In this document: piece by piece, positions 1 through 64,000 of the stretch
Numbering within the stretch: position 1 is the stretch's first letter
Layout of the letters: every line of letters begins with the position of its first letter
From: Mobula hypostoma
Taxonomy: Eukaryota
NCBI RefSeq assembly: GCF_963921235.1
Contig: NC_086097.1
Span: 112,656,001 to 112,720,000 of the forward strand
DNA: 64,000 bases
Direction: 5' to 3'
Notes under the pieces: generated by a model
What the model was told of the DNA's origin: nothing
Databases searched by the model: none
The model's input: the letters and a program-made list of their open reading frames with translations, nothing else
Made by a program: the position numbers and the translations under genes

Positions 1-881
1 TGCTCCTCGCAGTATACAGCCAATGCACCCAGGGCTCAAGGAAAATATTTAACTGAAGTAACCTTGATTGTTAAGGTAATCATCTCAAATTTTCAAAGCT
101 ATGCATTAAAACCTGCCCTTCTACCCCCACCTCCAGACTTGTTCCCAAATGATAGTTGGAAGGAACTAACATTATGAATAGCTTTAACATAAAGCATTGA
201 ACACACACATTTCCAACTCTCATGGGCATACAGGTGAATAACTAATGTCTAGCTCTGGTGAAGGATCTAATTTATCAGATTGCTTTTGTTTTGTTTCCTG
301 TTTGGCAAGGATGATTTTCTCAACTCATTTGTGCTACTTTCTACAATGTCTTAGTTATGCACATTTACTCCTTGTTTTTATCTAAAGGAATACTGTAATG
401 AAAAAAAAAAATTCGACATGCAACTTTGGGATCTCTGGACATAGTTTCCCATTGAAATGAGTAACAAGCATCATCAAATTAGTACTGTAATAATTTTATT
501 TAATCAAATCTAAATTTTTGTGTTGGAAATCTAAAACAGCTCTGTTGTACCGTAACTGAGATGCAGTGTTTAAGCTCAGCCTCTTTTAATAAATCCTGAG
601 GAAACATTAAAGAGCAAATTGAATTAAGCAATTGATCCAACTCCACTTTTAAGTCATCAGTGTAATTCCAAAAATGATATTAATTTCATTAAAAATAACT
701 ATTCAATATACTCTTCAAATGTGTATATTCAATCAACTTTGAAGATAAATAGAATATATATAATCTACAAAAAAAACTGACCAAGGAACATCAAAGCCAT
801 TCAGGTGTATTTTTGGTATGGAATGTATTTTTTCCCAAGTCTTGCAAAACAATCCATGTACAAAATAATCACATATATGAA

Positions 882-1054
882 CAACACACACCAAAGTTGC
901 TGGTGAACGCAGCAGGCCAAGCAGCATCTGTAGGAAGAGGTGCAGTCGACGTTTCAGGCCGAGACCCTTCGTCAGCTGCTTGGCCTGCTGCGTTCACCAG
1001 CAACTTTGATGCGTGTTGCTTGAATTTCCAGCATCTGCAGAATTCCTGTTGTTT
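882..1054. mobile_element. Short PLE pLTR insertion as an inverted pair (minus 882-975, plus 976-1054)
   Basis: Matches the pLTR at 55717-55850. 893-925 is the reverse complement of 976-1008. The hammerhead core is on the minus arm. Confidence 0.85.
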
Positions 1055-3161
1055 ACATATATGAGCAAATTTGTTATCTTATTTTTCCAATTCTTCTGAA
1101 ATTTTAAATTCCCATTTTAGCACACTCTTATATAAAAATAACTTGCAGTGTTAATTCTGTAATTAATTACGTACCATTTCTCTCTTTCAAGCAGATAGTA
1201 TGCACACCACAAGATTAACAAATATCGCTCTCATACTTATTAAAACTGACAATTTGGGTACCCTTATTCAAATTAATTCAACATCTAAGGATTAACTGAG
1301 AAAATACAACTTTGTTTTTGCTTTAATTTTATTATTGTCCTCAAAAGAAAGCAAATATTTTGAGCAAAATGGTGCAGAAACAAGATTTGAATCTGTATGT
1401 AAAAATCTATAAAAATTCCATTCAAGATGTAAGTGAATAGCACAACAAAAAAAATTCAAAAACTATCTCTGATTTCAATATCATAAACTGTACAAAAACT
1501 TGATTTTCAACAAAGAAGTTTACTTTCAAATAGCATATTACTTCATGGATATGCTGCTTGTGATTTCATAATAATGGCATTGCAACTGCTAACAAAACAT
1601 TTTGCCATGTGTTACAATATTGATAGGGTGTTATATATACATTGGTATATGTGTATTTATATATATAATCTATGACATCTTTCTCAAAATTACTTTGAGA
1701 TTATATTCAATAATATGGTGTTTTATGATAGTGTTTGTAAGTTGAAGAAGAGTTTAACCCATAGTGAAACAGAAAAGTGACCCCTCCTGGGTCAGACAGT
1801 GTCACTTCAGAGTTTAGAATGTGCTCTGGTTTTTCATTTGCCTTCTACATTGGAAAAGCATCTATTAATGTCAACCTCATGAAATGTTATTTTTCAACTT
1901 TTTCAATAAACATTCAATGACACTAGTTTAAAGGACAACTGTGTGCTATTAATCAAGATGGCCCTTGTAGCATTGCTTGCTTAAATGCAATATAATTTAA
2001 AAGTCCATGCACTATAAAGTCAAAATTCTGGGTTCTATTGCAGAGCTGTCTGAAAGATACATTAGTTGTGAAAATTACCCTAAGACACTGTAGGCACTGC
2101 TGTTGGTCAGTAGCTTTAAATATCTTCAGAGGACCTGTTCTGGGTCCAGCACGTACTCTAAGAGCTATTACAAAGAAGGCATGTCAGCACTTCTACTTCC
2201 TCAGAAGTTTGCAAAGATTCAGCATTGTACCTGAAACTTCTACAAATTTCTATAGAGGTATGGTGGAGTGTATACAGACTAGTTGCATCATGGCCTGGTA
2301 TGGAAATACCAATGCCTTTGAATGGAACAGCCACAGCTCATTGCAAGCAAAACCCTCCACTGTATTGAGCGCGTTTACAAGGAGCACTACCACAAGAAAG
2401 CAGTATCCAATCCATCATCAAAGACCTCTCTTCTCACTACTGCCACCGGGAAAGAGGTACAGCAGCCTTAGGTCCCCCACCAGCAGGTTCAGGAACAGTT
2501 ATTACTCCACAGCCCTCAGGCTACTGAACCAGAATCAATAACTTCTGGGTTCACTACCAGATAAGCTCAACACCTTCTATGTCTGGGAGAATATAACTAC
2601 AGCTGTGAAGATCCCTGCTGCCCCTGGTGACCCTGTGATCTCTGTCTTGGAGGCCAACGTCAGGTTGTCTTTCAGGAAGGTGAATCCTTGCAAGGCGGCA
2701 GGCCCCGAAAGAGTGCCTGATAAGGCTCTGAAAACTTGTGGCAATGAACTAATGGGAATATTCAAGGACATTTTCAATCTCTCACTGCTATGATCGGAAG
2801 TTCCCATCTGCTTCAAAAAGGCAACAACTATACCAGTGCCTAAGAAGAGTAATGTGAGTTGTTTTAATGACTTTCGCCCAGTAGCACTCACATCTACAGT
2901 GATGAAATGCTTTGAGAGGTTGGTCATAGCTAGAATCAACTTCTGCCTCAGCAAGGACCTGGACCCACTGCAATTTGCCTTTCGCCAGAATAGGTCTATG
3001 GCAGATGCAAACTCAATGGCGTTTCAATTGCCCTTAGATCACCTGGATAATACAAACACCTATGTCAGGATGCTGTTCATTGACATTTAAAACTAGCATT
3101 CGCACAGTCCTGATCGATAAGTTACAGAACCTGGGCCTCTGTACCTCCTTCTGCAATTGAA

Positions 3162-3323
3162 TCCTCAACTTGCTAACTGGAAGAGCACAATCTGTGCAGA
3201 TTGGTGATAACATATCCTCCTCGCTGATGATCAACATTGGCGTCCTCAACTTGCTAACTGGAAGAGCACAATCTGTGCAGATTGGTGATAACATATCCTC
3301 CTCGCTGATGATCAACATTGGCG
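3162..3323 (+). repeat. Perfect 81-bp tandem duplication inside the Rex RT
   Basis: 3162-3242 equals 3243-3323. The peptide LTGRAQSVQIGDNISSSLMINIG repeats in frame. Confidence 0.95.
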
Positions 3324-4227
3324 CACCTCAGGGAAGTGTGCTTAGCCCACTGCTCTACTCTCTCTATACCCTTGACCGTGTGGCAAGGCATAGCTTAAAT
3401 ACCATCTATAAATTTGCTGACGATACAACCATTGTTGGTAGACTCTCAGATGGAGATGAGAGGGTGTACAGGAGTGAGGTATACAAGCTAGATGAGTGGT
3501 GTCACAGCAACAACCTTGCACTCAACGTCAGTAAGATTGTGGACTTCAGCAAGGGTAAAACGAGGGAACACAATCCAATCCTCATAGAGGGATCAGAAGT
3601 GGAGAGAGTGAGCAGCTTCAAGATATCTGAGGATCTAAGCTGGTCTCAACATATCGATGCAGCTATAAAGAAGGCAAGACAACAGCTATATTTAATTTGG
3701 AGTTTTAAGAGATTTGGTTTGTCAACAAAACACTGAAAATCTTCCATAAGTACCTTGATGAACATTCCAACAGGCTGTATCACTGTCTGGTATGGGGGTG
3801 CGGGGGGGCGACTGCACAGGAACAAAAGTCTCTACAGAAAGTTCTAAAATTAGTCAGCTCCATCGAGGGTACTAGCCTCCATAGTATCCAAAACATCTTC
3901 ATGGAATGGTGCCTCAGAAAGATGGCATCCATTATTAAGGATGCCCAGCACCCAGGATATGACATCTTCTCATTGTTACCATCACGAAGGGGACGCATAT
4001 GCTTGAAGGCACGCACTCAGCGATTCAGGAACAGCTTCTTCCCCTCTGCCATCCGATTCCTAAATGGACATTGAACCCATGAATTCTACCTCACTTTTTT
4101 ACAAACATTATCTCTGTTTTGCACTATTTTCAATCTAACTATTTAATATACATATATACTTACCATAATTCATTTACTTATTTATTTTTTCTTTCTATAT
4201 TATCATGAATTGCATTGAACTGCTGCT

Positions 4228-4860
4228 CACATCAAAGTTGCTGGTGAATGCAGCAGGCCAGGTAGCATCTCCAGGAAGAGGTACAGTCGACGTTTCAGGT
4301 CGAGACCCTTCATCAGGACTAACTGAAAGAAGAGCTAGTAAGAGATTTGAAGGTGGGAGGGGGAGAGGGAGATCCAAAATGATAGGAGAAGACAAGAGGG
4401 GGAGGGATGGAGCCAAGAGCTGGACAGTTGATTGGCCAAAGGGATAAGAGAGGATCATGGTACAGGAGGCCTAGGGAGAAAGAAAAGGGGGAGGGGAGAA
4501 AAAAGCCCAGAGGATGGGCAAGGGGTATAGTGAGAGGGACAGAGGGAGAAAAAGAATGTGTGTATGTAAATAAATAATGGATGGGGTACGAGGAGGAGGT
4601 GGGGCATTAGCAGAAGTTTGAGAAGTTAATGTTCATGCCATCAGGTTGGAGGCTACCCAGATGGAATATAAGGTGTTGTTTCTCCAACCTGAGTGTGGCT
4701 TCATCTTTATAATAGAGGAGGCTGTGGATAGACATACCAGAATGGGAATGGGATGTGGAATTAAAATGTGTGGCCACTGGGAGATCCTGCTTTCTCTGGC
4801 AGACAGAGCATAGGTGTTCAGCGAAACGATCTCCCAGTCTGCGTGGGGCTACACATCAGT
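4228..4860 (-). mobile_element. 5'-truncated PLE (GIY-YIG C-terminus plus pLTR)
   Basis: Reverse complement of about 55195-55812. Flanked by ctgctgct at 4220-4227/4861-4868. Confidence 0.9.
4285..4320 (-). ncRNA. Minimal type-I hammerhead ribozyme, intact core
   Basis: Minus strand reads agtc-CTGATGA-agg(gtctcga)cct-GAAAC-GTC^-gact. Stems I and II pair, and a palindromic ACGT replaces stem III. Confidence 0.85.
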
Positions 4861-5197
4861 CTGCTGCTGCTAAGTTAACAAATTTCACGACACATGCTAA
4901 TGATAATAAACCTGCTTCTGATTCTGAACTTCACTCATCCCAACATTGAACTGAATTCACAACATATTGACTCACTTTCTTGGACTCTACAATACATGTT
5001 CTCAATTATTTATTTATTTATTTGTTTATTTGTTTGTTTGTTTATTTATTTATTGGGTTTGTTTGCATTTGCAGAATGTGCTGTATTTTTCATATTAGTT
5101 GTTTATCCATCTTTTTGTGCAGTTTTTCATTGAGTCTATAGTATTTATTGTGAATGTCCACAAGAAAATGAATTTCAGGATAGTATGAGATGACATA

Positions 5198-5642
5198 TAC
5201 TTAGTGGCTACTTTATTAGGCTCAGTTCAGACCAAGCATCAGAATGGGTAAAATGTGCTCTTAGTGACTTTCACTATTGTTGGTGCCAGATGGGGTGGTT
5301 TTTCTTAGAAACTGATATCCTTGGACTTCCACCTGCAACAGTCTCTGGAGTTTTCAGAGAATGGTACGAAAAAACATCCAGTGAGCAACAGCTCTGTGGG
5401 AAAAAATGATTTGTTAATGAGATCGGTCAGAGGAGAATGGCCAGATGGGTTCAAGCCGACAGGAAGGCAACAGTAACTCACATAACCATGCGTTACAACA
5501 GCGGTATGCAGAAGAGCATCTCTGAATACACAACACATTGAACCTTGAAGTGAATGGGCTACAGTAGCCAAAGACCACAAACATACACTCAGTGACCACT
5601 TTATTGGGTAATGGAGGTATCTAATAAAGTGGCTGCTAAGTG
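5198..5642 (+). mobile_element. Non-autonomous Tc1-like element
   Basis: TIR-like ends related to cactcagtggccactttattagg. Contains a decayed paired/HTH N-terminal transposase sequence. Inserted in the tail of element A. Confidence 0.85.
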
Positions 5643-6029
5643 TTTATGTACTTTAATAATAAATACACTTTGAAATATGAATTAACTTTGAAAGTGTCAA
5701 AATTGCACTTGGAAATTACTCAGAATAGGTGTTTCCATTTTGATCTTGTATGCACACTTATGTGTAAAAATTGGCCAGAAGCTGCAAGTGGTGCAGGTGA
5801 GATTGAGAACCCTAAAGGAGTAGGCAAAGAAGAGCAAACATTTGAAGACCTTATCCCCACAGATTCCAAAGGGACACAGCGATTTATTTTAACTCTTCCA
5901 AGAGCTACTTATCCACAGCAGTCAACCTGGATAGACAACATTTGTTGTTGGCAATGATCTGATTGTAGAATCTGAAGCAACAGGTGTGGCATGTCTCCTG
6001 TAGTCTTTCAATTTCTATGAGCTATCATT

Positions 6030-6200
6030 GGAAGGAATACCATAACACAACCAGTGGAGAACGTCATCCACATTGAAATGCATGCTGGAGTCTGTACCAA
6101 TCCAGAGGTGCACTGCTATATACTCCCTCTACTTTGATGTAATCCATTGTATGTCCTGCATCACCATTGACAAGAGAGCACAGCAATGCCTTGGGTGTTA
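6030..6200 (+). pseudogene. Possible PIF/Harbinger transposase relic
   Basis: 6092-6127 translates to LYQSRGALLYTP, resembling the Harbinger/HARBI1 motif LDRSGGALQYSP as recalled. Otherwise heavily decayed. Confidence 0.3.
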
Positions 6201-6859
6201 CATCAGGATGAGGAGGAAAACACAATCAACATGCTGTGGATAAACATGGATTATGTAGTGAACCACAGGAAGGAGACTGTTTTCACTCATGTAGATGGCC
6301 ATATTTAACAGTTTGAATATCTCATGACCACATCACATTTCTCTCACAGAGCACTTCATGGTCCTCCCTCCATTGTGGCTCCATGACACTGAACAGTACA
6401 CACCAGAAACATGGTTCCCAGGTAGCCAAAGCTGAAATGATGCCAGTACATAATCAACTTTCTTTTCGCACACATGCCACCTCATGCAAAAAAGAAAATA
6501 AAATTGTAACTTATTGTCGGAGGCCAAGCAACCTGGACATTTTACTTCACATCATTGGCATATTGGTCTAGCACCAATACCTCAGACATATGCTAAGCAA
6601 TTTTGTGCCCCCAAACCCAAATTAATGAATTAGTATGCCATGAATAATGGAGCCAAAAGTTATCACTATTGATGTAACTTGACTAAAGGGGTTCTAAACA
6701 AAAACTTTCAAGGATACATCATTGCAGATCCACACCAGTTTGCCTCACAGGATAAGGTATTGTTATCATTAACAGGTCATGACATATAAGGTCATGGAAG
6801 CTAAAGAGTTCAAGAAAGAGAACACCAATGAACTTAAATTTATCAACATTATGAAAAGA

Positions 6860-7100
6860 GAGGCATTGGCATTCTTGAGGTGCATACAGGTGGATAAAAC
6901 CCTGGGGCCTGAGCAAGTTTATCCCAGGAGATTGTGGGAACCAAGGGAAGAAATTTCTGGTTGCCCTGCGGAGATTTTCTTATTTTTCACAGCCAATGGC
7001 AAGATAGCAGAAGAATGGAGAATAACTAATGCTGTGTTTTTATTTAGAAAGTTTGGAAGGACAAATATCATTGATGAGAAAATCGTTAGAGGGGAATTCT
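6860..7100 (+). mobile_element. Old CR1 ORF2 fragment
   Basis: VDKTLGPEQVYPRRLWE..EEI...AEIF...EEWR matches VDKSLGPDRVFP...EDWR of the CR1 at 45128-47025. Confidence 0.8.
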
Positions 7101-7359
7101 AAAATATGTTCAAAGTTCAAAGTAAATGGACTCATTTTCAAGGACTTTTCATCTCATGTTCTCGATATTAATTGCTAATTTATTATTATTATTATTATTA
7201 TTATTTTATTTTTGTATTTATTGTCTTTTACAGTCTATTGTCTTTTGCACACCGGTTGAACACCCAAGTTGGTGCAGGTATTATTCTATTATGCATTTAT
7301 TTCAGTATGCCTGCAAAAAAATGACCCTGAGAGTTGCATATGGTGACATATACGTACTT

Positions 7360-8480
7360 TAGATGATATTCCAAATCTTCACAAACTCCTAAGAATGTAG
7401 AGGCGTTGCTGTGCTTCCTTCGTAATTGCACTAATGTGCTGTGTCCAGGACAGGTCCTCTGAAATGATTACACCGAGGAATTTAAGGTTGCTGACCCTCT
7501 CCAACTCTGATCCTCTGATGAGGACAAATTCATGGACCTCTGTTTTCCATCTCGTGAAGTCAATAATCAGCTCCTTGATCTGCTGGTATTGAGTGAGAGG
7601 TTGTTGTCGCGATACCACTCAGCCAGATTTTCAATCTCCCTCCTACATGCTGACTCGTCATCACTTTTATTCAGCCTAACACTGTGGTGTCTTCAGCAAA
7701 CTTGAATATAGCTTTGAAGCTGGGCTTAGCCACACAGTCATAAGTGTGCAGCAAGTAGAGCAGGGGATAAGCACGCAGCCTTATGATGTACCTATGCTGA
7801 TGGAGACTGTGGAGCAGATGTTGTTGCCAACCTGAACCCACTGGGGTCTGGCAAGTGAGGAAATCTAGGATCCAATGTCCCGGTAGGTATTGAGGCCAAT
7901 GTCTTGACACTTATTGATTGGTTTTGAGCGGATGATGGTATTGAATTCCGAGCTGTAGTCGGTAAAGAGCATCCTGATGTATGCACCTTTACTGAATAAT
8001 AGTCATTGAGGAAGTTTACCATGTTCTTCTTAGGCATTGATATAAGTAAAGTATACTTGAAGCAGGTGGGAACTTCAGACTGCCGAAGTGAGAGGTTAAA
8101 GCTCAGTGAACACGTCAGCCAGTTGATCAGCACAGGTCTTTATTACTTGACCAGGTACCCCAGGCCAGATATTTTTTGTAGGTTCACCGTTCTGAAGGAT
8201 GCTCCTACGTCAGCCTCAAAGACTGAAATCGCAGGATTATCGGTGCTGTGGAAGTTTGAGAAGGATCTTCCATGCTTTGATGGTCAAAGCGAGCATAGAA
8301 GGCATTGAGCTAATCTGGAAGCAAAGCCCTGTTGTCACCTATGTCACCTGATTTTATGTTATAAGGGATGAGAGCATTCAAGCCCTGCCACAACTGTTGA
8401 GTATCCTTCATTGGTTCACTTGCATCTTCAGCTTTCTGGAGATTGTACCTGGACCTCTTGTAACTTGGTCTCAGACTTGA
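7360..8480 (-). mobile_element. Decayed Rex1/Babar RT fragment
   Basis: Minus-strand ORFs FNLSLRQSEVPTCFK, IFKFAEDTT and KEAQQRLYILRSL. Confidence 0.85.
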
Positions 8481-8799
8481 ATGCTAATAGGGAGTATATG
8501 ATTAAGCAAAAGAAGGCAAAAGAGACAAACGATGCCAAGATTGGGGGTGGGGTGGGCTATAAGAATGGACTATTTTAAGGAAGCTGAAGATGGATTAAGT
8601 GGTGCATCTCAGGTGGGAGACAGTTTTCAGTCATGTGATGGCCATATTTTAGTAGCCTGGAGATCTCATGAACACATCACATTTCTCTCACATATTGCTT
8701 TGTGGACCTCCCTCTATTGTTACAGCCCATGACACAGAGTGGAAGTGAAGCTCTGCTGGCTTATGATTTGAGACATCAAGGAAAGTGAAGAATCCTGGT

Positions 8800-9160
8800 T
8801 CTTAGGCAAGGTTTAATTGATGCAGTTTGTGGATTGGACTCTGCAGTTCATGTTATGATGTGTTTCTGGTTTCTAGTTGCCATTTTGGGCATTTTTGATT
8901 GGGGCAGCCTGCAGATAATGAACAACAAAGTACTAGATTGAACTGAACTGAGCTGAATGGAATATGCCTGGACTCCTTCCATTTTGTTTTTTATGCTTGC
9001 TTTTTCAGCTGTTTGCACAACTGTTTGCTTTTTGGCTGTTGATGTTTTTCTTTGAATGGAGTTCATGGCTTTCTCTGTTTCATGGCTGTCTGTGGGAAGA
9101 CAAATCTCAGGGTTGTATACACACTTTGATAATAAATTTACTTTGAATCTCGAATCTTTG
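8800..9160 (+). mobile_element. Non-autonomous retroposon with Rex-type 3' tail
   Basis: Ends aatctcagggttgtata...ctttgataataaatttactttgaa, the same tail as the Rex LINE at 48600-48673. Related copies near 24290-24540, 31365-31760(-), 33780-34145 and 40050-40490. Confidence 0.65.
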
Positions 9161-9169
9161 AAAAAGATT

Positions 9170-9370
9170 TAAGATTACCTTTATTTGTCTCTTGTATACC
9201 GAAACATAGAGTGAAATGCATTGCTTGCATCAGAGTTGTGCTGGATCAGTCCGTAAGTGTTGCCACACTTCCGGCACCAACATAACATGCCCACAACTTA
9301 TTATCCCTAACGCTTACATCTTTGGAATGTGGGAGGAAATAGGAGCATTTGGAGAAAACACATACAGTGA
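9170..9370 (-). mobile_element. V-SINE fragment
   Basis: Reverse complement contains the V-domain-like tttcctcccacattccaaagatgt. Homologous to 13760-14030. Confidence 0.65.
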
Positions 9371-9624
9371 CTCTTGTAGATCATATTAAAGATAATTGTT
9401 GATGCTATATGCTCAAAATAAATCTCCACCTGCGTTACTAATAAACAGCTACTGATGAATGGGCCACTATGAATACCTTACAAAAGATATTATTTATCAT
9501 AACCTACAGACACATGCCATGTCTAATTACTATGCCCTGTATCCCAGTTGTCACCCAAGTCAGTACATCTCTTTCTTTAGACATTCTGCAAACTCTGTAC
9601 AGACAATGGCAAGTATTGAACACT

Positions 9625-11920
9625 GATCTGTACTTGATCTTTTCATCTCCAACTGTCTCCGAGACATCAAGCATCTCAACTTCACCACTCCTCTCTCCTG
9701 TTCCAACCTCACTCCCTCTGAACGCACTGCCCTCCACTCTCTCCGCACTAATCCCTACCTCACCATCAAACCCGCAGACAAAGGTGCTGCCGTAGTTGTC
9801 TGGCGGACGGACCTCAACCGCACTGAGGCCAAACAGCAGTTCTCTGACATCTCCTCTTACTTACCCCTGGAACAGGACCCCACCAAAAAACATCAAACCA
9901 TTGTCTCCCGTACCATCACCACCCTTATCAACTCCGGAGACCTTCCATCCTCAGCCACAAAAGTCATAATTCCCACACCCCACACAGCTTGGTTTTACCT
10001 CCTCCCCAAGATCTACAAGCCTGACTGTCCCAGTAGACCCATAGTTTCTGCCTGCTCCTGCCCCACTGAACTTGTATCTGCCTACCTGGACTCTACTTTG
10101 TCACCCACAGTTCAGTCCCTCCCCACGTACATCCAGGATACATCCCATTCCCTCCACCTCTTCAATAACTTCCAGTTCCCCAGTCCCGACCGCTTCATTT
10201 TCACTATGGATATCCAATCCTTATACACCTCCATTCCCCATCAAGAAGGCCTCAAAGCCCTCCGTTACCTTCTGGACAATAGACCTCACCAGTTCCCCAC
10301 CACCACCACCCTCCTCTGGTTGGCGGAGCTGGTACTCACACTTAATAACTTTTCTTTTGGCTCTTCCCACTTTCTTCAGACCAAGGGTGTAGCTCTGGGC
10401 ACTCGCATCGGCCCTAGCTATGCCTGCCTCTTGGTTTGTTATGTGGAACAGTCTGTACTCCAAACCTATACTGGTACTGCTCCTCAACTTTTCCTTCGGT
10501 ACATTGATGACTACATTAGTGCTGCTTCCTGCACCCATGCTGAGCTCGTCAATTTCATCGACTTTACTTCAAACTTCCATCCAGCCCTTAAATTCACATG
10601 GTCCATCTTGGACACTTCTCTCCCCTTTCTCGATCTCTCGGTCTCCATCTCTGGAGACAGACTGTCCATTGACATCTTTTATAAGTCCACTGACTCTCAT
10701 AACTACATCGACTATACCTCTTCCCACCCTGCCACATGCAAAAATGCCATTTCCTATTCCCAGTTCCTCTGTTTCTGCTGCATCTGCTCCCAGGATGAGG
10801 CTTTCCGTTCCAGGACATCTCAAATGTCCTCTTTTTTTAAGGATCACGGTTTCCCTTCTGCTGTCATCATTTGATACCCTCACCTGCATCTCCTCCATTT
10901 CCCGCACTTTGGTCCTCGCCCCATCCTCCCGTCACCACAGCAGGGACAGAGTTCCCCTTGTCCTCACCTACCACCCCACCACCCTCCAGATCCAGCACAT
11001 TATCCTCCGCAACTTCCGTCACCTTCAACAGGACCCCAGCACTAAGCGCATCTTTCCTTCTCTACCCCTCTCCGCTTTCCGCAGGGATCGTTCCCTCCAT
11101 GATTCCCTGGTCCACATGTCCCTCCCCACGGATCTCCCCCACCCGGCACTTATCCCTGTAAGCGTAAGTGCTACACCTGTCCCTACACCTCCTCTCTTGC
11201 CATCATTCAGGGCCCCAAACAGTCCAGGTGAGGCAACACTTCACCTGTGAGTCTGTTGGGGTCATCTATTGCATCTGGTGCTCCCGGTGCGGCCTCCTCT
11301 ACATCGGTGAAACCCGACGCAGATTGGGGGACCGCTTTGTTGAGCACCTCCGCTCCGTCCATCAGAACAGACAGGATCTCCCGGTTGCAACCCACTTGAA
11401 CTCTGCTTCACACTCCCATTTGGATATGTCCATACATGATGAGGCCAAACTCAGGTTGGAGGAGCAACACCTCATATACCGTCTGGGTAGTCTCCAGCCC
11501 CTTGCTATGAAAATTGAATTCTGGTAATTCCCTCCCCCTCCCTTCCTCCATCCCAGTTTCATTCTGCCCCCTCCCCCAGCTGCCTATCACTTCCCTCATG
11601 ATTCCGTCTCCTTATACTACCCATTGTGCTTTCCCCTATTCCTTCTTCACCTTTCCTGCCTATCACCTCCCTGCTTCCCCTCCCCCACCCCTTTATCTCT
11701 CCCCTTACTGGTTTTTCACCTGGAACCTACCAGCCTTCTCCTTCCCTTCCTCCCCCCACCTTCTTTATAGGGCCTCTGCCCCCTCCCTGTTCAGTCCTGA
11801 TGAAGGGTTCCGGCCTGAAATGTTGACTGTTCGTTTCCACGGATGCTGCCCGTCCTGCTGAGTTCCTCCAGCGTGTTGTGTATGTTGCTTTGACCCCAGC
11901 ATCTGCAAAGTATTTGGTGT
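9625..11920 (+). mobile_element. Long PLE: RT plus GIY-YIG endonuclease pseudogene and 3' pLTR
   Basis: IKPADKG, MDIQSLYTSIP, QTKGVALG, RYIDD, FLD, then GVIYCIWCSRCGLLYIGET.R.L..RF.EH. Frameshifted. Pyrimidine-rich pLTR with hammerhead. Confidence 0.95.
11792..11829 (+). ncRNA. Minimal hammerhead motif (CpG-decayed)
   Basis: cagtc-CTGATGA-agg(gttccgg)cct-GAAA-tgtt-gactg. Confidence 0.7.
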
Positions 11921-12300
11921 GTGCAGGAGGATCTCAGCAGGTCAAGTAGCATCTGTGGAGGCTGAGACTTACTTGATGTTTCAGATTGAGGCCCTGCATC
12001 TGGACTAAGATTAGGAGAGAGAAGCAGCCAGAATAAGAAGGTTGGAGGAGGGGAGGAGTACCAGCTGGTAGGTGATTGATGAAGCAAAGTGGGTGGATGT
12101 GGGAGATGGATGAAGTGAGAAGCTGGGAGGTGATAAATAGAAGAGGTAAAGTTCTGAAGAAGAATGAATCTGATAAGAAAGGAGATTGGACCATGGGAGA
12201 AAAGGAAGGAGGAGGGGTACCAGAGGGAGGTGATAAGAAGGTGATGAGAAGAGAGGAGTTAAGAGGGGAGCCAGAATAGGGAATGGAAAAAATAGAGATG
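11921..12300 (-). mobile_element. Older PLE pLTR, tail-to-tail with the preceding element
   Basis: Purine-rich reverse complement of the pLTR type at 47028-47375. Degenerate hammerhead near 11970-12006. Confidence 0.75.
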
Positions 12301-13029
12301 GTCATACAGTACATATACTCCTGCCGAAATGAGAATGTCTACACATGATGTATGTGCACAAATTGTTTGGTGTGGCACTAGTCAGGCTTGGAAGCCTATA
12401 TGAACTGCCAGCAACCAGGAGGAGTCCAGCTCCAACATTGATCATGATGTTTTCCAGGAGCCTATCCTTTCTTGTACTTTACTTTTCTATGTTCCATAGT
12501 CTACATCAGGCACCATTGCTTTGGACTTTACAGAATTCAAACACCGTGGCCATAACTTCATGCATTTCTTATTTGGATACTTGAAAAAAACCACCCAATT
12601 GGACTAGGAATGAGAGGTGTTAGAGTGAGATGAAGAAGAAGGCACAACATCACAATATCAGTCTGGACTGTACAAGTGTGAGGGAAAGGGGAGGTCAAGT
12701 GACAGCTCCCTGGAAGCTGAGGTTACTTATCAGATCTGCTCAAGGGGATCAATGAATACTTGGACATCTTGATCTGCCTGAAAACCTACATACATGTCAA
12801 GGAGCATTGTGGAGTCCAGCTTCAAACTAACAAAGTCTAAAGCTCATTCTTTCCAGCATAGGAAAGAGACTGGCAAATCATTAATCCTCATGGCACTAAA
12901 AGTTGGGCATTGTCCAGCAGCAGAGGTCACAACTCCTCTGAACTACAGGCAGAACTCAGAGACATATACTGAGTACCTTCTGATGTCTAAGTTCAACTCA
13001 TTGCCAGCTACTTCAGACAGAGGCTATTG

Positions 13030-13225
13030 TGAGCATCACAACATCTATGGAGGTATATCAACAGTCAGCATTTCAGACTGAGACCCTTCAACAGGTCAGG
13101 TTAGTTCCTAATGAAAGGTCTTAGCCGAAAACATCAATTTTCATTTCACTCCATAGATGCTGCCTGATCTCCAACATTCTGCATGTATTGCTCAAGAGTT
13201 CCAGCATCTGCAGAATCTCTTGTGA
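13030..13225. mobile_element. Old PLE pLTR inverted pair with two decayed hammerhead motifs
   Basis: Minus arm acagtcagcatttcagactgagacccttcaacagg. Plus arm cctaatgaaaggtcttagccgaaaacatc...ccagcatctgcagaatctc. Confidence 0.7.
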
Positions 13226-13759
13226 CTCCATTTAGCTGCTATCATGACTATGAGCTATTCTGTTGCAAGTAGCTTTCGGCCTGTGATGAGACTCCTGGAG
13301 CTACTCTCCTGAAGAGGTTCTAGGCTCACACACACACACACCCCATCCCAGGACAGAGTCCTTACTGACCCTTCATTGCCGAGCAGAGCAGCGAGCTGAA
13401 CTGGTCCATCCTCTATTTTGGGCCACGACACCTTGACCTTTTCAATCTGGTCTAGTGCCTAAATCTTTGTCCAAAGATTGGGTTCAGTTGCTTCGGTACA
13501 CCCAGGGGCCTGGACCCTGCTGCCTCGATTTGGCCTGTACCTGACCTTTCCAATACTCGCTGGTATGTTAAAACTCATGATGACAAAATGAAGTCTGAAG
13601 TCAGGCTATATGGACCCATAGGTTTAAATATTAATCCTCAAATACACTTCTAATCTCCCCTTTAACAAATCAAGTATCCACCAGGTTTGCTTAGACACTG
13701 GAGGAGCAGCATGTGTGCAGGACAGGGAAGTAAGATAGATATAGCACCAAGTCTATCTA

Positions 13760-14030
13760 AAGATTAGCTTTATTTGTCATATGTTCATCAAAACATGAAG
13801 TGAAAAGCATTGTTTACATCAAATCAAACCAGCAGAGTTTTGCAGGGCACCCACTTGCAGTGCTGATATAGCATGCCCACAACTCAGTAACCATGACTGT
13901 ACATCTCTGGAATGTGGGAGGAAACCTACAGGGACAATGTACAAGCTCCTTACAGACAGCAGCGGGAATCGAACCCTGACCTTATAGCTAGTGCTAAAAA
14001 GTGTAGCACTAACTGCTGCACTACTGCACC
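13760..14030 (-). mobile_element. tRNA-derived V-SINE with Rex-like tail
   Basis: Minus strand has a B box (gggttcgattcc), a V-domain fragment and the tail gacaaataaagctaatctt. Confidence 0.75.
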
Positions 14031-14884
14031 ACCAGGATTTATCTGTGCATCAAGTACATTTATATTCCACTCTTCTCATTATCACGCAGTGTCAATTGTC
14101 ACTGGACTACAGCATCTGTTGCTTGTCCTTAATTGCTTTTGAGGAGCTACCTTCCTGACACACAATGATGTTTCCAGTATTGAAACTGATTTTTTTTGTT
14201 ACTTGAATAACTATGACACTTTGTCATAAAAGTTGCATGCTTTATCATACTGTCATATTATTGAATTCCTATAAAAAAAGCAAAACTTTCAAACTAAACA
14301 GGGACCTTAACTTATGGCTCACAAAATGTTCTTTTCCTCTGTGCTGATGACAGATTAGTACCTGGAGGAGTTGTCCAAGTGCTCATGAGTTGATTGCTGC
14401 CAATGATTTTAATTAATGCAAGTACGGCTTATGGATCGGACAGGCCACTTATGCAGAACAAACCCTTCATAACACATGATGCACGCTTCACCATAAATTA
14501 CAAAGGAGAAACAGCTGTGAACCAGCTTAGAATAAGTGCACTTTAACTTAAAAAGCATGTCCATCAGCATACTACCTTTCAGAGTTTGCAATATGGCTGT
14601 TTTCTTATATAAATTAAAGTTTTCAGGCAAATGAATTACCTGCTTATATATCTCTTTTTTTCCAATATATATTATTTATTTCAAGTTTGAGTTGATGACT
14701 TTTCTCTAAAATTCACTATCTAGATCGAATTATTATGCCTGATGCAACTTAATTTTCATCAAACTATTTCAATAGTATTATCTCAACTCAAATGAATCAA
14801 CAGGAAATAATCAAGAAGCCAGTTATATAAAAAAAATGTCTTTGGTGACATACCAAATTTCTTCAAGCTCCAAATTCTGTGGAG

Positions 14885-15340
14885 AGCAGTTTAACACGTT
14901 GCATTGTGAGAGTGGGCTACTACTCAGGATCGAGATAAGCTACAGAGAGTTGTAAACTCAGTCAGCTCCATCATGGGCACCAGCCTCCATTAGTATCCAG
15001 GATAGCTTCAAGGAGCGGTGTCTCAAAAAGGCAGCATCCATCATGAAGGACCCCATGACCCAGGACATGCCTTGTTCTCATTTCTACCATCAGGACAGAG
15101 GTACAGAAGCCTGAAGGCGCACACTCAATGAATCAGGAATAGCATCCTTCCCTCTGCCATTTGATTTCTGAATGGACATTGAACCCAGAAACACTACCTC
15201 ATTACTTTTTTATTTCTATTTTTGCACTATTTACTATAATTCACTGTTTTTTTTACTATTATTATGAATTGCATTGTACTACTGCCACAAAGACAACAAA
15301 TTTCATGACATTTGTTGGTGACATTAAACTTGATTCTGAA
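14885..15340 (+). mobile_element. Rex1/Babar 3' end
   Basis: Homologous to 3810-4230 plus 4861-4926. Confidence 0.8.
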
Positions 15341-15724
15341 ATATGTCAGCTACCTCACAATCTTCCCAGATTTTGCCATTGCTTGCTGTACTATGACCAG
15401 CTGTGTGTTCTGAAAGACAAGCTGTTTATTTTGTACAGATTTTTCCTTTCACCTTACTTTTTTCACTCTTGACAAGCCGGATAGCTTAACAATCTGGCCT
15501 ATTAGCATCTTCAAATGATTGATCCAATACGTCATATACAGGAATAGACCCGTGCTCTGATAGTACGAGGTAGAAGCACACCATAACAATCATGGCCGTT
15601 TTACTAAATTATTTGCATCCTGCATTTTCTAATTTCTCTTCCCCAATTCTGTTTTGGATAGTTTCACTATGAAACAACACACTTGGATTTACAGCCACAT
15701 AAGAATATCTGGCTAAGCTATCCT

Positions 15725-15930
15725 TAATCAGAGGGAGGTGAATCTGCGGAATTGCTGCCGTCAACTGCGGAGGCCAAGTCACTGGGTACATTTAATGTGG
15801 AGGTTGATAGGTTCTTGATTAGGAAGGGCATCAAAGGTTACAGGGCAGAAGGCAGGAGAGTGGGGTTGAGAGGGATATTAATGGTGGAGCAGACCTAATG
15901 GGCCGAATAGCCCAATCTGTTCCTATGTCG
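15725..15930 (+). mobile_element. CR1 3' end
   Basis: gtgaatctg.ggaatt...gaggccaagtca... and the terminal gggccgaa..gcc motif, as in 25890-26110. Confidence 0.8.
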
Positions 15931-16039
15931 GTAGCTGATAAACTTTTATTGCTCATATTGTTCAGATGATAATAGATTTAAGACCAACATAGAAATTTAA
16001 ACACTAAAATCGAGTCCAATGTTGAGGGGAAGCTGCATT

Positions 16040-16442
16040 GTGTGAACATTGATTTCTCTAACTTCCGTTAATGCCTCTCCTCCCCTTCTTACCCCATCCC
16101 TAATTTATTATTTATTTATAAATTTTCTCTCTTTCCCTCTCACAATAACTCCTTGTCTGTTCTCCATCTTTCTCTTGTGCTCCCTTCCCCCTTTGTTTCT
16201 TCCCAGGCCTTCCGTCCCATGATACTCCTTTCTCCAGCCTTGTATCCCTTTTGCCAATCAACTTCCCAGCTCATGGCTTCATCCTCCCCCTCCTGTCTTC
16301 TCCTATCATTTCGGGTCTCCCACTCCCCCTCCCACTTTCAAATCTGTTACTATCTCTTTTTTCCGTTAGTCCTGACGAAGGGTCTCGACCTGAAACATTG
16401 ACTGTACTTCTTCCTGCGTTCCACCAGCATTTTGTGTGTGTC
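16040..16442 (+). mobile_element. Solo PLE pLTR with hammerhead motif at 16368-16403
   Basis: agtc-CTGACGA-agg(gtctcga)cct-GAAA-catt-gact. Body homologous to 55403-55815. Confidence 0.85.
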
Positions 16443-16541
16443 TTCTTTCAAAATTTAACTTTGCAAGAACATTATCATTATCATGCTCTTGGTTGAAGGA
16501 GCTTTCTGCATGCAAATTGGCTGTTATAACACTCTCTATAC

Positions 16542-18028
16542 CAGGGGTCGGCAGCTTTTTTGCCTCTGTGGGCCGGATCGTGTATTAATGAGTGGATAGT
16601 GGGCCAGATAAATGCCATAAGAAACTTGAAATATGAGAATTATCCATTTCAATACATCTAGTTATGTTTTGCCTCAAATTAATGAATAACGCATGCTAGA
16701 AAATCATTTGTGCTTAATCAAGGTGCCGATTAGTAATCAAAGAACTCAGTTTAGTTGCAATTTATTTCAATCAAGGCATTTTCTGAATCTATTACAAGGA
16801 CACAAAGAATCTTTAAACATAAAACGTATGAACATGATGCATTGAATGGTGGTAAATTAAGTATAATAAAAAAGAAAATTTTGATGCAAACAGTTGATAA
16901 ATCACTGTGAAACTTGATGCTGTTTGTTGCTTGAAAGCTTCTCAATATTGGGTGTCAGACTTGTTGATGCCAAGAGCAAGACATTATCCAGATGGACATC
17001 AGTCAATCTTGTTCTCAAATGGTTCTTGGAGTGCTCACACAGATAAGTGCTGCCAAACAATGATGCCATCTTTTTTGCATGGTCCACTAAGTTAGGATAC
17101 TTCCCCTTAAACAACTTTTAACATCTGCTGACGTTTCTTCAACTCGCCGAGTGATCATTCTTGCTGACAGGCTGATACTGCAGATGCAAATAAAGATTTC
17201 TTTTCAGGACAAACAATATCCACCACTGCCAGTAAACATTCTTTGACAAACTCTCCATTTGTAAAAGACTTCATCTTTTCTGCAATGCGTTTTGAGACTT
17301 CGTAGCTGGCATGGGAATTTCCTTCATTTTTACTGCTTTTCTTGGCAAAAAATGATATTTGTTTTCCAAAACTAGCCTTCATTCGCTTAACTTCATCTTT
17401 CCTTGCTTGCCCAGTAAACTTGTTAAAATTTCCACTATGGCGGGTCTCGTAATGTCGCCTGATATTTGCTACCTTCTTCAAAGCAACATTTTCTAGGCAA
17501 ATGAGGCAAATTGGTTTCCCAGCTTACTCGATGAAGAAGTAATCTAGTGTCCAAGTGTCTTGGAAATTTCGGCATTCAGAGTCTACCTTCCTACGTTTTG
17601 CATTTATTGCCATTGGAATTTTTTTCTTCAATTTCATTTTGAAACGCGAGTTATTCAACAAGCATCATAGCACATGTAAATATCTGTATATTTAGCATGG
17701 ATTTCTTGTTAAAACACTGTGACGCTGTTTCTGTTTACAATTTGAACGATCCCATCTGAAAACCTGTGCGTGCACGGAGAGTATCTAATACATATTAATA
17801 AGGTAGTCTGCCTTCTCGTCATTCGTATATACCAGTGTTTGGTTTGGAACAAAACGGAACCTGGGGCCAGTGTAACAAGACGCCATGCATGTCCATCAGT
17901 GCGGTCATGTGAAACCCTCAGAATAAGGAAAAATCGCTTGCGGGCCGGATAAACATAGTATCCCAATATTTGCTCATGGGCTGGTCAAAATACCTTCGCG
18001 GGCCGGATCCGTAGATTGCCTATCTCTT
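16542..18028 (-). mobile_element. Internally deleted hAT (Charlie/SPIN, GTF2IRD2-like) DNA transposon
   Basis: Perfect 8-bp TSD ctctatac (16534-16541/18029-18036). Left TIR caggggtcggca; right TIR matches 8/12. Subterminal gggccgga repeats. Confidence 0.92.
16902..17637 (-). pseudogene. hAT transposase remnant: N-terminal C2H2/BED-like finger joined to the C-terminal dimerization domain
   Basis: KRRKVDSECRNFQDTWTLDYFFIE*AGKPICLIC..NIRRHYETRH..GEFVKECL, then KYPNL..SLFGSTYLCE..RTRLTD. The catalytic middle is missing. Confidence 0.9.
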
Positions 18029-18579
18029 CTCTATACTTTGAAATATTTCATTTATTATAAAGCATTCAGAGCTATCTGAGGGGTATTTTATTAGTACAAC
18101 CCTCTTCCTTCCTTTTGTTTGTCAATTTTTATAGTACGCCAAAATGAACAAACTAAGCTTTGACTTCCCCTAATATAGCCAAGGACGTTTGTTTTCTCTG
18201 CATAGATGGACGAATTCAAATGATCAACCAGCACTTTGATTCTGGGACAAGAATGACTGAATCCCACAGGAACACCAATGAAAGTGATGATGAAACTTCA
18301 GTAAAAACCCAACTGATTCATTAATGTCCTTCATTTGCAGTCCTTATCTGTTTAGATTCAAACGTGATTCCAATTCCAAATCATATTGTTGAATATTAAT
18401 TGCATAGGAACTGACTCAATTGTATCAATCTGTTGCAGTGAATTGAGAACACTTGATTAAATAGATTTCAATGCTTTTACAGGAAACTTGCAGCAGACAT
18501 AAAGGGCGCCCCTAAAAATGATACCCACAAACACTACCCTTTCTGAGCCACACATTCCTTCTACTCTGCTCAAGCAACC

Positions 18580-18734
18580 ATATGTTACGGCGGTGGTGTG
18601 CAGAAGGGCATTTCTGAATGTGCAATACGTCAGGCCCTGAAGTGGATGGGCTACAGCAGTGGAAGACCACGAATATACACTCAGTGGTCACTTTATTAGA
18701 TACAGGAGGTACCTAGTAAAGTAGCCACTAAGTG
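18580..18734 (+). mobile_element. Tc1-like element 3' fragment
   Basis: Homologous to 5490-5642, including the 57-bp terminal hairpin. Confidence 0.85.
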
Positions 18735-18779
18735 CACGTAGATGACTCTTAACTACCTTATGAAGTCTCCTTCCAGTTA

Positions 18780-19145
18780 TATATGGCAATGATCAGACCA
18801 TACTTGGAGTTTTGTGAGTCCTTTTGAGCCCCTTATCTAAGCAAGAATGTGCTGGCATTGGAGAGGATCCAGAGGACATTCACGAGAATGATTTCAGGAA
18901 TGAAAGCGTCAATGTATGAGGAGCATTTGACGGCTCTGAGTCTGTATTCATTGGAAACTAGAAGAATGAGAGGAGATCCCATTGAAACCTATTGAATATT
19001 GAAAGGCCTAAGTAGAGTGGCTGTGGAGAGGATGTTTCACAGAGTGGGGGAATCTAGGACCAGGGGCACAGCCTTAGAATAGAACAATGATGAGGAAAAA
19101 TTTAGACAGAGATGAGGAAAATTAATTTAGCTCGAGACGGTAGAC
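18780..19145 (+). mobile_element. CR1 ORF2 C-terminal fragment
   Basis: Homologous to 25530-25900. Confidence 0.85.
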
Positions 19146-19509
19146 TGCAGCTAATAGTGGCATATCCCTCCAGTGCTATTGATTGTTTTTCTGCAAGGGA
19201 GGGAGGGGAAACTTGGGAAGGAGAGAGTTGGCAGGGAGGGAAGAGAGAGTCGGCAGGGAGGTGAGAGACAGGAGGGATGAGAGATGGGAGGGCTAGTAGA
19301 TTCCCATGTAGTCCCATACAATAGTACAAATGTCAATCGGGTTCCCAACTCTCGGGCTGTAAGATCTCTCCATTGAGCAGCGTTGGGTAAACTAACAGTG
19401 GCAATAAAATCACTGGAAAGAAATGGCTAGCAGAGAACTGTTAATAGACATCTTTACATGTCTAAATGTTTTAAGTGAGTGTCTTTTTAATGTTTGAGAA
19501 TGTAAAATA

Positions 19510-20078
19510 CACTAAGTGGCCACCATATAAGGTATCTCCTGTAGCTATTAAAGTGGCCACTGAATGAATGTTTGCGGTCTTCTCCTATTGCAGCCCATCT
19601 ACTTCAAAGTTCAATGTGTTGCGTGTTCAGAGGTGCTCTTCTGCACACCACTGTTGTAACATGTGGTTACTTGAGTTACTGTCACCTTCCTCTCAGCTTG
19701 AACCAGTCTGGCCATTCTCCTTTGACCACTCTCATTCACAAGGCATTTTCAGTCACAGAACTGCCGCTCACTGGATTTTTTTTTAATATTCACACCATTT
19801 TCTGTGAACTCTAGAGACTGTGTCCAAAAAATCCCAGGAGATCAGCAGTTTTTGAGATACTCAAACCACCCCATCTGGCATGAATAGTTATTCTATAATC
19901 AAAATTACTTAAATCACAATTTTTTCCCCATTCTGATGTTTGTTCTGAACAACAACTGAACCTCTTGACCATGTCTGCATGCTTTTATGCATTGAGTTGT
20001 TGCCACAAGATTGACTGATTAGATGTTTGCATTAACAAGCAAATGCGCAGGTGTACCTAATAAAGTGACCACTGAGTA
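19510..20078 (-). mobile_element. Complete non-autonomous Tc1-like element (~570 bp)
   Basis: Both TIRs present and flanked by TA. Contains the transposase N-terminal relic. Confidence 0.9.
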
Positions 20079-21380
20079 TATAATTTTAAAATATTTAAAT
20101 TCAGGATAAGAGGTGGGAAGGCACGAGGTTTCAGTAGCTATCAGAGAGAGTCAGTAAATTCAACCAAGCACTGAACCTGGTCTGGACCATGCTGGCATTC
20201 CAGAAAATGGCTTTCAAGTGTCATTCTTAGGGCCATTGGGTCTTTCCCCACGATGCCAGTCAGACAGTTTATTGAAAGGACAATCACAAATGAAGATTAA
20301 AATAGCTTTGGTCATATATACTCCAATTACATGATAGACAGAACTGAGTTAAGGGAATCACTTACAAAAAGATCTGAAATAATTGTAAAATTTATGTCCT
20401 CCTGACAGTCACCCAGGTACCTGCTCCCTGCAATTTAGGGAAGACTAACTACCTGCAGCTCCTATCTATCACCTCCTTAGTTTCTCATATTCTCTGAGAA
20501 GCTGACTGCAACTCATTTGTGTCTCTGTCTGAGTTTTCCATTGAAACAGCGATTTCAACTGCTCTTTTAAATGTGAACTATGCTTCAGTTTGAAGCCATT
20601 TTTGATACTCTTTTTGTAAGATTTCACAAGCTAAACGATCTCTCAAAGTATCCTTAAGCACATCACTGAACTAACAATGCTTAGACAATTTCTTCAATTC
20701 AGCCATGTAAGCTGAAAAGGACTCCCCTTCCTTTTGATTCCACTTATGAAACAAAGCAATCTGCAATTAACATTGTTTATTTACTGTTTTAGATCAATGT
20801 TGCTCATTCACTTTACTAAAAAATGTTGAATTAATGTAATTTTATAATCAAGCTAACTTAAAACATGAATAAAAACATAATTTCCCATTGCTGATGTGAA
20901 TAATGTTACAGATATCTATTAGAAGCAAAATCCATTCAAAACAAAGTATATTTTTATGACTGATGAAATTTTCACCCTTTAAGTTATATGAAGACAAACA
21001 GAATGAAGATGTTTCAACATCATAAACTTCACAAGTTCAGTATTGTGTGTTGTACTTTTATCAAATTACAGCATTCATCACATGGTTCAGGTGTTTTTCA
21101 AGATCATTATCGTTATCTGTCACAAGGTTAACAAAATCTGCCTCAAGGAAATCCATACTGCATGAATAGCTTATGGTAAACTGAAACATAGCAAAAATTG
21201 CTGTAAGTACTCTGTAAGTGGTAATTGTGGAGAGAGAAAATGATTAACGGCTCCAGGTCAATATGCCTTCATCATTTCTGAAGAAAGGTCATGAATCTGA
21301 AACATAAACTCTTGTTTCTCTTTCCTGGTGAATACTTACTACATTATATGTTTCATTGTAAAGACTGATATTTGTTTCTT

Positions 21381-21691
21381 TATTTCGGCATGTCTGCGTG
21401 CGTGCGTGTCTGTGCGTGTGCGTCTGTGTGTCTGTGCATGCGTCCGTGATGATGTCTTTTTCATGGTTTTTACAAGGCGTGGAGCGAGAGAGAGACGGTG
21501 TGGGGCGCCACTCCTCACACGGACATTTTGCAGTATTTTCCCTTTATTTTACGAGGTCGAGTTGCGATCTTGACACTCAACCCGGCACGGATGGACAGCG
21601 TACTCAGGGGGCGGACCCGACTAGTTTCGAACCTGGGAACCTCAGTTCCAGAGTCTGGCACCGATGTCGTTGTGCCACCAGCCGGCCCAAA
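21381..21691 (-). mobile_element. Young tRNA-derived SINE
   Basis: 15-bp TSD tgatatttgtttctt (21366-21380/21692-21706). Minus strand has an A-box-like tggcacaacg and B box ggttcgaaac. CpG-rich, with a CA/CG-rich tail. Confidence 0.85.
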
Positions 21692-22959
21692 TGATATTTG
21701 TTTCTTCATTATTGGCAGATTTGAATTCAAATTGATTGCATAGTCGAATGCCCGATGTCCATAGCAACACCTCAGCAATGCACACTTTATCCCCTAATTG
21801 TTGTGATTCTATATCGGTAGGCAATATTAAAATGGTGCAAAGCAACTCTTTCTTAACCAATTACTTATGATAAAGTCTTTAATAGCTACTACATGTGCAA
21901 TCCAAAAGTGATGATAATAGTTTATAAATTACTGATGCTAATAATGATTAAGACTTAGTCCATGATCCTATACAGTATACTTTTAGTGTCATGGATTAGG
22001 TTTTAGTCAGAAGGTGGTACTGCAAAATGGAATTTCCAAATACAATGATATTTTCTGGGCTACATCATTCAGTATCACTTACAGTTGGTCCAGTATGTAT
22101 ACTTTACAGTTGGTGTTACTGTGTTCAGAACTTCTGAGTGTGGAGATTGATGCTGGGTGATCTCTAGAGTTTGGTCTGGTTCAAATCTAGGCTCCAGATT
22201 CCAAAACCAACCTCTCTCACCAAATCTATCTTCCACACCCTATTTTTATCCTCCTTCTACTCAAAAGTGGAAGTTCTTAAAGATCATAATGGAAGGAATG
22301 TTTAGCTTTCTTTGCATACCTTGTCTCATTACTGATTGGCTGGAGATCCATAATATAACGAGTTTAACAAGATGATACTATTAAATGAGACACAGTGCAG
22401 GAGACTAAAGCCCGACTGATAACATCACAGAATGCTATTTCCATATTCTCTTTATCCAACTCACCAAGAAAACTCTGCATGCTATCATGATAATTATAAT
22501 GGATTGCAAACCCAGTCAACGACTTCCATCAAAGAACAAATGTCAGCTACCTGAGCCAGCTCCTGTTAACCACGTACATGTGCAATTATAATGTTTTGAT
22601 TTTTCAATTCTAGTTGAAGCAAATAACTTTTCAAAAGACAACATTGAACAGAAATTACAGCAGGTTATAATTTTGGACAAGTTCTTTAGCATTGCCTTTC
22701 CTCTGCAATGGAGTGTTAAAAGGAACAAAATTCAAACAAATTTCTCGTAAGTTATGATGTTGTTGATATAATTATAATACAAATACTAAGCCTCTACTAC
22801 TTCAGTATAGTGACTAATATCTTTATTTTATCATCACAATGTTGGGGTATTCAATTCCTGCTCCTGTCTTCCAAAAAAACTTCATTAGATAGAACATCAA
22901 CAATTTACTTCCTGTAATAGATAGTTAAGAAGAACAATACCTCATGGAACTCAAGAAAT

Positions 22960-23810
22960 TCAATTCAATTAATTTATTTTCCATGAGGAACTTCATTTGT
23001 GCAGTGGTAAGGACAACCTCACAGAGCTTAAGATACACAACACCACACTACATATTGTTAAACTCAATATAAAATACTCACAATAGATAATAAATACTAA
23101 AAATTAATGCATTTAATTTAAAATACAAATACACATAATAAAACTGACTGTCAAAGGTGCTATGCACACTATATATTCAAAATTGTGTGTTGAGGAGGCA
23201 AATGAAGGAAGGCACAAAACTGGATAAGGCTCTTCTGGTGCTGATGGGCAGGGACCTGTAACGGCATCCAGATGGAATGAGAGTGTAGTATGTGTGAAGT
23301 GTATGTGTAATGTCCTCTACTAATTGTTGGACCTTCTTTATTGTCCATCTCTTATGGATGCTGCTGAGTGATTCCCGTTCCTGGCCAATAACTTTACTAC
23401 TTATTCTGTGGAGTGGGCTGAGGTTGATGGTGCTCATTGGTCCAAACCATGCCGTGATGTTGTAGGTTCATATTGATTCAATAAAGCGTTTATAAAATGT
23501 TTGGAGAATTGATGGCTAGACCTGAAGTCTCTGCATCTTCCTAAGGAAAAATAGCCATTGTTGGCACTTGAAGAGTAGCAACCTAATATTGGTCTTCAAG
23601 GTGATTTTGTTATCTATAGTTGTGCCAAGGTACTTGTATTCTTCTGCACACTCTATCCACTGGCCACTTATTTCCAGGGTCGGGATGGTGTACTGTTGTT
23701 TTCTAAAGTCCACCACCATTTCCTTAGTTAAACTGGGGTTTAGGCCCAGATAGTTGCTTGTGCACCATCCAGCAAATTTATTGATTTCCTCATTGATACA
23801 ATCCAGAAAA
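22960..23810 (-). mobile_element. Divergent Rex1/Babar-type LINE 3' part
   Basis: WC..NYLGLN...TKEMVVDFRK...EYKYLG...QQWLFFLRKM. Tail aataaattaattgaattgaa on the minus strand. Confidence 0.8.
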
Positions 23811-24619
23811 AGGAAGGTCATTTTATTCCTGCAACCAAACTCTGACAAGGATGACCCTCAGCAAAACCTTTGACTGTTGTCACAGGCCGTATCAACATTA
23901 TTCCTTAAACTAAGAGGAGTAAAGTCTGAGGCCCGAAATGCAGTCATTATAAATAGATTGCTTTGTTTACATATTCCTTGAAATACATCTTGCAGGACCG
24001 GATGGATTGGAATTTCAGACATCACTACTTGATATTACAAGAGGTGATGTACTTTTCAGTGCCAGAAACCTCTTCACTTATGTGATTAGGCATACTGCTG
24101 TTACACATGATGAAATGAGGAGGTTTTAAAGTATGCTACATATGATAAAATTATATAGATGAGGTGTGAAAGCACAATTTTTAACTTGAGTCTAGTGGCT
24201 TAAAACGGACTGAGCCTCATACTCAAGATTAGTGATTGTGTCTGACCTTCACCTCAAACAATTTAACATACACAGCATTTTACTGAGCTCTGCACTGAAC
24301 TGTGACTGAGACTGTGGCCTGCTCCAGGTATCATGTCTTATGCACTCACCTTTGCTCTGAATGTTATTTGCTTACTTTTATTGTTTGCATTATTTTCCTT
24401 CTTTGCACATTGGGTGCTTAATGGTCTTTGTACAGGGGCTCATTCGAGTTTCTTTATTGTATGGCTGCTTGTAAGGAGATGAACCTCAAGGCAGTATGAA
24501 GTATACATAGTTGGATAATAAATGTACTTTGAACTTTCAATGTATATTATAAAAACAACAACTTATTGAATCTCTTGTATACTGTGTATTGAAGAGAAAT
24601 GTAATTTCACTGATAATAC

Positions 24620-25150
24620 TGTAACGACCTGGGAATATAATGGTTTCTCTGTAGCACAGTGTTTGGGTTATGACTAGAGATAACCAGCGCTTTGGAATGT
24701 ACGCTGGCCAATGAGGAGAGATGCTTTTCTTTCTTGTATGCACGAGAGAAGGTTTTGCAGACTTTTGTTTGGCAGAAAATGGAGAGAAGATGCCAGAACA
24801 GGGAAGTAGTAGACTGCAGGACGGAGTAGACTTGGAATGGGGTCAGGAGTCGATGTCCGGGGAGAAATTGATGGAGAATGAACAGTGAGCTCCAACATTA
24901 CGCATTAGACTTTTTCATGAGAATAGGCCCTTTTTCCTTTTTTGTTTTCTTTACTAACCCTATAGTCTAATTAAGAATTATAAAGCTCAATCATTTAATT
25001 GCATATTGTGTACTGTTTGTTATTTCGTGGTACTGATTTGTAACAGGGGAACACATCACGCAGCATCCACCCAAGGAAGAATCCTTAAATTTGGCTGGGC
25101 ATGAGGCTGTCTTCCCCTAGATTAAGCTGCTCGCTGAATCTAGGGTTACA
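24620..25150. mobile_element. Solo LTR (Gypsy-like), 531 bp
   Basis: Inverted ends TGTAAC...GTTACA. Flanks atac/atag, a 4-bp TSD with one mismatch. Confidence 0.75.
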
Positions 25151-25496
25151 ATAGTATAATTATAAATTTTTCACTTACTTCATCAAATACCCAATGATTG
25201 GCAGAGTGATCAGAGAGAGTATCTATTCCAAAAATACAAAAAGAAAAGCTTCATTTCTGTAGAACTTTTCAAGGTCTCAGAGGTACCAGACTACTGCAGT
25301 GCCAAAGAGGGTTTCTTAGCTGTGGCCCCTTTTTTAACAGTAACACACAAAGTGAGGCAGGCCATTTACACACAGCAAATTCTCATAATTAAAAATGTCA
25401 CAGTGCTTATTATCTGATTCTGAGATATTGTTTGAGGAATAAACATTGACCAGAACCATGCAAATAAACCCTTCATTCTTCATAAAAATAATATAT

Positions 25497-26114
25497 TTCG
25501 AGTACAGGAGCAGGGAGGTACTACTGCAGTTGTACAAGGCCTTGGTGAGACCACACCTGGAGTATTGTGTGCAGTTTTGGTCCCCTAATCTGAGGAAAGA
25601 CATCTTTGCCATAGAGGGAGTACAAAGAAGGTTCACCAGATTGATTCCTGGGATGGCAGGTCTTTCATATGAAGAAAGACTGGATGAACTGGGCTTGTAC
25701 TCGTTGGAATTTAGAAGATTGAGGGGGGATCTGATTGAAACGTATAAGATCCTAAAGGGATTGGACAGGCTAGATGCGGGAAGATTGTTCCCGATGTTGG
25801 GGAGGTCCAGAACGAGGGGTCACAGTTTGAGGATAGAGGGGAAGCCTTTTAGGACCGAGATTAGGAAAAACTTCTTCACACAGAAAGTGGTGAATCTGTG
25901 GAATTCTCTGCCACAGCAAACTGTTGAGGCCAGTTCATTAGCTATGTTTAAAAGGAAGTTAGATATGGCCCTTGTGGCTACAGGGGTCAGGGGGTATGGA
26001 GGGAAGGCTGGGTTCTGAGTTGGATGATCAGCCATGATCATAATAAATGGCGGTGCAGGCTCGAAGGGCCGAATGGCCTACTCCTGCACCTATTTTCTAT
26101 GTTTCTATGTTTCT
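25497..26114 (+). mobile_element. Young CR1 3' end
   Basis: Open ORF2 C-terminus (LYKALVRPHLEYCVQFWSP...RTRGHSL). (tttctatg)n tail. Near-identical to 59296-59915. Confidence 0.95.
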
Positions 26115-27179
26115 AAGATATTTTGTGTCTATGAGAAAGAGAGAGAGAGAAAAAAAAAAGATGGGTTACGCTTCCAAAATGTTAGTATTCACTTGGCACT
26201 GCACATGAATGTCAGCCTCACGAGTGATCAGACTGTACAAACATCTAATTCCTGAGTAGGATTGTTATCAATTGGGTGGGCAAGATACAAAGAGGCAATC
26301 AGCAAACAGCACATAATAGAATGTGGACAGGTGGGCAAGGTCAAAGAACATAGATTAATTCAAAGTGAGAAATCAAAGTATTTCAAGAATGACCTTTGAT
26401 TTTTTTACATCTCATTGTAACTGAAGGGTAAATAAGCCTATGAATCTTTGGCTGACCCATCTTTGTTGTATGTGAGTAGTACTAGAATGGTCTTTAACTG
26501 AATAAAATATTGCTCTGCTTGAAAGATGGTAAAACTGCACCAAATTAAAAGAGTCCAAATGCCTTTATGCAAATTAGAAAAGCATTCATCATCTAATTTT
26601 GAGTATACATATTGTCACCTGTTTCTGGAGGAGGGATAATTATATGTTTGTAGCTCTCCTATGTGGTAATGGAATGTTAAGGCCAAGTGTAGCCTGGAGA
26701 CGAAGCATTTCTGAAGGAAATGGACAAGGACACACAAACCAGAGCTCAGCTGCTGTCTTACAGGTCGTGTTATCTCATTGATTTGATAATATTCAGCAGA
26801 CAGACAGAGCTTCCATACAGGACAAGTGGAGGAAATAAGGGACAGAACTAAGTTGTCTTTTTTTGTTATTGTGGGATTACTCTGGAAATATCTTAATTTT
26901 CATTTCTTTGACGTTGTGTTATCTTTCAACTTTTTTTTCTTGCCATTACAAAAATTTGCTATAACAGAAATAGATAAAGGGTACTGAAAGTCAAGAGCAT
27001 TTTCTTCTCTTTTTTTCTTCCACATCTGTGGTAAAACAAAAGATACCCCAGCATTTTACTCATTGTAACTGTTTTTTGTGTATTGATTAATTCATTCAGT
27101 ATTCTAAAATTTGCTTGAGTAACAATTTCATTCCATTACTTTTTTAAATTTATCTGTTGCTTACATCTATATGCTCGGT

Positions 27180-27790
27180 CCGTAAATATCTGGGATGATA
27201 ATGTCCTTCTTAAAGCAGGCGGGAACCTGAGACTGAATTAGGGAGAGGTCAAAAATATCTGCAAATTTGCCCACCAGATGATTTGTGCAATACTTAAAGA
27301 GACGGCTCGGTTACCATGCAGGCAGTACGCTTTCCACAGCTTCGCTCTCCAGAGGACTGAGCTCCTTTCTCAAACAGTGACTGTAGGCTCTGGTGCACTA
27401 GTACTGTCAGGGTGTTTGGTGATATTCCAATCCTTTTCTCTTCCAAATAAGCATTAGTCTCATCGGGAAAGGATGTGCTGTTGTTGTGATGCTGCCTCTC
27501 TTCGTTTTGTAGCCTGTTGTGGCATGTAAGCTCTGCCAGAGCTGGGGGCTGGTCTGACACTCAATTTTGGACTGGAATTGTTTCTTGGCATCTCTGAAAG
27601 CCTTACAGAGCTCCTTCCTCAATCTCTCATCAAACTTCTTGTAAAACATGATTTGAATGTGCAGTCCTGAACTTCAGAAGGGAATGAGTTTCCCAGTTTA
27701 TCCAGGGTGTCCAGGTTGGGAACACCAGAAGTGATCTCTTTGGTACCCAATCTTCAACATGCTTGCTGATAAAGTTTAGGCTGTAGCGCA
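27180..27790 (-). mobile_element. Old Rex-type ORF fragment upstream of RT
   Basis: ELCKAFRDAKKQFQSKIE...QLWQSLHATTGYK. Confidence 0.65.
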
Positions 27791-27801
27791 GTGTAGTGTA
27801 G

Positions 27802-28055
27802 GGGCAGCATGGTAGATAGCAGTTAGCGTGATGATCTTACAGCACTAGTGCCGCAGTTTCAGTTCTGCTGCTGTCTGTAAGCAGTTTGTACATTCTCCCT
27901 GTAACTGCATGCTTTTCCTCCAGGTGCTCTGGTTTCCTCCCACTGTCCAAAGGCATACCGGTTGTTAGGGTGGATGGTCTGGTCACATGGGTGTAATTTG
28001 GCAGCATGGGCTTATTGGGCAGAAAGGCCCGTTACTATGCTGTATCTCTAAATAC
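27802..28055 (+). mobile_element. V-SINE with CR1-like tail (HE1-like)
   Basis: tRNA-like head, V-domain ttctccctgtaactgcatgcttttcctccaggtgctctggtttcctccca, and tail gggcagaaaggcccgttactatgctgtatctcta. Confidence 0.75.
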
Positions 28056-29104
28056 AAAATCTACTGTAATGGACTAAGGATCAGTTAAAAGTGAGATTTA
28101 ACTTTTAAATTTCTGGAGGCTATGAAGATATGAGTTGCTACAGAGATTAGTGCCAATATCATAGCTGTTTGGGGGATCATGTGTAAATGTTCAAAGCAAA
28201 GCTGGCTAGCAGTGAGTACTGTGAGTAGAATGTAGAGAGGTTTCAGAAAGACACAATCAGGTTAAGGTTAATGGACAAGGACCTGGCAGATGGGCCATAT
28301 AGGGTCATTCACATGGGACAGAAAAATATAAAGAATGGAGCACTTTGTAAATATAAGAGATCAAAGGATATTCCTGGACACAAATCAGGAGGAGGTGGTG
28401 GAGACAGGCAATCTTATCACAATTACATGAACACTTGAAATGCCATGGTATAGAAAGCTTGAACAGGGTGGGTCAAACAGTTTTACATTTATTTTATAAT
28501 TGTATGGATGTTACACTGTAGGTGCTGTACATTAGGAAGGCAACTCGTATACTATTCTTAATACAAGAGGATTTGAGTACAGGAATAGACCATCTTTCTA
28601 AAATTTATGTAGGGCCCTTCCCCTGAAATATTTTGTGCAGTCCCAGATCTTCCATCAAAACAATGAGATACTTGTAGTGGAGGCAATTTAGTAAAAATTC
28701 ATCCCATTACTATAGGCCTAGGGAAGGTGAGTTTGTCATAAGAGAAGGGATTGAGCTGACAAAGCATATCCATTGGAACATTATTAGCAGGCAGGATGTT
28801 CCCAGAAATGAGTATCCTAGAGAAGTCAGTGCAGGGAAGGGTCAACTTAACAGGAGATATTGGAAAGTGCATTACTGACAGCACTGAAGTGGCAGGAACC
28901 TATGTGAGTGCTCCAGAATTCACCAGTCCTCCTGCAGCAACGAATGGCTAAAGTGACCTCATCGTCTCATGGCTCACTGTTGCATGAGCCATCATAGTGA
29001 ACTGTAATGTCTAGACATGTGGGCTGATTTTGGACAGGCTGAATGATGAAATGCAGGGCTCAGGGCTACGTAGTGGCTGGCATGGTGAGAGCATGAAATT
29101 GCTG

Positions 29105-29865
29105 CAGATTAGCAAAGAGCTGATTATTGATTACTGGAAGAGGAAACTGGAGGTCCATGAGCTAGTCTTCATTAGGGAATCAGAGGTGGAGAGAGTCAGC
29201 AACTTGAAATTTCTTGGTGTTATCATTTCAGAGGATCTGTCCTGGTTTCAGCACCGAAGAACCATTACAGAGAAGACACAACAGCGCCTTTGCTGTTTTA
29301 GAGGTGTGCAAGATCTGGCATGTTATCTAAAACCTTGAAAAACTTCTACAGATGAGCAGTAGAGAGTATACTAACTGGTTACATCATGGCCAGGTATGCA
29401 AATGCCCTTGAACAGAAAAACCTACAAAAAATGGTGGATATGACGCAGTCCATCACAGTTAAAGCTCTCCCCACCACTGGGCACATTTACAAACATCATT
29501 GTTATGGGAAAGCAGCATTGATCATTAAAAACCCCCACCTTCCATACCATGATCTCTTTACAGAAGCCTCAAGTCCCACAACACCATATTCAGGAACAGA
29601 TATTATCCCTCAACTATCGTGAACCAAAGAGCATAGCTCCATTTACAACACTGAACTGATTCCACAACCTATGGACTCTATAACTCAAGTTCTCGATGCT
29701 TATTCCCTATTTTGTATTATTATTATTGTTTTTCTTTTTTCTTTGTATTTGCACAGTTTGTTGTTTTTTGTACATTGGCTATTTGACTGTCCCTGTCGTG
29801 TGCCATTTTTCATCGATTCTATTGTGTCTCTTTGTACTTACTGTGAATACCCAAAAGAATATGCA
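29105..29865 (+). mobile_element. Rex1/Babar 3' fragment with UTR
   Basis: SKELIIDY..SEVERVSNLKFLGVIISEDLSW. Confidence 0.8.
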
Positions 29866-32800
29866 TCTCTTAGTTCCAAAGCCAGGTGGAACTGCTTCCA
29901 CTGACAGGAGAAGGGTCAAAGGCTGGTAACTAGCATCTGAAAACCAGTTGCTTCAGACAGATAGACTCATTAACCATGGTTGGTAGCTCATCTGGAAGGA
30001 AAACACTGATGTTAAACCTCCACTGCCTTGCAGCTCTACCCTCTCATGGGAAGGCTTCAGGAGTAGCCCCAAGGAAAAATCCAGTGCTGGAGTTCCTAAG
30101 ACAGTCCTACATTAAGTTCAATGCTGACTAGCAACTCCTGCAAAGCCACTGGTCCAAACTGTATTAGTCTCTGCCATTCCTTTGAATTCATTAGCTGCAT
30201 GGAGTGGGGGAGCCTGCTGCATGGGCAACAACTTGCTTTCCATATAGTACCGCCTGGCTCACATGGATGGCTAGGGCACAATATCTATGGTCAATCCCAA
30301 CCAACAAAGGGCCCCAGTATGTACTTTGCAAATAATTTACTATGAACTTTGAAATAAAACTAATCTTTGAGATCTTTATCTTCCATTGGATAGAGTGGAA
30401 GTTGTTGCCTCCTCTTCTTTAGTCTGATTGTGCAGCCCTCCCTAACGCAGAGATTTCTCCACAAGAGCGAGCACAACAGTCACTTCCGCAACAGGAGATG
30501 ACAAGGGAGATTACAGAGGCTAGGCTGTGTGGTTACACATGGAGAAGCTGCCATTAATTATTGAGCCTGTGACTGTAGAGAAATCTCCAGGTTGGGGAAA
30601 ATTGTAAGCCAAACAAAACAGTTTGGAGCACAGAGCAGTGTACCAGAGAATGCCCTGGAGGGTAAAAGAACGAAAGGGGATCTCCTTGCAATTGTTCTCA
30701 GAGATGCGGGGATGATATTTCCCCAGGATGTGGTGCCCAGAGCCAATAGTCACCATTTAAAAATGAGGAACAGGTGGTCAGGACAGAGATTAAAAGAGAT
30801 TTCTTCACCCAGGGGTTGGTGAATTATTCAAATTCAAATCAAAGATCAATTAATACTCAAATATTAAGGAAATATGGTTTGTGAGGAATATGGTTAGTGC
30901 AGGAAGGACTGGCCATGATCTTATTGAACAACAGGCATGGGCAATTGAATAACCTACTCATCCTCATATTTCTTAATTTCCTGTGCTTTAAGAAAAGCAG
31001 GTATATTATTCAAGGTGCTAACAGCATATTAGTTCACCAGGTGAGAATAGAGGCATGATCCAGCTCAGCTTTATAACAGCCACTTCAGCAAGTTACAGGA
31101 TCGGATCGGGAGACGGCAGAAACATCTCCAGTACAGGTGCAATTTGGAATGATGGGGAAGAGAAAATGATCGACAGGGGTAAGATTGATATTGTACTGAA
31201 GTGGAATAAAAAGTGTAGTTTCAATATGCTACTGCAGTTATACATTGATAGCATTGTTGTGTTAGCAGTCAAGCTTTCCCAGACACAAGGGATTCTGGAA
31301 ACATGTACAAAATACTGGAGGAAATCAGCAGGTCAGGGAGCATCATTGGAGGGAAATAAGCACATTCAAAGTACGTTTATTATCAAAGTATATATGTAGT
31401 ATACAACCCTGAGATTTGTCTTCCCACAGAGCAGTCACAAAACAAAGAAAATCATGGAACCTGCTCAGATAATAAACATCAACGCTCTCTCCTGCCGCCA
31501 CGTGCAAAATAAAACATAAATCACACAAATGGCAACAAAAAACTGAGTGAAAAATACAGAATATAAAACCCAACTCCAAATGCGTTCAGGCATATTCAGC
31601 TCAGCTCAATATTCCTTATCTGCATGCCGCCCCAATTCAAAGGCGATCAAAACAGCAGCAAAAAAAAAAAGGAGTGATCAGAAGCACATTGTAACGTGAA
31701 CAACAGAGTCCAATCCACAAGCCATACTGATTAAACCTCGCACTGCATTGATTAAACCTTGATGAAGTTTTAGGACAAGACATGTTGATGAAGGGTCTCA
31801 GCCCAAAACATGGATGGCATATTTCCCTCCAATGATGCTGCCTGACCTACATTTTGTATCCAGTTTTCCTAGACTGTTGCTGGAATTCATCATACCTCCA
31901 AAATGACAACATGGTTTCCTTGTTGATAATTCAAATTCTAATGCAAAAATACAGAAAACTTTGTAAGATACTAACATTGCTTTTTTATCCTCTAGTGAAA
32001 TCTTCTCTGTTCAAAGACATCTACATATCACTTCAATATTCATGAAATATCCAAATGTACAACTAATATGGCAGATGAAATAAGGCAACAGCATTATAAC
32101 TTGTTGTTCTAATGCAATGATATCAATTCCACTTCACTGCAAAGCACCTTAAAACAATTCTACACAGTGTCACTAAAGTACACTTAACACTCTGGGTCAA
32201 CTTTTAGGAGCAAGCATTCATCAACTGTTTCTTCTCAGTGATGCTGTAGAGACTTCATTTTTGCTTTGCTCAGTTACCTACTCTCTGAGGACACTTCTTT
32301 TGGTGCACCTGCTCATTAATGCAAACATCTAATCAGCCAATCACGTGGCAGCAACTCAATGCATAAAAACATGCAGACATGGTCAAAAGGTTGAGTTATT
32401 CTTCAGACCCAACAACAGAAGACTATGAAAATATATTTCGTACTTTATTTGGTACAGGAAATATCTAATAAGGTGGTCACTGAGTGTAAATGGTGGTTTA
32501 GAAATTCTTTCTCCAGCCCATATAATTGAATTAAAAATCGGTTCATGTTTCTGACTGCACATTAATCACCAGATTGGAGAGGCTTGTGAATCCTTGAGAT
32601 CCTCAGAGTGATACTATCTGCAGTTTGGCTATTCGGTACTTTGCTTTTGTTAGGGTCACCTCTGGTGGTAAAATCAAGACAGAGGCTCCAGACATAGAGC
32701 AATTGAACCAAGACCTAAGCAGCAGAGGTGGTGGAAGATGAAGACATAATCACGACAGCAGTGAAAGTGGAGGAAGCAGTGAATGGTTGCCAGTCGTCTT

Positions 32801-34649
32801 GTACGCTATGCCATTGGACCCGACCCCCGATCTGTCAGGGACCCTGTGGTGGCTGCTCATGCATCAGCCTCCTCACATCAAACAAAGTCACACACAGGCA
32901 CTCTCCATGAAGGGAATCCACCCCAAAATCCCGGATGACAACCCCTTCAGAGAGCATCATACGGGACTCAAGTGATCACATACTGTACACTTTAGGAAGT
33001 TAAAGTTGTGGTGCTACCAGAGCAGGGTGAGGAATGGGACTGCCCAAATGGCTGCACAGAGAACCAGCATGTACTCGATAGGTTAAATGACCTCCAGAGG
33101 CATTGTTACGACTTCCAAAGTCAAAGTAAATTTATTATGAAAGTACGTACAGTTTACTACCTTGAGATTCATTTTCTTGCTAGCACATAAGAAGATAAAG
33201 AAATACAACAGAACTTATGAAAAACTATACATAAGTAGGGAGTGACAAACATCCTTTCTGAAAAACAAATCACTTCTCACTTCTCTGTATTACAATCCAT
33301 CCACCACTTCTCTGCTAGTTCTGAAAGCGTCCATTTTCAGTCAATTGGTTTCACCCTCGTTGTTTGCTTCACCTCCTTGGCAATTTTGAACTTTTACTCT
33401 GTACTCTAATATTCAAGTCATTTATATTTCAAAAAATGTAGTGGCCATGAAGTTCTATGGCAGAGAAACAGGTCCTTTGGCTCACTACATCCTAAATTCT
33501 TTAGTATTTTCTCTTATTTCCAATCAATTCCCCTCAGATTTTACCTCTCACACAAGGGGCAATTTCCATTCGCCAAGATGTCTACCAAACCAGATGTCTT
33601 TGGAATATGGGAGGAAAGCAAAGGGCCTGGTGGAAGCCCACACAATCATGAACACACACCACATGGACAACATCTGGATTGAACATGGGCCACTGGATCT
33701 TTCAATGGAGAGTGAGAGCCTGTCAGTCATCGAGATAGGGGGCTTGGACAAGCGACGCACAAGATTGCAACAATAGAACAGTGAGTTGCTGGTCCCCACT
33801 CTTGTAACTGCAAGAGTAACCTCTCTCTCCCTCACTGGGGGAGAGAGCCTGTCTGAGATACTGAAATGCTGGCTTGTGGACTGCAATTTTGATGACTCTG
33901 AATCAAGGACTCTTTGGGGCTTCTGCTGTTGCTTGCAGGGTGGGGGAGGGTAGCTACTTCTGCATGGTGGGGGAGCGTTGCTTTTGCTGTTGCTTGTGAA
34001 AAAGGAGGGAAGGGGCTCAGGGCTTCAATGCTCTATCATTCATTCTATGAGATTTTCTGTTCCATGGATGTTTGTGAAGAGTACAAATTTCAGGTTGTAC
34101 ACCATATACATGCTCTGATATTAAATTAACCTTTGAACCTTTGAGCATTTTTGAACTATTGGTACTGTAAGATTGCTGCTCCACCATTGTACCCCTGAGC
34201 CTTGGAAAACATCACCGTCTATTATACTTCAGCTTGAGAAACAATCATTTTTATCGAGATTCTGTACTTTCTTTGTTTGAGTACAGTTTTTAATCCATGT
34301 TAACATTTACTCTCCTACTCTTACAATATCAATCCATTAACCCTCTTCTTATGTGGTACTTAGTCCAATGATTTGTTAAAATCCATATTAACAAATTAAA
34401 GATCATTGCATGAACCATTAGTAATTTCTCCCTTCAAGGATGTTTCCCAGTCTACCAAGTATTTCTAGCATTTTCTGTTTCTGTAGTTAAGCCTCCCTGT
34501 TACCTCATCAATAAAATCACCTTAGTCGTTTAAGCAAAATCTTATTTTAACAAATCCATACTAGATCTCCTTAATTAACATTTTTGCCAGAATCACATTT
34601 CTTTTCCTCTCCTGAATAATGTTTCTAGAGTTCCAGCTGTCTTTGATGT

Positions 34650-34785
34650 GTCCTGAAGAAGGGCCTCGGCCTGAAACGTTGACTGTTTATCCACTTCCAT
34701 AGATGCTGCCTGACCTGCTGAGGTTCTTCAGCATTTTTCAGGTGTTGCTTTGGATTTTAAGCATTTGCACACTTTCTCATGTTTC
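34650..34785 (+). mobile_element. PLE pLTR 3' tip beginning at the hammerhead (34650-34683)
   Basis: gtc-CTGAAGA-agg(gcctcgg)cct-GAAAC-GTT-gac, then tagatgctgcctgacctgctgag. Confidence 0.8.
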
Positions 34786-35305
34786 TAGTTACTAGGAATG
34801 CCCTTAGAAACTCATTGAACAGGAGTGTCACATTTGCAACATCTTAATCTTCCTATCTCTCCTTTAACCTTGGGAAGATTAGAAGATTACAACAATTCTC
34901 ACAATTTCTTCACTCCAACACCCATAGCATCCTGGGATGGAAGCCATGATGAATAGTTGACCCGTTTGTCCCATACTTGGAGGACCTTTTCAGGACTTGC
35001 TACAAACCTATCTTCACTACTTACATTGACTTAAATGCCACTGTCACAACTGATATTTTACCAGGACACACTTTCTTAATAAATACTTCAAAACAATGTT
35101 TATTAAGTATGTCGCTTTGATGTCGGTATATATTACGTTGTCCCCCAAAAGTCCCATTCTACTAGACACCACTCAGATGCTATAAAAAGATTTTTTGGGG
35201 TTCCTTTAATGTTAACTGCTATTTTAATCTAATATTCTCTTTTTATCAATGATAACTCCCTCTTGACACCTCTCCTCTATGTATAATCTGCAATATTTTA
35301 TTTAT

Positions 35306-35684
35306 ATTCAGTGGCCACTTTATTAGGTACACATGTACACCTGCTCTTTAATGCAAATATCTAATCAGCCAATTATGTAGCAGCAACTCAATGTATAAAA
35401 TCATGGAGACATGTTCAAGAGGTTGACTTGTTGCTCATACCAGACATCAGAATGGGGAAGAAATGTGTTGTAAGCGATTTTGACCGTGGAATGATATTTG
35501 GTGCCAGATACGATGGGTTTGAGGATCTCAGAAACTGCTGACCTCCTAGAACAGTCTCTTGAGTTTACAGAGTATTGGGCAAAAAGCAAAAAAAATCCAG
35601 TAAGCAGCAGTTCTGTGGGCAAAAACATTTTGTTAATGAAAGAGGGCAGGGAAGAATGGCTAGACTGGTTCAACCAGAAAGGAA
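35306..35684 (+). mobile_element. Tc1-like element, left part
   Basis: Left TIR cagtggccactttattaggtacac and transposase relic (GLRISETADLL; SSKQQFCGQKHFVNERGQGRMARLVQ). Confidence 0.88.
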
Positions 35685-35721
35685 GTACATCATGAACTGC
35701 AGCCCAACAGAGGGCAAACAG

Positions 35722-36282
35722 GTGTTGGTGCCAACTGCTGTGCCTCTGGTTGCAAACCGTATTGGAACAAGGAAGGTCTATACTACTCAGCGGAATTGTG
35801 AAAGTGATGAAAGCAGTGGTCCAGCTACAATAGTTTTTGTAGGCAACCGATCTGAGAAAGCTTCTGATATGTTAATCAGGCAGTTACTTGTGAAACGTGG
35901 CTTGGTTTTAAGCTGGAAGAGTGTTCAAGGAGCTTGAGGAAAGTTGCAAGCACACAGCTTTTGTAAGTACAAAGAACCAGGATCTACTCTGCCTGCATTA
36001 AGGTTATTGCATGAACTTCAAGTGGCAGACAAAAAGTTGCTTGTAAAAGTACATACAAAGGTGAAAGCCCAGCTGGATGAATGGAAGGCCAAAAAGAAAG
36101 GAGTCAATTAAGATATGAAAACAGAGGATTTGTCAGATGATGTTGTGGATGTGAAAACCAAGAGGAGAGATCAGATTGTGAAGGGAGCAGTAGAAGGATT
36201 AATAAGAGAATACTCCAGTGAACTAAATGCACCTTCCCAAGATCAAGATGCTCAAACTAGAAGAAGAAACAGGAAGGAGAAG
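35722..36282 (+). pseudogene. RBM25: Processed (intronless) RBM25 fragment: RRM and flanks
   Basis: One frame reads VLVPT..GPATIVFVGNRSEKASDMLIRQLLVKRGLVLSWKSVQGA*GKLQAHSFCKYKEPGSTLPALRLLHELQVADKKLLVKVHTKVKAQLDEWKAKKK..TKRRDQIVKGAVEGLIREYSSELNAPSQ, matching vertebrate RBM25 as recalled. Stops at 35935-35937 and 36109-36111. Confidence 0.93.
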
Positions 36283-36848
36283 ATAGTTGTCCAAAGCTCT
36301 CAGAACCACTTCCTTTAGTCTCAAAGTCAACTCCTACAACCACCACGGAAGAGGACCTGAGATTGTTTACACATCCACAAGCCTCACCTATCAAGCAGAG
36401 TGATTCCCCCTTGTCAGGAAAGAAACTATCTCACCAGAGTATGAAACCCTCCAGAGCGACTAAATCTTTAGGTTTGAATGGGATGATTTTAAATTTACTA
36501 TGCTGTAGATGACTGTACAGTAGTTGTATTCTATAACATACTGTGTATATAGTTGAGATGCATTCTCTATTGAATTAGAGTTTATAGCTAAGCATAGAGA
36601 AGTGTTGTGTATTTAATATTATAGCAATATTTGAGTAATATTGTAAATATATTGTTTGATTAAGCATTCTTGTTTATTTAAATAACTCCTTATGCATTAC
36701 ACATATAAATACGTGAATTGCATGTCATGACACTACTACATGATACGTGTGCACCTCACTTAAAGTAAACTCGAAGTAAGACAGCATCTCTCGGCTGTCT
36801 TGTTTTCCTTGGAATTAGTTTAATGTTTCGAAGTTACAAAACATAATA
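36283..36848 (+). mobile_element. Gypsy-type 3' end: integrase tail, purine tract and LTR (about 36603-36848)
   Basis: ERNYLTRV*NPPERLNL* resembles the R.YP.R.R.PP.RL end of Gypsy pol. Purine run agagaag precedes TGTTGTG...cataata (degenerate inverted ends). Confidence 0.65.
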
Positions 36849-39194
36849 GAAATCATGAAAGTAATCTGCACCTAGTCTTGGCAGCAAAAGTTGTTCTTCA
36901 GCTACCCAGCCCGATGTAGGCTGCACATTAACTCACTTATACAGCAAATACATGCATGATCTATAAAGAATGTAGGCCTCTCATGTAGAAGTAGCCCCTC
37001 AGAAAGCAGAATATGGCTCTTAGTGTGCAATATGACTGAGAACATGCTGTCTGTTATATGGACGCTTTGCAACTGGGTTTCCTTACTGAAGGGCTGTAAT
37101 GGTGGACCTGCAGGAAGCAGCTTGCAATACCACACTCTGGCACCATCTTGCGGAAAAATGTGGGTCACCTTTGGACCTTTAATCAATAGATCTTGACCTG
37201 ATTGTGTCCCTGGCCAGCCAATGACAAGCTTCAATCTCACAGTCATCAACCACTTCCTTCCTTTACGCTTACTTAATCCTGAGAGTGTTGATCATTAGCC
37301 ACCCCCACCACCTTGTTGTTGACTGAAGTGCATCATCTGTTTAAGGTGCCATTTCTAAGTCCCCATCTCTGTTGTGGTCTCCACACCTAACATTCAATTG
37401 AATGCATATTACTTGCACATGGAATTTATCAAAAGGTCAGATGGGAAATCATGGAATGTGGAATTGGTAATTAGTCCATTAAGCTTTCAATATACCCCAC
37501 ACTTCCTGAAAGCCAATTCTTTAGAATCTTTTTTGATTCCTGGAGGTACAGTAGGAAGGTAAACACATATAAAATTATCTTCATTGGTCTGTTTTTCTAC
37601 AAAGGCTTCCTACTGTCCAAAGTCAACAGCCTCTTCATTAAGTGCTCAGCCTAGCATCACAGAGCCAATGATATCCTCAGCCACTAATGCTATAAACCTA
37701 TTCATTGGACAATTTTCTGAAGTAATTATAAAACGTAACTGGCCAGCTTAAAGTTTTGTCTGAAACATTACCCCTCCTTGAAAACATATCTGCTCTAACC
37801 TTCAGTTTTGATTTGAGTTTGGCTGTGTCTTCATTCTCTGCATTGATGTTCTAATAAAAATGATTTGCCTAGATCCTTACTACAAGATAATATCGACATC
37901 TTCAAAGAAATGAATCAAATCTTGACTCATTTGCCTAGAAATTGGATCACGTAGTACCATCTGTAAGTACAAACCAACTGAATATCAATGGTTTTCTGAG
38001 CAATCTCCATGAATGGCGCAGTTCACAAAATTCAGCCCAGTGTTTCTGATTGCAATGTGCTCTAGTGCATATATGATATTTGGCATCTATGAGAGACAGT
38101 CGTTTTGAGCAATGGCAACTGAAATGGCTTCAAGTTTTCCTGTGTTAGCAAAACCGTTGGTTGCTCACTGGAAGTATGTATATTTGCAAAGTGTTCTTTC
38201 GCATTTATCCCTAACATACTTGACTTCTATTTCACCATTGTTCTGCATGCAATCCAGAGAATTCCCAGGTGATTGAGGAAACTGAGAGCTCACACAAGGA
38301 CTTTGGGTGAAATGTGTTGCCTTTCTCCATAATACCTCTTTATCGCTGATGCTTCAGTAAATGTTACGATGAAGAAGAACAAAAATCTTTGGGATCAAAG
38401 GCAGATATAGTATCAGGGCTTATTTCCAACAATTTTATCTCTCATGAACTTTAAGGACTAACATTCCTGTTTCCAGTCTCCTACAGACTGTTTCGTTAGT
38501 CAACAATCGCATGTTAATCTTACAGTGCCCCACACTTCTACCTGGATTGCTTCCCATAAAGAGGTCAAAGCCTATTTGAATAAAGATGAATAATTACAGG
38601 CAGCAGTTTTGTTCTATGCCAGCTTTTCCAGTTTACTCCTAGAGCAGAGATCATCAGGTTGAACGAGGTGGCAAATTTTGATTGCAGGCTCTGAGATCCC
38701 CTCAGAATTAATAACTCTAAATAAAATAATTTCTTAAAACTGTAAATGAGACTCAGATTTGTTTATTTTGCGTTAATAAACATCACATTATGATGTACTG
38801 GGGGCAGCCTGCAAGTGTTGCCACACATTCTGGTCAGCAGAACAACAACAGCAAAATAAGCCCCTTTTCTCCCTCCCATCCACTCACAGTCCTCCAATTC
38901 CAGAACAAGCCAGGCCTCCAACCTCCTTTGGGCCTTGACTTCTAGACTTGAAATCAAGCTTTGGGCTTTGATCTTCGGTAACGAAGCCAGAATCCAATCT
39001 TCAGGCCTTGAACTCTGGGTTTAATGCCTCACTGACATGCATATCTAGGGAGTCACTAGCCCTCGTACTTCAGCCCTGCACAGACCTCTGATTCACAGGA
39101 GCCGTTGAAGAAATTTTACACTGACTGCATTGTGTATTCAGGAAATGTGCAACTCTTTAATTCACTGGCATTTCTTGTTGCCTTCTCTACTACA

Positions 39195-39728
39195 GGGGTG
39201 TATGGGGTGTCTAGGGAGGGGTAGCACTTCTGATGGGGGGGGGCCTGCCGTTCCCTTTTCAGGGCAGCTCGTCCACCTTTGGTCCCCACCTGGCGCTCAG
39301 CTCTCACCTGTGGCTCCAAGTAGCTGTAGCACGCGCAGCGGCCACACCCCCGGTAAACTGTCTTGGCAGACGGGCCATACCAGGTGAGGGTAGCCGACAG
39401 GTCTTTGACCCTCGGTGAGGTGGGGGATCTGCCTGTCCCAGCGTGTGAAGTCTGGCCATTGAGGATTGAGCGGAAGAGACCAGTTAATAGTCCAACGGTC
39501 AAGAAGGCAGGTCAGCAGGTGTGGTGGAGCGCTAAGAGCACGACAAGGCACTTAGACATCCTGGTCATCTACTGCAAGAGGTGGTGATCTCTTTAAACAC
39601 ATCCGGCAGAAGGCAAAGGCAAACCACTGCTGTAACCTGCCACAAACACGATTTCCCAATATGTCAGAGCGGCGTGGAGGGAAATCGTCCGCCAACTGGA
39701 AATTCCAGATGTGACCTAATTCCAGATG
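39195..39728 (+). mobile_element. GC-rich non-coding retroposon, probably RTE-related
   Basis: 11-bp TSD tctctactaca (39184-39194/39729-39739). Contains ggcaaaccactgctgtaacctgcc, similar to RTE-associated elements. Strand inferred. Confidence 0.7.
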
Positions 39729-40489
39729 TCTCTACTACATCTGCCTTCTACCTCCTGTGCATGCACTAGTAAATGCAGTTAGTTATGAATAAGGATACGA
39801 CTGGACCTCAGGGGAAAGTGCTTAAATGGGAGCGGACTATATACAAAAGTATTAGACCAGGAACTGGTGAAAATAGATTGGGAACATGTGTTGTTGCATA
39901 AATCTATATTTGACAAGTGAGAATCTTTTACAAATCAACTACTAGAATTACAGCAAGTTTCAGTGAAGATGAATGATTACGACAGTAAGGTTTGGAAAAC
40001 CTGGATGACAAGAAATGTTGTTAAGTTTAATCAAAAAGGAAGAGGGAACATGATCTGGGTGCAGGTTCTAGGCCCAGAGTGTATCGCTGTGGTGGGGACC
40101 CAGTCTTAATGCAGTTTGGGCAACTTAAGTGTCAGCCCAGATAAACAGGAAAGGCAGGACGTCAGGACTAGAGGCGAGGGTTGGACTGAGGTTGTGAGAC
40201 TGCCCAGCTGCTGTGCTTCATGTCTGTGAGCTTCACAGTGATTTGCTCCACTAATATTATGAACTGAGGCTGAGACTTAGGGCCTATGCTGGCTGGCCTG
40301 TGCCAGGAATTCTGATCTAAGGACTCAATTTAGTTCGGAATGCTGTTGCTTTCTTCTGTAGTGTTCATGATTTGTGTTTTCTTCCCCTTTCTCTGTGCAT
40401 TATGTGTTGGTCTTTATTTTTTTATTGTGTTCTTTCAGGTTTCTTGCTTTGTGGCTGTATAATTAATACATGCTTTGATAATAAATGCA

Positions 40490-41276
40490 TTCGGAGGTGG
40501 AGCGGAGTGATAATGGAGCTAAATGGAGACTCCTTTGCTTGCATCTTTGAAAACAGCTCTATTTCCATCTTTAACATCTTTATTCTTCCCTTTCAGGGTT
40601 CTTTTGAAGACCCTAACCTGGAGTTACATGCTGACTACAGTCCTTTGCAGGAATGGGACCCGCTCTTGGGGTTTCATAACCAGCCATTGTTGTTTAGCAC
40701 GCCAAGGGCTCGGCCAAGAGTCTGGCTCGGCGTTGAAGGCCTAGGATCTCGGGGCTCTGGAGATGGGCAGAACAAAGGTCAGTGTCACGGCAGGAGACCC
40801 GTGTGTTGTCGGGGGAGTTGGAATACTTATGGCTGTGTGCCCAGACCTTTGGGCACAGAGCTCGATAAAAGCGACGTAATGGACTTCTAACATGGTAAAC
40901 CAGTGAGTTGTTTGTTAAGACTCCCCTCGCTCACTGTGAAAACAGAGACATCTCTTTCTCCCTTATTAGGGAGAGAGAGTATGTTGAATACTGGGAGAAC
41001 CGCTTAGTCTTTGGGGTAACTGCAAGCCTGTGTCTTTTCTGTTGCTTTGCTCACGCTTGAGGGCTCGTTTCTGGGTGCCAATGCTTTTTTTGCCAGAGAG
41101 GGGAGGAGGGATCGTTGCTTGCTGCCACTTATGCGAGGGAGGGAGGGACTTTGGGGTTCTTATGTTTGACTGTCGTTCATTCTCTGGGGCACTCCTCTGT
41201 TTTCGTGGATGGTTGTGAAGAAAAAGCATTTTGGGATGTATATTGTGTACATTTCTCTGACATTTGAAACCTTTGA
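40490..41276 (+). mobile_element. ~790-bp non-autonomous retroposon nested in the tail of another
   Basis: Splits the tail gataataaatg|tactttgaactttga with aaatg duplicated. Ends in gaaacctttga. Confidence 0.6.
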
Positions 41277-41294
41277 AATGTACTTTGAACTTTG

Positions 41295-42240
41295 AGTAAG
41301 ATTTAGGAAGCTGAAAGCTGATAAGATTTTTGAGGAACATAAAGGAAGCAGAAAATAACTTAAACAAGGAAGCAGGAGGAGCCATGAAATGTCCTTGGAG
41401 AGGAGGATTTAATAAAATCCTAAAGCATTTCCTAAACATTTTAAACATGAGGGATAGGGGTAGGTCCACTAAAGGATAACAAGGAATAGGGTAAGTCCAC
41501 TCAAGGACAAAAGAGGGCATTTAAATGAGTACTTTGCATGGTATTCACTAAGGAGAAGATCATAAATGCCAGTAAGATCAGGAAGGGTAATGCTGCTACT
41601 TCAGAACATGTTGATATCATGGAGAAGGTAGTGTGAGGTCTCTTGAAGGACATTACAATAGGTAAGTCTCTACAGCCTGATGGGATTTATCCTAAGATAC
41701 TGATAGAGACAAGGTAGGAGCTTGCTGGGGAATTTTACAAGAACTTTGCATCCTCTGTAGTCACAGGTGAAGTCCAGGAAGGCTAGCGAATAACCAGTGT
41801 TAGTTCAACTGTTTTCTTAAGAATTACAATAGGCATGATATAATAAATTATAGGCCGGTAAGCTATGCCTCAGTGGTAGGGAAATTATTGGCAGAGATTC
41901 CTCAGGAAAAAGTATACTGCATTCGGAAAATCAGCATGGCTTTGTGTTTGGAAAGTCATGTCTTACAAACTTGATGGTAATTTTTAAGGAGTTAGAAAAA
42001 TGACTGAGAAGGGTAGGGCAATGGATGTTATCAACATTGACAGTAATAAAACTTTTGACAAGAGCCTTTATTGAAGACTGATCCACGTGGGATCCACAGT
42101 GATGTAATTGGTTAGATTCAAAGTTGACTTGGCCATAAAAGGCAGAGGGTAGTGATGGAGGGATGTTATTCTGACTGGAGGTTTGTGACCAATAGTGTTA
42201 TGCAAGGACAAGTGCTGGAACCTTTATTGTTTGAAATATA
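41295..42240 (+). mobile_element. Decayed CR1 ORF2 (RT N-terminal half)
   Basis: Collinear with the reverse complement of 46100-47020 (aattataggccggtaagc, cagcatggctttgtg, tgtcttacaaacttg). Confidence 0.85.
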
Positions 42241-42242
42241 AT

Positions 42243-42910
42243 CTCTGTGGCCACTTTATTAGGTACCCCGAGAAACCTGCACATTAATGCAACTATCCAA
42301 TCAGCCAATCATGTGGCAGCAACTTAATACGTAAAAGCATGCAGACATAGTCAAGAGGCCTAGTTGTTGTTCACAGTAAACATCAGAATGAGGATGAAAT
42401 GTGGTCTAAGTGATGGATAAAATGTTCCCAGGCTTCCAGCTTTGTACAGGTATCAATTATAACTGACGTTTCAAAGACAAACTCTTCCACCTTCCTCAAG
42501 GATCACACTTGAAGAAGATGGTAGAACTTGTCATAGAAACATTGGTTATAATACTTGTACAGATACTTGTACCTGGCTGGAAGCCCAAAAAGAGTCTATT
42601 CGTTTGTGTATGCTGGGAAAGCACTAGATCCTGATCAATGTAACTTTGACAGTGGAATAATCGTTGGTGCCAGATGCAGTGGTTTGAGTATCTCAGAAAA
42701 TACTGATCTCCTGGGATTTTGGCATACAGCAGTCTCTAAAGTTTACATAGAATGGTGCAAAAAACAAAATCAAAAAAGATTCAGCGGGCAGCAGTTCTGT
42801 GGTCAAAAATGCCTCGTTAATGAGAGAGGTCAGAAGAGAATGACCAGACTGGTTCAAACTGACAGGAAGGCAACAGTAACTCAAATAACCAAACGTTACA
42901 ACAGTGGTGG
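42243..42910 (+). mobile_element. Tc1-like element interrupted by a hairpin insert (about 42414-42640)
   Basis: Left TIR and FDSGIIVGARCSGLSISENTDLLGF...ERGQKRMTRLVQTDRKATVTQIT. Confidence 0.88.
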
Positions 42911-43169
42911 GCATCTGGTTGTAGCATGCTGGCGGGGTAGAAGCAGTTACAATAGCAACGTTTAAGAATCATTGGGACAACCTCATGATCAGGCAGGAAC
43001 AGAGGGATATATATCATGTCCAGATAGATATAAATGGTTTCTCTTGGCATCATGGTTGGCACAGACATTGTGGGCCAAAGAGCCTGTTCTTCTCTCTATT
43101 GTTCTACATTCATGACTCCCTAATTCACAGTTCCATTCCCACCAAAAATTTCTCCTTCTTATCACATTT

Positions 43170-44110
43170 TCCCTTGTAATTGTAGGTGCCTGTCCTTCCT
43201 CTTCTTCCCTTCTCTCTATCCAGTCTTTCCAAATCAAGTAGTGAACCACGTCCTCTTCTCTCAATCTAGTGCATTGGATTTAATGTTCACAATATAGTTG
43301 TTTTATTTTCCACAGGACAAACCAAATGCAGATTGGGTGATCGCTTTGTGTAAAAGCTGTATTCAGTCAGCAGGGGAGATCCTGACCTTCCAGCTCTCTG
43401 CCTCTTTAATTCCTCTTTTCACTCCCATTCTGACCAGTCAGACTGTGGGTTCCTGGAGTATCACAGTGAGGCCTAACATGAGCTGGAGAAGAAGCTGGGG
43501 GAAAGAGGAAAGAGTACAAGCTAGAAAGTGAGAGGAGAAGCCAGATGAGGGGGAAGGTAGAAGGGTGGGAGACAGGGTGGGGAAGAAATGAGAAACTGAG
43601 AGGTGAGATGTGGAAAGGTAAAGGGCCAAAAAAGAAGGAATCTGGTAGGAGAGGAGAGTGGACCATGCGAGAAAAGTAAGAAGGACAGCGGGAAGAGACA
43701 AGCAGGTGAGGTGAAGAGAAGGGAAAGTGGGGAATGGAAAAAAGTGAGGAGAGGGAGGGGAATAGATATGACCTAAAATTTGAGAAATCAGTGTTCATTT
43801 CTGTCTCATTTTCCGATTGGGCAGATTGCTGGCTTCTGGACTCAATATTGAATTTGACTGCTTTAGATTACATGACTCTTCACTTTATCAGTCATACCTG
43901 TTTGATATCAGCTCAGATTTTTTTTGTTCATTTATTTCCCTCTGGGAGTGGAAGACATGCCTGGCCTTCCTCCCACCTTCTTTTGATAGCAAGCTTCTTT
44001 TATCTCCTTTTCAGTTCTGACAAAAAGCCTCTGACCGGAAATGTTAATCTTGCTTCAAATGTGACCTGAACTGCTGAGTATTTCCAGCAAGTTCTGATTT
44101 TGTTTTTGAA
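43170..44110. mobile_element. Old PLE pieces: GIY-YIG relic (+), pLTR (-), pLTR tip (+)
   Basis: Similarity to 11170-11520 and 12000-12300. Decayed hammerhead near 44013-44048. Confidence 0.6.
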
Positions 44111-44280
44111 GCCATCAGACCTATGCAGTCAATTTCAAGAAGTGTAGTAATGATTTCAAATGGATCATGCCTGCATCTTTAATCAGTCAAGGTATGAAGA
44201 CTTAACCATTGATCAAGTTTTCCCATTCTTAGGGGCATTATAACCCCTAGTCAAGAAAGCTATAGATTAACCTGGAACTA

Positions 44281-44904
44281 CGAGGGGTGATTGATAAGTT
44301 TGTGGCCTAAGGTAGAAGGAGTCAATCTTAGAAAACCTAGCACATTTATTTTTCAACATAGTCCCCTCCTACATGTACACACTTAGTCCAGCAGTTGCGG
44401 AGCATACGCATCCCTTCCTTGTAGAAGTGGTCCACAGCAGGGGTGATTGATAGGTTCGTGGCCTAAGGTAGAAGCAGATGAGTTATTAACTTCAAACTTT
44501 CTGCATTTTCACTCAAAGAGTTGAACTGCACGTGCATGTAACGAGAGTGTCTTAGACCTCCAGGTGGTCCACAGCAGGGGTGATTGATAAGTTTGTGGCC
44601 TAAGGTCAAAGGAGATGAGTTATACAGCTCTCGTTAAATGCCCATGCAGTTCAACCCTTTGAATGAAAATGCAGAAAGTTTGAAGTTAATAACTCATCTC
44701 CTTCTAACATAGGCCACAAACTTATCAATCACCCCTGCTGTGGACCACTTCTGGAGGTCCAAGACGCCGACTTCTGTAAAGAAGGGATCCATATGCTCCA
44801 CGACTGCTGGACTAAGTGTGTATGTGTAGGAAAAAATAAATGTGCTAGGTTTTGTAAAATTGACTCCTTCTACCTTAGGCCACGAACTTAGCAATCACCC
44901 CTCG
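44281..44904. mobile_element. Mariner-type foldback MITE, 624 bp
   Basis: TA|CGAGGGGTGATTG...CAATCACCCCTCG|TA. Arms are inverted over most of the length. Confidence 0.9.
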
Positions 44905-44914
44905 TAGAGGAATT

Positions 44915-47375
44915 GCTTTGTTACTGGAAGGCCAGGGACACCTCATATTCTGTCTGGGTGGTCTCCAACCTGACAGCACGATCGTCGATTTCTCAACCTT
45001 TTGATAATATCTATTCCCCTCCCCCTCCTCTCTTTATCCATTCCCCATTCTGCTCCCCTCTTACCCCTTCTGTTCTCCTCACCTGCCTATCACCTTCCTC
45101 TGGTGCCCCTCCTCCTTCTCTTTACCATAGAAACCATAGAACCATAGAAACTACAGCACAGAAACAGGCCTTTTGGCCCTTCTTGGCTGTGCCGAACCAT
45201 TTTCTGCCTAGTCCCACTGACCTGCACACGGACCATATCCCTCCATACACCTCCCATCCATGTATCTGTCCAATTTATTCTTAAATGTTAAAAAAGAACC
45301 TGCATTTACCACTTCATCTGGCAGTTCATTTCATACTCCCACCACTCTCTGTGTGAAGAAGCCCCCCCTTAATGTTCCCTTTAAACTTTTCCCCCTCACC
45401 CTTAACCCATGTCCTCTGGTTTTTTTCTCCCCTTGTCTCAGTGGAAAAAGCCTGCTTGCATTCACTCTATCTATACCCATCATAATTTTATATACCTCTA
45501 TCAAATCTCCCCTCATTCTTCTACGCTCCAGGGAATAAAGTCCTAACCTATTCAACCTTTCTCTGTAACTGAGTTTCTCAAGTCCCGGCAACATCCTTGT
45601 AAACCTTCTCTGCACTCTTTCAACCTTATTTATATCCTTCCTGTAATTTGGTGACCAAAACTGAACACAATACTCCAGATTCGGCCTCACCAATGCCTTA
45701 TACAATCTTATCATAACATTCCAGCTCTTATACTCAATACTTTGATTAATAAAGGTCAATGTACCAAAAGCTCTCTTTACAACCCCATCTACCTGTGACA
45801 CCACTTTTAGGGAATTTTGTACCTGTATTTCCAGATCCCTCTGTTCCACTGCACTCCTCAGTGCCTTACCATTAACCCTGTATGTTCTACCTTGGTTTAT
45901 CCTTCCAACGTGCAATACCTCACACTTGTCTGTATTAAACTCCATCTGCCATTTTTCAGCCCATTTTTCCAGCTGGTCCAAGTCCCTCTGCAGGCTCTGA
46001 AAACCTTCCTCACTGTCTACTACACCTCCAATCTTTGTATCATCAGCAAATTTGCTGATCCAATTTACCACATTATCATCCAGATCATTGATATAGATGA
46101 CAAATAACAATGGATCCAGCACTGATCCCTGTGGCACACCACTAGTTATAGGCCTCCACTCGGAGAAGCAATTCTCTACTACCACTCTTTGGCTTCTTCC
46201 ATTGAGCCAATGTCTAATCCAATTTACCACCTCTCCATGTATACCTAGTGACTGAATTTTCCTAACTAACCTCCCATGCGGGACCTTGTCAAAGGCCTTA
46301 CTGAAGTCCATGTAGACAATATCCACTGCCTTCCCTTCATCCACTTTCCTGGTAACCTCCTCGAAAAACTCCAATAGATTGGTCAAACATGACCTACCAC
46401 ACACAAAGCCATGTTGACTCTCCCTAATAAGTCCCTGTCCATCCAAATGCTTGTAGATTCTGTCTCTTAGTACTCCCTCCAATAACTTACCTACTACCGA
46501 TGTTAAACTTACCGGCCTATAATTTCCCAGATTACTTTTCGATCCTTTTTTAAACAACGGAACAACATGAGCCACTCTCCAATCCTCTGGCACTTCACCT
46601 GTTGACAGCGACAGAAATATTTTAAATATTTCTGCCAGGGCCCCTGCAATTTCAACACTAGTCGCTTTCAAGGTCCAAGGGAACACCCTGTCAGGTCCCA
46701 GGGATTTATCCACTTTAATTTTCCTCAAGACAGCAAGGACCTCCTCCTTTCCAATCTGTACAGTTTCCATGATCTCACTACTTGTTTCCCTTAATTCCAT
46801 AGACTTCATGCCAGTTTCCTTAGTAAATACAGACGCAAAAAAACCGTTCACCAGCAACTTTGATGTATGTTGCTTGAATTTCCAGCATCTGCAGAATTCC
46901 TGTCGTTTGTATTTAAGATCTCCCCCATTTCCTTTGGTTCCGCACATAGCCGACCACTCTGATCTTCAAGAGGACCAATTTTATCCCTTACAATCCTTTT
47001 GCTCTTAATATACCTGTAAAAGCTCTTTGGACTTTCTCCCACAGTCCACTCTCCTCTCCTATCAGATTCCTTTTCTTCAGCCCTTTACCTTTCCACATAT
47101 CACTTCCCAGCTTCTCACTTCATTATCATTCCCCACCCACCTAGCTCCCCTCTCACCTGGCTTCACCTATCACTCCGTAGCTTGTATTCCTTCCTCTCTC
47201 CCTATGCTCTCGTCCTGCTTTCTTTCCCTTTCATTTCCAGTCCTGAATAAGGACCTTGGTCTGAAACCTCGACTCTTTATTCTTTTCCACAGATGCTGCC
47301 TGACCTGCTGAGTTCCTCCAGCATTTTGTTTGTGTTAATCTGGATTTCCAGCATCAGAAGAATCTCTTCTGTTTA
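44915..47375 (+). mobile_element. PLE pLTR split by a CR1 insertion (44915-45125 and 47028-47375)
   Basis: The two halves are collinear with other pLTRs. Variant hammerhead near 47239-47274 (core CTGAATA). Confidence 0.75.
45128..47025 (-). mobile_element. 5'-truncated young CR1 with near-intact RT
   Basis: Open frame 45331-46845: NYRPVSLTS, QHGF, YMDFSKAFDKV, GVPQGSVL, KFADD. Premature stop near the C-terminus. (tttctatg)-type tail. Confidence 0.97.
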
Positions 47376-47399
47376 TAATTTCGCTCAACCTTTTTTTTT

Positions 47400-49240
47400 A
47401 TAATGAGAAAAGAGATTTAGTGAGAGCAATGCATTTGATATAGTCAATATTTATTTTTTTCAAATCTGATATCACAAGCTTGTCAAAAAAAATCTCCATG
47501 GAATTGAAAAGAGTGTGGCAAATCGGATCCTAAATTGGCTTGGTCACAGGAAGCAAAGTGGTCTATTTAAACTGGGAGGCTTTAACGGTGGGATTCCACA
47601 AAGTTCTGTACTCATTCCATTTTTTCTTCTTGTATATATTACTGGTTCAGTCCAGGATGTAGGGACAGAGGTTACAGGTTCAATGAGATACAAAGATTGG
47701 TTGTTGGTTTGGCAGTGTGGAGGAGAGCTTTAGAATGTAGGAAGACTTAATTGGTTTGGTCAGCTGTACAGATAATGGAAATGGACTTTACTCCAGGAAA
47801 GTGTGCCATAATGCATTAGGAAAAGTGCAACAGTCAGAAAGTATACAATGTATGGCAGAATGCTGTTTAGAAATGGAACATCGAAATGATTTTGGAACAT
47901 AGTAGGATAGGTAAATACATTGGTTAAGAGAGATTTGAGATGCTTTCCTTTATTAATTGATACATAGAATGCAAGATCTCTAAGGAAGCCTCTACTTCCT
48001 TAGGATTTTGCAAGAATTCGGCATAAGATCTATAACTTTAACCAACTTCTATAGATGTGTAATGGAGAGTATATTTACTGTCTACATTATAGCCTTGTAT
48101 GGAAACACCAATGCCCTTGAACAGAGGAAAAGTAGGAAATACGACCTCATCCGTCATGGAAAGTCCTCCCCTCCATTGAGCACATCTGCATGGAGTGTTG
48201 TTGCAGGAAATCAGTATCCAATATCAGGGACTCCCACCACCCAGGTCATGCTCTATTCTCACTGCCACCATCAGGAAGAAGCCTCAGGACTCACACCACC
48301 AGGTGCAGGAAGAGTTCTTACCCCTTAACCATCAGGCTCTTGAATCAAAAGGGATTACTTCACTCAGCTTCACTTGCCCCATCATTGAGATTTTCTGACA
48401 ACCTATAGACTCACTTTCATGGACTCTTCATCTCATGTTTTTGATATTTATTGCTTATTAATTATTATTATTATTATTTCTTTTTTCTTTCTTTTTGTAT
48501 ATGCAGTTTAATGCCTTGTGCACACTGGTTGCCTGCCTGTTGGTGCGATCCTTCATTGATTTAATTATGGTTATTGGATTTATTAAGTATGTCTGCAAGA
48601 AAATCACTCTCAGGATTGTATATGGTGATATGTAATATATGTACTTTGATAATAAATTTACTTTGAACTTTGAAGGCAGCTTATGTTTGGACTCTATACA
48701 ATTTACTTTAACAACAGTTTAAATATTTCCAACAAAGGTGCACCCTATTTTGCAGGAAAGATGTAATTGCACCGGAGCGAGAGCAGGTGAGATTTTACAA
48801 GCATGTTGCCAAGATTATGTGTTTATAATTATAATTATGAGGAAAGATTGACTAAGATGGAATGTTTTTTTTAAATGAAGAAGGTGCGAAATATTATCAA
48901 GACCTAGAAGAATAGGAAGGGACTACTTCCCTCATCAGATGAATCAAACATTATTGGACATAAAATCAAAATAATTGGCTGAGAATAGAATGTGGAGAGG
49001 ATTGATGATTAACTCGGAGGATTGTAAGGATTGAAAACTTACTGTCTGCAAAGTGGCCGAGGCAGAGCCTGTCATCATATTTATTAAGTATATACTGTGG
49101 ATGAGTTCTTGAAGAGCAGTGACCTGTGAGGTTGTTTGCATTGTTGCACAAAGGCTGGATTGGGTAGGTTAGGTGTTTTTCAGTCAGCATAGAAATGATG
49201 TTTCAAATGATCTCCTGTCCTATAGCTTCTTTGCTTTTAT
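47400..49240 (+). mobile_element. Old CR1 interrupted by a Rex 3' fragment (about 47985-48673)
   Basis: WLGHRKQ..GGIPQSSVL on the left. Rex LTNFYRCVMESI..LYGN with tail. CR1-like sequence resumes after 48674. Confidence 0.7.
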
Positions 49241-50179
49241 GCTTCATTCGATTGAAATGGTTCACTTGCCAGCTGAGTAATCACTTACAATAGTTACTTC
49301 AATGTATTAAAACAATGTCTTTAGCTGGCATTGACATCTCAAGATGTTTGTTCAATTTAACTTAAGCAAACATATTGCTCTATGTATCAAATTACCTTAA
49401 TTCTTTGTAATAATTAAAGATGATTATCAGTGTACAGGATATATGGTGATGATTATAGATGATTATCAGTACATAGACCCTCTAACTATTACCTCAGTCA
49501 CTGTGCTGCACTGTAAACACTTAAAACCACTTAGTATAATACTGTTTACATTGTAAACACTTGCTGGTATTTATGGATTTATGCACATTTATGCAAATTT
49601 ATTCCATATTCATACTTTAACTTCCAACTTATTTTTATGTAATCCTTTATAATTGTTGAATTTTGTTGTGTTTCAATGCATGTTGTGCCAAAGCACCACA
49701 GAAATTCCTAATACATGCAAATGTACAGCCTACGGTGAATAAAGTTGATCCTTGAAAGTGATGTATTGTTTCAACTTTACAAAACACTGGACAGTTTATA
49801 CTTGGAGAATTCTATGCACTACTGTTTTCTACACCATAGGAAAAGTATGGCTGTGCTATACAACGTGCAGAGAAGATTTTAGATTAGATTATTATTTATT
49901 GGGTGGAAGAATTTAGTTATGGGGAGAGATTGGATAAACTGGGCACGTTTTCCCTGAAGCAAAGGAGGCTGAGATTACAAGCTCAGTTGAAGAACATAAC
50001 AGTTAGACTGACAAGTGGAATTGCAAGAGTTAGTGTTTTAACATGTAGAAGCATCCCTAATCATTCCATTTCTCTTTTCATTATACGAATAACTTAAATT
50101 AAATATTTTAATGAATATTAATTTCACCACAGTAATGATTAAAAGATCCGAGAATATAATGTTTTAATCAATCACCCTT

Positions 50180-50690
50180 TACTACTTTCAGATTCATTTA
50201 CTTGCAGGCATTCACAGTAGAACAAAGAAATACAATAGAATCAATGAAAAACTACACACAAATACTGAAAAACAACTAATGTTCAAACAAAGAAAACTGC
50301 ACAAAACAAATAATAAATAGATGGATAGATAGATAGATGGATAAATAAATAAATAAATAATACTGAGAACATGAGTTGCAGAGTCCTTGAAAATAAGCCC
50401 ATTGTTTGTGGAATCAGTTCAGTGTTGAGGTGAGTGAAGTTATCTACGCTGGTTCAGTGTAGGTATCCACCCTGATGGCTGAAATGTAATAACTGTTCCT
50501 GAACCTGGTGGTGTGGGACTGAAGGCTCCTGTACCTCCTTCCCAATGGCAGCAGTGAGAAGAGAACATGGCCTGAATGTTGGGGGGCCTTGATGACGGAT
50601 GCTGCTTTCTTGTGGCAGTGCTTCCTGTAGATGTGCTCAATGATGGGGACGTTTTTTCCTGGGGTGGACTCACTTCTGTCAACCATGCTC
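50180..50690 (-). mobile_element. Rex1/Babar 3' end
   Basis: IEHIYRKHCHKKAASVIKAP.H.GHVLFSLLPLGRRYRSL..HTTRFRNSY. Confidence 0.85.
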
Positions 50691-52223
50691 TAGAAATGTT
50701 AGTAATGTCCATTCAGAGAAGACTGCTGAGGTGATATTATATAATATTATCATCGCCACAGAAGTTGCTCCTTCATGATGAAAATCTAAGTTAAAACCAG
50801 AAGCACATAAGGGCTTTAAATTCAAAGAATCAGCATTGGTCTACACAGCAAAAAAGCTGCAACACAACCTAGGTACACGCTATCATACTGCTGATTCAGT
50901 GCTGTTTATTGGCAGCTTGAGAGTTCAATGCCAGTGGGTTTTCAATCAGGTTGACAATACAACACAAAGCTGTGTAAACTATTAATTGGATCATTAATTA
51001 TTGTTGTTTTCACTAAAGTTTTGCTGAGAAGATTACAACAGCTTTTTTTTTGCTTTTTAAGTGCAGTGGCATTACTGCTCATTGTACATTTGTATAATAG
51101 CTCTAACTGGTCTTAGCAATTCATCATACAGCATTGTACAAAGACATAGTGGGCTAAATTGAATAGGGTTGGAAACAGTGGCTGGATATATGGTCAATTA
51201 ACCCATCTGATGCAGTGGAGGAAATAAAAATATGCGTGTTAGTCTCACAAGATGGGTTCAGTAACCAGCAAGTATTAGCCCCACTCTCTGCCTGTGCACA
51301 TCCACACACCCCGACTTCATGCATAAGTTAATTGAATTAGCTTATTAAGTCTTTGTTGGCACCTCTTAAAAGGGAGGAGGTTTGTGGTTGAAGTGGTAGT
51401 ATAAGTTATTCTATGTGTTTAAGAGCTTGCTGGAACCCCAGCGAATCACAAGTACGATTTCCTGATGTAGATTGATTTTACAAGCCTTAGTCAACAAGGA
51501 AAAAGGCTTTCCTCTCACAATGGACTAGGAAGCCATCTCAAGATTCAAGATTGTTCATTGTTATTTTTCAGTACGCAAGTGTAAAGGAAGGCAAAATATT
51601 TGTTACGTACTCCAGATCTAATGCAGCATAAAAAAATGCACAATAAGCTTAAAAAACACAAACAGCACATATAAATACATAAGATTAGCTTATATGTATA
51701 GACTGATTGTACGTACAAGTACATAAGTGATGCTAGGTATTGGACCACCTCTACATAAGGTGACCCTGACAGGAAATGATAAAGTACTGGTGGGAGGGTG
51801 GGGTGGTGTGGCGGGTTAATAGGAGGAGGAACACATAGTCAAGTCACAATATTAGAGATAAATTTCACAGGTTAAGCCTGTGACTTTGCATGTGATGTCA
51901 AGTTCAGTATCTATATCATCAAGTATTATCTCACAACAAACGTGCATCCAGATCAAACTCTATGGTGTGTAGTACATTCCCATCACTGACTACAAACTCT
52001 AACAATCATAGCCTAATATTGACAACCAAATGTACACCGTACCCTCAGATATTTGGCACTGCTCTAATCTTGTTAACTATACCTAATACAATTAAAATTC
52101 TGACAGCTCTTTAACCATTGTATGCATTTCTCATAGCCACATAACTTGTTACTTGTTACATACACCTGTTAGGGTGCATTCTCCAGATAACTTATAAGGT
52201 AACCGTAGCCTTCAGCCAGGAGC

Positions 52224-52284
52224 AGATGTCATCAGGTGGTTCCCAACCTTCACAGAGTGTTTCGACCCTTAACCACGACACTCT
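52224..52284 (-). ncRNA. Candidate rearranged hammerhead-like motif in the HERO 3' UTR (family A)
   Basis: agagtGTC^gtggtt-aagggtc-GAAAcactct-gtgaaggttggg-aaccac-CTGATGA-catct. Confidence 0.6.
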
Positions 52285-52371
52285 CCAGTTGGTGGGCCGG
52301 CAGTGGTCCATCTGCTCCTGGCTTCTAGCTCCCCTTCTCTCGCCTACTCCAAATCCAATAAGAGGCTCGTT

Positions 52372-52471
52372 CAACCAACATACATCAAAGTTGCTGGTGA
52401 ACGCAGCAGGCCAAGCAGCATCTATAGGAAGAGGCGCAGTCGACGTTTCAGGCCAAGACCCTCCTCTTTCT
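52372..52471 (-). mobile_element. ~100-bp PLE pLTR tip inserted in the HERO ORF end
   Basis: Near-identical to 882-968. Splits EEAE|RASYWIW. Confidence 0.85.
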
Positions 52472-53526
52472 CTGCCTCTTCCCCCATCCTAAGAGCTGCT
52501 TGTTTTTGCTCCTTTCGTCCAGGCCCAGATCTGACAACAACCGCCATGCTGATTTGGCTGAGAAACCTCTGCAGCCGACCTCCACAGGGAACAACCATGC
52601 CTGCCATCCCTTGTCTTTACACTCCTGCACTAAGGGCAGGTACTTCAAGGCCTTTCTCTCGTGGGCCTCTTCCCATTCCTCCTCCCACGGCAGAGTCAGC
52701 TCAACCAGAATTATTTTCCTGTCTTCAGTTGACCACGGCACAATGTCCGGGCGTAGGGTTGTGTGCACCACATCTGGGAACTGCAGCCCCCTTCCCACAT
52801 TGACCCTCATCTCCCAGGACCTGGCCGTTAGCCGCAGATTGGGCTTTGGTTACGAAAGGCCTAGCTCCCTCTTTGATGAAAGTGATGACCTTCCTCAAAT
52901 CTGTGCCAGCCGTCCTCTTCTTGCATCTCTCCCGCTCTAGTGTGTCAGCAAGAGCCAGAAGCACCTTATCATGGTGCCACCTATACCGTCCTTAAGTTAG
53001 AGCTGTTTTACACCCAGACGGTATATGAGCCAGTGTCTCCTTTTGACCACAGAGCTTACAGATCGGGTCCTCTCTCATCCCCCATGTGTACAGATGTAAT
53101 GGCGAAGGAAGGGTGTCATGCACGGTTTGCACAAGAAAGGAAATATGGAAGGGCTCCAGTCTCCATAACTCTGCCCATGAGGTCTTGCGCTTGGGCAGAT
53201 CCCATTTTGTCCAGGCACTCTGGGACCCTTGTTCCACTGCCTTTGACATCCGCTTCTCTTCCTCACGGATCCGTAATTCTGCCTGTACCATGTCTCGCCT
53301 GTTCCTTATGCTTGTGCTTCCTTACTGCTGGAAGTGAACTGAGCTGAGGCCTTGCCACCCTATGCAGGGGTTGCCGATGATATCTCGCATCTTCAGAGAA
53401 CACACTGCCTGCTCCACAGCTGCGTTGGCTGCCCACTTGCACCCAGATCTGGTTGTAACACCTGCAACACACATCAAAGTTGCTGGTGAACGCAGCAGGC
53501 CAAGCAGCATCTCTAGGAAGAGGTAC

Positions 53527-53562
53527 AGTCAACATTTCAGGCCGAGACCCTTCGTCAGGACT
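53527..53562 (-). ncRNA. Minimal hammerhead motif (CpG-decayed)
   Basis: agtc-CTGACGA-agg(gtctcgg)cct-GAAA-tgtt-gact. Confidence 0.7.
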
Positions 53563-55716
53563 AACTGAAGAAAGAGCTAGTAAGAGTCTTAGAAGGGGGA
53601 GGGGGAGGGGGAGATCCAAAATGATAGGAGAAGACAGGAGGGGGAGGGATGGAGCCAAGAACTGGACAGGTGATAGGCAAAAGGGATATGAGAGGATCAT
53701 GGGACAGGAGGCCCAGGGAGAAGGAAAAGGGGGAGGGGGGAAACCCAGAGGATGGGCAAGGGGTATAGTCAGAGGGCCAGAGGGAGAAATAGGAGAGTGA
53801 GAGAAGGAATGTGTGTATATAAATAACGGATGGGGGCCAGGGAACTTAAAATCATCGAAAAGTTTAAGAGCATGAGAAGCGTCACGAACATAGGTAGGAA
53901 GGGATTGAACAAGGGGGGATAAAACCCTGTCGAGGTATGCAGAAACAAGTTCGGTGGGGCAGGAGCAAGCTGAGGCAATAGGTCTGCCAGGACAGGCAGG
54001 TTTGTGGATCTTGGGTAGGAGGTAGAAACGGGCCCTGGGGTTCCCTGGCCCCCACCACTTTATTTTCACCATGGATGTCCAGACCCTATATACTTACATC
54101 CCCCATCAGGAAGGTCTCAAAGCTCTCCACTTCTTTTTGGATTCCAGACCTAATCGGTTCCCCTCTACACCACTCTGCTCCGTCTAGCGGAATTGGTCCT
54201 TACTCTTAATAATTTCTCCTTTGACTCCTCCTACTTCCTCCAAACTAAAGGTGTAGCTATGGGCACCCGCATGGGTCCGAGCTATGCCTGCCTTTTTGTT
54301 GGCTTTGTGGAACAATCTATGTTCCGTACCCATTCTGGTATCTGTCCCCCACTTTTCCTTCGCTACATCGACGACTGCATTGGCGCTGCTTCCTGCACGC
54401 ATGCTGAGCTCGTTGACTTTATCAACTTTGCCTCCAACTTTCACCCTGCCCTCAAGTTTACCTGGTCCATTTCCGACACCTCCCTCACCTTTCTAGATCT
54501 TTCTGTCTCTATCTCTGGAGACAGCTTATCTACTGATGTCTACTATAAGCCTACTGACTCTCACGGCTATCTGGACTATTCCTCTTCTCACCCTGTCTCT
54601 TGCAAAAATACCATCCCCTTCTCGCAATTCCTCCGTCTCCGCCGCATCTGCTCTCAGGATGAGGCTTTTCATTCCAGGACGAGGGAGATGTCCTCCTTTT
54701 TTAAAGAAAGGGGCTTCCCTTCCTCACTATCAACTCTGCTCTCAAACGCATCTCCCCCATTTCACGCACATCTGTCCTCACTCCATCCTCCCGCCACCCC
54801 ACTAGGAATTGGGTTCCATTGGTCCTCACCTACCACCCCACCAGCCTCCAGATCCAACATATTATTCTCCGTAACTTCCGCCACCTCCAACGGGATCCCA
54901 CCACCAAGCACACCTTTCCCTCACCCCCCCACCCCCCGCTTTCCACAAGGATCACTCCCTACGCGACTTCCTTGTCCATTCGTCCCCCCCATCTCTCCCC
55001 ACTGATCTCCCTCCTGGCACTTATCCTTGTAAGCGGAACAAGTGCTACACATGCCCTTACACTTCCTCCCTTACCACCATTCAGGGCCCAAGACAGTCCT
55101 TCCAGGTGAGGCGACACTTCACCTGTGAGTCGACTGGGGTGATATACTGCGTCCGGTGCTCCCGATGTGGCCTTCTATATACTGGCGAGACCCGACGCAG
55201 ACTGGGAGATCGTTTTGTTGAACACCTCCGCTCTGTCCACCAGAGAAAGCAGGATCTCCCGGTGGCCACACATTTTAATTCCACATCCCATCCCATTCTG
55301 ACATGTCCATCCACGGCCTCCTCTACTGTAAAGATGAAGCCACACTCAGGTTGGAGGTACAACACTTTATATTCCGTCTGGGTAGCCTCCAACCTGATGG
55401 CATGAACATTGACTTCTCTAACTTCCGCTTATGCCCTACCTCCCCCTCGTACCCCATCCATTATTTATATACACATATTCTTTCTCTCACTCTCCTTTTT
55501 CTCCCTCTGACTATACCCCTTGCCCATTCTCTGGGTTCCCCCCCTCCCCCTTTTCCTTCTCCCTGGGCCTCCTGTCCCATGATCCTCTCATATCCCTTTT
55601 GCCAATCACCTGTCCAGCTCTTGGCTCCATCCCTCCCCCTCCTGTCTTCTCCTATCATTTTGGATCTCCCCCTCCCCCTCCCACTTTTAAATCTCTTACT
55701 AGCCTTTTCTTCAGTT

Positions 55717-55752
55717 AGTCCTGATGAAGGGTCCCGGCCTGAAACGTCGACT
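55717..55752 (+). ncRNA. Minimal type-I hammerhead ribozyme, intact core
   Basis: agtc-CTGATGA-agg(gtcccgg)cct-GAAAC-GTC^-gact. Predicted cut after 55748. Confidence 0.87.
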
Positions 55753-55993
55753 GTACCTCTTCCTAGAGATGCTGCCTGGCCTGCTGCATTCACCAGCAAA
55801 CCTTGATGTGTGTTGCTTGAATTTCCAGCATTTGCAGAATTCCTCGTGTTTGGTTGTAACACCTGCTTGCTTTACCAAGACATCATTAGAATCTCTCAAG
55901 CTTAATAAGGCTCTGCATTTTGCCACCTTGAATTCCTCCACAACAGATGACAGCGGAAACAGCAGTTGCCCAAATTGAATATAGAGATTACCT

Positions 55994-56018
55994 AATTAAT
56001 TAATTAATTAATTAATTA
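55994..56018. repeat. (TAAT)n microsatellite
   Basis: Read directly from the sequence. Confidence 0.9.
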
Positions 56019-56019
56019 T

Positions 56020-56390
56020 CTCTTCCCCCCCCCCCCCCCTTTTTTCTCTCTTTATCCCTCTCACAATCACTTTTTGCCTGCTCTCCATCTTCCTCTGGGC
56101 TCCCCTCCCCCTTTCTTTCTTCCTAGGCCTCCCATCCCATGATCCTCCCCCTTCTCCAGCTCAGTATCCCTTTCGCCAATCAACTTTCCAGCTCTTAGCT
56201 TCATCCATCTCCGTCCTGTCTTCTATCATTTCGGATCCCCCCTCCCCCTCCCACTTTGTAATCTCTTACTATCTCTTCTTTCAGTTAGTCCTGACAAAGG
56301 GTTTTGGCCCGAAACGTCAACTTCCTATAGCCTCTTCCTATAGATGCTGCCTGGCCTGCTGCGTTCCACCAGCATTTTGGGTGTGTTGCA
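56020..56390 (+). mobile_element. Solo PLE pLTR, hammerhead core mutated (CTGACAA)
   Basis: Homologous to 16120-16442. Confidence 0.85.
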
Positions 56391-56849
56391 GCAATCAAAT
56401 TAAATGCGGTCAAAGGAGACAAACTAAAATCACATTGAAAATGGAAACTGCTTCAAAATGTGAATTCTTGTAAGACAATAATGCACGGATAAAAGATAGA
56501 GAAGCTAATTTGGTTTATTAAACACAATCTTTAAACAGCGTATGTAAAATCTGACGTATCAGCTTCACAAACTTTGTTCCTCAAGGAAATATTCAAGTTT
56601 GCCTGATGATTATAAGCATTGTGTTATTCAGGAAATAAAGACAAATGGGAAAGGGCCAGGGCTCACTGTTGGAGCTCACAATTCTCTCTCTTAATTATAT
56701 AGTTTTATGTTAAAGTGTCAAATTGTGCTGAGGTTTATGAATATTGGGTTGAAGTTCAAGTCTGATGGGAATGGGAATCCCCCAAAAGCTTTTCCAGTTG
56801 GTCATCTGATTAGGAACTTATCAGTCTGACAAACGTGCTGTCCACATAC

Positions 56850-57140
56850 CCTCTGTGGCCAGTTTTTTAGGTACACTTGCTTGTTAATACAAATATCTAA
56901 TCAGGCAATCATGTGGCAGCAATTCAATGCATAAAAGCATCCAGACATAAAGGTTCAGTTGTTGTTCAGACCAAACATCGCGATGGGAATAAAGTGTGAT
57001 CTAAGTGACTTTGACCATGGAATTATTATGGGTGCCAGATGGGATGGTTTGAGTGTCACAAAAACTGCTGATCTCCTGGGATTTTCACGCACAACGATCT
57101 CTAAAGTTTAGAGAGAATAGTGTGAGAAACAAAAAGCGCC
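56850..57140 (+). mobile_element. Tc1-like element, left part
   Basis: Homologous to 35306-35600. Confidence 0.85.
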
Positions 57141-57645
57141 CACCTAGGGAGTGAGAGTCCTCAAACATTAATTTGCTCATTGATTTTCTAAAACATTAAT
57201 TGTTCCCTAAAACATTAACTTGGTTCTGATAAATGGTACAGATGTCTCTCCTACATTGTACAAATTGATTCAGAGAACTTAAATCAATTCCCAGAAATGT
57301 TGTTCCTTTTACAGTATCAGACAATGAAAATTCATTGGAATTTAATTGAATTGCATTAAAAAATCTTCTTCAGCATTATGCCATAGAAGATTGGTCTTTT
57401 CTGAGAGTAAAACCATACAGAGATGCTTTCAGGCCATTTTCTATCTCTCCAAGAATCCAGTTTAAGCTGAGAGACATTCTTGCACACATGACACCAGTTC
57501 CACATAGGAATTTTCAAGGCATGTGGTAATGTCATTCCTTTGTGAGATGTTGAATTCAATTGTTCTAGGAGAGACACCTAATCAGTTTATGCTAAATCAA
57601 TAGCAAAGTGATGGGAAGTGTTACTGTCGAACAAGATTTACCACC

Positions 57646-57706
57646 AATAATTTGGTCATCTCCAAATATGGACCTAGGTCCCATATTTGGAGATGACCAA
57701 ATTATT
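57646..57706. repeat. 61-bp near-perfect palindrome
   Basis: 26-bp perfect arms (57646-57671/57681-57706) around acctaggt plus one extra c. Confidence 0.95.
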
Positions 57707-57709
57707 CTA

Positions 57710-58745
57710 GAGGTGAGATCAAAGGGACTGTCTTTGACCTTAAGGCAAAATTTGACTGCGTGTGGTATTAGGGTATCCTTATAAAATTGAGAAAATACTT
57801 CCAATAATTAGAGTCTTTCCTCCAAAGGCAAATGGTTATGGTTTAGTCACTCTGGTCCTTGGGTGAGTTCCTCAGAGCAGTGTCCTAGACCCTACTATCT
57901 TCAGCCTCTTCATTGAAGACTTTCTTTTCATCACAAGGTCAGAAGTAGAGATGATTATTGATGACAGCACATTCAATTCTATTAACAGCTCCTCAGCAAA
58001 TAAACAATTCCATTTACAAAATACAAAGTACAAAGTGCATAAATTATCAAAGTATGCATGCTTTATTAACCTTGAGATTTGTCTCCTTATAGGTAGCCAC
58101 AAAACAAAGACATGAATCTCAAAATATGCATTTCTGCATTAATCAAGAGTTTCATAATATTTGGGCACAGGCTGATAATTGGCAGGTGACATTCTCCCCA
58201 AAAATGTCTCAGGCAATTTTTATCTACGAGATGAGTGAGGTTAATTGTTCACCTTGTCATTCAATTGGATTACCATGGTCAAATTTACTGCTATCAACAT
58301 CCTGGGCACTCATCATTAGCCTGAAAAACTGGACCACCTAAAAAGTTATGTCATTACCAGGGTATCCTGTAATGACTAATCAACCTCTTTTCAACCCAAA
58401 AGCTTTATTTTATCAATAAGACACACCAGAAATATTCTCCACTTTTGTCTAAGTAAGTGAATTTCAAACAACATTCAAGAAGGTCGATCATATTGAATAG
58501 AAAGCTGACCACTTGATTAAAACCCTGTCCATCAATCTAAATGCCCCCATCACGAGTTGAACTCACCTAGGTTATTCTGAGAGCATCTCTAAACCTGTCA
58601 CTTCTACAGTGCACGGAAATACCCTGACCTACACATTCATTCTCATGTCATACTGATCTTCATTTGAAAATATACCTCTGTTCCCATTATTACTTGGTCA
58701 AAATCCTCGAACTCCAACCCAAACAACACTGTAGGAGTCCTTCCA
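57710..58745 (+). mobile_element. Ancient CR1/L2-group LINE RT relic
   Basis: Decayed motifs: DLKAKFDCVW (about 57735), gttcctcagagcagtgtccta (VPQ.SVL), attgatgac (.DD), WAQADNWQVTF. Confidence 0.6.
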
Positions 58746-58749
58746 CCAA

Positions 58750-59988
58750 AAGCATGCAGACATGGTCAGGAGGTTCTGTTATTGTTCAGACCAAACAACA
58801 GAATGGGGAAGAAATGTGATTTTGACCATGGAATGATTGTTGGTGCCAGATGGAGTGGTTTGAGTATCACAGAAACTGCTCATCTCCTGGGATTTTCATA
58901 CACAACAGTCTATAGTTTACAGGGAATGGTACGAGAAACAAAACACATCTAGTGAGTAGCAGTTCTGTGGGCAAAACTGCCTTGATAATGAGAAAGGTCA
59001 GAGGAGAATGGCAAAACTGGTTCAAACTGACAGGAAGGCGACAGAAACTCAAACAACCATGCTTTGCCACAGTGGTGATCAGAAGAGTATTTCTGAATGC
59101 ATAATACATTGAACGTTGAAGTGGATGGGCTACAGCAACAGGAAAACAGATTATTATCTGAATGGTGGCCGATTAGGAAAAGGGGAGGTGCAACGAGACC
59201 TGGGTGTCATTGTACACCAGTCATTGAAAGTGGGCATACAGGTACAGCAGGCAGTGAAAAAGGCGAACGGTATGCTGGCATTTATAGCAAGAGGATTCGA
59301 GTACAGGAGCAGGGAGGTACTACTGCAGTTGTACAAGGCCTTGGTGAGACCACACCTGGAGTATTGTGTGCAGTTTTGGTCCCCTAATCTGAGGAAAGAC
59401 ATTCTTGCCTTAGAGGGAATACAAAGAAAGTTCACCAGATTGATTCCTGGGATGGCAGGACTTTCATATAATGAAAGACTGGATCGACTAGGCTTATACT
59501 CGTTGGAATTTAGAAGATTGGGGTGGAGGATCTTATTGAAACGTATAAAATCCTAAAGGGATTGGACAGGTTAAATGCAGGAAAATTGTTCCTGACGTTG
59601 GGGAAGTTCAAAACGAGGGGTCACAGTTTAAGGATAAAGGGGAAGCCTTTTAGGACCGAAATGAGGAAAAACTTCTTCACACTGAGAGTGGTGAATCTGT
59701 GGAATTCTCTGCCACAGGAAACAGTTGAGGCCAGTTCATTGGCTATATTTAAGAGGGAATTAGATATGGCCCTTGTGGCTGAAGGGATCAGTGGGTATGG
59801 AGAGAAGGCAGGTACAGGGTTTTGAGTTGGATGATCAGCCATGATCATACTGAATGGCGGTGCAGGCTCTAAGGGCCGAATGGCCTACTCCTGCACCTAT
59901 TTTCTATGTTTCTATGAAAACAATGAACGTACTCTCTGTGGCCACTATATTAAGTACAGGACGTACGTAATAATGTTGCAACTGAGTG
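58750..59988 (+). mobile_element. Tc1-like element split by a CR1 insertion
   Basis: Tc1 relic 58750-59141 and terminal hairpin 59932-59988. Confidence 0.85.
59149..59915 (+). mobile_element. Young CR1 3' end
   Basis: QRDLGVIVH..KKANGMLAFI..LYKALVRPHLEYC. One frameshift near 59520. TSD gaaaaca (59142-59148/59916-59922). Confidence 0.95.
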
Positions 59989-60274
59989 TAAAAAGATGTA
60001 TCAATTATAGGAAATCCTAGTAATTGATCAGATATGAACTAGTCAAAGGAGGGAAAAACAAGCAGAAAAGGAGGAAGTCAAGAGATATCCATCTCTTTTG
60101 TAGGCAGCAAAATTCCCTGAAAGAATGCTTTCTCCAAAAGGACCTCAGCCATTTAAAACAATGACACACTGCCAACTTCTCATTGGCAACTAGGTTTTGA
60201 CATTATCAGCAACACCCACTTAATGAAGAATGAGAAAATAAATAATACTTCACCTTTGCAGTCAAATGTGGTCA

Positions 60275-60462
60275 GCGGAAGTGTTGGATGCAGGATCCAT
60301 TTCAACATTTAAGAAAAATTTGGATAAGTACTTGAAGGGGAGGGGTATGGAGGTCTATGGTCCAGATATGGGCAAATGGGACAAGGTGGAATAATATTTT
60401 GGTATGGTCTAGATGGGCTGAAGGGCTTATTTCTGCACTGTAGTGCTCTATGACTCTATGAT
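60275..60462 (+). mobile_element. CR1 3' tip
   Basis: gggctgaagggcttatttctgcactgtagtgctctatgactctatga. Confidence 0.75.
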
Positions 60463-60999
60463 GGGACCATTTTCAGATATTTTATTGGCTTACCTTCTAT
60501 TCAAATTTCAAAGCCCCCACAAATGAAACCCCGCTGATTTCCTTGGCTACATAAGTCTAGGAAAGACACACTCTGGTCCTACCAAACCTGTGAGATTGAG
60601 AAGGCTCTCCAACCTCAAACCCCGTTTTGTGTGGATGCTGTGTAATTTGCTACTCTGTTACAACTCAGTGCTGAGAAATAATAGACAGCATGCTGCATAC
60701 GGTTAAAGGAATTATATTTATGAATCTTAACTAAAGGATTAGTAAAGAAAAGAAAAAAACAAAAAAGGGCCTATAATAATTGAACAGTCAAATGTGCACC
60801 AGTTGGAGCTCAATTCACTGATCCTCTGTCGATCTCAGTGTCTGGTTCCATCAAATCATGATCTCCCTACTGGGTCGTATCCCACAACTGGTTCTCTCCG
60901 GCATCCTCTCTCTTCATCTCCGACCGAGCAAAGGACCCAGCTCACATTCCAAAGTACCTGTTTTCTCTCCCATAACCCAAACACTGCTTGTACAGAAAT

Positions 61000-61522
61000 A
61001 CCATTACGTTCTACGAGTCTGTGGTGGCCAGTGCTATCATGTTTGCTGTTGTGTGCTGGGGCAGCAGGCTGAGGGTGGCAGACACCAACAGAATCAACAA
61101 ACTTATTTGTAAGGCCAGTGATGTTGTGGGGATGGAATTGGACTCTCTCACGGTGGTGTCTGAAAAGAGGATGTTGTCTAAGTTGCATGCCATCTTGGTC
61201 AATGTCTCCCATCCACTACATAATGTACTGGGTGGGCACAGGAGTACATTCAGCCAGAGACTCATTCCACTGAGATGCAGCACAGAGCGTCATAGGAAGT
61301 CATTCCTGCCTGTGGCCATCAAACTTTACAACTCCTCCCTTGGAGGGTCAGACACCCTGTGCCGATAGACTGGTCCTGGACTTATTTCATAATTTACCGG
61401 CATAATTTACATATTACTATTTAACTATTTATGGTTTTATTACTATTTATTATTTATGGTGCAACTGTAACGAAAACCAGTTTCTCCCTGGGATCAATAA
61501 AGTATGACTATGACTATGACTA
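61000..61522 (+). mobile_element. Young Rex1/Babar 3' end
   Basis: FYESVVASAIMFAVVCWG...HPLH...TERHRKSFLPVAIKLYN. Ends aataaag(tatgac)n. Confidence 0.9.
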
Positions 61523-61589
61523 GCAGTGAATCCTTTCCCAGGGTGTTACAAAAGTAAATTTATTATCAAGACAATTATACTGTGTGTTA

Positions 61590-61935
61590 CCATTTACATC
61601 TACGACCAGTCTATTGAAGAAGATGGGGGTGAGGGATCACTCCCTCCAACAAGCAATCAAGTCCTTGTCAAACGCAGCAGAAGAAAGCAGCAATTGGATT
61701 TGGGTTAAAAGGAAAGACAACAACTGGGCTGCAAGATGAAGACAGGAGGGTATGGAACTGAGGGGGTTGTACCTGGGAGGCCAGGTAGCACCGTTGAGCC
61801 CTCTGGAGATGTCGTGGGCTTATCAATGAAACGTCAAAGAAGGAAGGTGCCCACCTGATGACCCCAATGACGTACCTACCCTCCCTCCTTGTCACCACTC
61901 CAAGCCCACTGCCAACATTGAGAGTGCCAACTTAC
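61590..61935 (+). mobile_element. 3' tip of a second HERO-type family
   Basis: AIKSLSNAAEESSNWIWVKRKDNNWAAR* (stop near 61739) parallels GEEAERASYWIWSRR of the 52-kb element. Shares the 3' UTR motif. Confidence 0.75.
61808..61865 (+). ncRNA. Candidate rearranged hammerhead-like motif in the HERO 3' UTR (family B)
   Basis: gatGTC^gtgggc-ttatcaat-GAAAcgtc-aaagaaggaaggt-gcccac-CTGATGA-cccc. Confidence 0.55.
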
Positions 61936-62450
61936 CACAGGGATTGAAACATCAAGTTCTAGTAGCTCTACTACCAATATTACTACCTTAACATTTATTT
62001 ATTTGCAGGTATTTACAGGAAAAGGGAAACATAATAGAATTTTGCAAGATTAAAACTGTACGTGAACAAAGAATGACAAACAGCCAATGTGCAAAAGAAG
62101 ACAAACTGTGGAAATCAAAATAACATTGAGAACAAGAGATGGATTCGAAGAAGGAAGTCTGAGAGTCGGAGCGGGAGTGCGGAGGAAGACATCTTTGAAT
62201 ATTTCAGTTTTTTTTCCATCGGCGTTCAGAGAGGCGGGACTGCGCAGGCGTGTGACATCGGGCAGTGAAGCGTGGAAGATTTAAAAGGAACAGAGCCTCA
62301 TACAGTGGGCAGCGTAGTTTGCGGGCAGCGGAGTGAGCCGGGAGCAGAGTGAAGGCTTAAGGGCTTCGGCTCAACGGGCTTAGGCGGAAACGGGTAAGGC
62401 GAGGAAGGTTTGGTATTCATTTTTTGTTGTTATTTGAGGAGAGGGGCAGT

Positions 62451-63385
62451 ATGAGTGTGAGGGCAGTTTGTTCTCGGTGCCGGATGTGGGAGGCCCTGGA
62501 GTCTCCAAGCCTCCTGGACGTCCACATCTGCGCCAGGTGCGCCGAGATGCAGCTCCTAAGGGACTGCGTTAGGGAACTGGAGCTGCAGCTCGATGACCTT
62601 CGTCTGGTCAGGGAGAGTGAGGAGTTGATAGAGAGGAGTTACAGGCAGGTGGTCACACCGGGGCCACGGAAGGCAGACCAGTGGGTCACGGTTAGGAGGG
62701 GGAAGGGGAAGAGTCAGGTAATAGAGAGTACCCCGGTGGCTGTGCCCCTTGACAACAGGTACTCCTGTTTGAGTACTGTTGGGGGGGGGGACAGCTTACC
62801 CGGGGGAAGTGACAGTGGCCGCGCCTCCGGCACAGAGTCCGGCCCTGTAGCTCAGAAGGGTAGGGAAAGGAAGAGGAGGGCAGTTGTAATAGGGGACTCA
62901 ATAGTAAGGGGGTCAGATATGCGATTCTGTGGACGCAGTCCAGAGACCCGGATGGTAGTTTGCTTCCCTGGTGCCAGGGTCCGGGATATTTCTGATCGTG
63001 TCCAAGATATCCTGAAGTGGGAGGGTGAGGAGCCAGAGGTCGTGGTACATATAGGTACCAATGACATAGGTGGGAAAAGGGAAGAGGTCCTGAAAGGAGA
63101 ATATAGGGAGCTAGGAAGGGAGTTGAGAAAAAGGACCGCAAAGTAGTAATCTCGGGATTACTGCCTGTGCCATGCGACAGTGAGAGTAGGAATGCAATGA
63201 GGTGGAGGATAAATGCGTGGCTGAGGGATTGGAGCAGGGGGCAGGGATTCAAGTTTTTGGATCATTGGGACCTCTTTTGGCGCAGGCGTGACCTGTACAA
63301 AAAGGATGGGTTACACTTGAACCCTAGGGGGACCAATATCCTGGCAGGGAGATTAGCGAGGGCTACTGAGATGACTTTAAACTAG
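62451..63385 (+). pseudogene. CR1 ORF1 (zinc finger, coiled coil, SGNH esterase) with one frameshift near 63143
   Basis: CSRC..HICARC, VRELELQLDDL, VIGDSIV, FPGARV, HIGTND, DGLHLN. Confidence 0.92.
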
Positions 63386-63609
63386 AATGATTGGGGGGTG
63401 GGAATCAAATTAAAGAGGCTAGGCGAGAGGAGGTTAATTCACAACAGGGAGATGGGAACCAGTGCAGAGAGACAGAGGGGTGTAAAGTGAGGGTAAAAGC
63501 AAAAAGTAGTCAGGTGAAAAGTAGAAGTGGCAGGCCGACAAATCCAGGGCAAGCATCAAAAAGGACGACTTTTCAACATAATTGTATAAGGGCTAAGAGA
63601 GTTGTAAAA

Positions 63610-64000
63610 GAGCGCCTGAAGGCTTTGTGTGTCAATGCCAGGAGCATTCGTAACAAGGTGGATGAATTAAAAGTGCAGATTGTTATTAATGAATATGATA
63701 TAGTTGGGATCACAGAGACGGCTCCAGGGTGACCCAGGATAGGAGCTCAACATTCAGGGATATTCAATATTCGGGGGGGATAGACATGAAAGAAAAGGAG
63801 GTGGGGTGGCGTTGCTGGTTAGCGAGGAGATTAACGCAATAGAAAGGAAGGACATAAGCCGGGAAGATGTGGAATCGATATGGGTAGAGCTGCATAACAC
63901 TAAGGGGCAGAAAACGCTGGTGGGAGTTGTGTACAGGCCACCTAACAGTAGTAGTGAGGTCGGAGATGGTATTAAACAGGAAATTAGAAATGTGTTCAAT
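63610..64000 (+). pseudogene. CR1 ORF2 APE endonuclease N-terminus (disrupted near 63720)
   Basis: LKALCVNARSIRNKVDEL..YDIVGITET, then DR..RKGGGVALLV..ESIWVEL..VGVVYRPP. Confidence 0.92.

Follow-up and report, generated by a model that had tools for sequence, protein, structure and literature searches.

The locus and its element

The window, by which we mean the whole 64,000-nt stretch of Mobula hypostoma DNA analysed here, carries on its minus strand a dead, 5′-truncated copy of a HERO-like retrotransposon. The copy occupies 52145-53465 and 55851-55989, and it is interrupted by 2.4 kb of foreign DNA (53466-55850) and by ~98 nt (52373-52470).

52145..55989, minus strand: dead 5′-truncated HERO-like copy, from blastn and tblastn against a long copy and the C-terminal protein
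52992-53321, minus strand: zf-RVT domain match in the window copy
52145..52215, minus strand: distal 3′ UTR; the element terminates here with two TAACAAG repeats

Similarity among 30 aligned copies stops after the TAACAAG repeats, where the flanks differ; at one locus (L011) it stops ~25 nt earlier. Candidate copies of the 3′ region number at least 1,308 in the 3.48 Gb genome, and the 39 other copies that were scored are 88-90% identical to the window copy. The core of the motif described below is intact in the 30 aligned copies, 29 of which have an extra 13-14 nt, absent from the window copy, that complete a hairpin holding the ORF stop codon.

The element encodes a single ORF with a central reverse transcriptase (RT; RVT_1) and a zf-RVT zinc-binding region, and intact relatives are 1118-1180 aa long (ORFs 1118 and 1180); a CCHC knuckle and PD..E.K-type restriction-like endonuclease motifs were read by eye at the C-terminus. 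Its best solved relatives are R2 proteins, its named homologues come from fishes, amphioxus and bivalves, and the R2 superfamily is represented in bivalves only by elements classed as Hero, according to one survey (PMC10294476). On these grounds of domain layout, relatives, homologues and the bivalve survey, the HERO label is plausible. The initial annotation put the motif in a HERO 3′ UTR, which is supported in that the motif lies across the ORF end and 3′ UTR of an R2-superfamily element that has regions for RT, zinc finger and restriction-like endonuclease.

The 2.4-kb insertion that splits the HERO copy (window 53466-55850) is GC-rich, with strong negative GC skew; its plus-strand ORF 54875-55405 gives a weak GIY-YIG match (E 0.0064, below the Pfam cut-off), and the insertion may be a Penelope-like fragment. 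Elsewhere in the window, 45532-46788 on the minus strand has 22% tblastn identity to the RT region of the HERO-like protein (E 1e-13) and is probably another non-LTR element. Locus L032 was rejected as a full-length copy: its positions 2100-2730 are an unrelated repeat of ~510 bp, with 10,323 first-look candidates in the genome, which abuts a HERO copy truncated at 3051.

A hammerhead core in non-cyclic order

The strands of the motif are listed below in 5′ to 3′ order along the minus strand, followed by a second motif of the window and the hairpin of an intact copy.

52309..52321, minus strand: helix A 5′ strand, CCAGGAGCAGAUG; partner of 52216-52228
52299..52308, minus strand: remnant of hairpin HP; the window copy is without 13 nt found in other copies
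52294..52298, minus strand: helix B 5′ strand (GGCCC); acts as stem II strand 10.x
52288..52292, minus strand: helix P4 5′ strand (CCAAC); helix 4 of the covariation test
52277..52284, minus strand: stem III 3′ strand (16.x, AGAGUGU) and C17, with C17 at 52277
52271..52276, minus strand: stem I 5′ strand (1.x, GUGGUU); a 7-nt spacer is next
52269-52270, minus strand: conserved AA preceding the helix B 3′ strand (alignment columns 110-111, A in 51/61 and 41/62)
52264..52268, minus strand: helix B 3′ strand (11.x, GGGUC); abuts the 5′ side of GAAA
52263-52260, minus strand: GAAA, that is G12 A13 A14, then A15.1
52254..52263, minus strand: G12 A13 A14 and the stem III 5′ strand (15.x, ACACUCU); a 12-nt spacer is next
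52248..52253, minus strand: linker GUGAAG, 6 nt, from stem III to P4; one side of an asymmetric internal loop
52243..52247, minus strand: helix P4 3′ strand (GUUGG); helix 4 of the covariation test
52236..52241, minus strand: stem I 3′ strand (2.x, AACCAC); adjoins CUGAUGA
52229..52235, minus strand: CUGAUGA (C3-A9), with core conservation
52216..52228, minus strand: helix A 3′ strand, CAUCUGCUCCUGG; immediately 3′ of A9
61752..61873, plus strand: second motif of like architecture (24.5 bits, E 0.0013, covariance model)
L019:1533-1556: hairpin HP in an intact copy

The blocks follow one another on the minus strand of the window as cleavage site, GAAA and CUGAUGA, with a stem I of 6 bp and a stem III of 7 bp in register, and the scissile bond is predicted between 52277 and 52276. 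The initial annotation had proposed these strands, this register and both stems, including the A15.1-U16.1 pair, and the window sequence agrees with it exactly; the non-cyclic order that it called a-c-b, which is S-G-C in the published nomenclature, recurs as site, GAAA and CUGANGA in every instance that we found. Outside this core, helix A is a 13-bp perfect inverted repeat (52228-52216 versus 52321-52309) that dominates the MFE and centroid folds, and its 5′ strand is still coding sequence in intact copies. The first G of the helix B 5′ strand pairs with C11.1. With its missing 13 nt the window copy has lost both the ORF stop codon (CAG UGA) and the 5′ arm of hairpin HP. The second motif has its core at 61808-61861 on the plus strand, with GUC, GAAA and CUGAUGA in register; it belongs to a copy, from another HERO lineage, of which nothing remains but the 3′ UTR and the final ~25 codons.

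Conservation and covariation

We collected 79 related loci from metagenome contigs by a protein-alignment scan (34-77% identity over the C-terminal 420 aa), and searched them with a strict descriptor (a U-H site, a stem I of no fewer than 4 uninterrupted bp adjoining CUGANGA, and GAAA with at least 4 bp of stem III) and with a covariance model built from 23 sequences, from which helices B and I were left out. The descriptor matches 43 of the 79 loci. In the window it finds the reported motif, the core at 61808-61861 (+) and two weak 4-bp matches, and 20 shuffles gave 0-1. The covariance model gives 63 matches, all on the coding strand, and one more with filters off; by this model the motif is present in 57 of the 79 loci. 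Among the 22 loci without it, 14 extend for less than 150 nt beyond the projected end of the ORF and another two for no more than 200 nt, one has half a motif and one is truncated; the remaining four related lineages (L050, L091, L102 and L107) have 3′ sequence present and no motif, which counts against the reading favoured below. These four are more distant relatives, at 36-38% identity, and two of them (L091 and L102) have repeated units containing GGGAUUAA in place of the motif.

The core is nearly invariant. In CUGANGA, C3 is kept in 59/61 sequences and U4, G5, A6, G8 and A9 in 61/61 each, while N7 is free (U 37, C 12, A 9, G 3). G12 is kept in 60/62, A13 in 62/62, A14 in 61/62, A15.1 in 62/62 and U16.1 in 61/62; position 17 is C in 23, U in 21, A in 17 and G in one, so that H stands in 61/62. 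Conservation of CUGANGA, GAAA and U-H among lineages was a point on which the initial annotation had staked its proposal, and covariation of stems I and III was the test that it had named; both are borne out.

The fold spans ~120 nt and comprises six covarying helices, in which 89.8% of 2324 cells are paired, compared with 59.1% in shuffled and 38-41% in slid controls; the covariation score is 0.642 versus 0.175 shuffled, and none of 500 shuffles scored as high. Pairs with both sides changed occur in all six helices, including B and I, to which the alignment was not fitted since they lie outside the covariance model. Helix A has 12 pairs, all with both-side changes (87.3% of cells paired); hairpin HP has 7 pairs (91.6%); helix B and P4 have 5 pairs each, with both-side changes in 4/5 of either (91.7% and 95.3%, respectively); and stem I has both-side changes in 6/6 pairs (94.9%). 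In stem III 82.7% of cells are paired and 6/7 pairs are supported; the outermost seventh is unpaired in 47/58 and is not a real pair.

These data dispose of the idea that the resemblance to a hammerhead arose by chance, or that the sequence is a box C/D-like (k-turn) element. The sole Rfam match over the motif is indeed the archaeal C/D RNA sR10, with 10.5 bits where the gathering score is 45 (E 8.3); no Rfam family reaches its gathering score in the whole window, and no hammerhead family appears at E up to 10 around the motif. The hammerhead models of Rfam assume cyclic strand order, however, and therefore miss a non-cyclic one. Over 257 kb of related loci the strict descriptor matches 47 times in sense and twice in antisense, and 0-2 times in each of ten block-shuffles; together with conservation and covariation over 63 sequences, this refutes the explanation and leaves it next to no probability. 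The RNA and its permuted hammerhead core are real, under selection and not a product of chance.

A four-way junction in place of stem II

A classical stem II, formed between the 5 nt before GAAA and the 5 nt after CUGANGA, was tried and rejected: 46.6% of its cells are paired in 63 sequences versus 43.4% when shuffled, and the classical 10.1-11.1 pair forms in just 3/58. The weak stem II of the initial annotation is thus pairing at background level. Instead, the 5 nt preceding GAAA pair with an upstream strand to form helix B, and the strand after A9 pairs still further upstream than the helix B 5′ strand to form helix A. The first base of the helix B 5′ strand (column 61) is G in 58/62, and the core-adjacent G-C pair is thereby recreated.

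The junction is tightly built. No nucleotide separates A9 from helix A in 58/59, and helix A, hairpin HP and helix B are consecutive, with 0 nt between them in nearly every row, so that a perfect four-way junction stands in place of stem II. The other linkers are equally constant: B and P4 are 1 nt apart in 59/62, P4 and stem III 2-3 nt, and the return from stem III to P4 takes 6 nt in 53/61 and contains a conserved UGA (columns 128-130: U 38/57, G 50/56, A 52/56); P4 thus extends stem III across a fixed internal loop. From this arrangement we infer that helix B takes the place of stem II in stacking on the core, and that the A9 strand crosses to the stack of helix A and hairpin. The backbone break between A9 and the G equivalent to 10.1 has no tested hammerhead precedent, which counts against catalysis.

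The loop of hairpin HP has a self-complementary run of at least 6 nt in 34/60 rows, compared with 15% of shuffled loops, and the run alternates among UGAUCA, UGGCCA and UCAUGA yet remains palindromic. This is the pattern that a kissing-loop RNA dimerisation site would show, although a palindrome of the GACGUC type may simply extend the hairpin. Such loops, and the tandem units described below, which are common, would suit a hammerhead that acts between molecules, its active site formed by two RNAs or two units of a multimer as in the small Penelope hammerheads. We consider this improbable: a single molecule provides every strand of the fold, and the six helices covary in cis with short fixed linkers. 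The initial annotation held that the a-c-b order forces either a pseudoknot or a dimer; the pseudoknot stands, and the dimer is not needed to complete the fold.

Relation to published permuted hammerheads

Natural non-circular permutations of the hammerhead blocks S, G and C were described by Eckert, Friedrich, Weinberg and Weinberg (NAR 2023, PMC10085705), so that the initial annotation was correct that rearranged hammerheads had been reported, in another form and another host. Type SGC of that paper (the HRIMA-1 motif and variants) covaries and cleaves in vitro, slowly, at the predicted site, and the RNAs come from metatranscriptome contigs bearing hairpin ribozymes. Type SGC and the HERO RNA are alike in their core, in S-G-C block order, in a pseudoknotted core, and in a short A-rich linker from stem I to the 5-nt strand abutting GAAA (PMC10085705).

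They differ in three respects. The strands before GAAA and after CUGAnGA pair with each other in type SGC, whereas in HERO both pair upstream, in a four-way junction; the accessory helix of type SGC ties the far sides of stems I and II, whereas P4 of HERO pairs the segment preceding stem III with the spacer that follows it; and the hosts are animal retrotransposons for the HERO RNA versus metatranscriptome contigs for type SGC. PMC10085705 assumes that blocks cannot be interrupted. In HERO, block C has a break between A9 and the strand of stem II, contrary to this assumption.

The main text and supplement of PMC10085705 name no retrotransposon host, and the supplement contains none of three locus accession prefixes and none of five HERO-typical strings. 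A November 2026 paper (PMC13725137) does not include HERO among the links between ribozymes and retrotransposons of which its authors know, and no description of a HERO hammerhead was found in the literature searched, of which subscription journals and bioRxiv supplements were not part. With regard to these sources, we regard the interrupted CUGAnGA block, the four-way junction and the retrotransposon host as new, and the S-G-C order as known (PMC10085705).

Position at the ORF end and tandem units

The motif starts between −30 and +22 nt from the ORF stop in 39/42 rows, and the stop codon lies inside the hairpin in the family of the window copy and in 10/42 rows. With the motif at this position, terminating ribosomes must unfold helix A and the hairpin, which could gate cleavage or help the new protein to capture its RNA.

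At least 18 of 29 long copies (unbiased sample) have a partial upstream unit, its tail joined to the 5′ UTR, and 8/29 have a complete upstream motif. The upstream unit is variably truncated, and the junction runs from 3′ UTR through the TAACAAG tail to 5′ UTR (loci L126-L154, L017 and L186-L213). Five of the 29 start at the junction of tail and 5′ UTR or up to ~20 nt before it, two of them at the same base; several contigs of 3.7-3.9 kb wrap around via the motif, and 5′ UTR-type sequence lies downstream of the motif in 11/49 instances. These partial upstream units suggest 5′ processing of multimeric transcripts.

A repeated 5′ UTR module, CCAGUGAC..CAGGAAAGACUGG, occurs 49-128 nt past the motif at L037, L038, L046, L047, L055 and other loci. 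It is common to the 5′ UTR of the element in its own genome (L154:1384-1500) and to metagenome lineages ~50% identical in protein.

The ends of inserted copies bear on whether the RNA is cut. Position 1.1, the first nucleotide after the predicted cleavage site, begins none of 40 copies chosen with a 3′ fragment, and the templates of these insertions were therefore uncut in their own 3′ UTR. Two of the 29 long copies do start at 1.1, where ~0.12 would be expected if 25 ends were uniform over a 420-nt stretch, and the upstream site is read through in 9/29 of this first sample. A second sample, of 28 new tandem-bearing copies, has none that starts exactly at 1.1, and its ends scatter at +2, −4, −8 and −28 to −41. 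Such scatter could come from cleavage, or equally from an RT that stalls on a stable fold, and the copy ends give hints only. One contig (L061) ends exactly at C17 and another (L039) starts at U1.2, which may be coincidence or an echo of cleaved RNA. RNA runs present as assembled contigs, of which four of 24 were compared with a tandem-bearing copy, gave no joints and no pile-up of ends.

Discussion

Our analysis leads us to propose, with somewhat more confidence than doubt, that the S-G-C hammerhead-core RNA that spans the ORF end and 3′ UTR of HERO self-cleaves, and that cleavage is useful on multimeric or read-through transcripts. Catalysis itself is likely, judging from precedent and from the pattern of conservation, and its role would most likely be 5′ processing of such transcripts, possibly combined with recognition by the RT. 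Hammerhead chemistry would cut the RNA after position 17 (52277|52276). The useful substrate would be a multimer or a read-through transcript, on which a cut at the upstream partial unit would remove the leader and leave the downstream unit with a defined 5′ end, in parallel with the HDV-like ribozyme in R2 and the hammerheads in Penelope elements. In its own 3′ UTR the fold would mostly have to stay uncut, perhaps masked by terminating ribosomes or bound RT, or be religated; cutting there would sever the ORF from the priming end, which counts against the proposal.

The main rival to self-cleavage is a fold for protein recognition only: a handle by which the RT would take its own transcript for target-primed reverse transcription (TPRT), the core being architectural and uncut in vivo. 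The 3′ UTR of R2 contains a pseudoknotted element to which R2 proteins bind and which is both necessary and sufficient for TPRT (PMC12222951), and R2 proteins are the closest solved relatives of the HERO ORF. The RT-binding pseudoknot of R2Tg resembles the HERO RNA in being pseudoknotted, in the R2 superfamily and near the priming end; no hammerhead core is reported for it (PMC12222951), and protein binding by HERO is putative. A position adjoining the stop codon would suit capture in cis, the fixed linkers and extra helices exceed what a minimal ribozyme needs, and none of the 40 inserted copies came from a cut 3′ UTR. On the other side, recognition would hardly explain why 13 core nucleotides are kept over 60 lineages while N7 is free and only G is excluded at position 17; moreover RNAs of equal block order cleave (PMC10085705). 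We give recognition without cutting roughly one chance in four by this analysis, noting that the two roles are not mutually exclusive.

A more far-reaching possibility, which we think rather unlikely, is that HERO propagates by ribozyme-processed unit-length RNAs whose ends are religated, or held as a nicked circle, with the RT running around and the loop palindrome serving to dimerise. On that account the ends of the unit-length RNA would be the two halves of a split hammerhead, the halves would rejoin through helices A, B, P4 and III (~28 bp), and reverse transcription around the circle would yield insertions with a partial unit before a full one. If that holds, HERO would be the first case of a circular RNA stage, like that of viroids or retrozymes, in an autonomous non-LTR retrotransposon.

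Self-cleavage, the reading that we prefer, also has relatives among other mobile elements. Minimal hammerheads reportedly occur in the terminal repeats of Penelope-like elements (work attributed to Cervera and de la Pena, 2014, and Lunse et al., 2017). Penelope-like elements and HERO are alike in having a hammerhead core and full-length copies preceded by a partial upstream copy, which in both places a ribozyme upstream of the coding unit, and the pseudo-LTR layout of Penelope resembles the upstream-unit arrangement of HERO. They differ in that Penelope hammerheads are classical type I, dimeric and found in elements with a GIY-YIG nuclease, whereas in HERO the order is permuted, the fold is monomeric and the host element has a restriction-like endonuclease.

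R2 and other non-LTR elements reportedly carry HDV-like ribozymes at their 5′ ends (Eickbush and Eickbush, 2010; Ruminski et al., 2011). The HDV-like ribozyme of R2 shares with HERO a self-cleaving RNA, inferred in the case of HERO, and the retrotransposon superfamily; it belongs to another class and sits at the 5′ end, whereas the HERO motif sits at the ORF end and attains a 5′ position only through tandem copies. The HDV-like ribozyme processes a co-transcript and has also been connected with translation initiation (PMC13725137).

In conclusion, non-circular ribozyme permutations had been described once, in 2023, from environmental RNA with unknown hosts, and one is now placed in a widespread family of animal retrotransposons; HERO thereby gives the S-G-C topology a genetic host and a biological setting in which it can be tested. 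The finding indicates that a four-way junction can split hammerhead blocks regarded as uninterruptible. Such split ribozymes escape covariance models of the known types, and the space in which ribozymes have to be sought widens accordingly. If it cleaves, the motif would add a third ribozyme class to the retrotransposon toolkit, after the HDV-like ribozyme and the classical hammerhead, and it lies in the R2 superfamily, which is now being engineered for gene insertion. Through its overlap with the stop codon and its recurrence upstream of full-length copies, an element of ~120 nt may link translation termination, RT capture and RNA processing.

Follow-up and report, generated by a model that had tools for sequence, protein, structure and literature searches.

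The closest described relatives of the RNA motif reported here are the type-SGC hammerheads (HRIMA-1 and variants), whose order is cleavage site, GAAA, CUGANGA, and the type-CSG hammerheads. In the parts of Eckert et al. 2023 (PMC10085705) that concern these forms, block C is assumed to be uninterruptible, and the SGC ribozymes need stem I to interact with stem II. Among mobile elements, the pLTRs of Penelope-like elements hold minimal hammerheads, and the relevant passages of Cervera and De la Pena 2014 (PMC4209133) propose a cycle of cutting, ligation and circle formation for a ribozyme placed in this way. Most retrotransposon ribozymes treated in the sections of the review PMC6765202 on this subject free the element from a read-through transcript, as the R2 5′ ribozyme does.

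We find a hammerhead-like motif with a split core in two copies of HERO LINEs within a 64,000-nt stretch of the Mobula hypostoma genome (NC_086097.1, positions 112,656,001 to 112,720,000; hereafter the window), at 61808-61865 on the forward strand, in the 3′ non-coding region of a truncated element, and near 52 kb on the reverse strand (Table 1); in both copies it lies downstream of the stop codon of the RT-RLE ORF. The block order at 61808-61865 is that of type-SGC hammerheads. Set against the SGC and CSG examples in the same parts of PMC10085705, the HERO motif has in common with them the block order, the short linker between stems I and II, the core letters and a helix between the outer ends of these stems, whereas the SGC stem II 5′ strand follows CUGANGA and HERO carries its stem II and I-II strands upstream, with P0 and P0b filling the gap. 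It is not filed as type SGC because its block C is interrupted, and on account of this interrupted order descriptor searches would have missed it. No report of a HERO-hammerhead link or of the split-core order appears in the literature that we searched, which for non-circular and type-SGC hammerheads comprised Eckert et al. 2023 and papers mentioning it; subscription papers or Repbase may describe the terminal repeat of these elements discussed below.

Table 1. Positions of HERO features in the window, and of the 5′ UTR hairpin run in other HERO loci
Feature	Position	Strand	Remarks
HERO family-1 copy, 5′-truncated	61595..61972	+	ORF end, 3′ non-coding region, short CTACT tail
Family-1 ORF C-terminus remnant, after RLE domain	61595..61739	+	stop at 61737-39
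P0 5′ strand GGGG	61762..61765	+	partner 61862-65; probably extended outward by 61741-61752 with ~61877-61892
P0b hairpin	61766..61792	+	loop GAGG in window copy; candidate kissing loop
Stem II 5′ strand GUUGA	61793..61797	+	G10.1 = 61793; detached from CUGAUGA
I-II helix 5′ strand	61798..61804	+	joins stems I and II at their outer ends
Stem III 3′ strand and GUC triplet	61808..61813	+	predicted cut after C61813, by hammerhead analogy
Stem I 3′ strand GUGGGC	61814..61819	+	sequence and pairing
Stem II 3′ strand, GAAA (G12-A15.1), stem III 5′ strand	61823..61835	+	sequence and pairing
I-II helix 3′ strand	61842..61848	+	G>A decay at 61845 in window copy
Stem I 5′ strand GCCCAC and core CUGAUGA	61849..61861	+	sequence and pairing
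P0 3′ strand CCCC	61862..61865	+	directly 3′ of A9
HERO family-2 copy, 5′-truncated	52151..55984	-	broken by Penelope-like insertion (~53465-55850) and short insert (52372-52471)
Family-2 motif (52-kb copy)	52215..52322	-	position 17 = 52277; core 52229-35
Family-2 motif P0	52309-22 with 52215-28	-	14 bp
Family-2 motif stem II	52294-98 with 52264-68	-	GGCCC/GGGUC
Family-2 motif I-II helix	52287-92 with 52243-48	-
Family-2 motif stem III	52278-84 with 52254-60	-	AGAGUGU/ACACUCU
Family-2 motif stem I	52271-76 with 52236-41	-	GUGGUU/AACCAC
5′ UTR hairpin run	L034 oriented 1745-1850; L257 oriented 3995-4110; L128, L130, L138, L140, L147, L169

The original prediction at this locus read GAUGU-C (61808-61813), GUGGGC (61814-19), an 8-nt linker, GAAAC-GUC (61828-35), a 13-nt linker, GCCCAC (61849-54) and CUGAUGA (61855-61), and these letters are correct, as is the covariation of stem I between the 52-kb copy (GUGGUU/AACCAC) and this one (GUGGGC/GCCCAC). 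Stem III pairs as proposed, but the G-U pair that it contains is decay of the window copy: position 61810 is C in 15, T in 13 and A in 1 of the 29 other family-1 copies, and those with C form a perfect GACGU/ACGUC stem. The linker 'gaagg', thought to be invariant, is common to both window copies but varies across the clade, and its GG is part of a helix. Where no convincing stem II had been seen, GUUGA (61793-97) pairs with UCAAU (61823-27), as do GGCCC and GGGUC in the 52-kb copy; position 61827, the last place of this stem, is C in 23/29 other family-1 copies. Rebuilding the family consensus from genomic copies, the check that had been suggested, upholds the pairings and locates the stem II partner upstream. 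The assignment to two divergent families related to HERO agrees with our comparison of the RT by eye and of the domains of relatives, the C-terminal proteins of the two families being 38% identical. Selection on the RNA structure had been argued from two related window copies, which by themselves are weak evidence for it, and is borne out by the comparison of 32 families described below. The motif also extends beyond that description, in that the I-II helix, P0 and P0b belong to it and it is present throughout the clade.

A descriptor of the block order with stems I and III matches exactly these two sites in the window, compared with a mean of 0.11 and a maximum of 1 in 100 dinucleotide shuffles. 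A six-helix descriptor, with a threshold score of at least 60, gives 66 for the family-1 copy and 74 for the 52-kb copy, both scores being reduced by decay; a further site near 57900 (-) scores 53, below threshold, and has no covariance-model match. CUGANGA alone is not enriched in the window (53 vs 45.8 expected), and an Rfam scan of the window returns no hammerhead match up to E=1, nested models being unlikely to suit such a strand order. The family-1 copy is a 378-nt 3′ fragment with 94.7% identity to the last 377 nt of a full-length copy (L257) and deviates from the family majority at 61767, 61772, 61779, 61827, 61845 and 61866; the 52-kb copy has most of its P0b hairpin deleted. First-look candidates in the 3.5-Gb genome number 1546 for family 1 and 1781 for family 2.

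Other elements share the window. The Penelope-like element at 53465-55850, which we take to be of the GIY-YIG type, is inserted in the family-2 HERO copy between duplicated target flanks and holds a minimal type I hammerhead at 55721; further minimal hammerhead motifs occur at 975(-), 4316(-), 16372 and 34653. A CR1/L2-like element, whose ORF1 weakly matches a GDSL esterase and which by eye includes the start of an endonuclease ORF, occupies positions 62361-64000, and 45331-46965 (-) is a 544-codon open frame with weak RT-domain similarity that is not HERO. Two related 67-nt inverted-repeat elements (5581-5647 and 18673-18739), with weak mir-9256 matches far under the gathering score, are probably MITEs.

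The HERO elements have a single ORF, with an RT and a C-terminal region carrying a conserved RPD..E..K-type motif that we take to be an RLE; relatives contain PF00078, the closest solved proteins are those of R2, and where a source is named for a relative it is a fish, lamprey, amphioxus or bivalve. Comparison by eye with individual rows of the PMC7650587 supplement places the family-1 RT close to the HERO-1_BF row (e.g., 13/14, 14/19 and 15/19 residues in three blocks), with a resemblance also to the HEROTn row, while the R4 row fits poorly. The 3′ flanks of 60 copies are unrelated, in agreement with the mostly absent target specificity described for the HERO clade in part of PMC4640811, and the copies end in short repeat tails without poly(A). 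In every family seen, the HERO 5′ UTR opens with a series of short hairpins whose loops are rich in purines (Table 1); the series is conserved and is possibly a promoter, translation or protein-binding signal.

The strands of the motif are arranged in the order P0(5′), hairpin P0b, II(5′), I/II strand, III(3′)-NUH, I(3′), II(3′)-GAAAC-III(5′), I/II strand, I(5′)-CUGANGA and P0(3′). In every family, the bases 3′ of CUGAUGA pair with a far-upstream strand to form P0 and the bases 5′ of GAAA pair with a second upstream strand to form stem II, with the P0b hairpin between these two upstream strands, while the strand 3′ of the upstream stem II strand pairs with the bases preceding stem I to form the I-II helix, which is the contact of stem I with stem II on which the SGC ribozymes depend. 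Stem II forms through the upstream strand in 32/32 families, and the first base of this detached strand (10.1) is G in all of them. A conventional stem II, with its strand right after CUGANGA, was considered and rejected, as it gives no pair in 30/32 families and the base after A9 is G in 2/32. Since CUGAUGA continues into P0, a predicted four-way junction takes the place of the A9-G10.1 link; with the bases after CUGAUGA held in P0 and the stem II and I-II strands upstream, the circuit of the SGC/CSG class is thus opened between A9 and G10.1. We know of no other hammerhead with a break at this step. When the gaps are left free, the best register leaves zero unpaired bases at all three junction steps in 17/32 families, with equal helix registers in 11 more, and we infer stacking of P0 on P0b and of stem II on the A9-G12 pair in a perfect four-way junction that would hold G10.1 beside A9. 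Judged by its sequence and pairings, the motif is a hammerhead core in a topology beyond the six named permutations. Nested folding misses this pseudoknotted fold (z -0.4 to -2.6), the MFE being uninformative for such a topology.

We next consider how widely the motif occurs. It is present in five HERO families of the M. hypostoma genome; a loose word pattern gives 3896 matches genome-wide vs 922 for its reversed control and yields three further HERO families with the motif, and two family-4 copies (L090 and L103) that fail the descriptor are matched by the covariance model. For metagenomes, we aligned 45 C-terminal proteins and took the best 80 of 371 loci on protein alone. The motif is found in 57/61 of those with at least 250 nt of flank (51 by the descriptor and 6 of its 10 misses by the covariance model), and the descriptor matches 7/19 loci with a shorter flank; the four loci without it (L126, L141, L152 and L180) appear truncated or deleted. 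The controls are nearly silent: 0/61 reverse strands and 0/61 ORF-side stretches of these loci reach threshold, as do 2/2640 shuffles that keep the core words and 0/80 viral loci containing both core words (80 of at least 120 matches); a search for HERO proteins in viral contigs finds none. Two HERO-like loci with the motif (L192 and L194) lie within contigs of bacterial MAGs, which is probably animal contamination or misassembly. A SINE-like family with no HERO protein nearby (L092-L095) fits the loose word pattern and carries GUC, GAAAC and CUGAUGA in the same order in its tail; we rejected it as a member, given that the stem I pairing is absent and that the descriptor and model scores are zero.

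For covariation we started from 66 motif matches and set aside L111, which is cut off, L194, which is weak, and both copies in the window; 62 remain, of which 32 are non-redundant. The 32-family alignment was fitted to the structure. Of its 2211 column pairs, the 25 that rank highest are without exception predicted pairs, and they represent all six helices. The first pair of P0 forms in 32/32 families, as the descriptor requires, and ranks 6 of 2211 by mutual information (MI); the I-II helix covaries over 5-9 bp, with MI ranks 1 and 4 of 2211. An alignment made on sequence only (31 rows) gives a similar picture, as 92% of the cells of four helices pair (98.7% for stem II and 84.9% for the I-II helix), 12/16 pairs vary on both sides, and slid controls pair at 32-47%. 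The same alignment contains 112 double changes vs 28 in shuffles, and 0/500 shuffles reach 92%, the shuffle leaving relatedness among the rows in place. These comparisons support the view that the pairings covary under selection, and we hold it to be nearly certain that this is a real, clade-wide fold, a six-helix RNA element of HERO retrotransposons.

The letters of the motif are those expected of a hammerhead. C3-U4-G5-A6-N7-G8-A9 and G12-A13-A14 are present, as is the A15.1-U16.1 pair, and stems I, II and III flank the core, stem II through its upstream strand; the descriptor requires this pair and most core letters, for which the covariance model and the raw listing agree. Exceptions among the 62 motifs are C3U (3), G8A (2) and G12A (3), the last in three near-identical contigs at a CpG, where a sister locus (L187) keeps G. 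In hammerheads, C3 and G8 form a tertiary pair; here, the 3-8 combination is CG in 59 motifs, UA in 2, with a single origin on the protein tree, UG in 1 and never CA. Two positions are left free by the descriptor: 17 is U in 22, C in 22, A in 18 and G in none of the 62 motifs and switches repeatedly on the protein tree (on which the family-3 protein is that of copy L079), and 7 takes all four bases. The pattern at 17, 7 and 10.1 fits part of PMC7151607, in which the consensus of the core and H17 are set out and the metal site is placed at the A9 phosphate and G10.1; G12 acts as the base and G8 as the acid in hammerhead catalysis according to the pertinent section of PMC6155905. On this evidence, we consider it likely that the HERO motif self-cleaves, with a predicted cut after position 17 (C61813 in the window copy). 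A peak of 5′ truncations at this site, hinted at by 2/25 family-2 copies, is not upheld genome-wide, where ≈5/33 truncations counted by eye fall within 1 nt of it vs ≈6.6 expected, 7 of 40 rows with internal deletions having been dropped beforehand; nor do 88 copies with deletions, likewise inspected by eye, show a deletion peak there.

The tip of P0b is of two main kinds. Of the 32 families, 15 have a 6-nt palindrome there and 7 have a GACG tetraloop (22/32 together), the palindromes being UGAUCA (7), UGGCCA (5), and also UGUACA, UCAUGA and AGUACU; family 1 belongs to the GACG group, with GACG in 21/30 copies. Palindromes make up 14/19 of the long P0b loops vs 1.7 expected, a pattern spotted after the fact, and 0/32 of a control linker. 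The review PMC516450, in its part on retroviral dimer linkages, describes palindromic loops and GACG tetraloops in this role, so that P0b resembles retroviral dimer-initiation loops in its tips, but in HERO the dimers are putative and 10/32 families have neither loop. By this analogy, the P0b loop may dimerise HERO RNA; cofolding energies favour duplexes for any hairpin, P0b included.

The architecture of full-length copies places the motif within a terminal repeat. Among 30 family-2 copies chosen by their 5′ UTR (the query copy counted), 25 have their own 3′ tail joined seamlessly upstream of the 5′ end, one has 11 nt of tail, and four begin no more than ≈8 nt from the junction, a hint that a linear RNA may start at this point; the tail-to-5′ junction itself is near-fixed. 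The 25 upstream extensions measure 17 nt to 1.9 kb, with 6 stopping before the predicted cut site, 2 at it (L242 at 0 and L253 at +1) and 17 passing it, and a further copy (L265) spans the predicted cut site to the tail. The same join is found in family 1 (L257 and L273) and family 3 (L263), a 5′ UTR-like array directly follows the tail in 12/43 metagenome loci, and one contig of a related organism reads across the join; the own 5′ end is not reached in L264. L259 is a circularly permuted insertion of 1.02 units that runs from unit position 1469 through the join to 1547 and is flanked by an 11-bp TSD, the following 13 kb being free of HERO sequence, and L277 contains ≈1.5 units and two joins; no copies of two full units were seen among those examined. 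The seamless joins and the permuted L259 imply that the template was continuous across the element ends. A copy listed as L035 and L277 ends, at oriented 4614-4740, with 100 nt of 5′ UTR and then ≈20 nt of tail, likely a template switch just after priming.

The two ends of one copy differ at 20-25% of marker sites (40/198; 36/146) vs 38-40% between copies, and are closer than random (permutation p=0.0004 for 36/146 vs 40%), although the marker columns may hold hypermutable sites. In L261 the ends are nearly identical over a long repeat (1/29 differing), and other copies are mosaic. A strict single-molecule circle for every insertion is not upheld, as the ends of one copy differ too often; a contribution from switches of template, from tandem masters that differ or from subsequent conversion is required.

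We propose, with slightly less than even confidence, that the split-core hammerhead cuts longer-than-unit transcripts and that the RNA is rejoined into a circular template; for the circular template taken by itself, our confidence is likewise just short of even. A HERO copy with two motifs would be transcribed and its RNA cut at both; the ends of the unit-length RNA would stay paired and then be ligated to a circle, on which the RT would prime in the tail, at a fixed site 125-160 nt beyond the cut, and copy round the circle, so that every generation would renew the terminal repeat, as has been suggested for Penelope elements. Such cutting and rejoining would account for the repeat of their own ends in full-length copies. 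In a weaker step of the scheme, a kissing contact of P0b loops would pair two RNAs, enabling the RT to switch templates, and RNA dimers of this kind would account for the mosaic ends. The complete reading, in which an active hammerhead of a seventh topology, split at A9-G10.1, contains a four-way junction and a dimerising hairpin and HERO retrotransposes from the circles that it makes, is offered tentatively, at well below even confidence. Compared with the Penelope pLTR hammerheads and retrozymes in the passages of PMC4209133, HERO is alike in having a ribozyme motif within a terminal repeat and more-than-unit copies, but those motifs are of the conventional types I or III and sit in elements that are GIY-YIG or non-autonomous, whereas HERO is a LINE of the RLE clade whose motif has a full core in rearranged order. 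The R2 5′ HDV-like ribozyme is likewise a self-cleaving RNA in an RLE non-LTR element, predicted in the case of HERO, but is of a different class and sits at the 5′ end, and R2 is site-specific.

The fold may instead be real and non-cutting, a ribozyme-derived structure for RT docking or dimerisation, with the repeat arising from tandem read-through or from an end-to-end jump of the RT between partner RNAs. The absence of any nick trace in truncations and deletions of genomic copies, the 17/25 extensions that read through the site, the frequent differences between the ends of one copy, the 4/30 copies that start at the junction and the backbone break at A9-G10.1 all fit such a structure, which we nonetheless think unlikely: the upstream stem II strand pairs in 32/32 families, and docking would have no need to exclude G17, free position 7 and hold G10.1, G12 and G8 constant among proteins that are no more than ≈40% alike. 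After end-to-end RT jumps one would also expect junctions that vary, but the one observed is near-fixed. A decidedly unlikely alternative keeps the cut and makes the template linear, the upstream motif freeing the element from a host read-through transcript and the downstream motif being inactive under bound RT. This is the role given to most retrotransposon ribozymes in the sections of PMC6765202 cited above, and the 2/25 extended copies that begin at the cut site, together with L265, would be products of it; against this, 17/25 extensions continue beyond the site, in some cases for over 1.7 kb, there is no genome-wide peak at the cut site, 5′ truncation would lose the repeat, and L259 is left unexplained.

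Were the ribozyme mainly to silence the element, by removing the 3′ end and limiting transcript life, only uncut RNAs would be copied, and all copies would have the intact site and lack nick traces, as they do; the seamless tail-to-5′ junction in three families and the kissing-type loop would then go unexplained, which makes this very improbable. Chance resemblance in two repeats, for which one could cite the unremarkable number of CUGANGA words in the window and the lack of an Rfam hammerhead, is refuted by the covariation and runs counter to the window shuffles, the clade-wide matches and the covariance model, such that we give it next to no credence.

If the cutting and circularising reading is true, the HERO motif would give both animal genomes and known mobile elements their first non-circularly permuted hammerhead. 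It would also break the rule, as stated, against interruption of any of the three hammerhead blocks. The replication of a LINE clade would then have to be rethought, as one without poly(A), with a self-renewing terminal repeat and possibly with circular and dimeric RNA, in what would be a retrozyme-like cycle in an autonomous R2-group LINE; such a cycle would bear on the R2-group elements now used for gene insertion.
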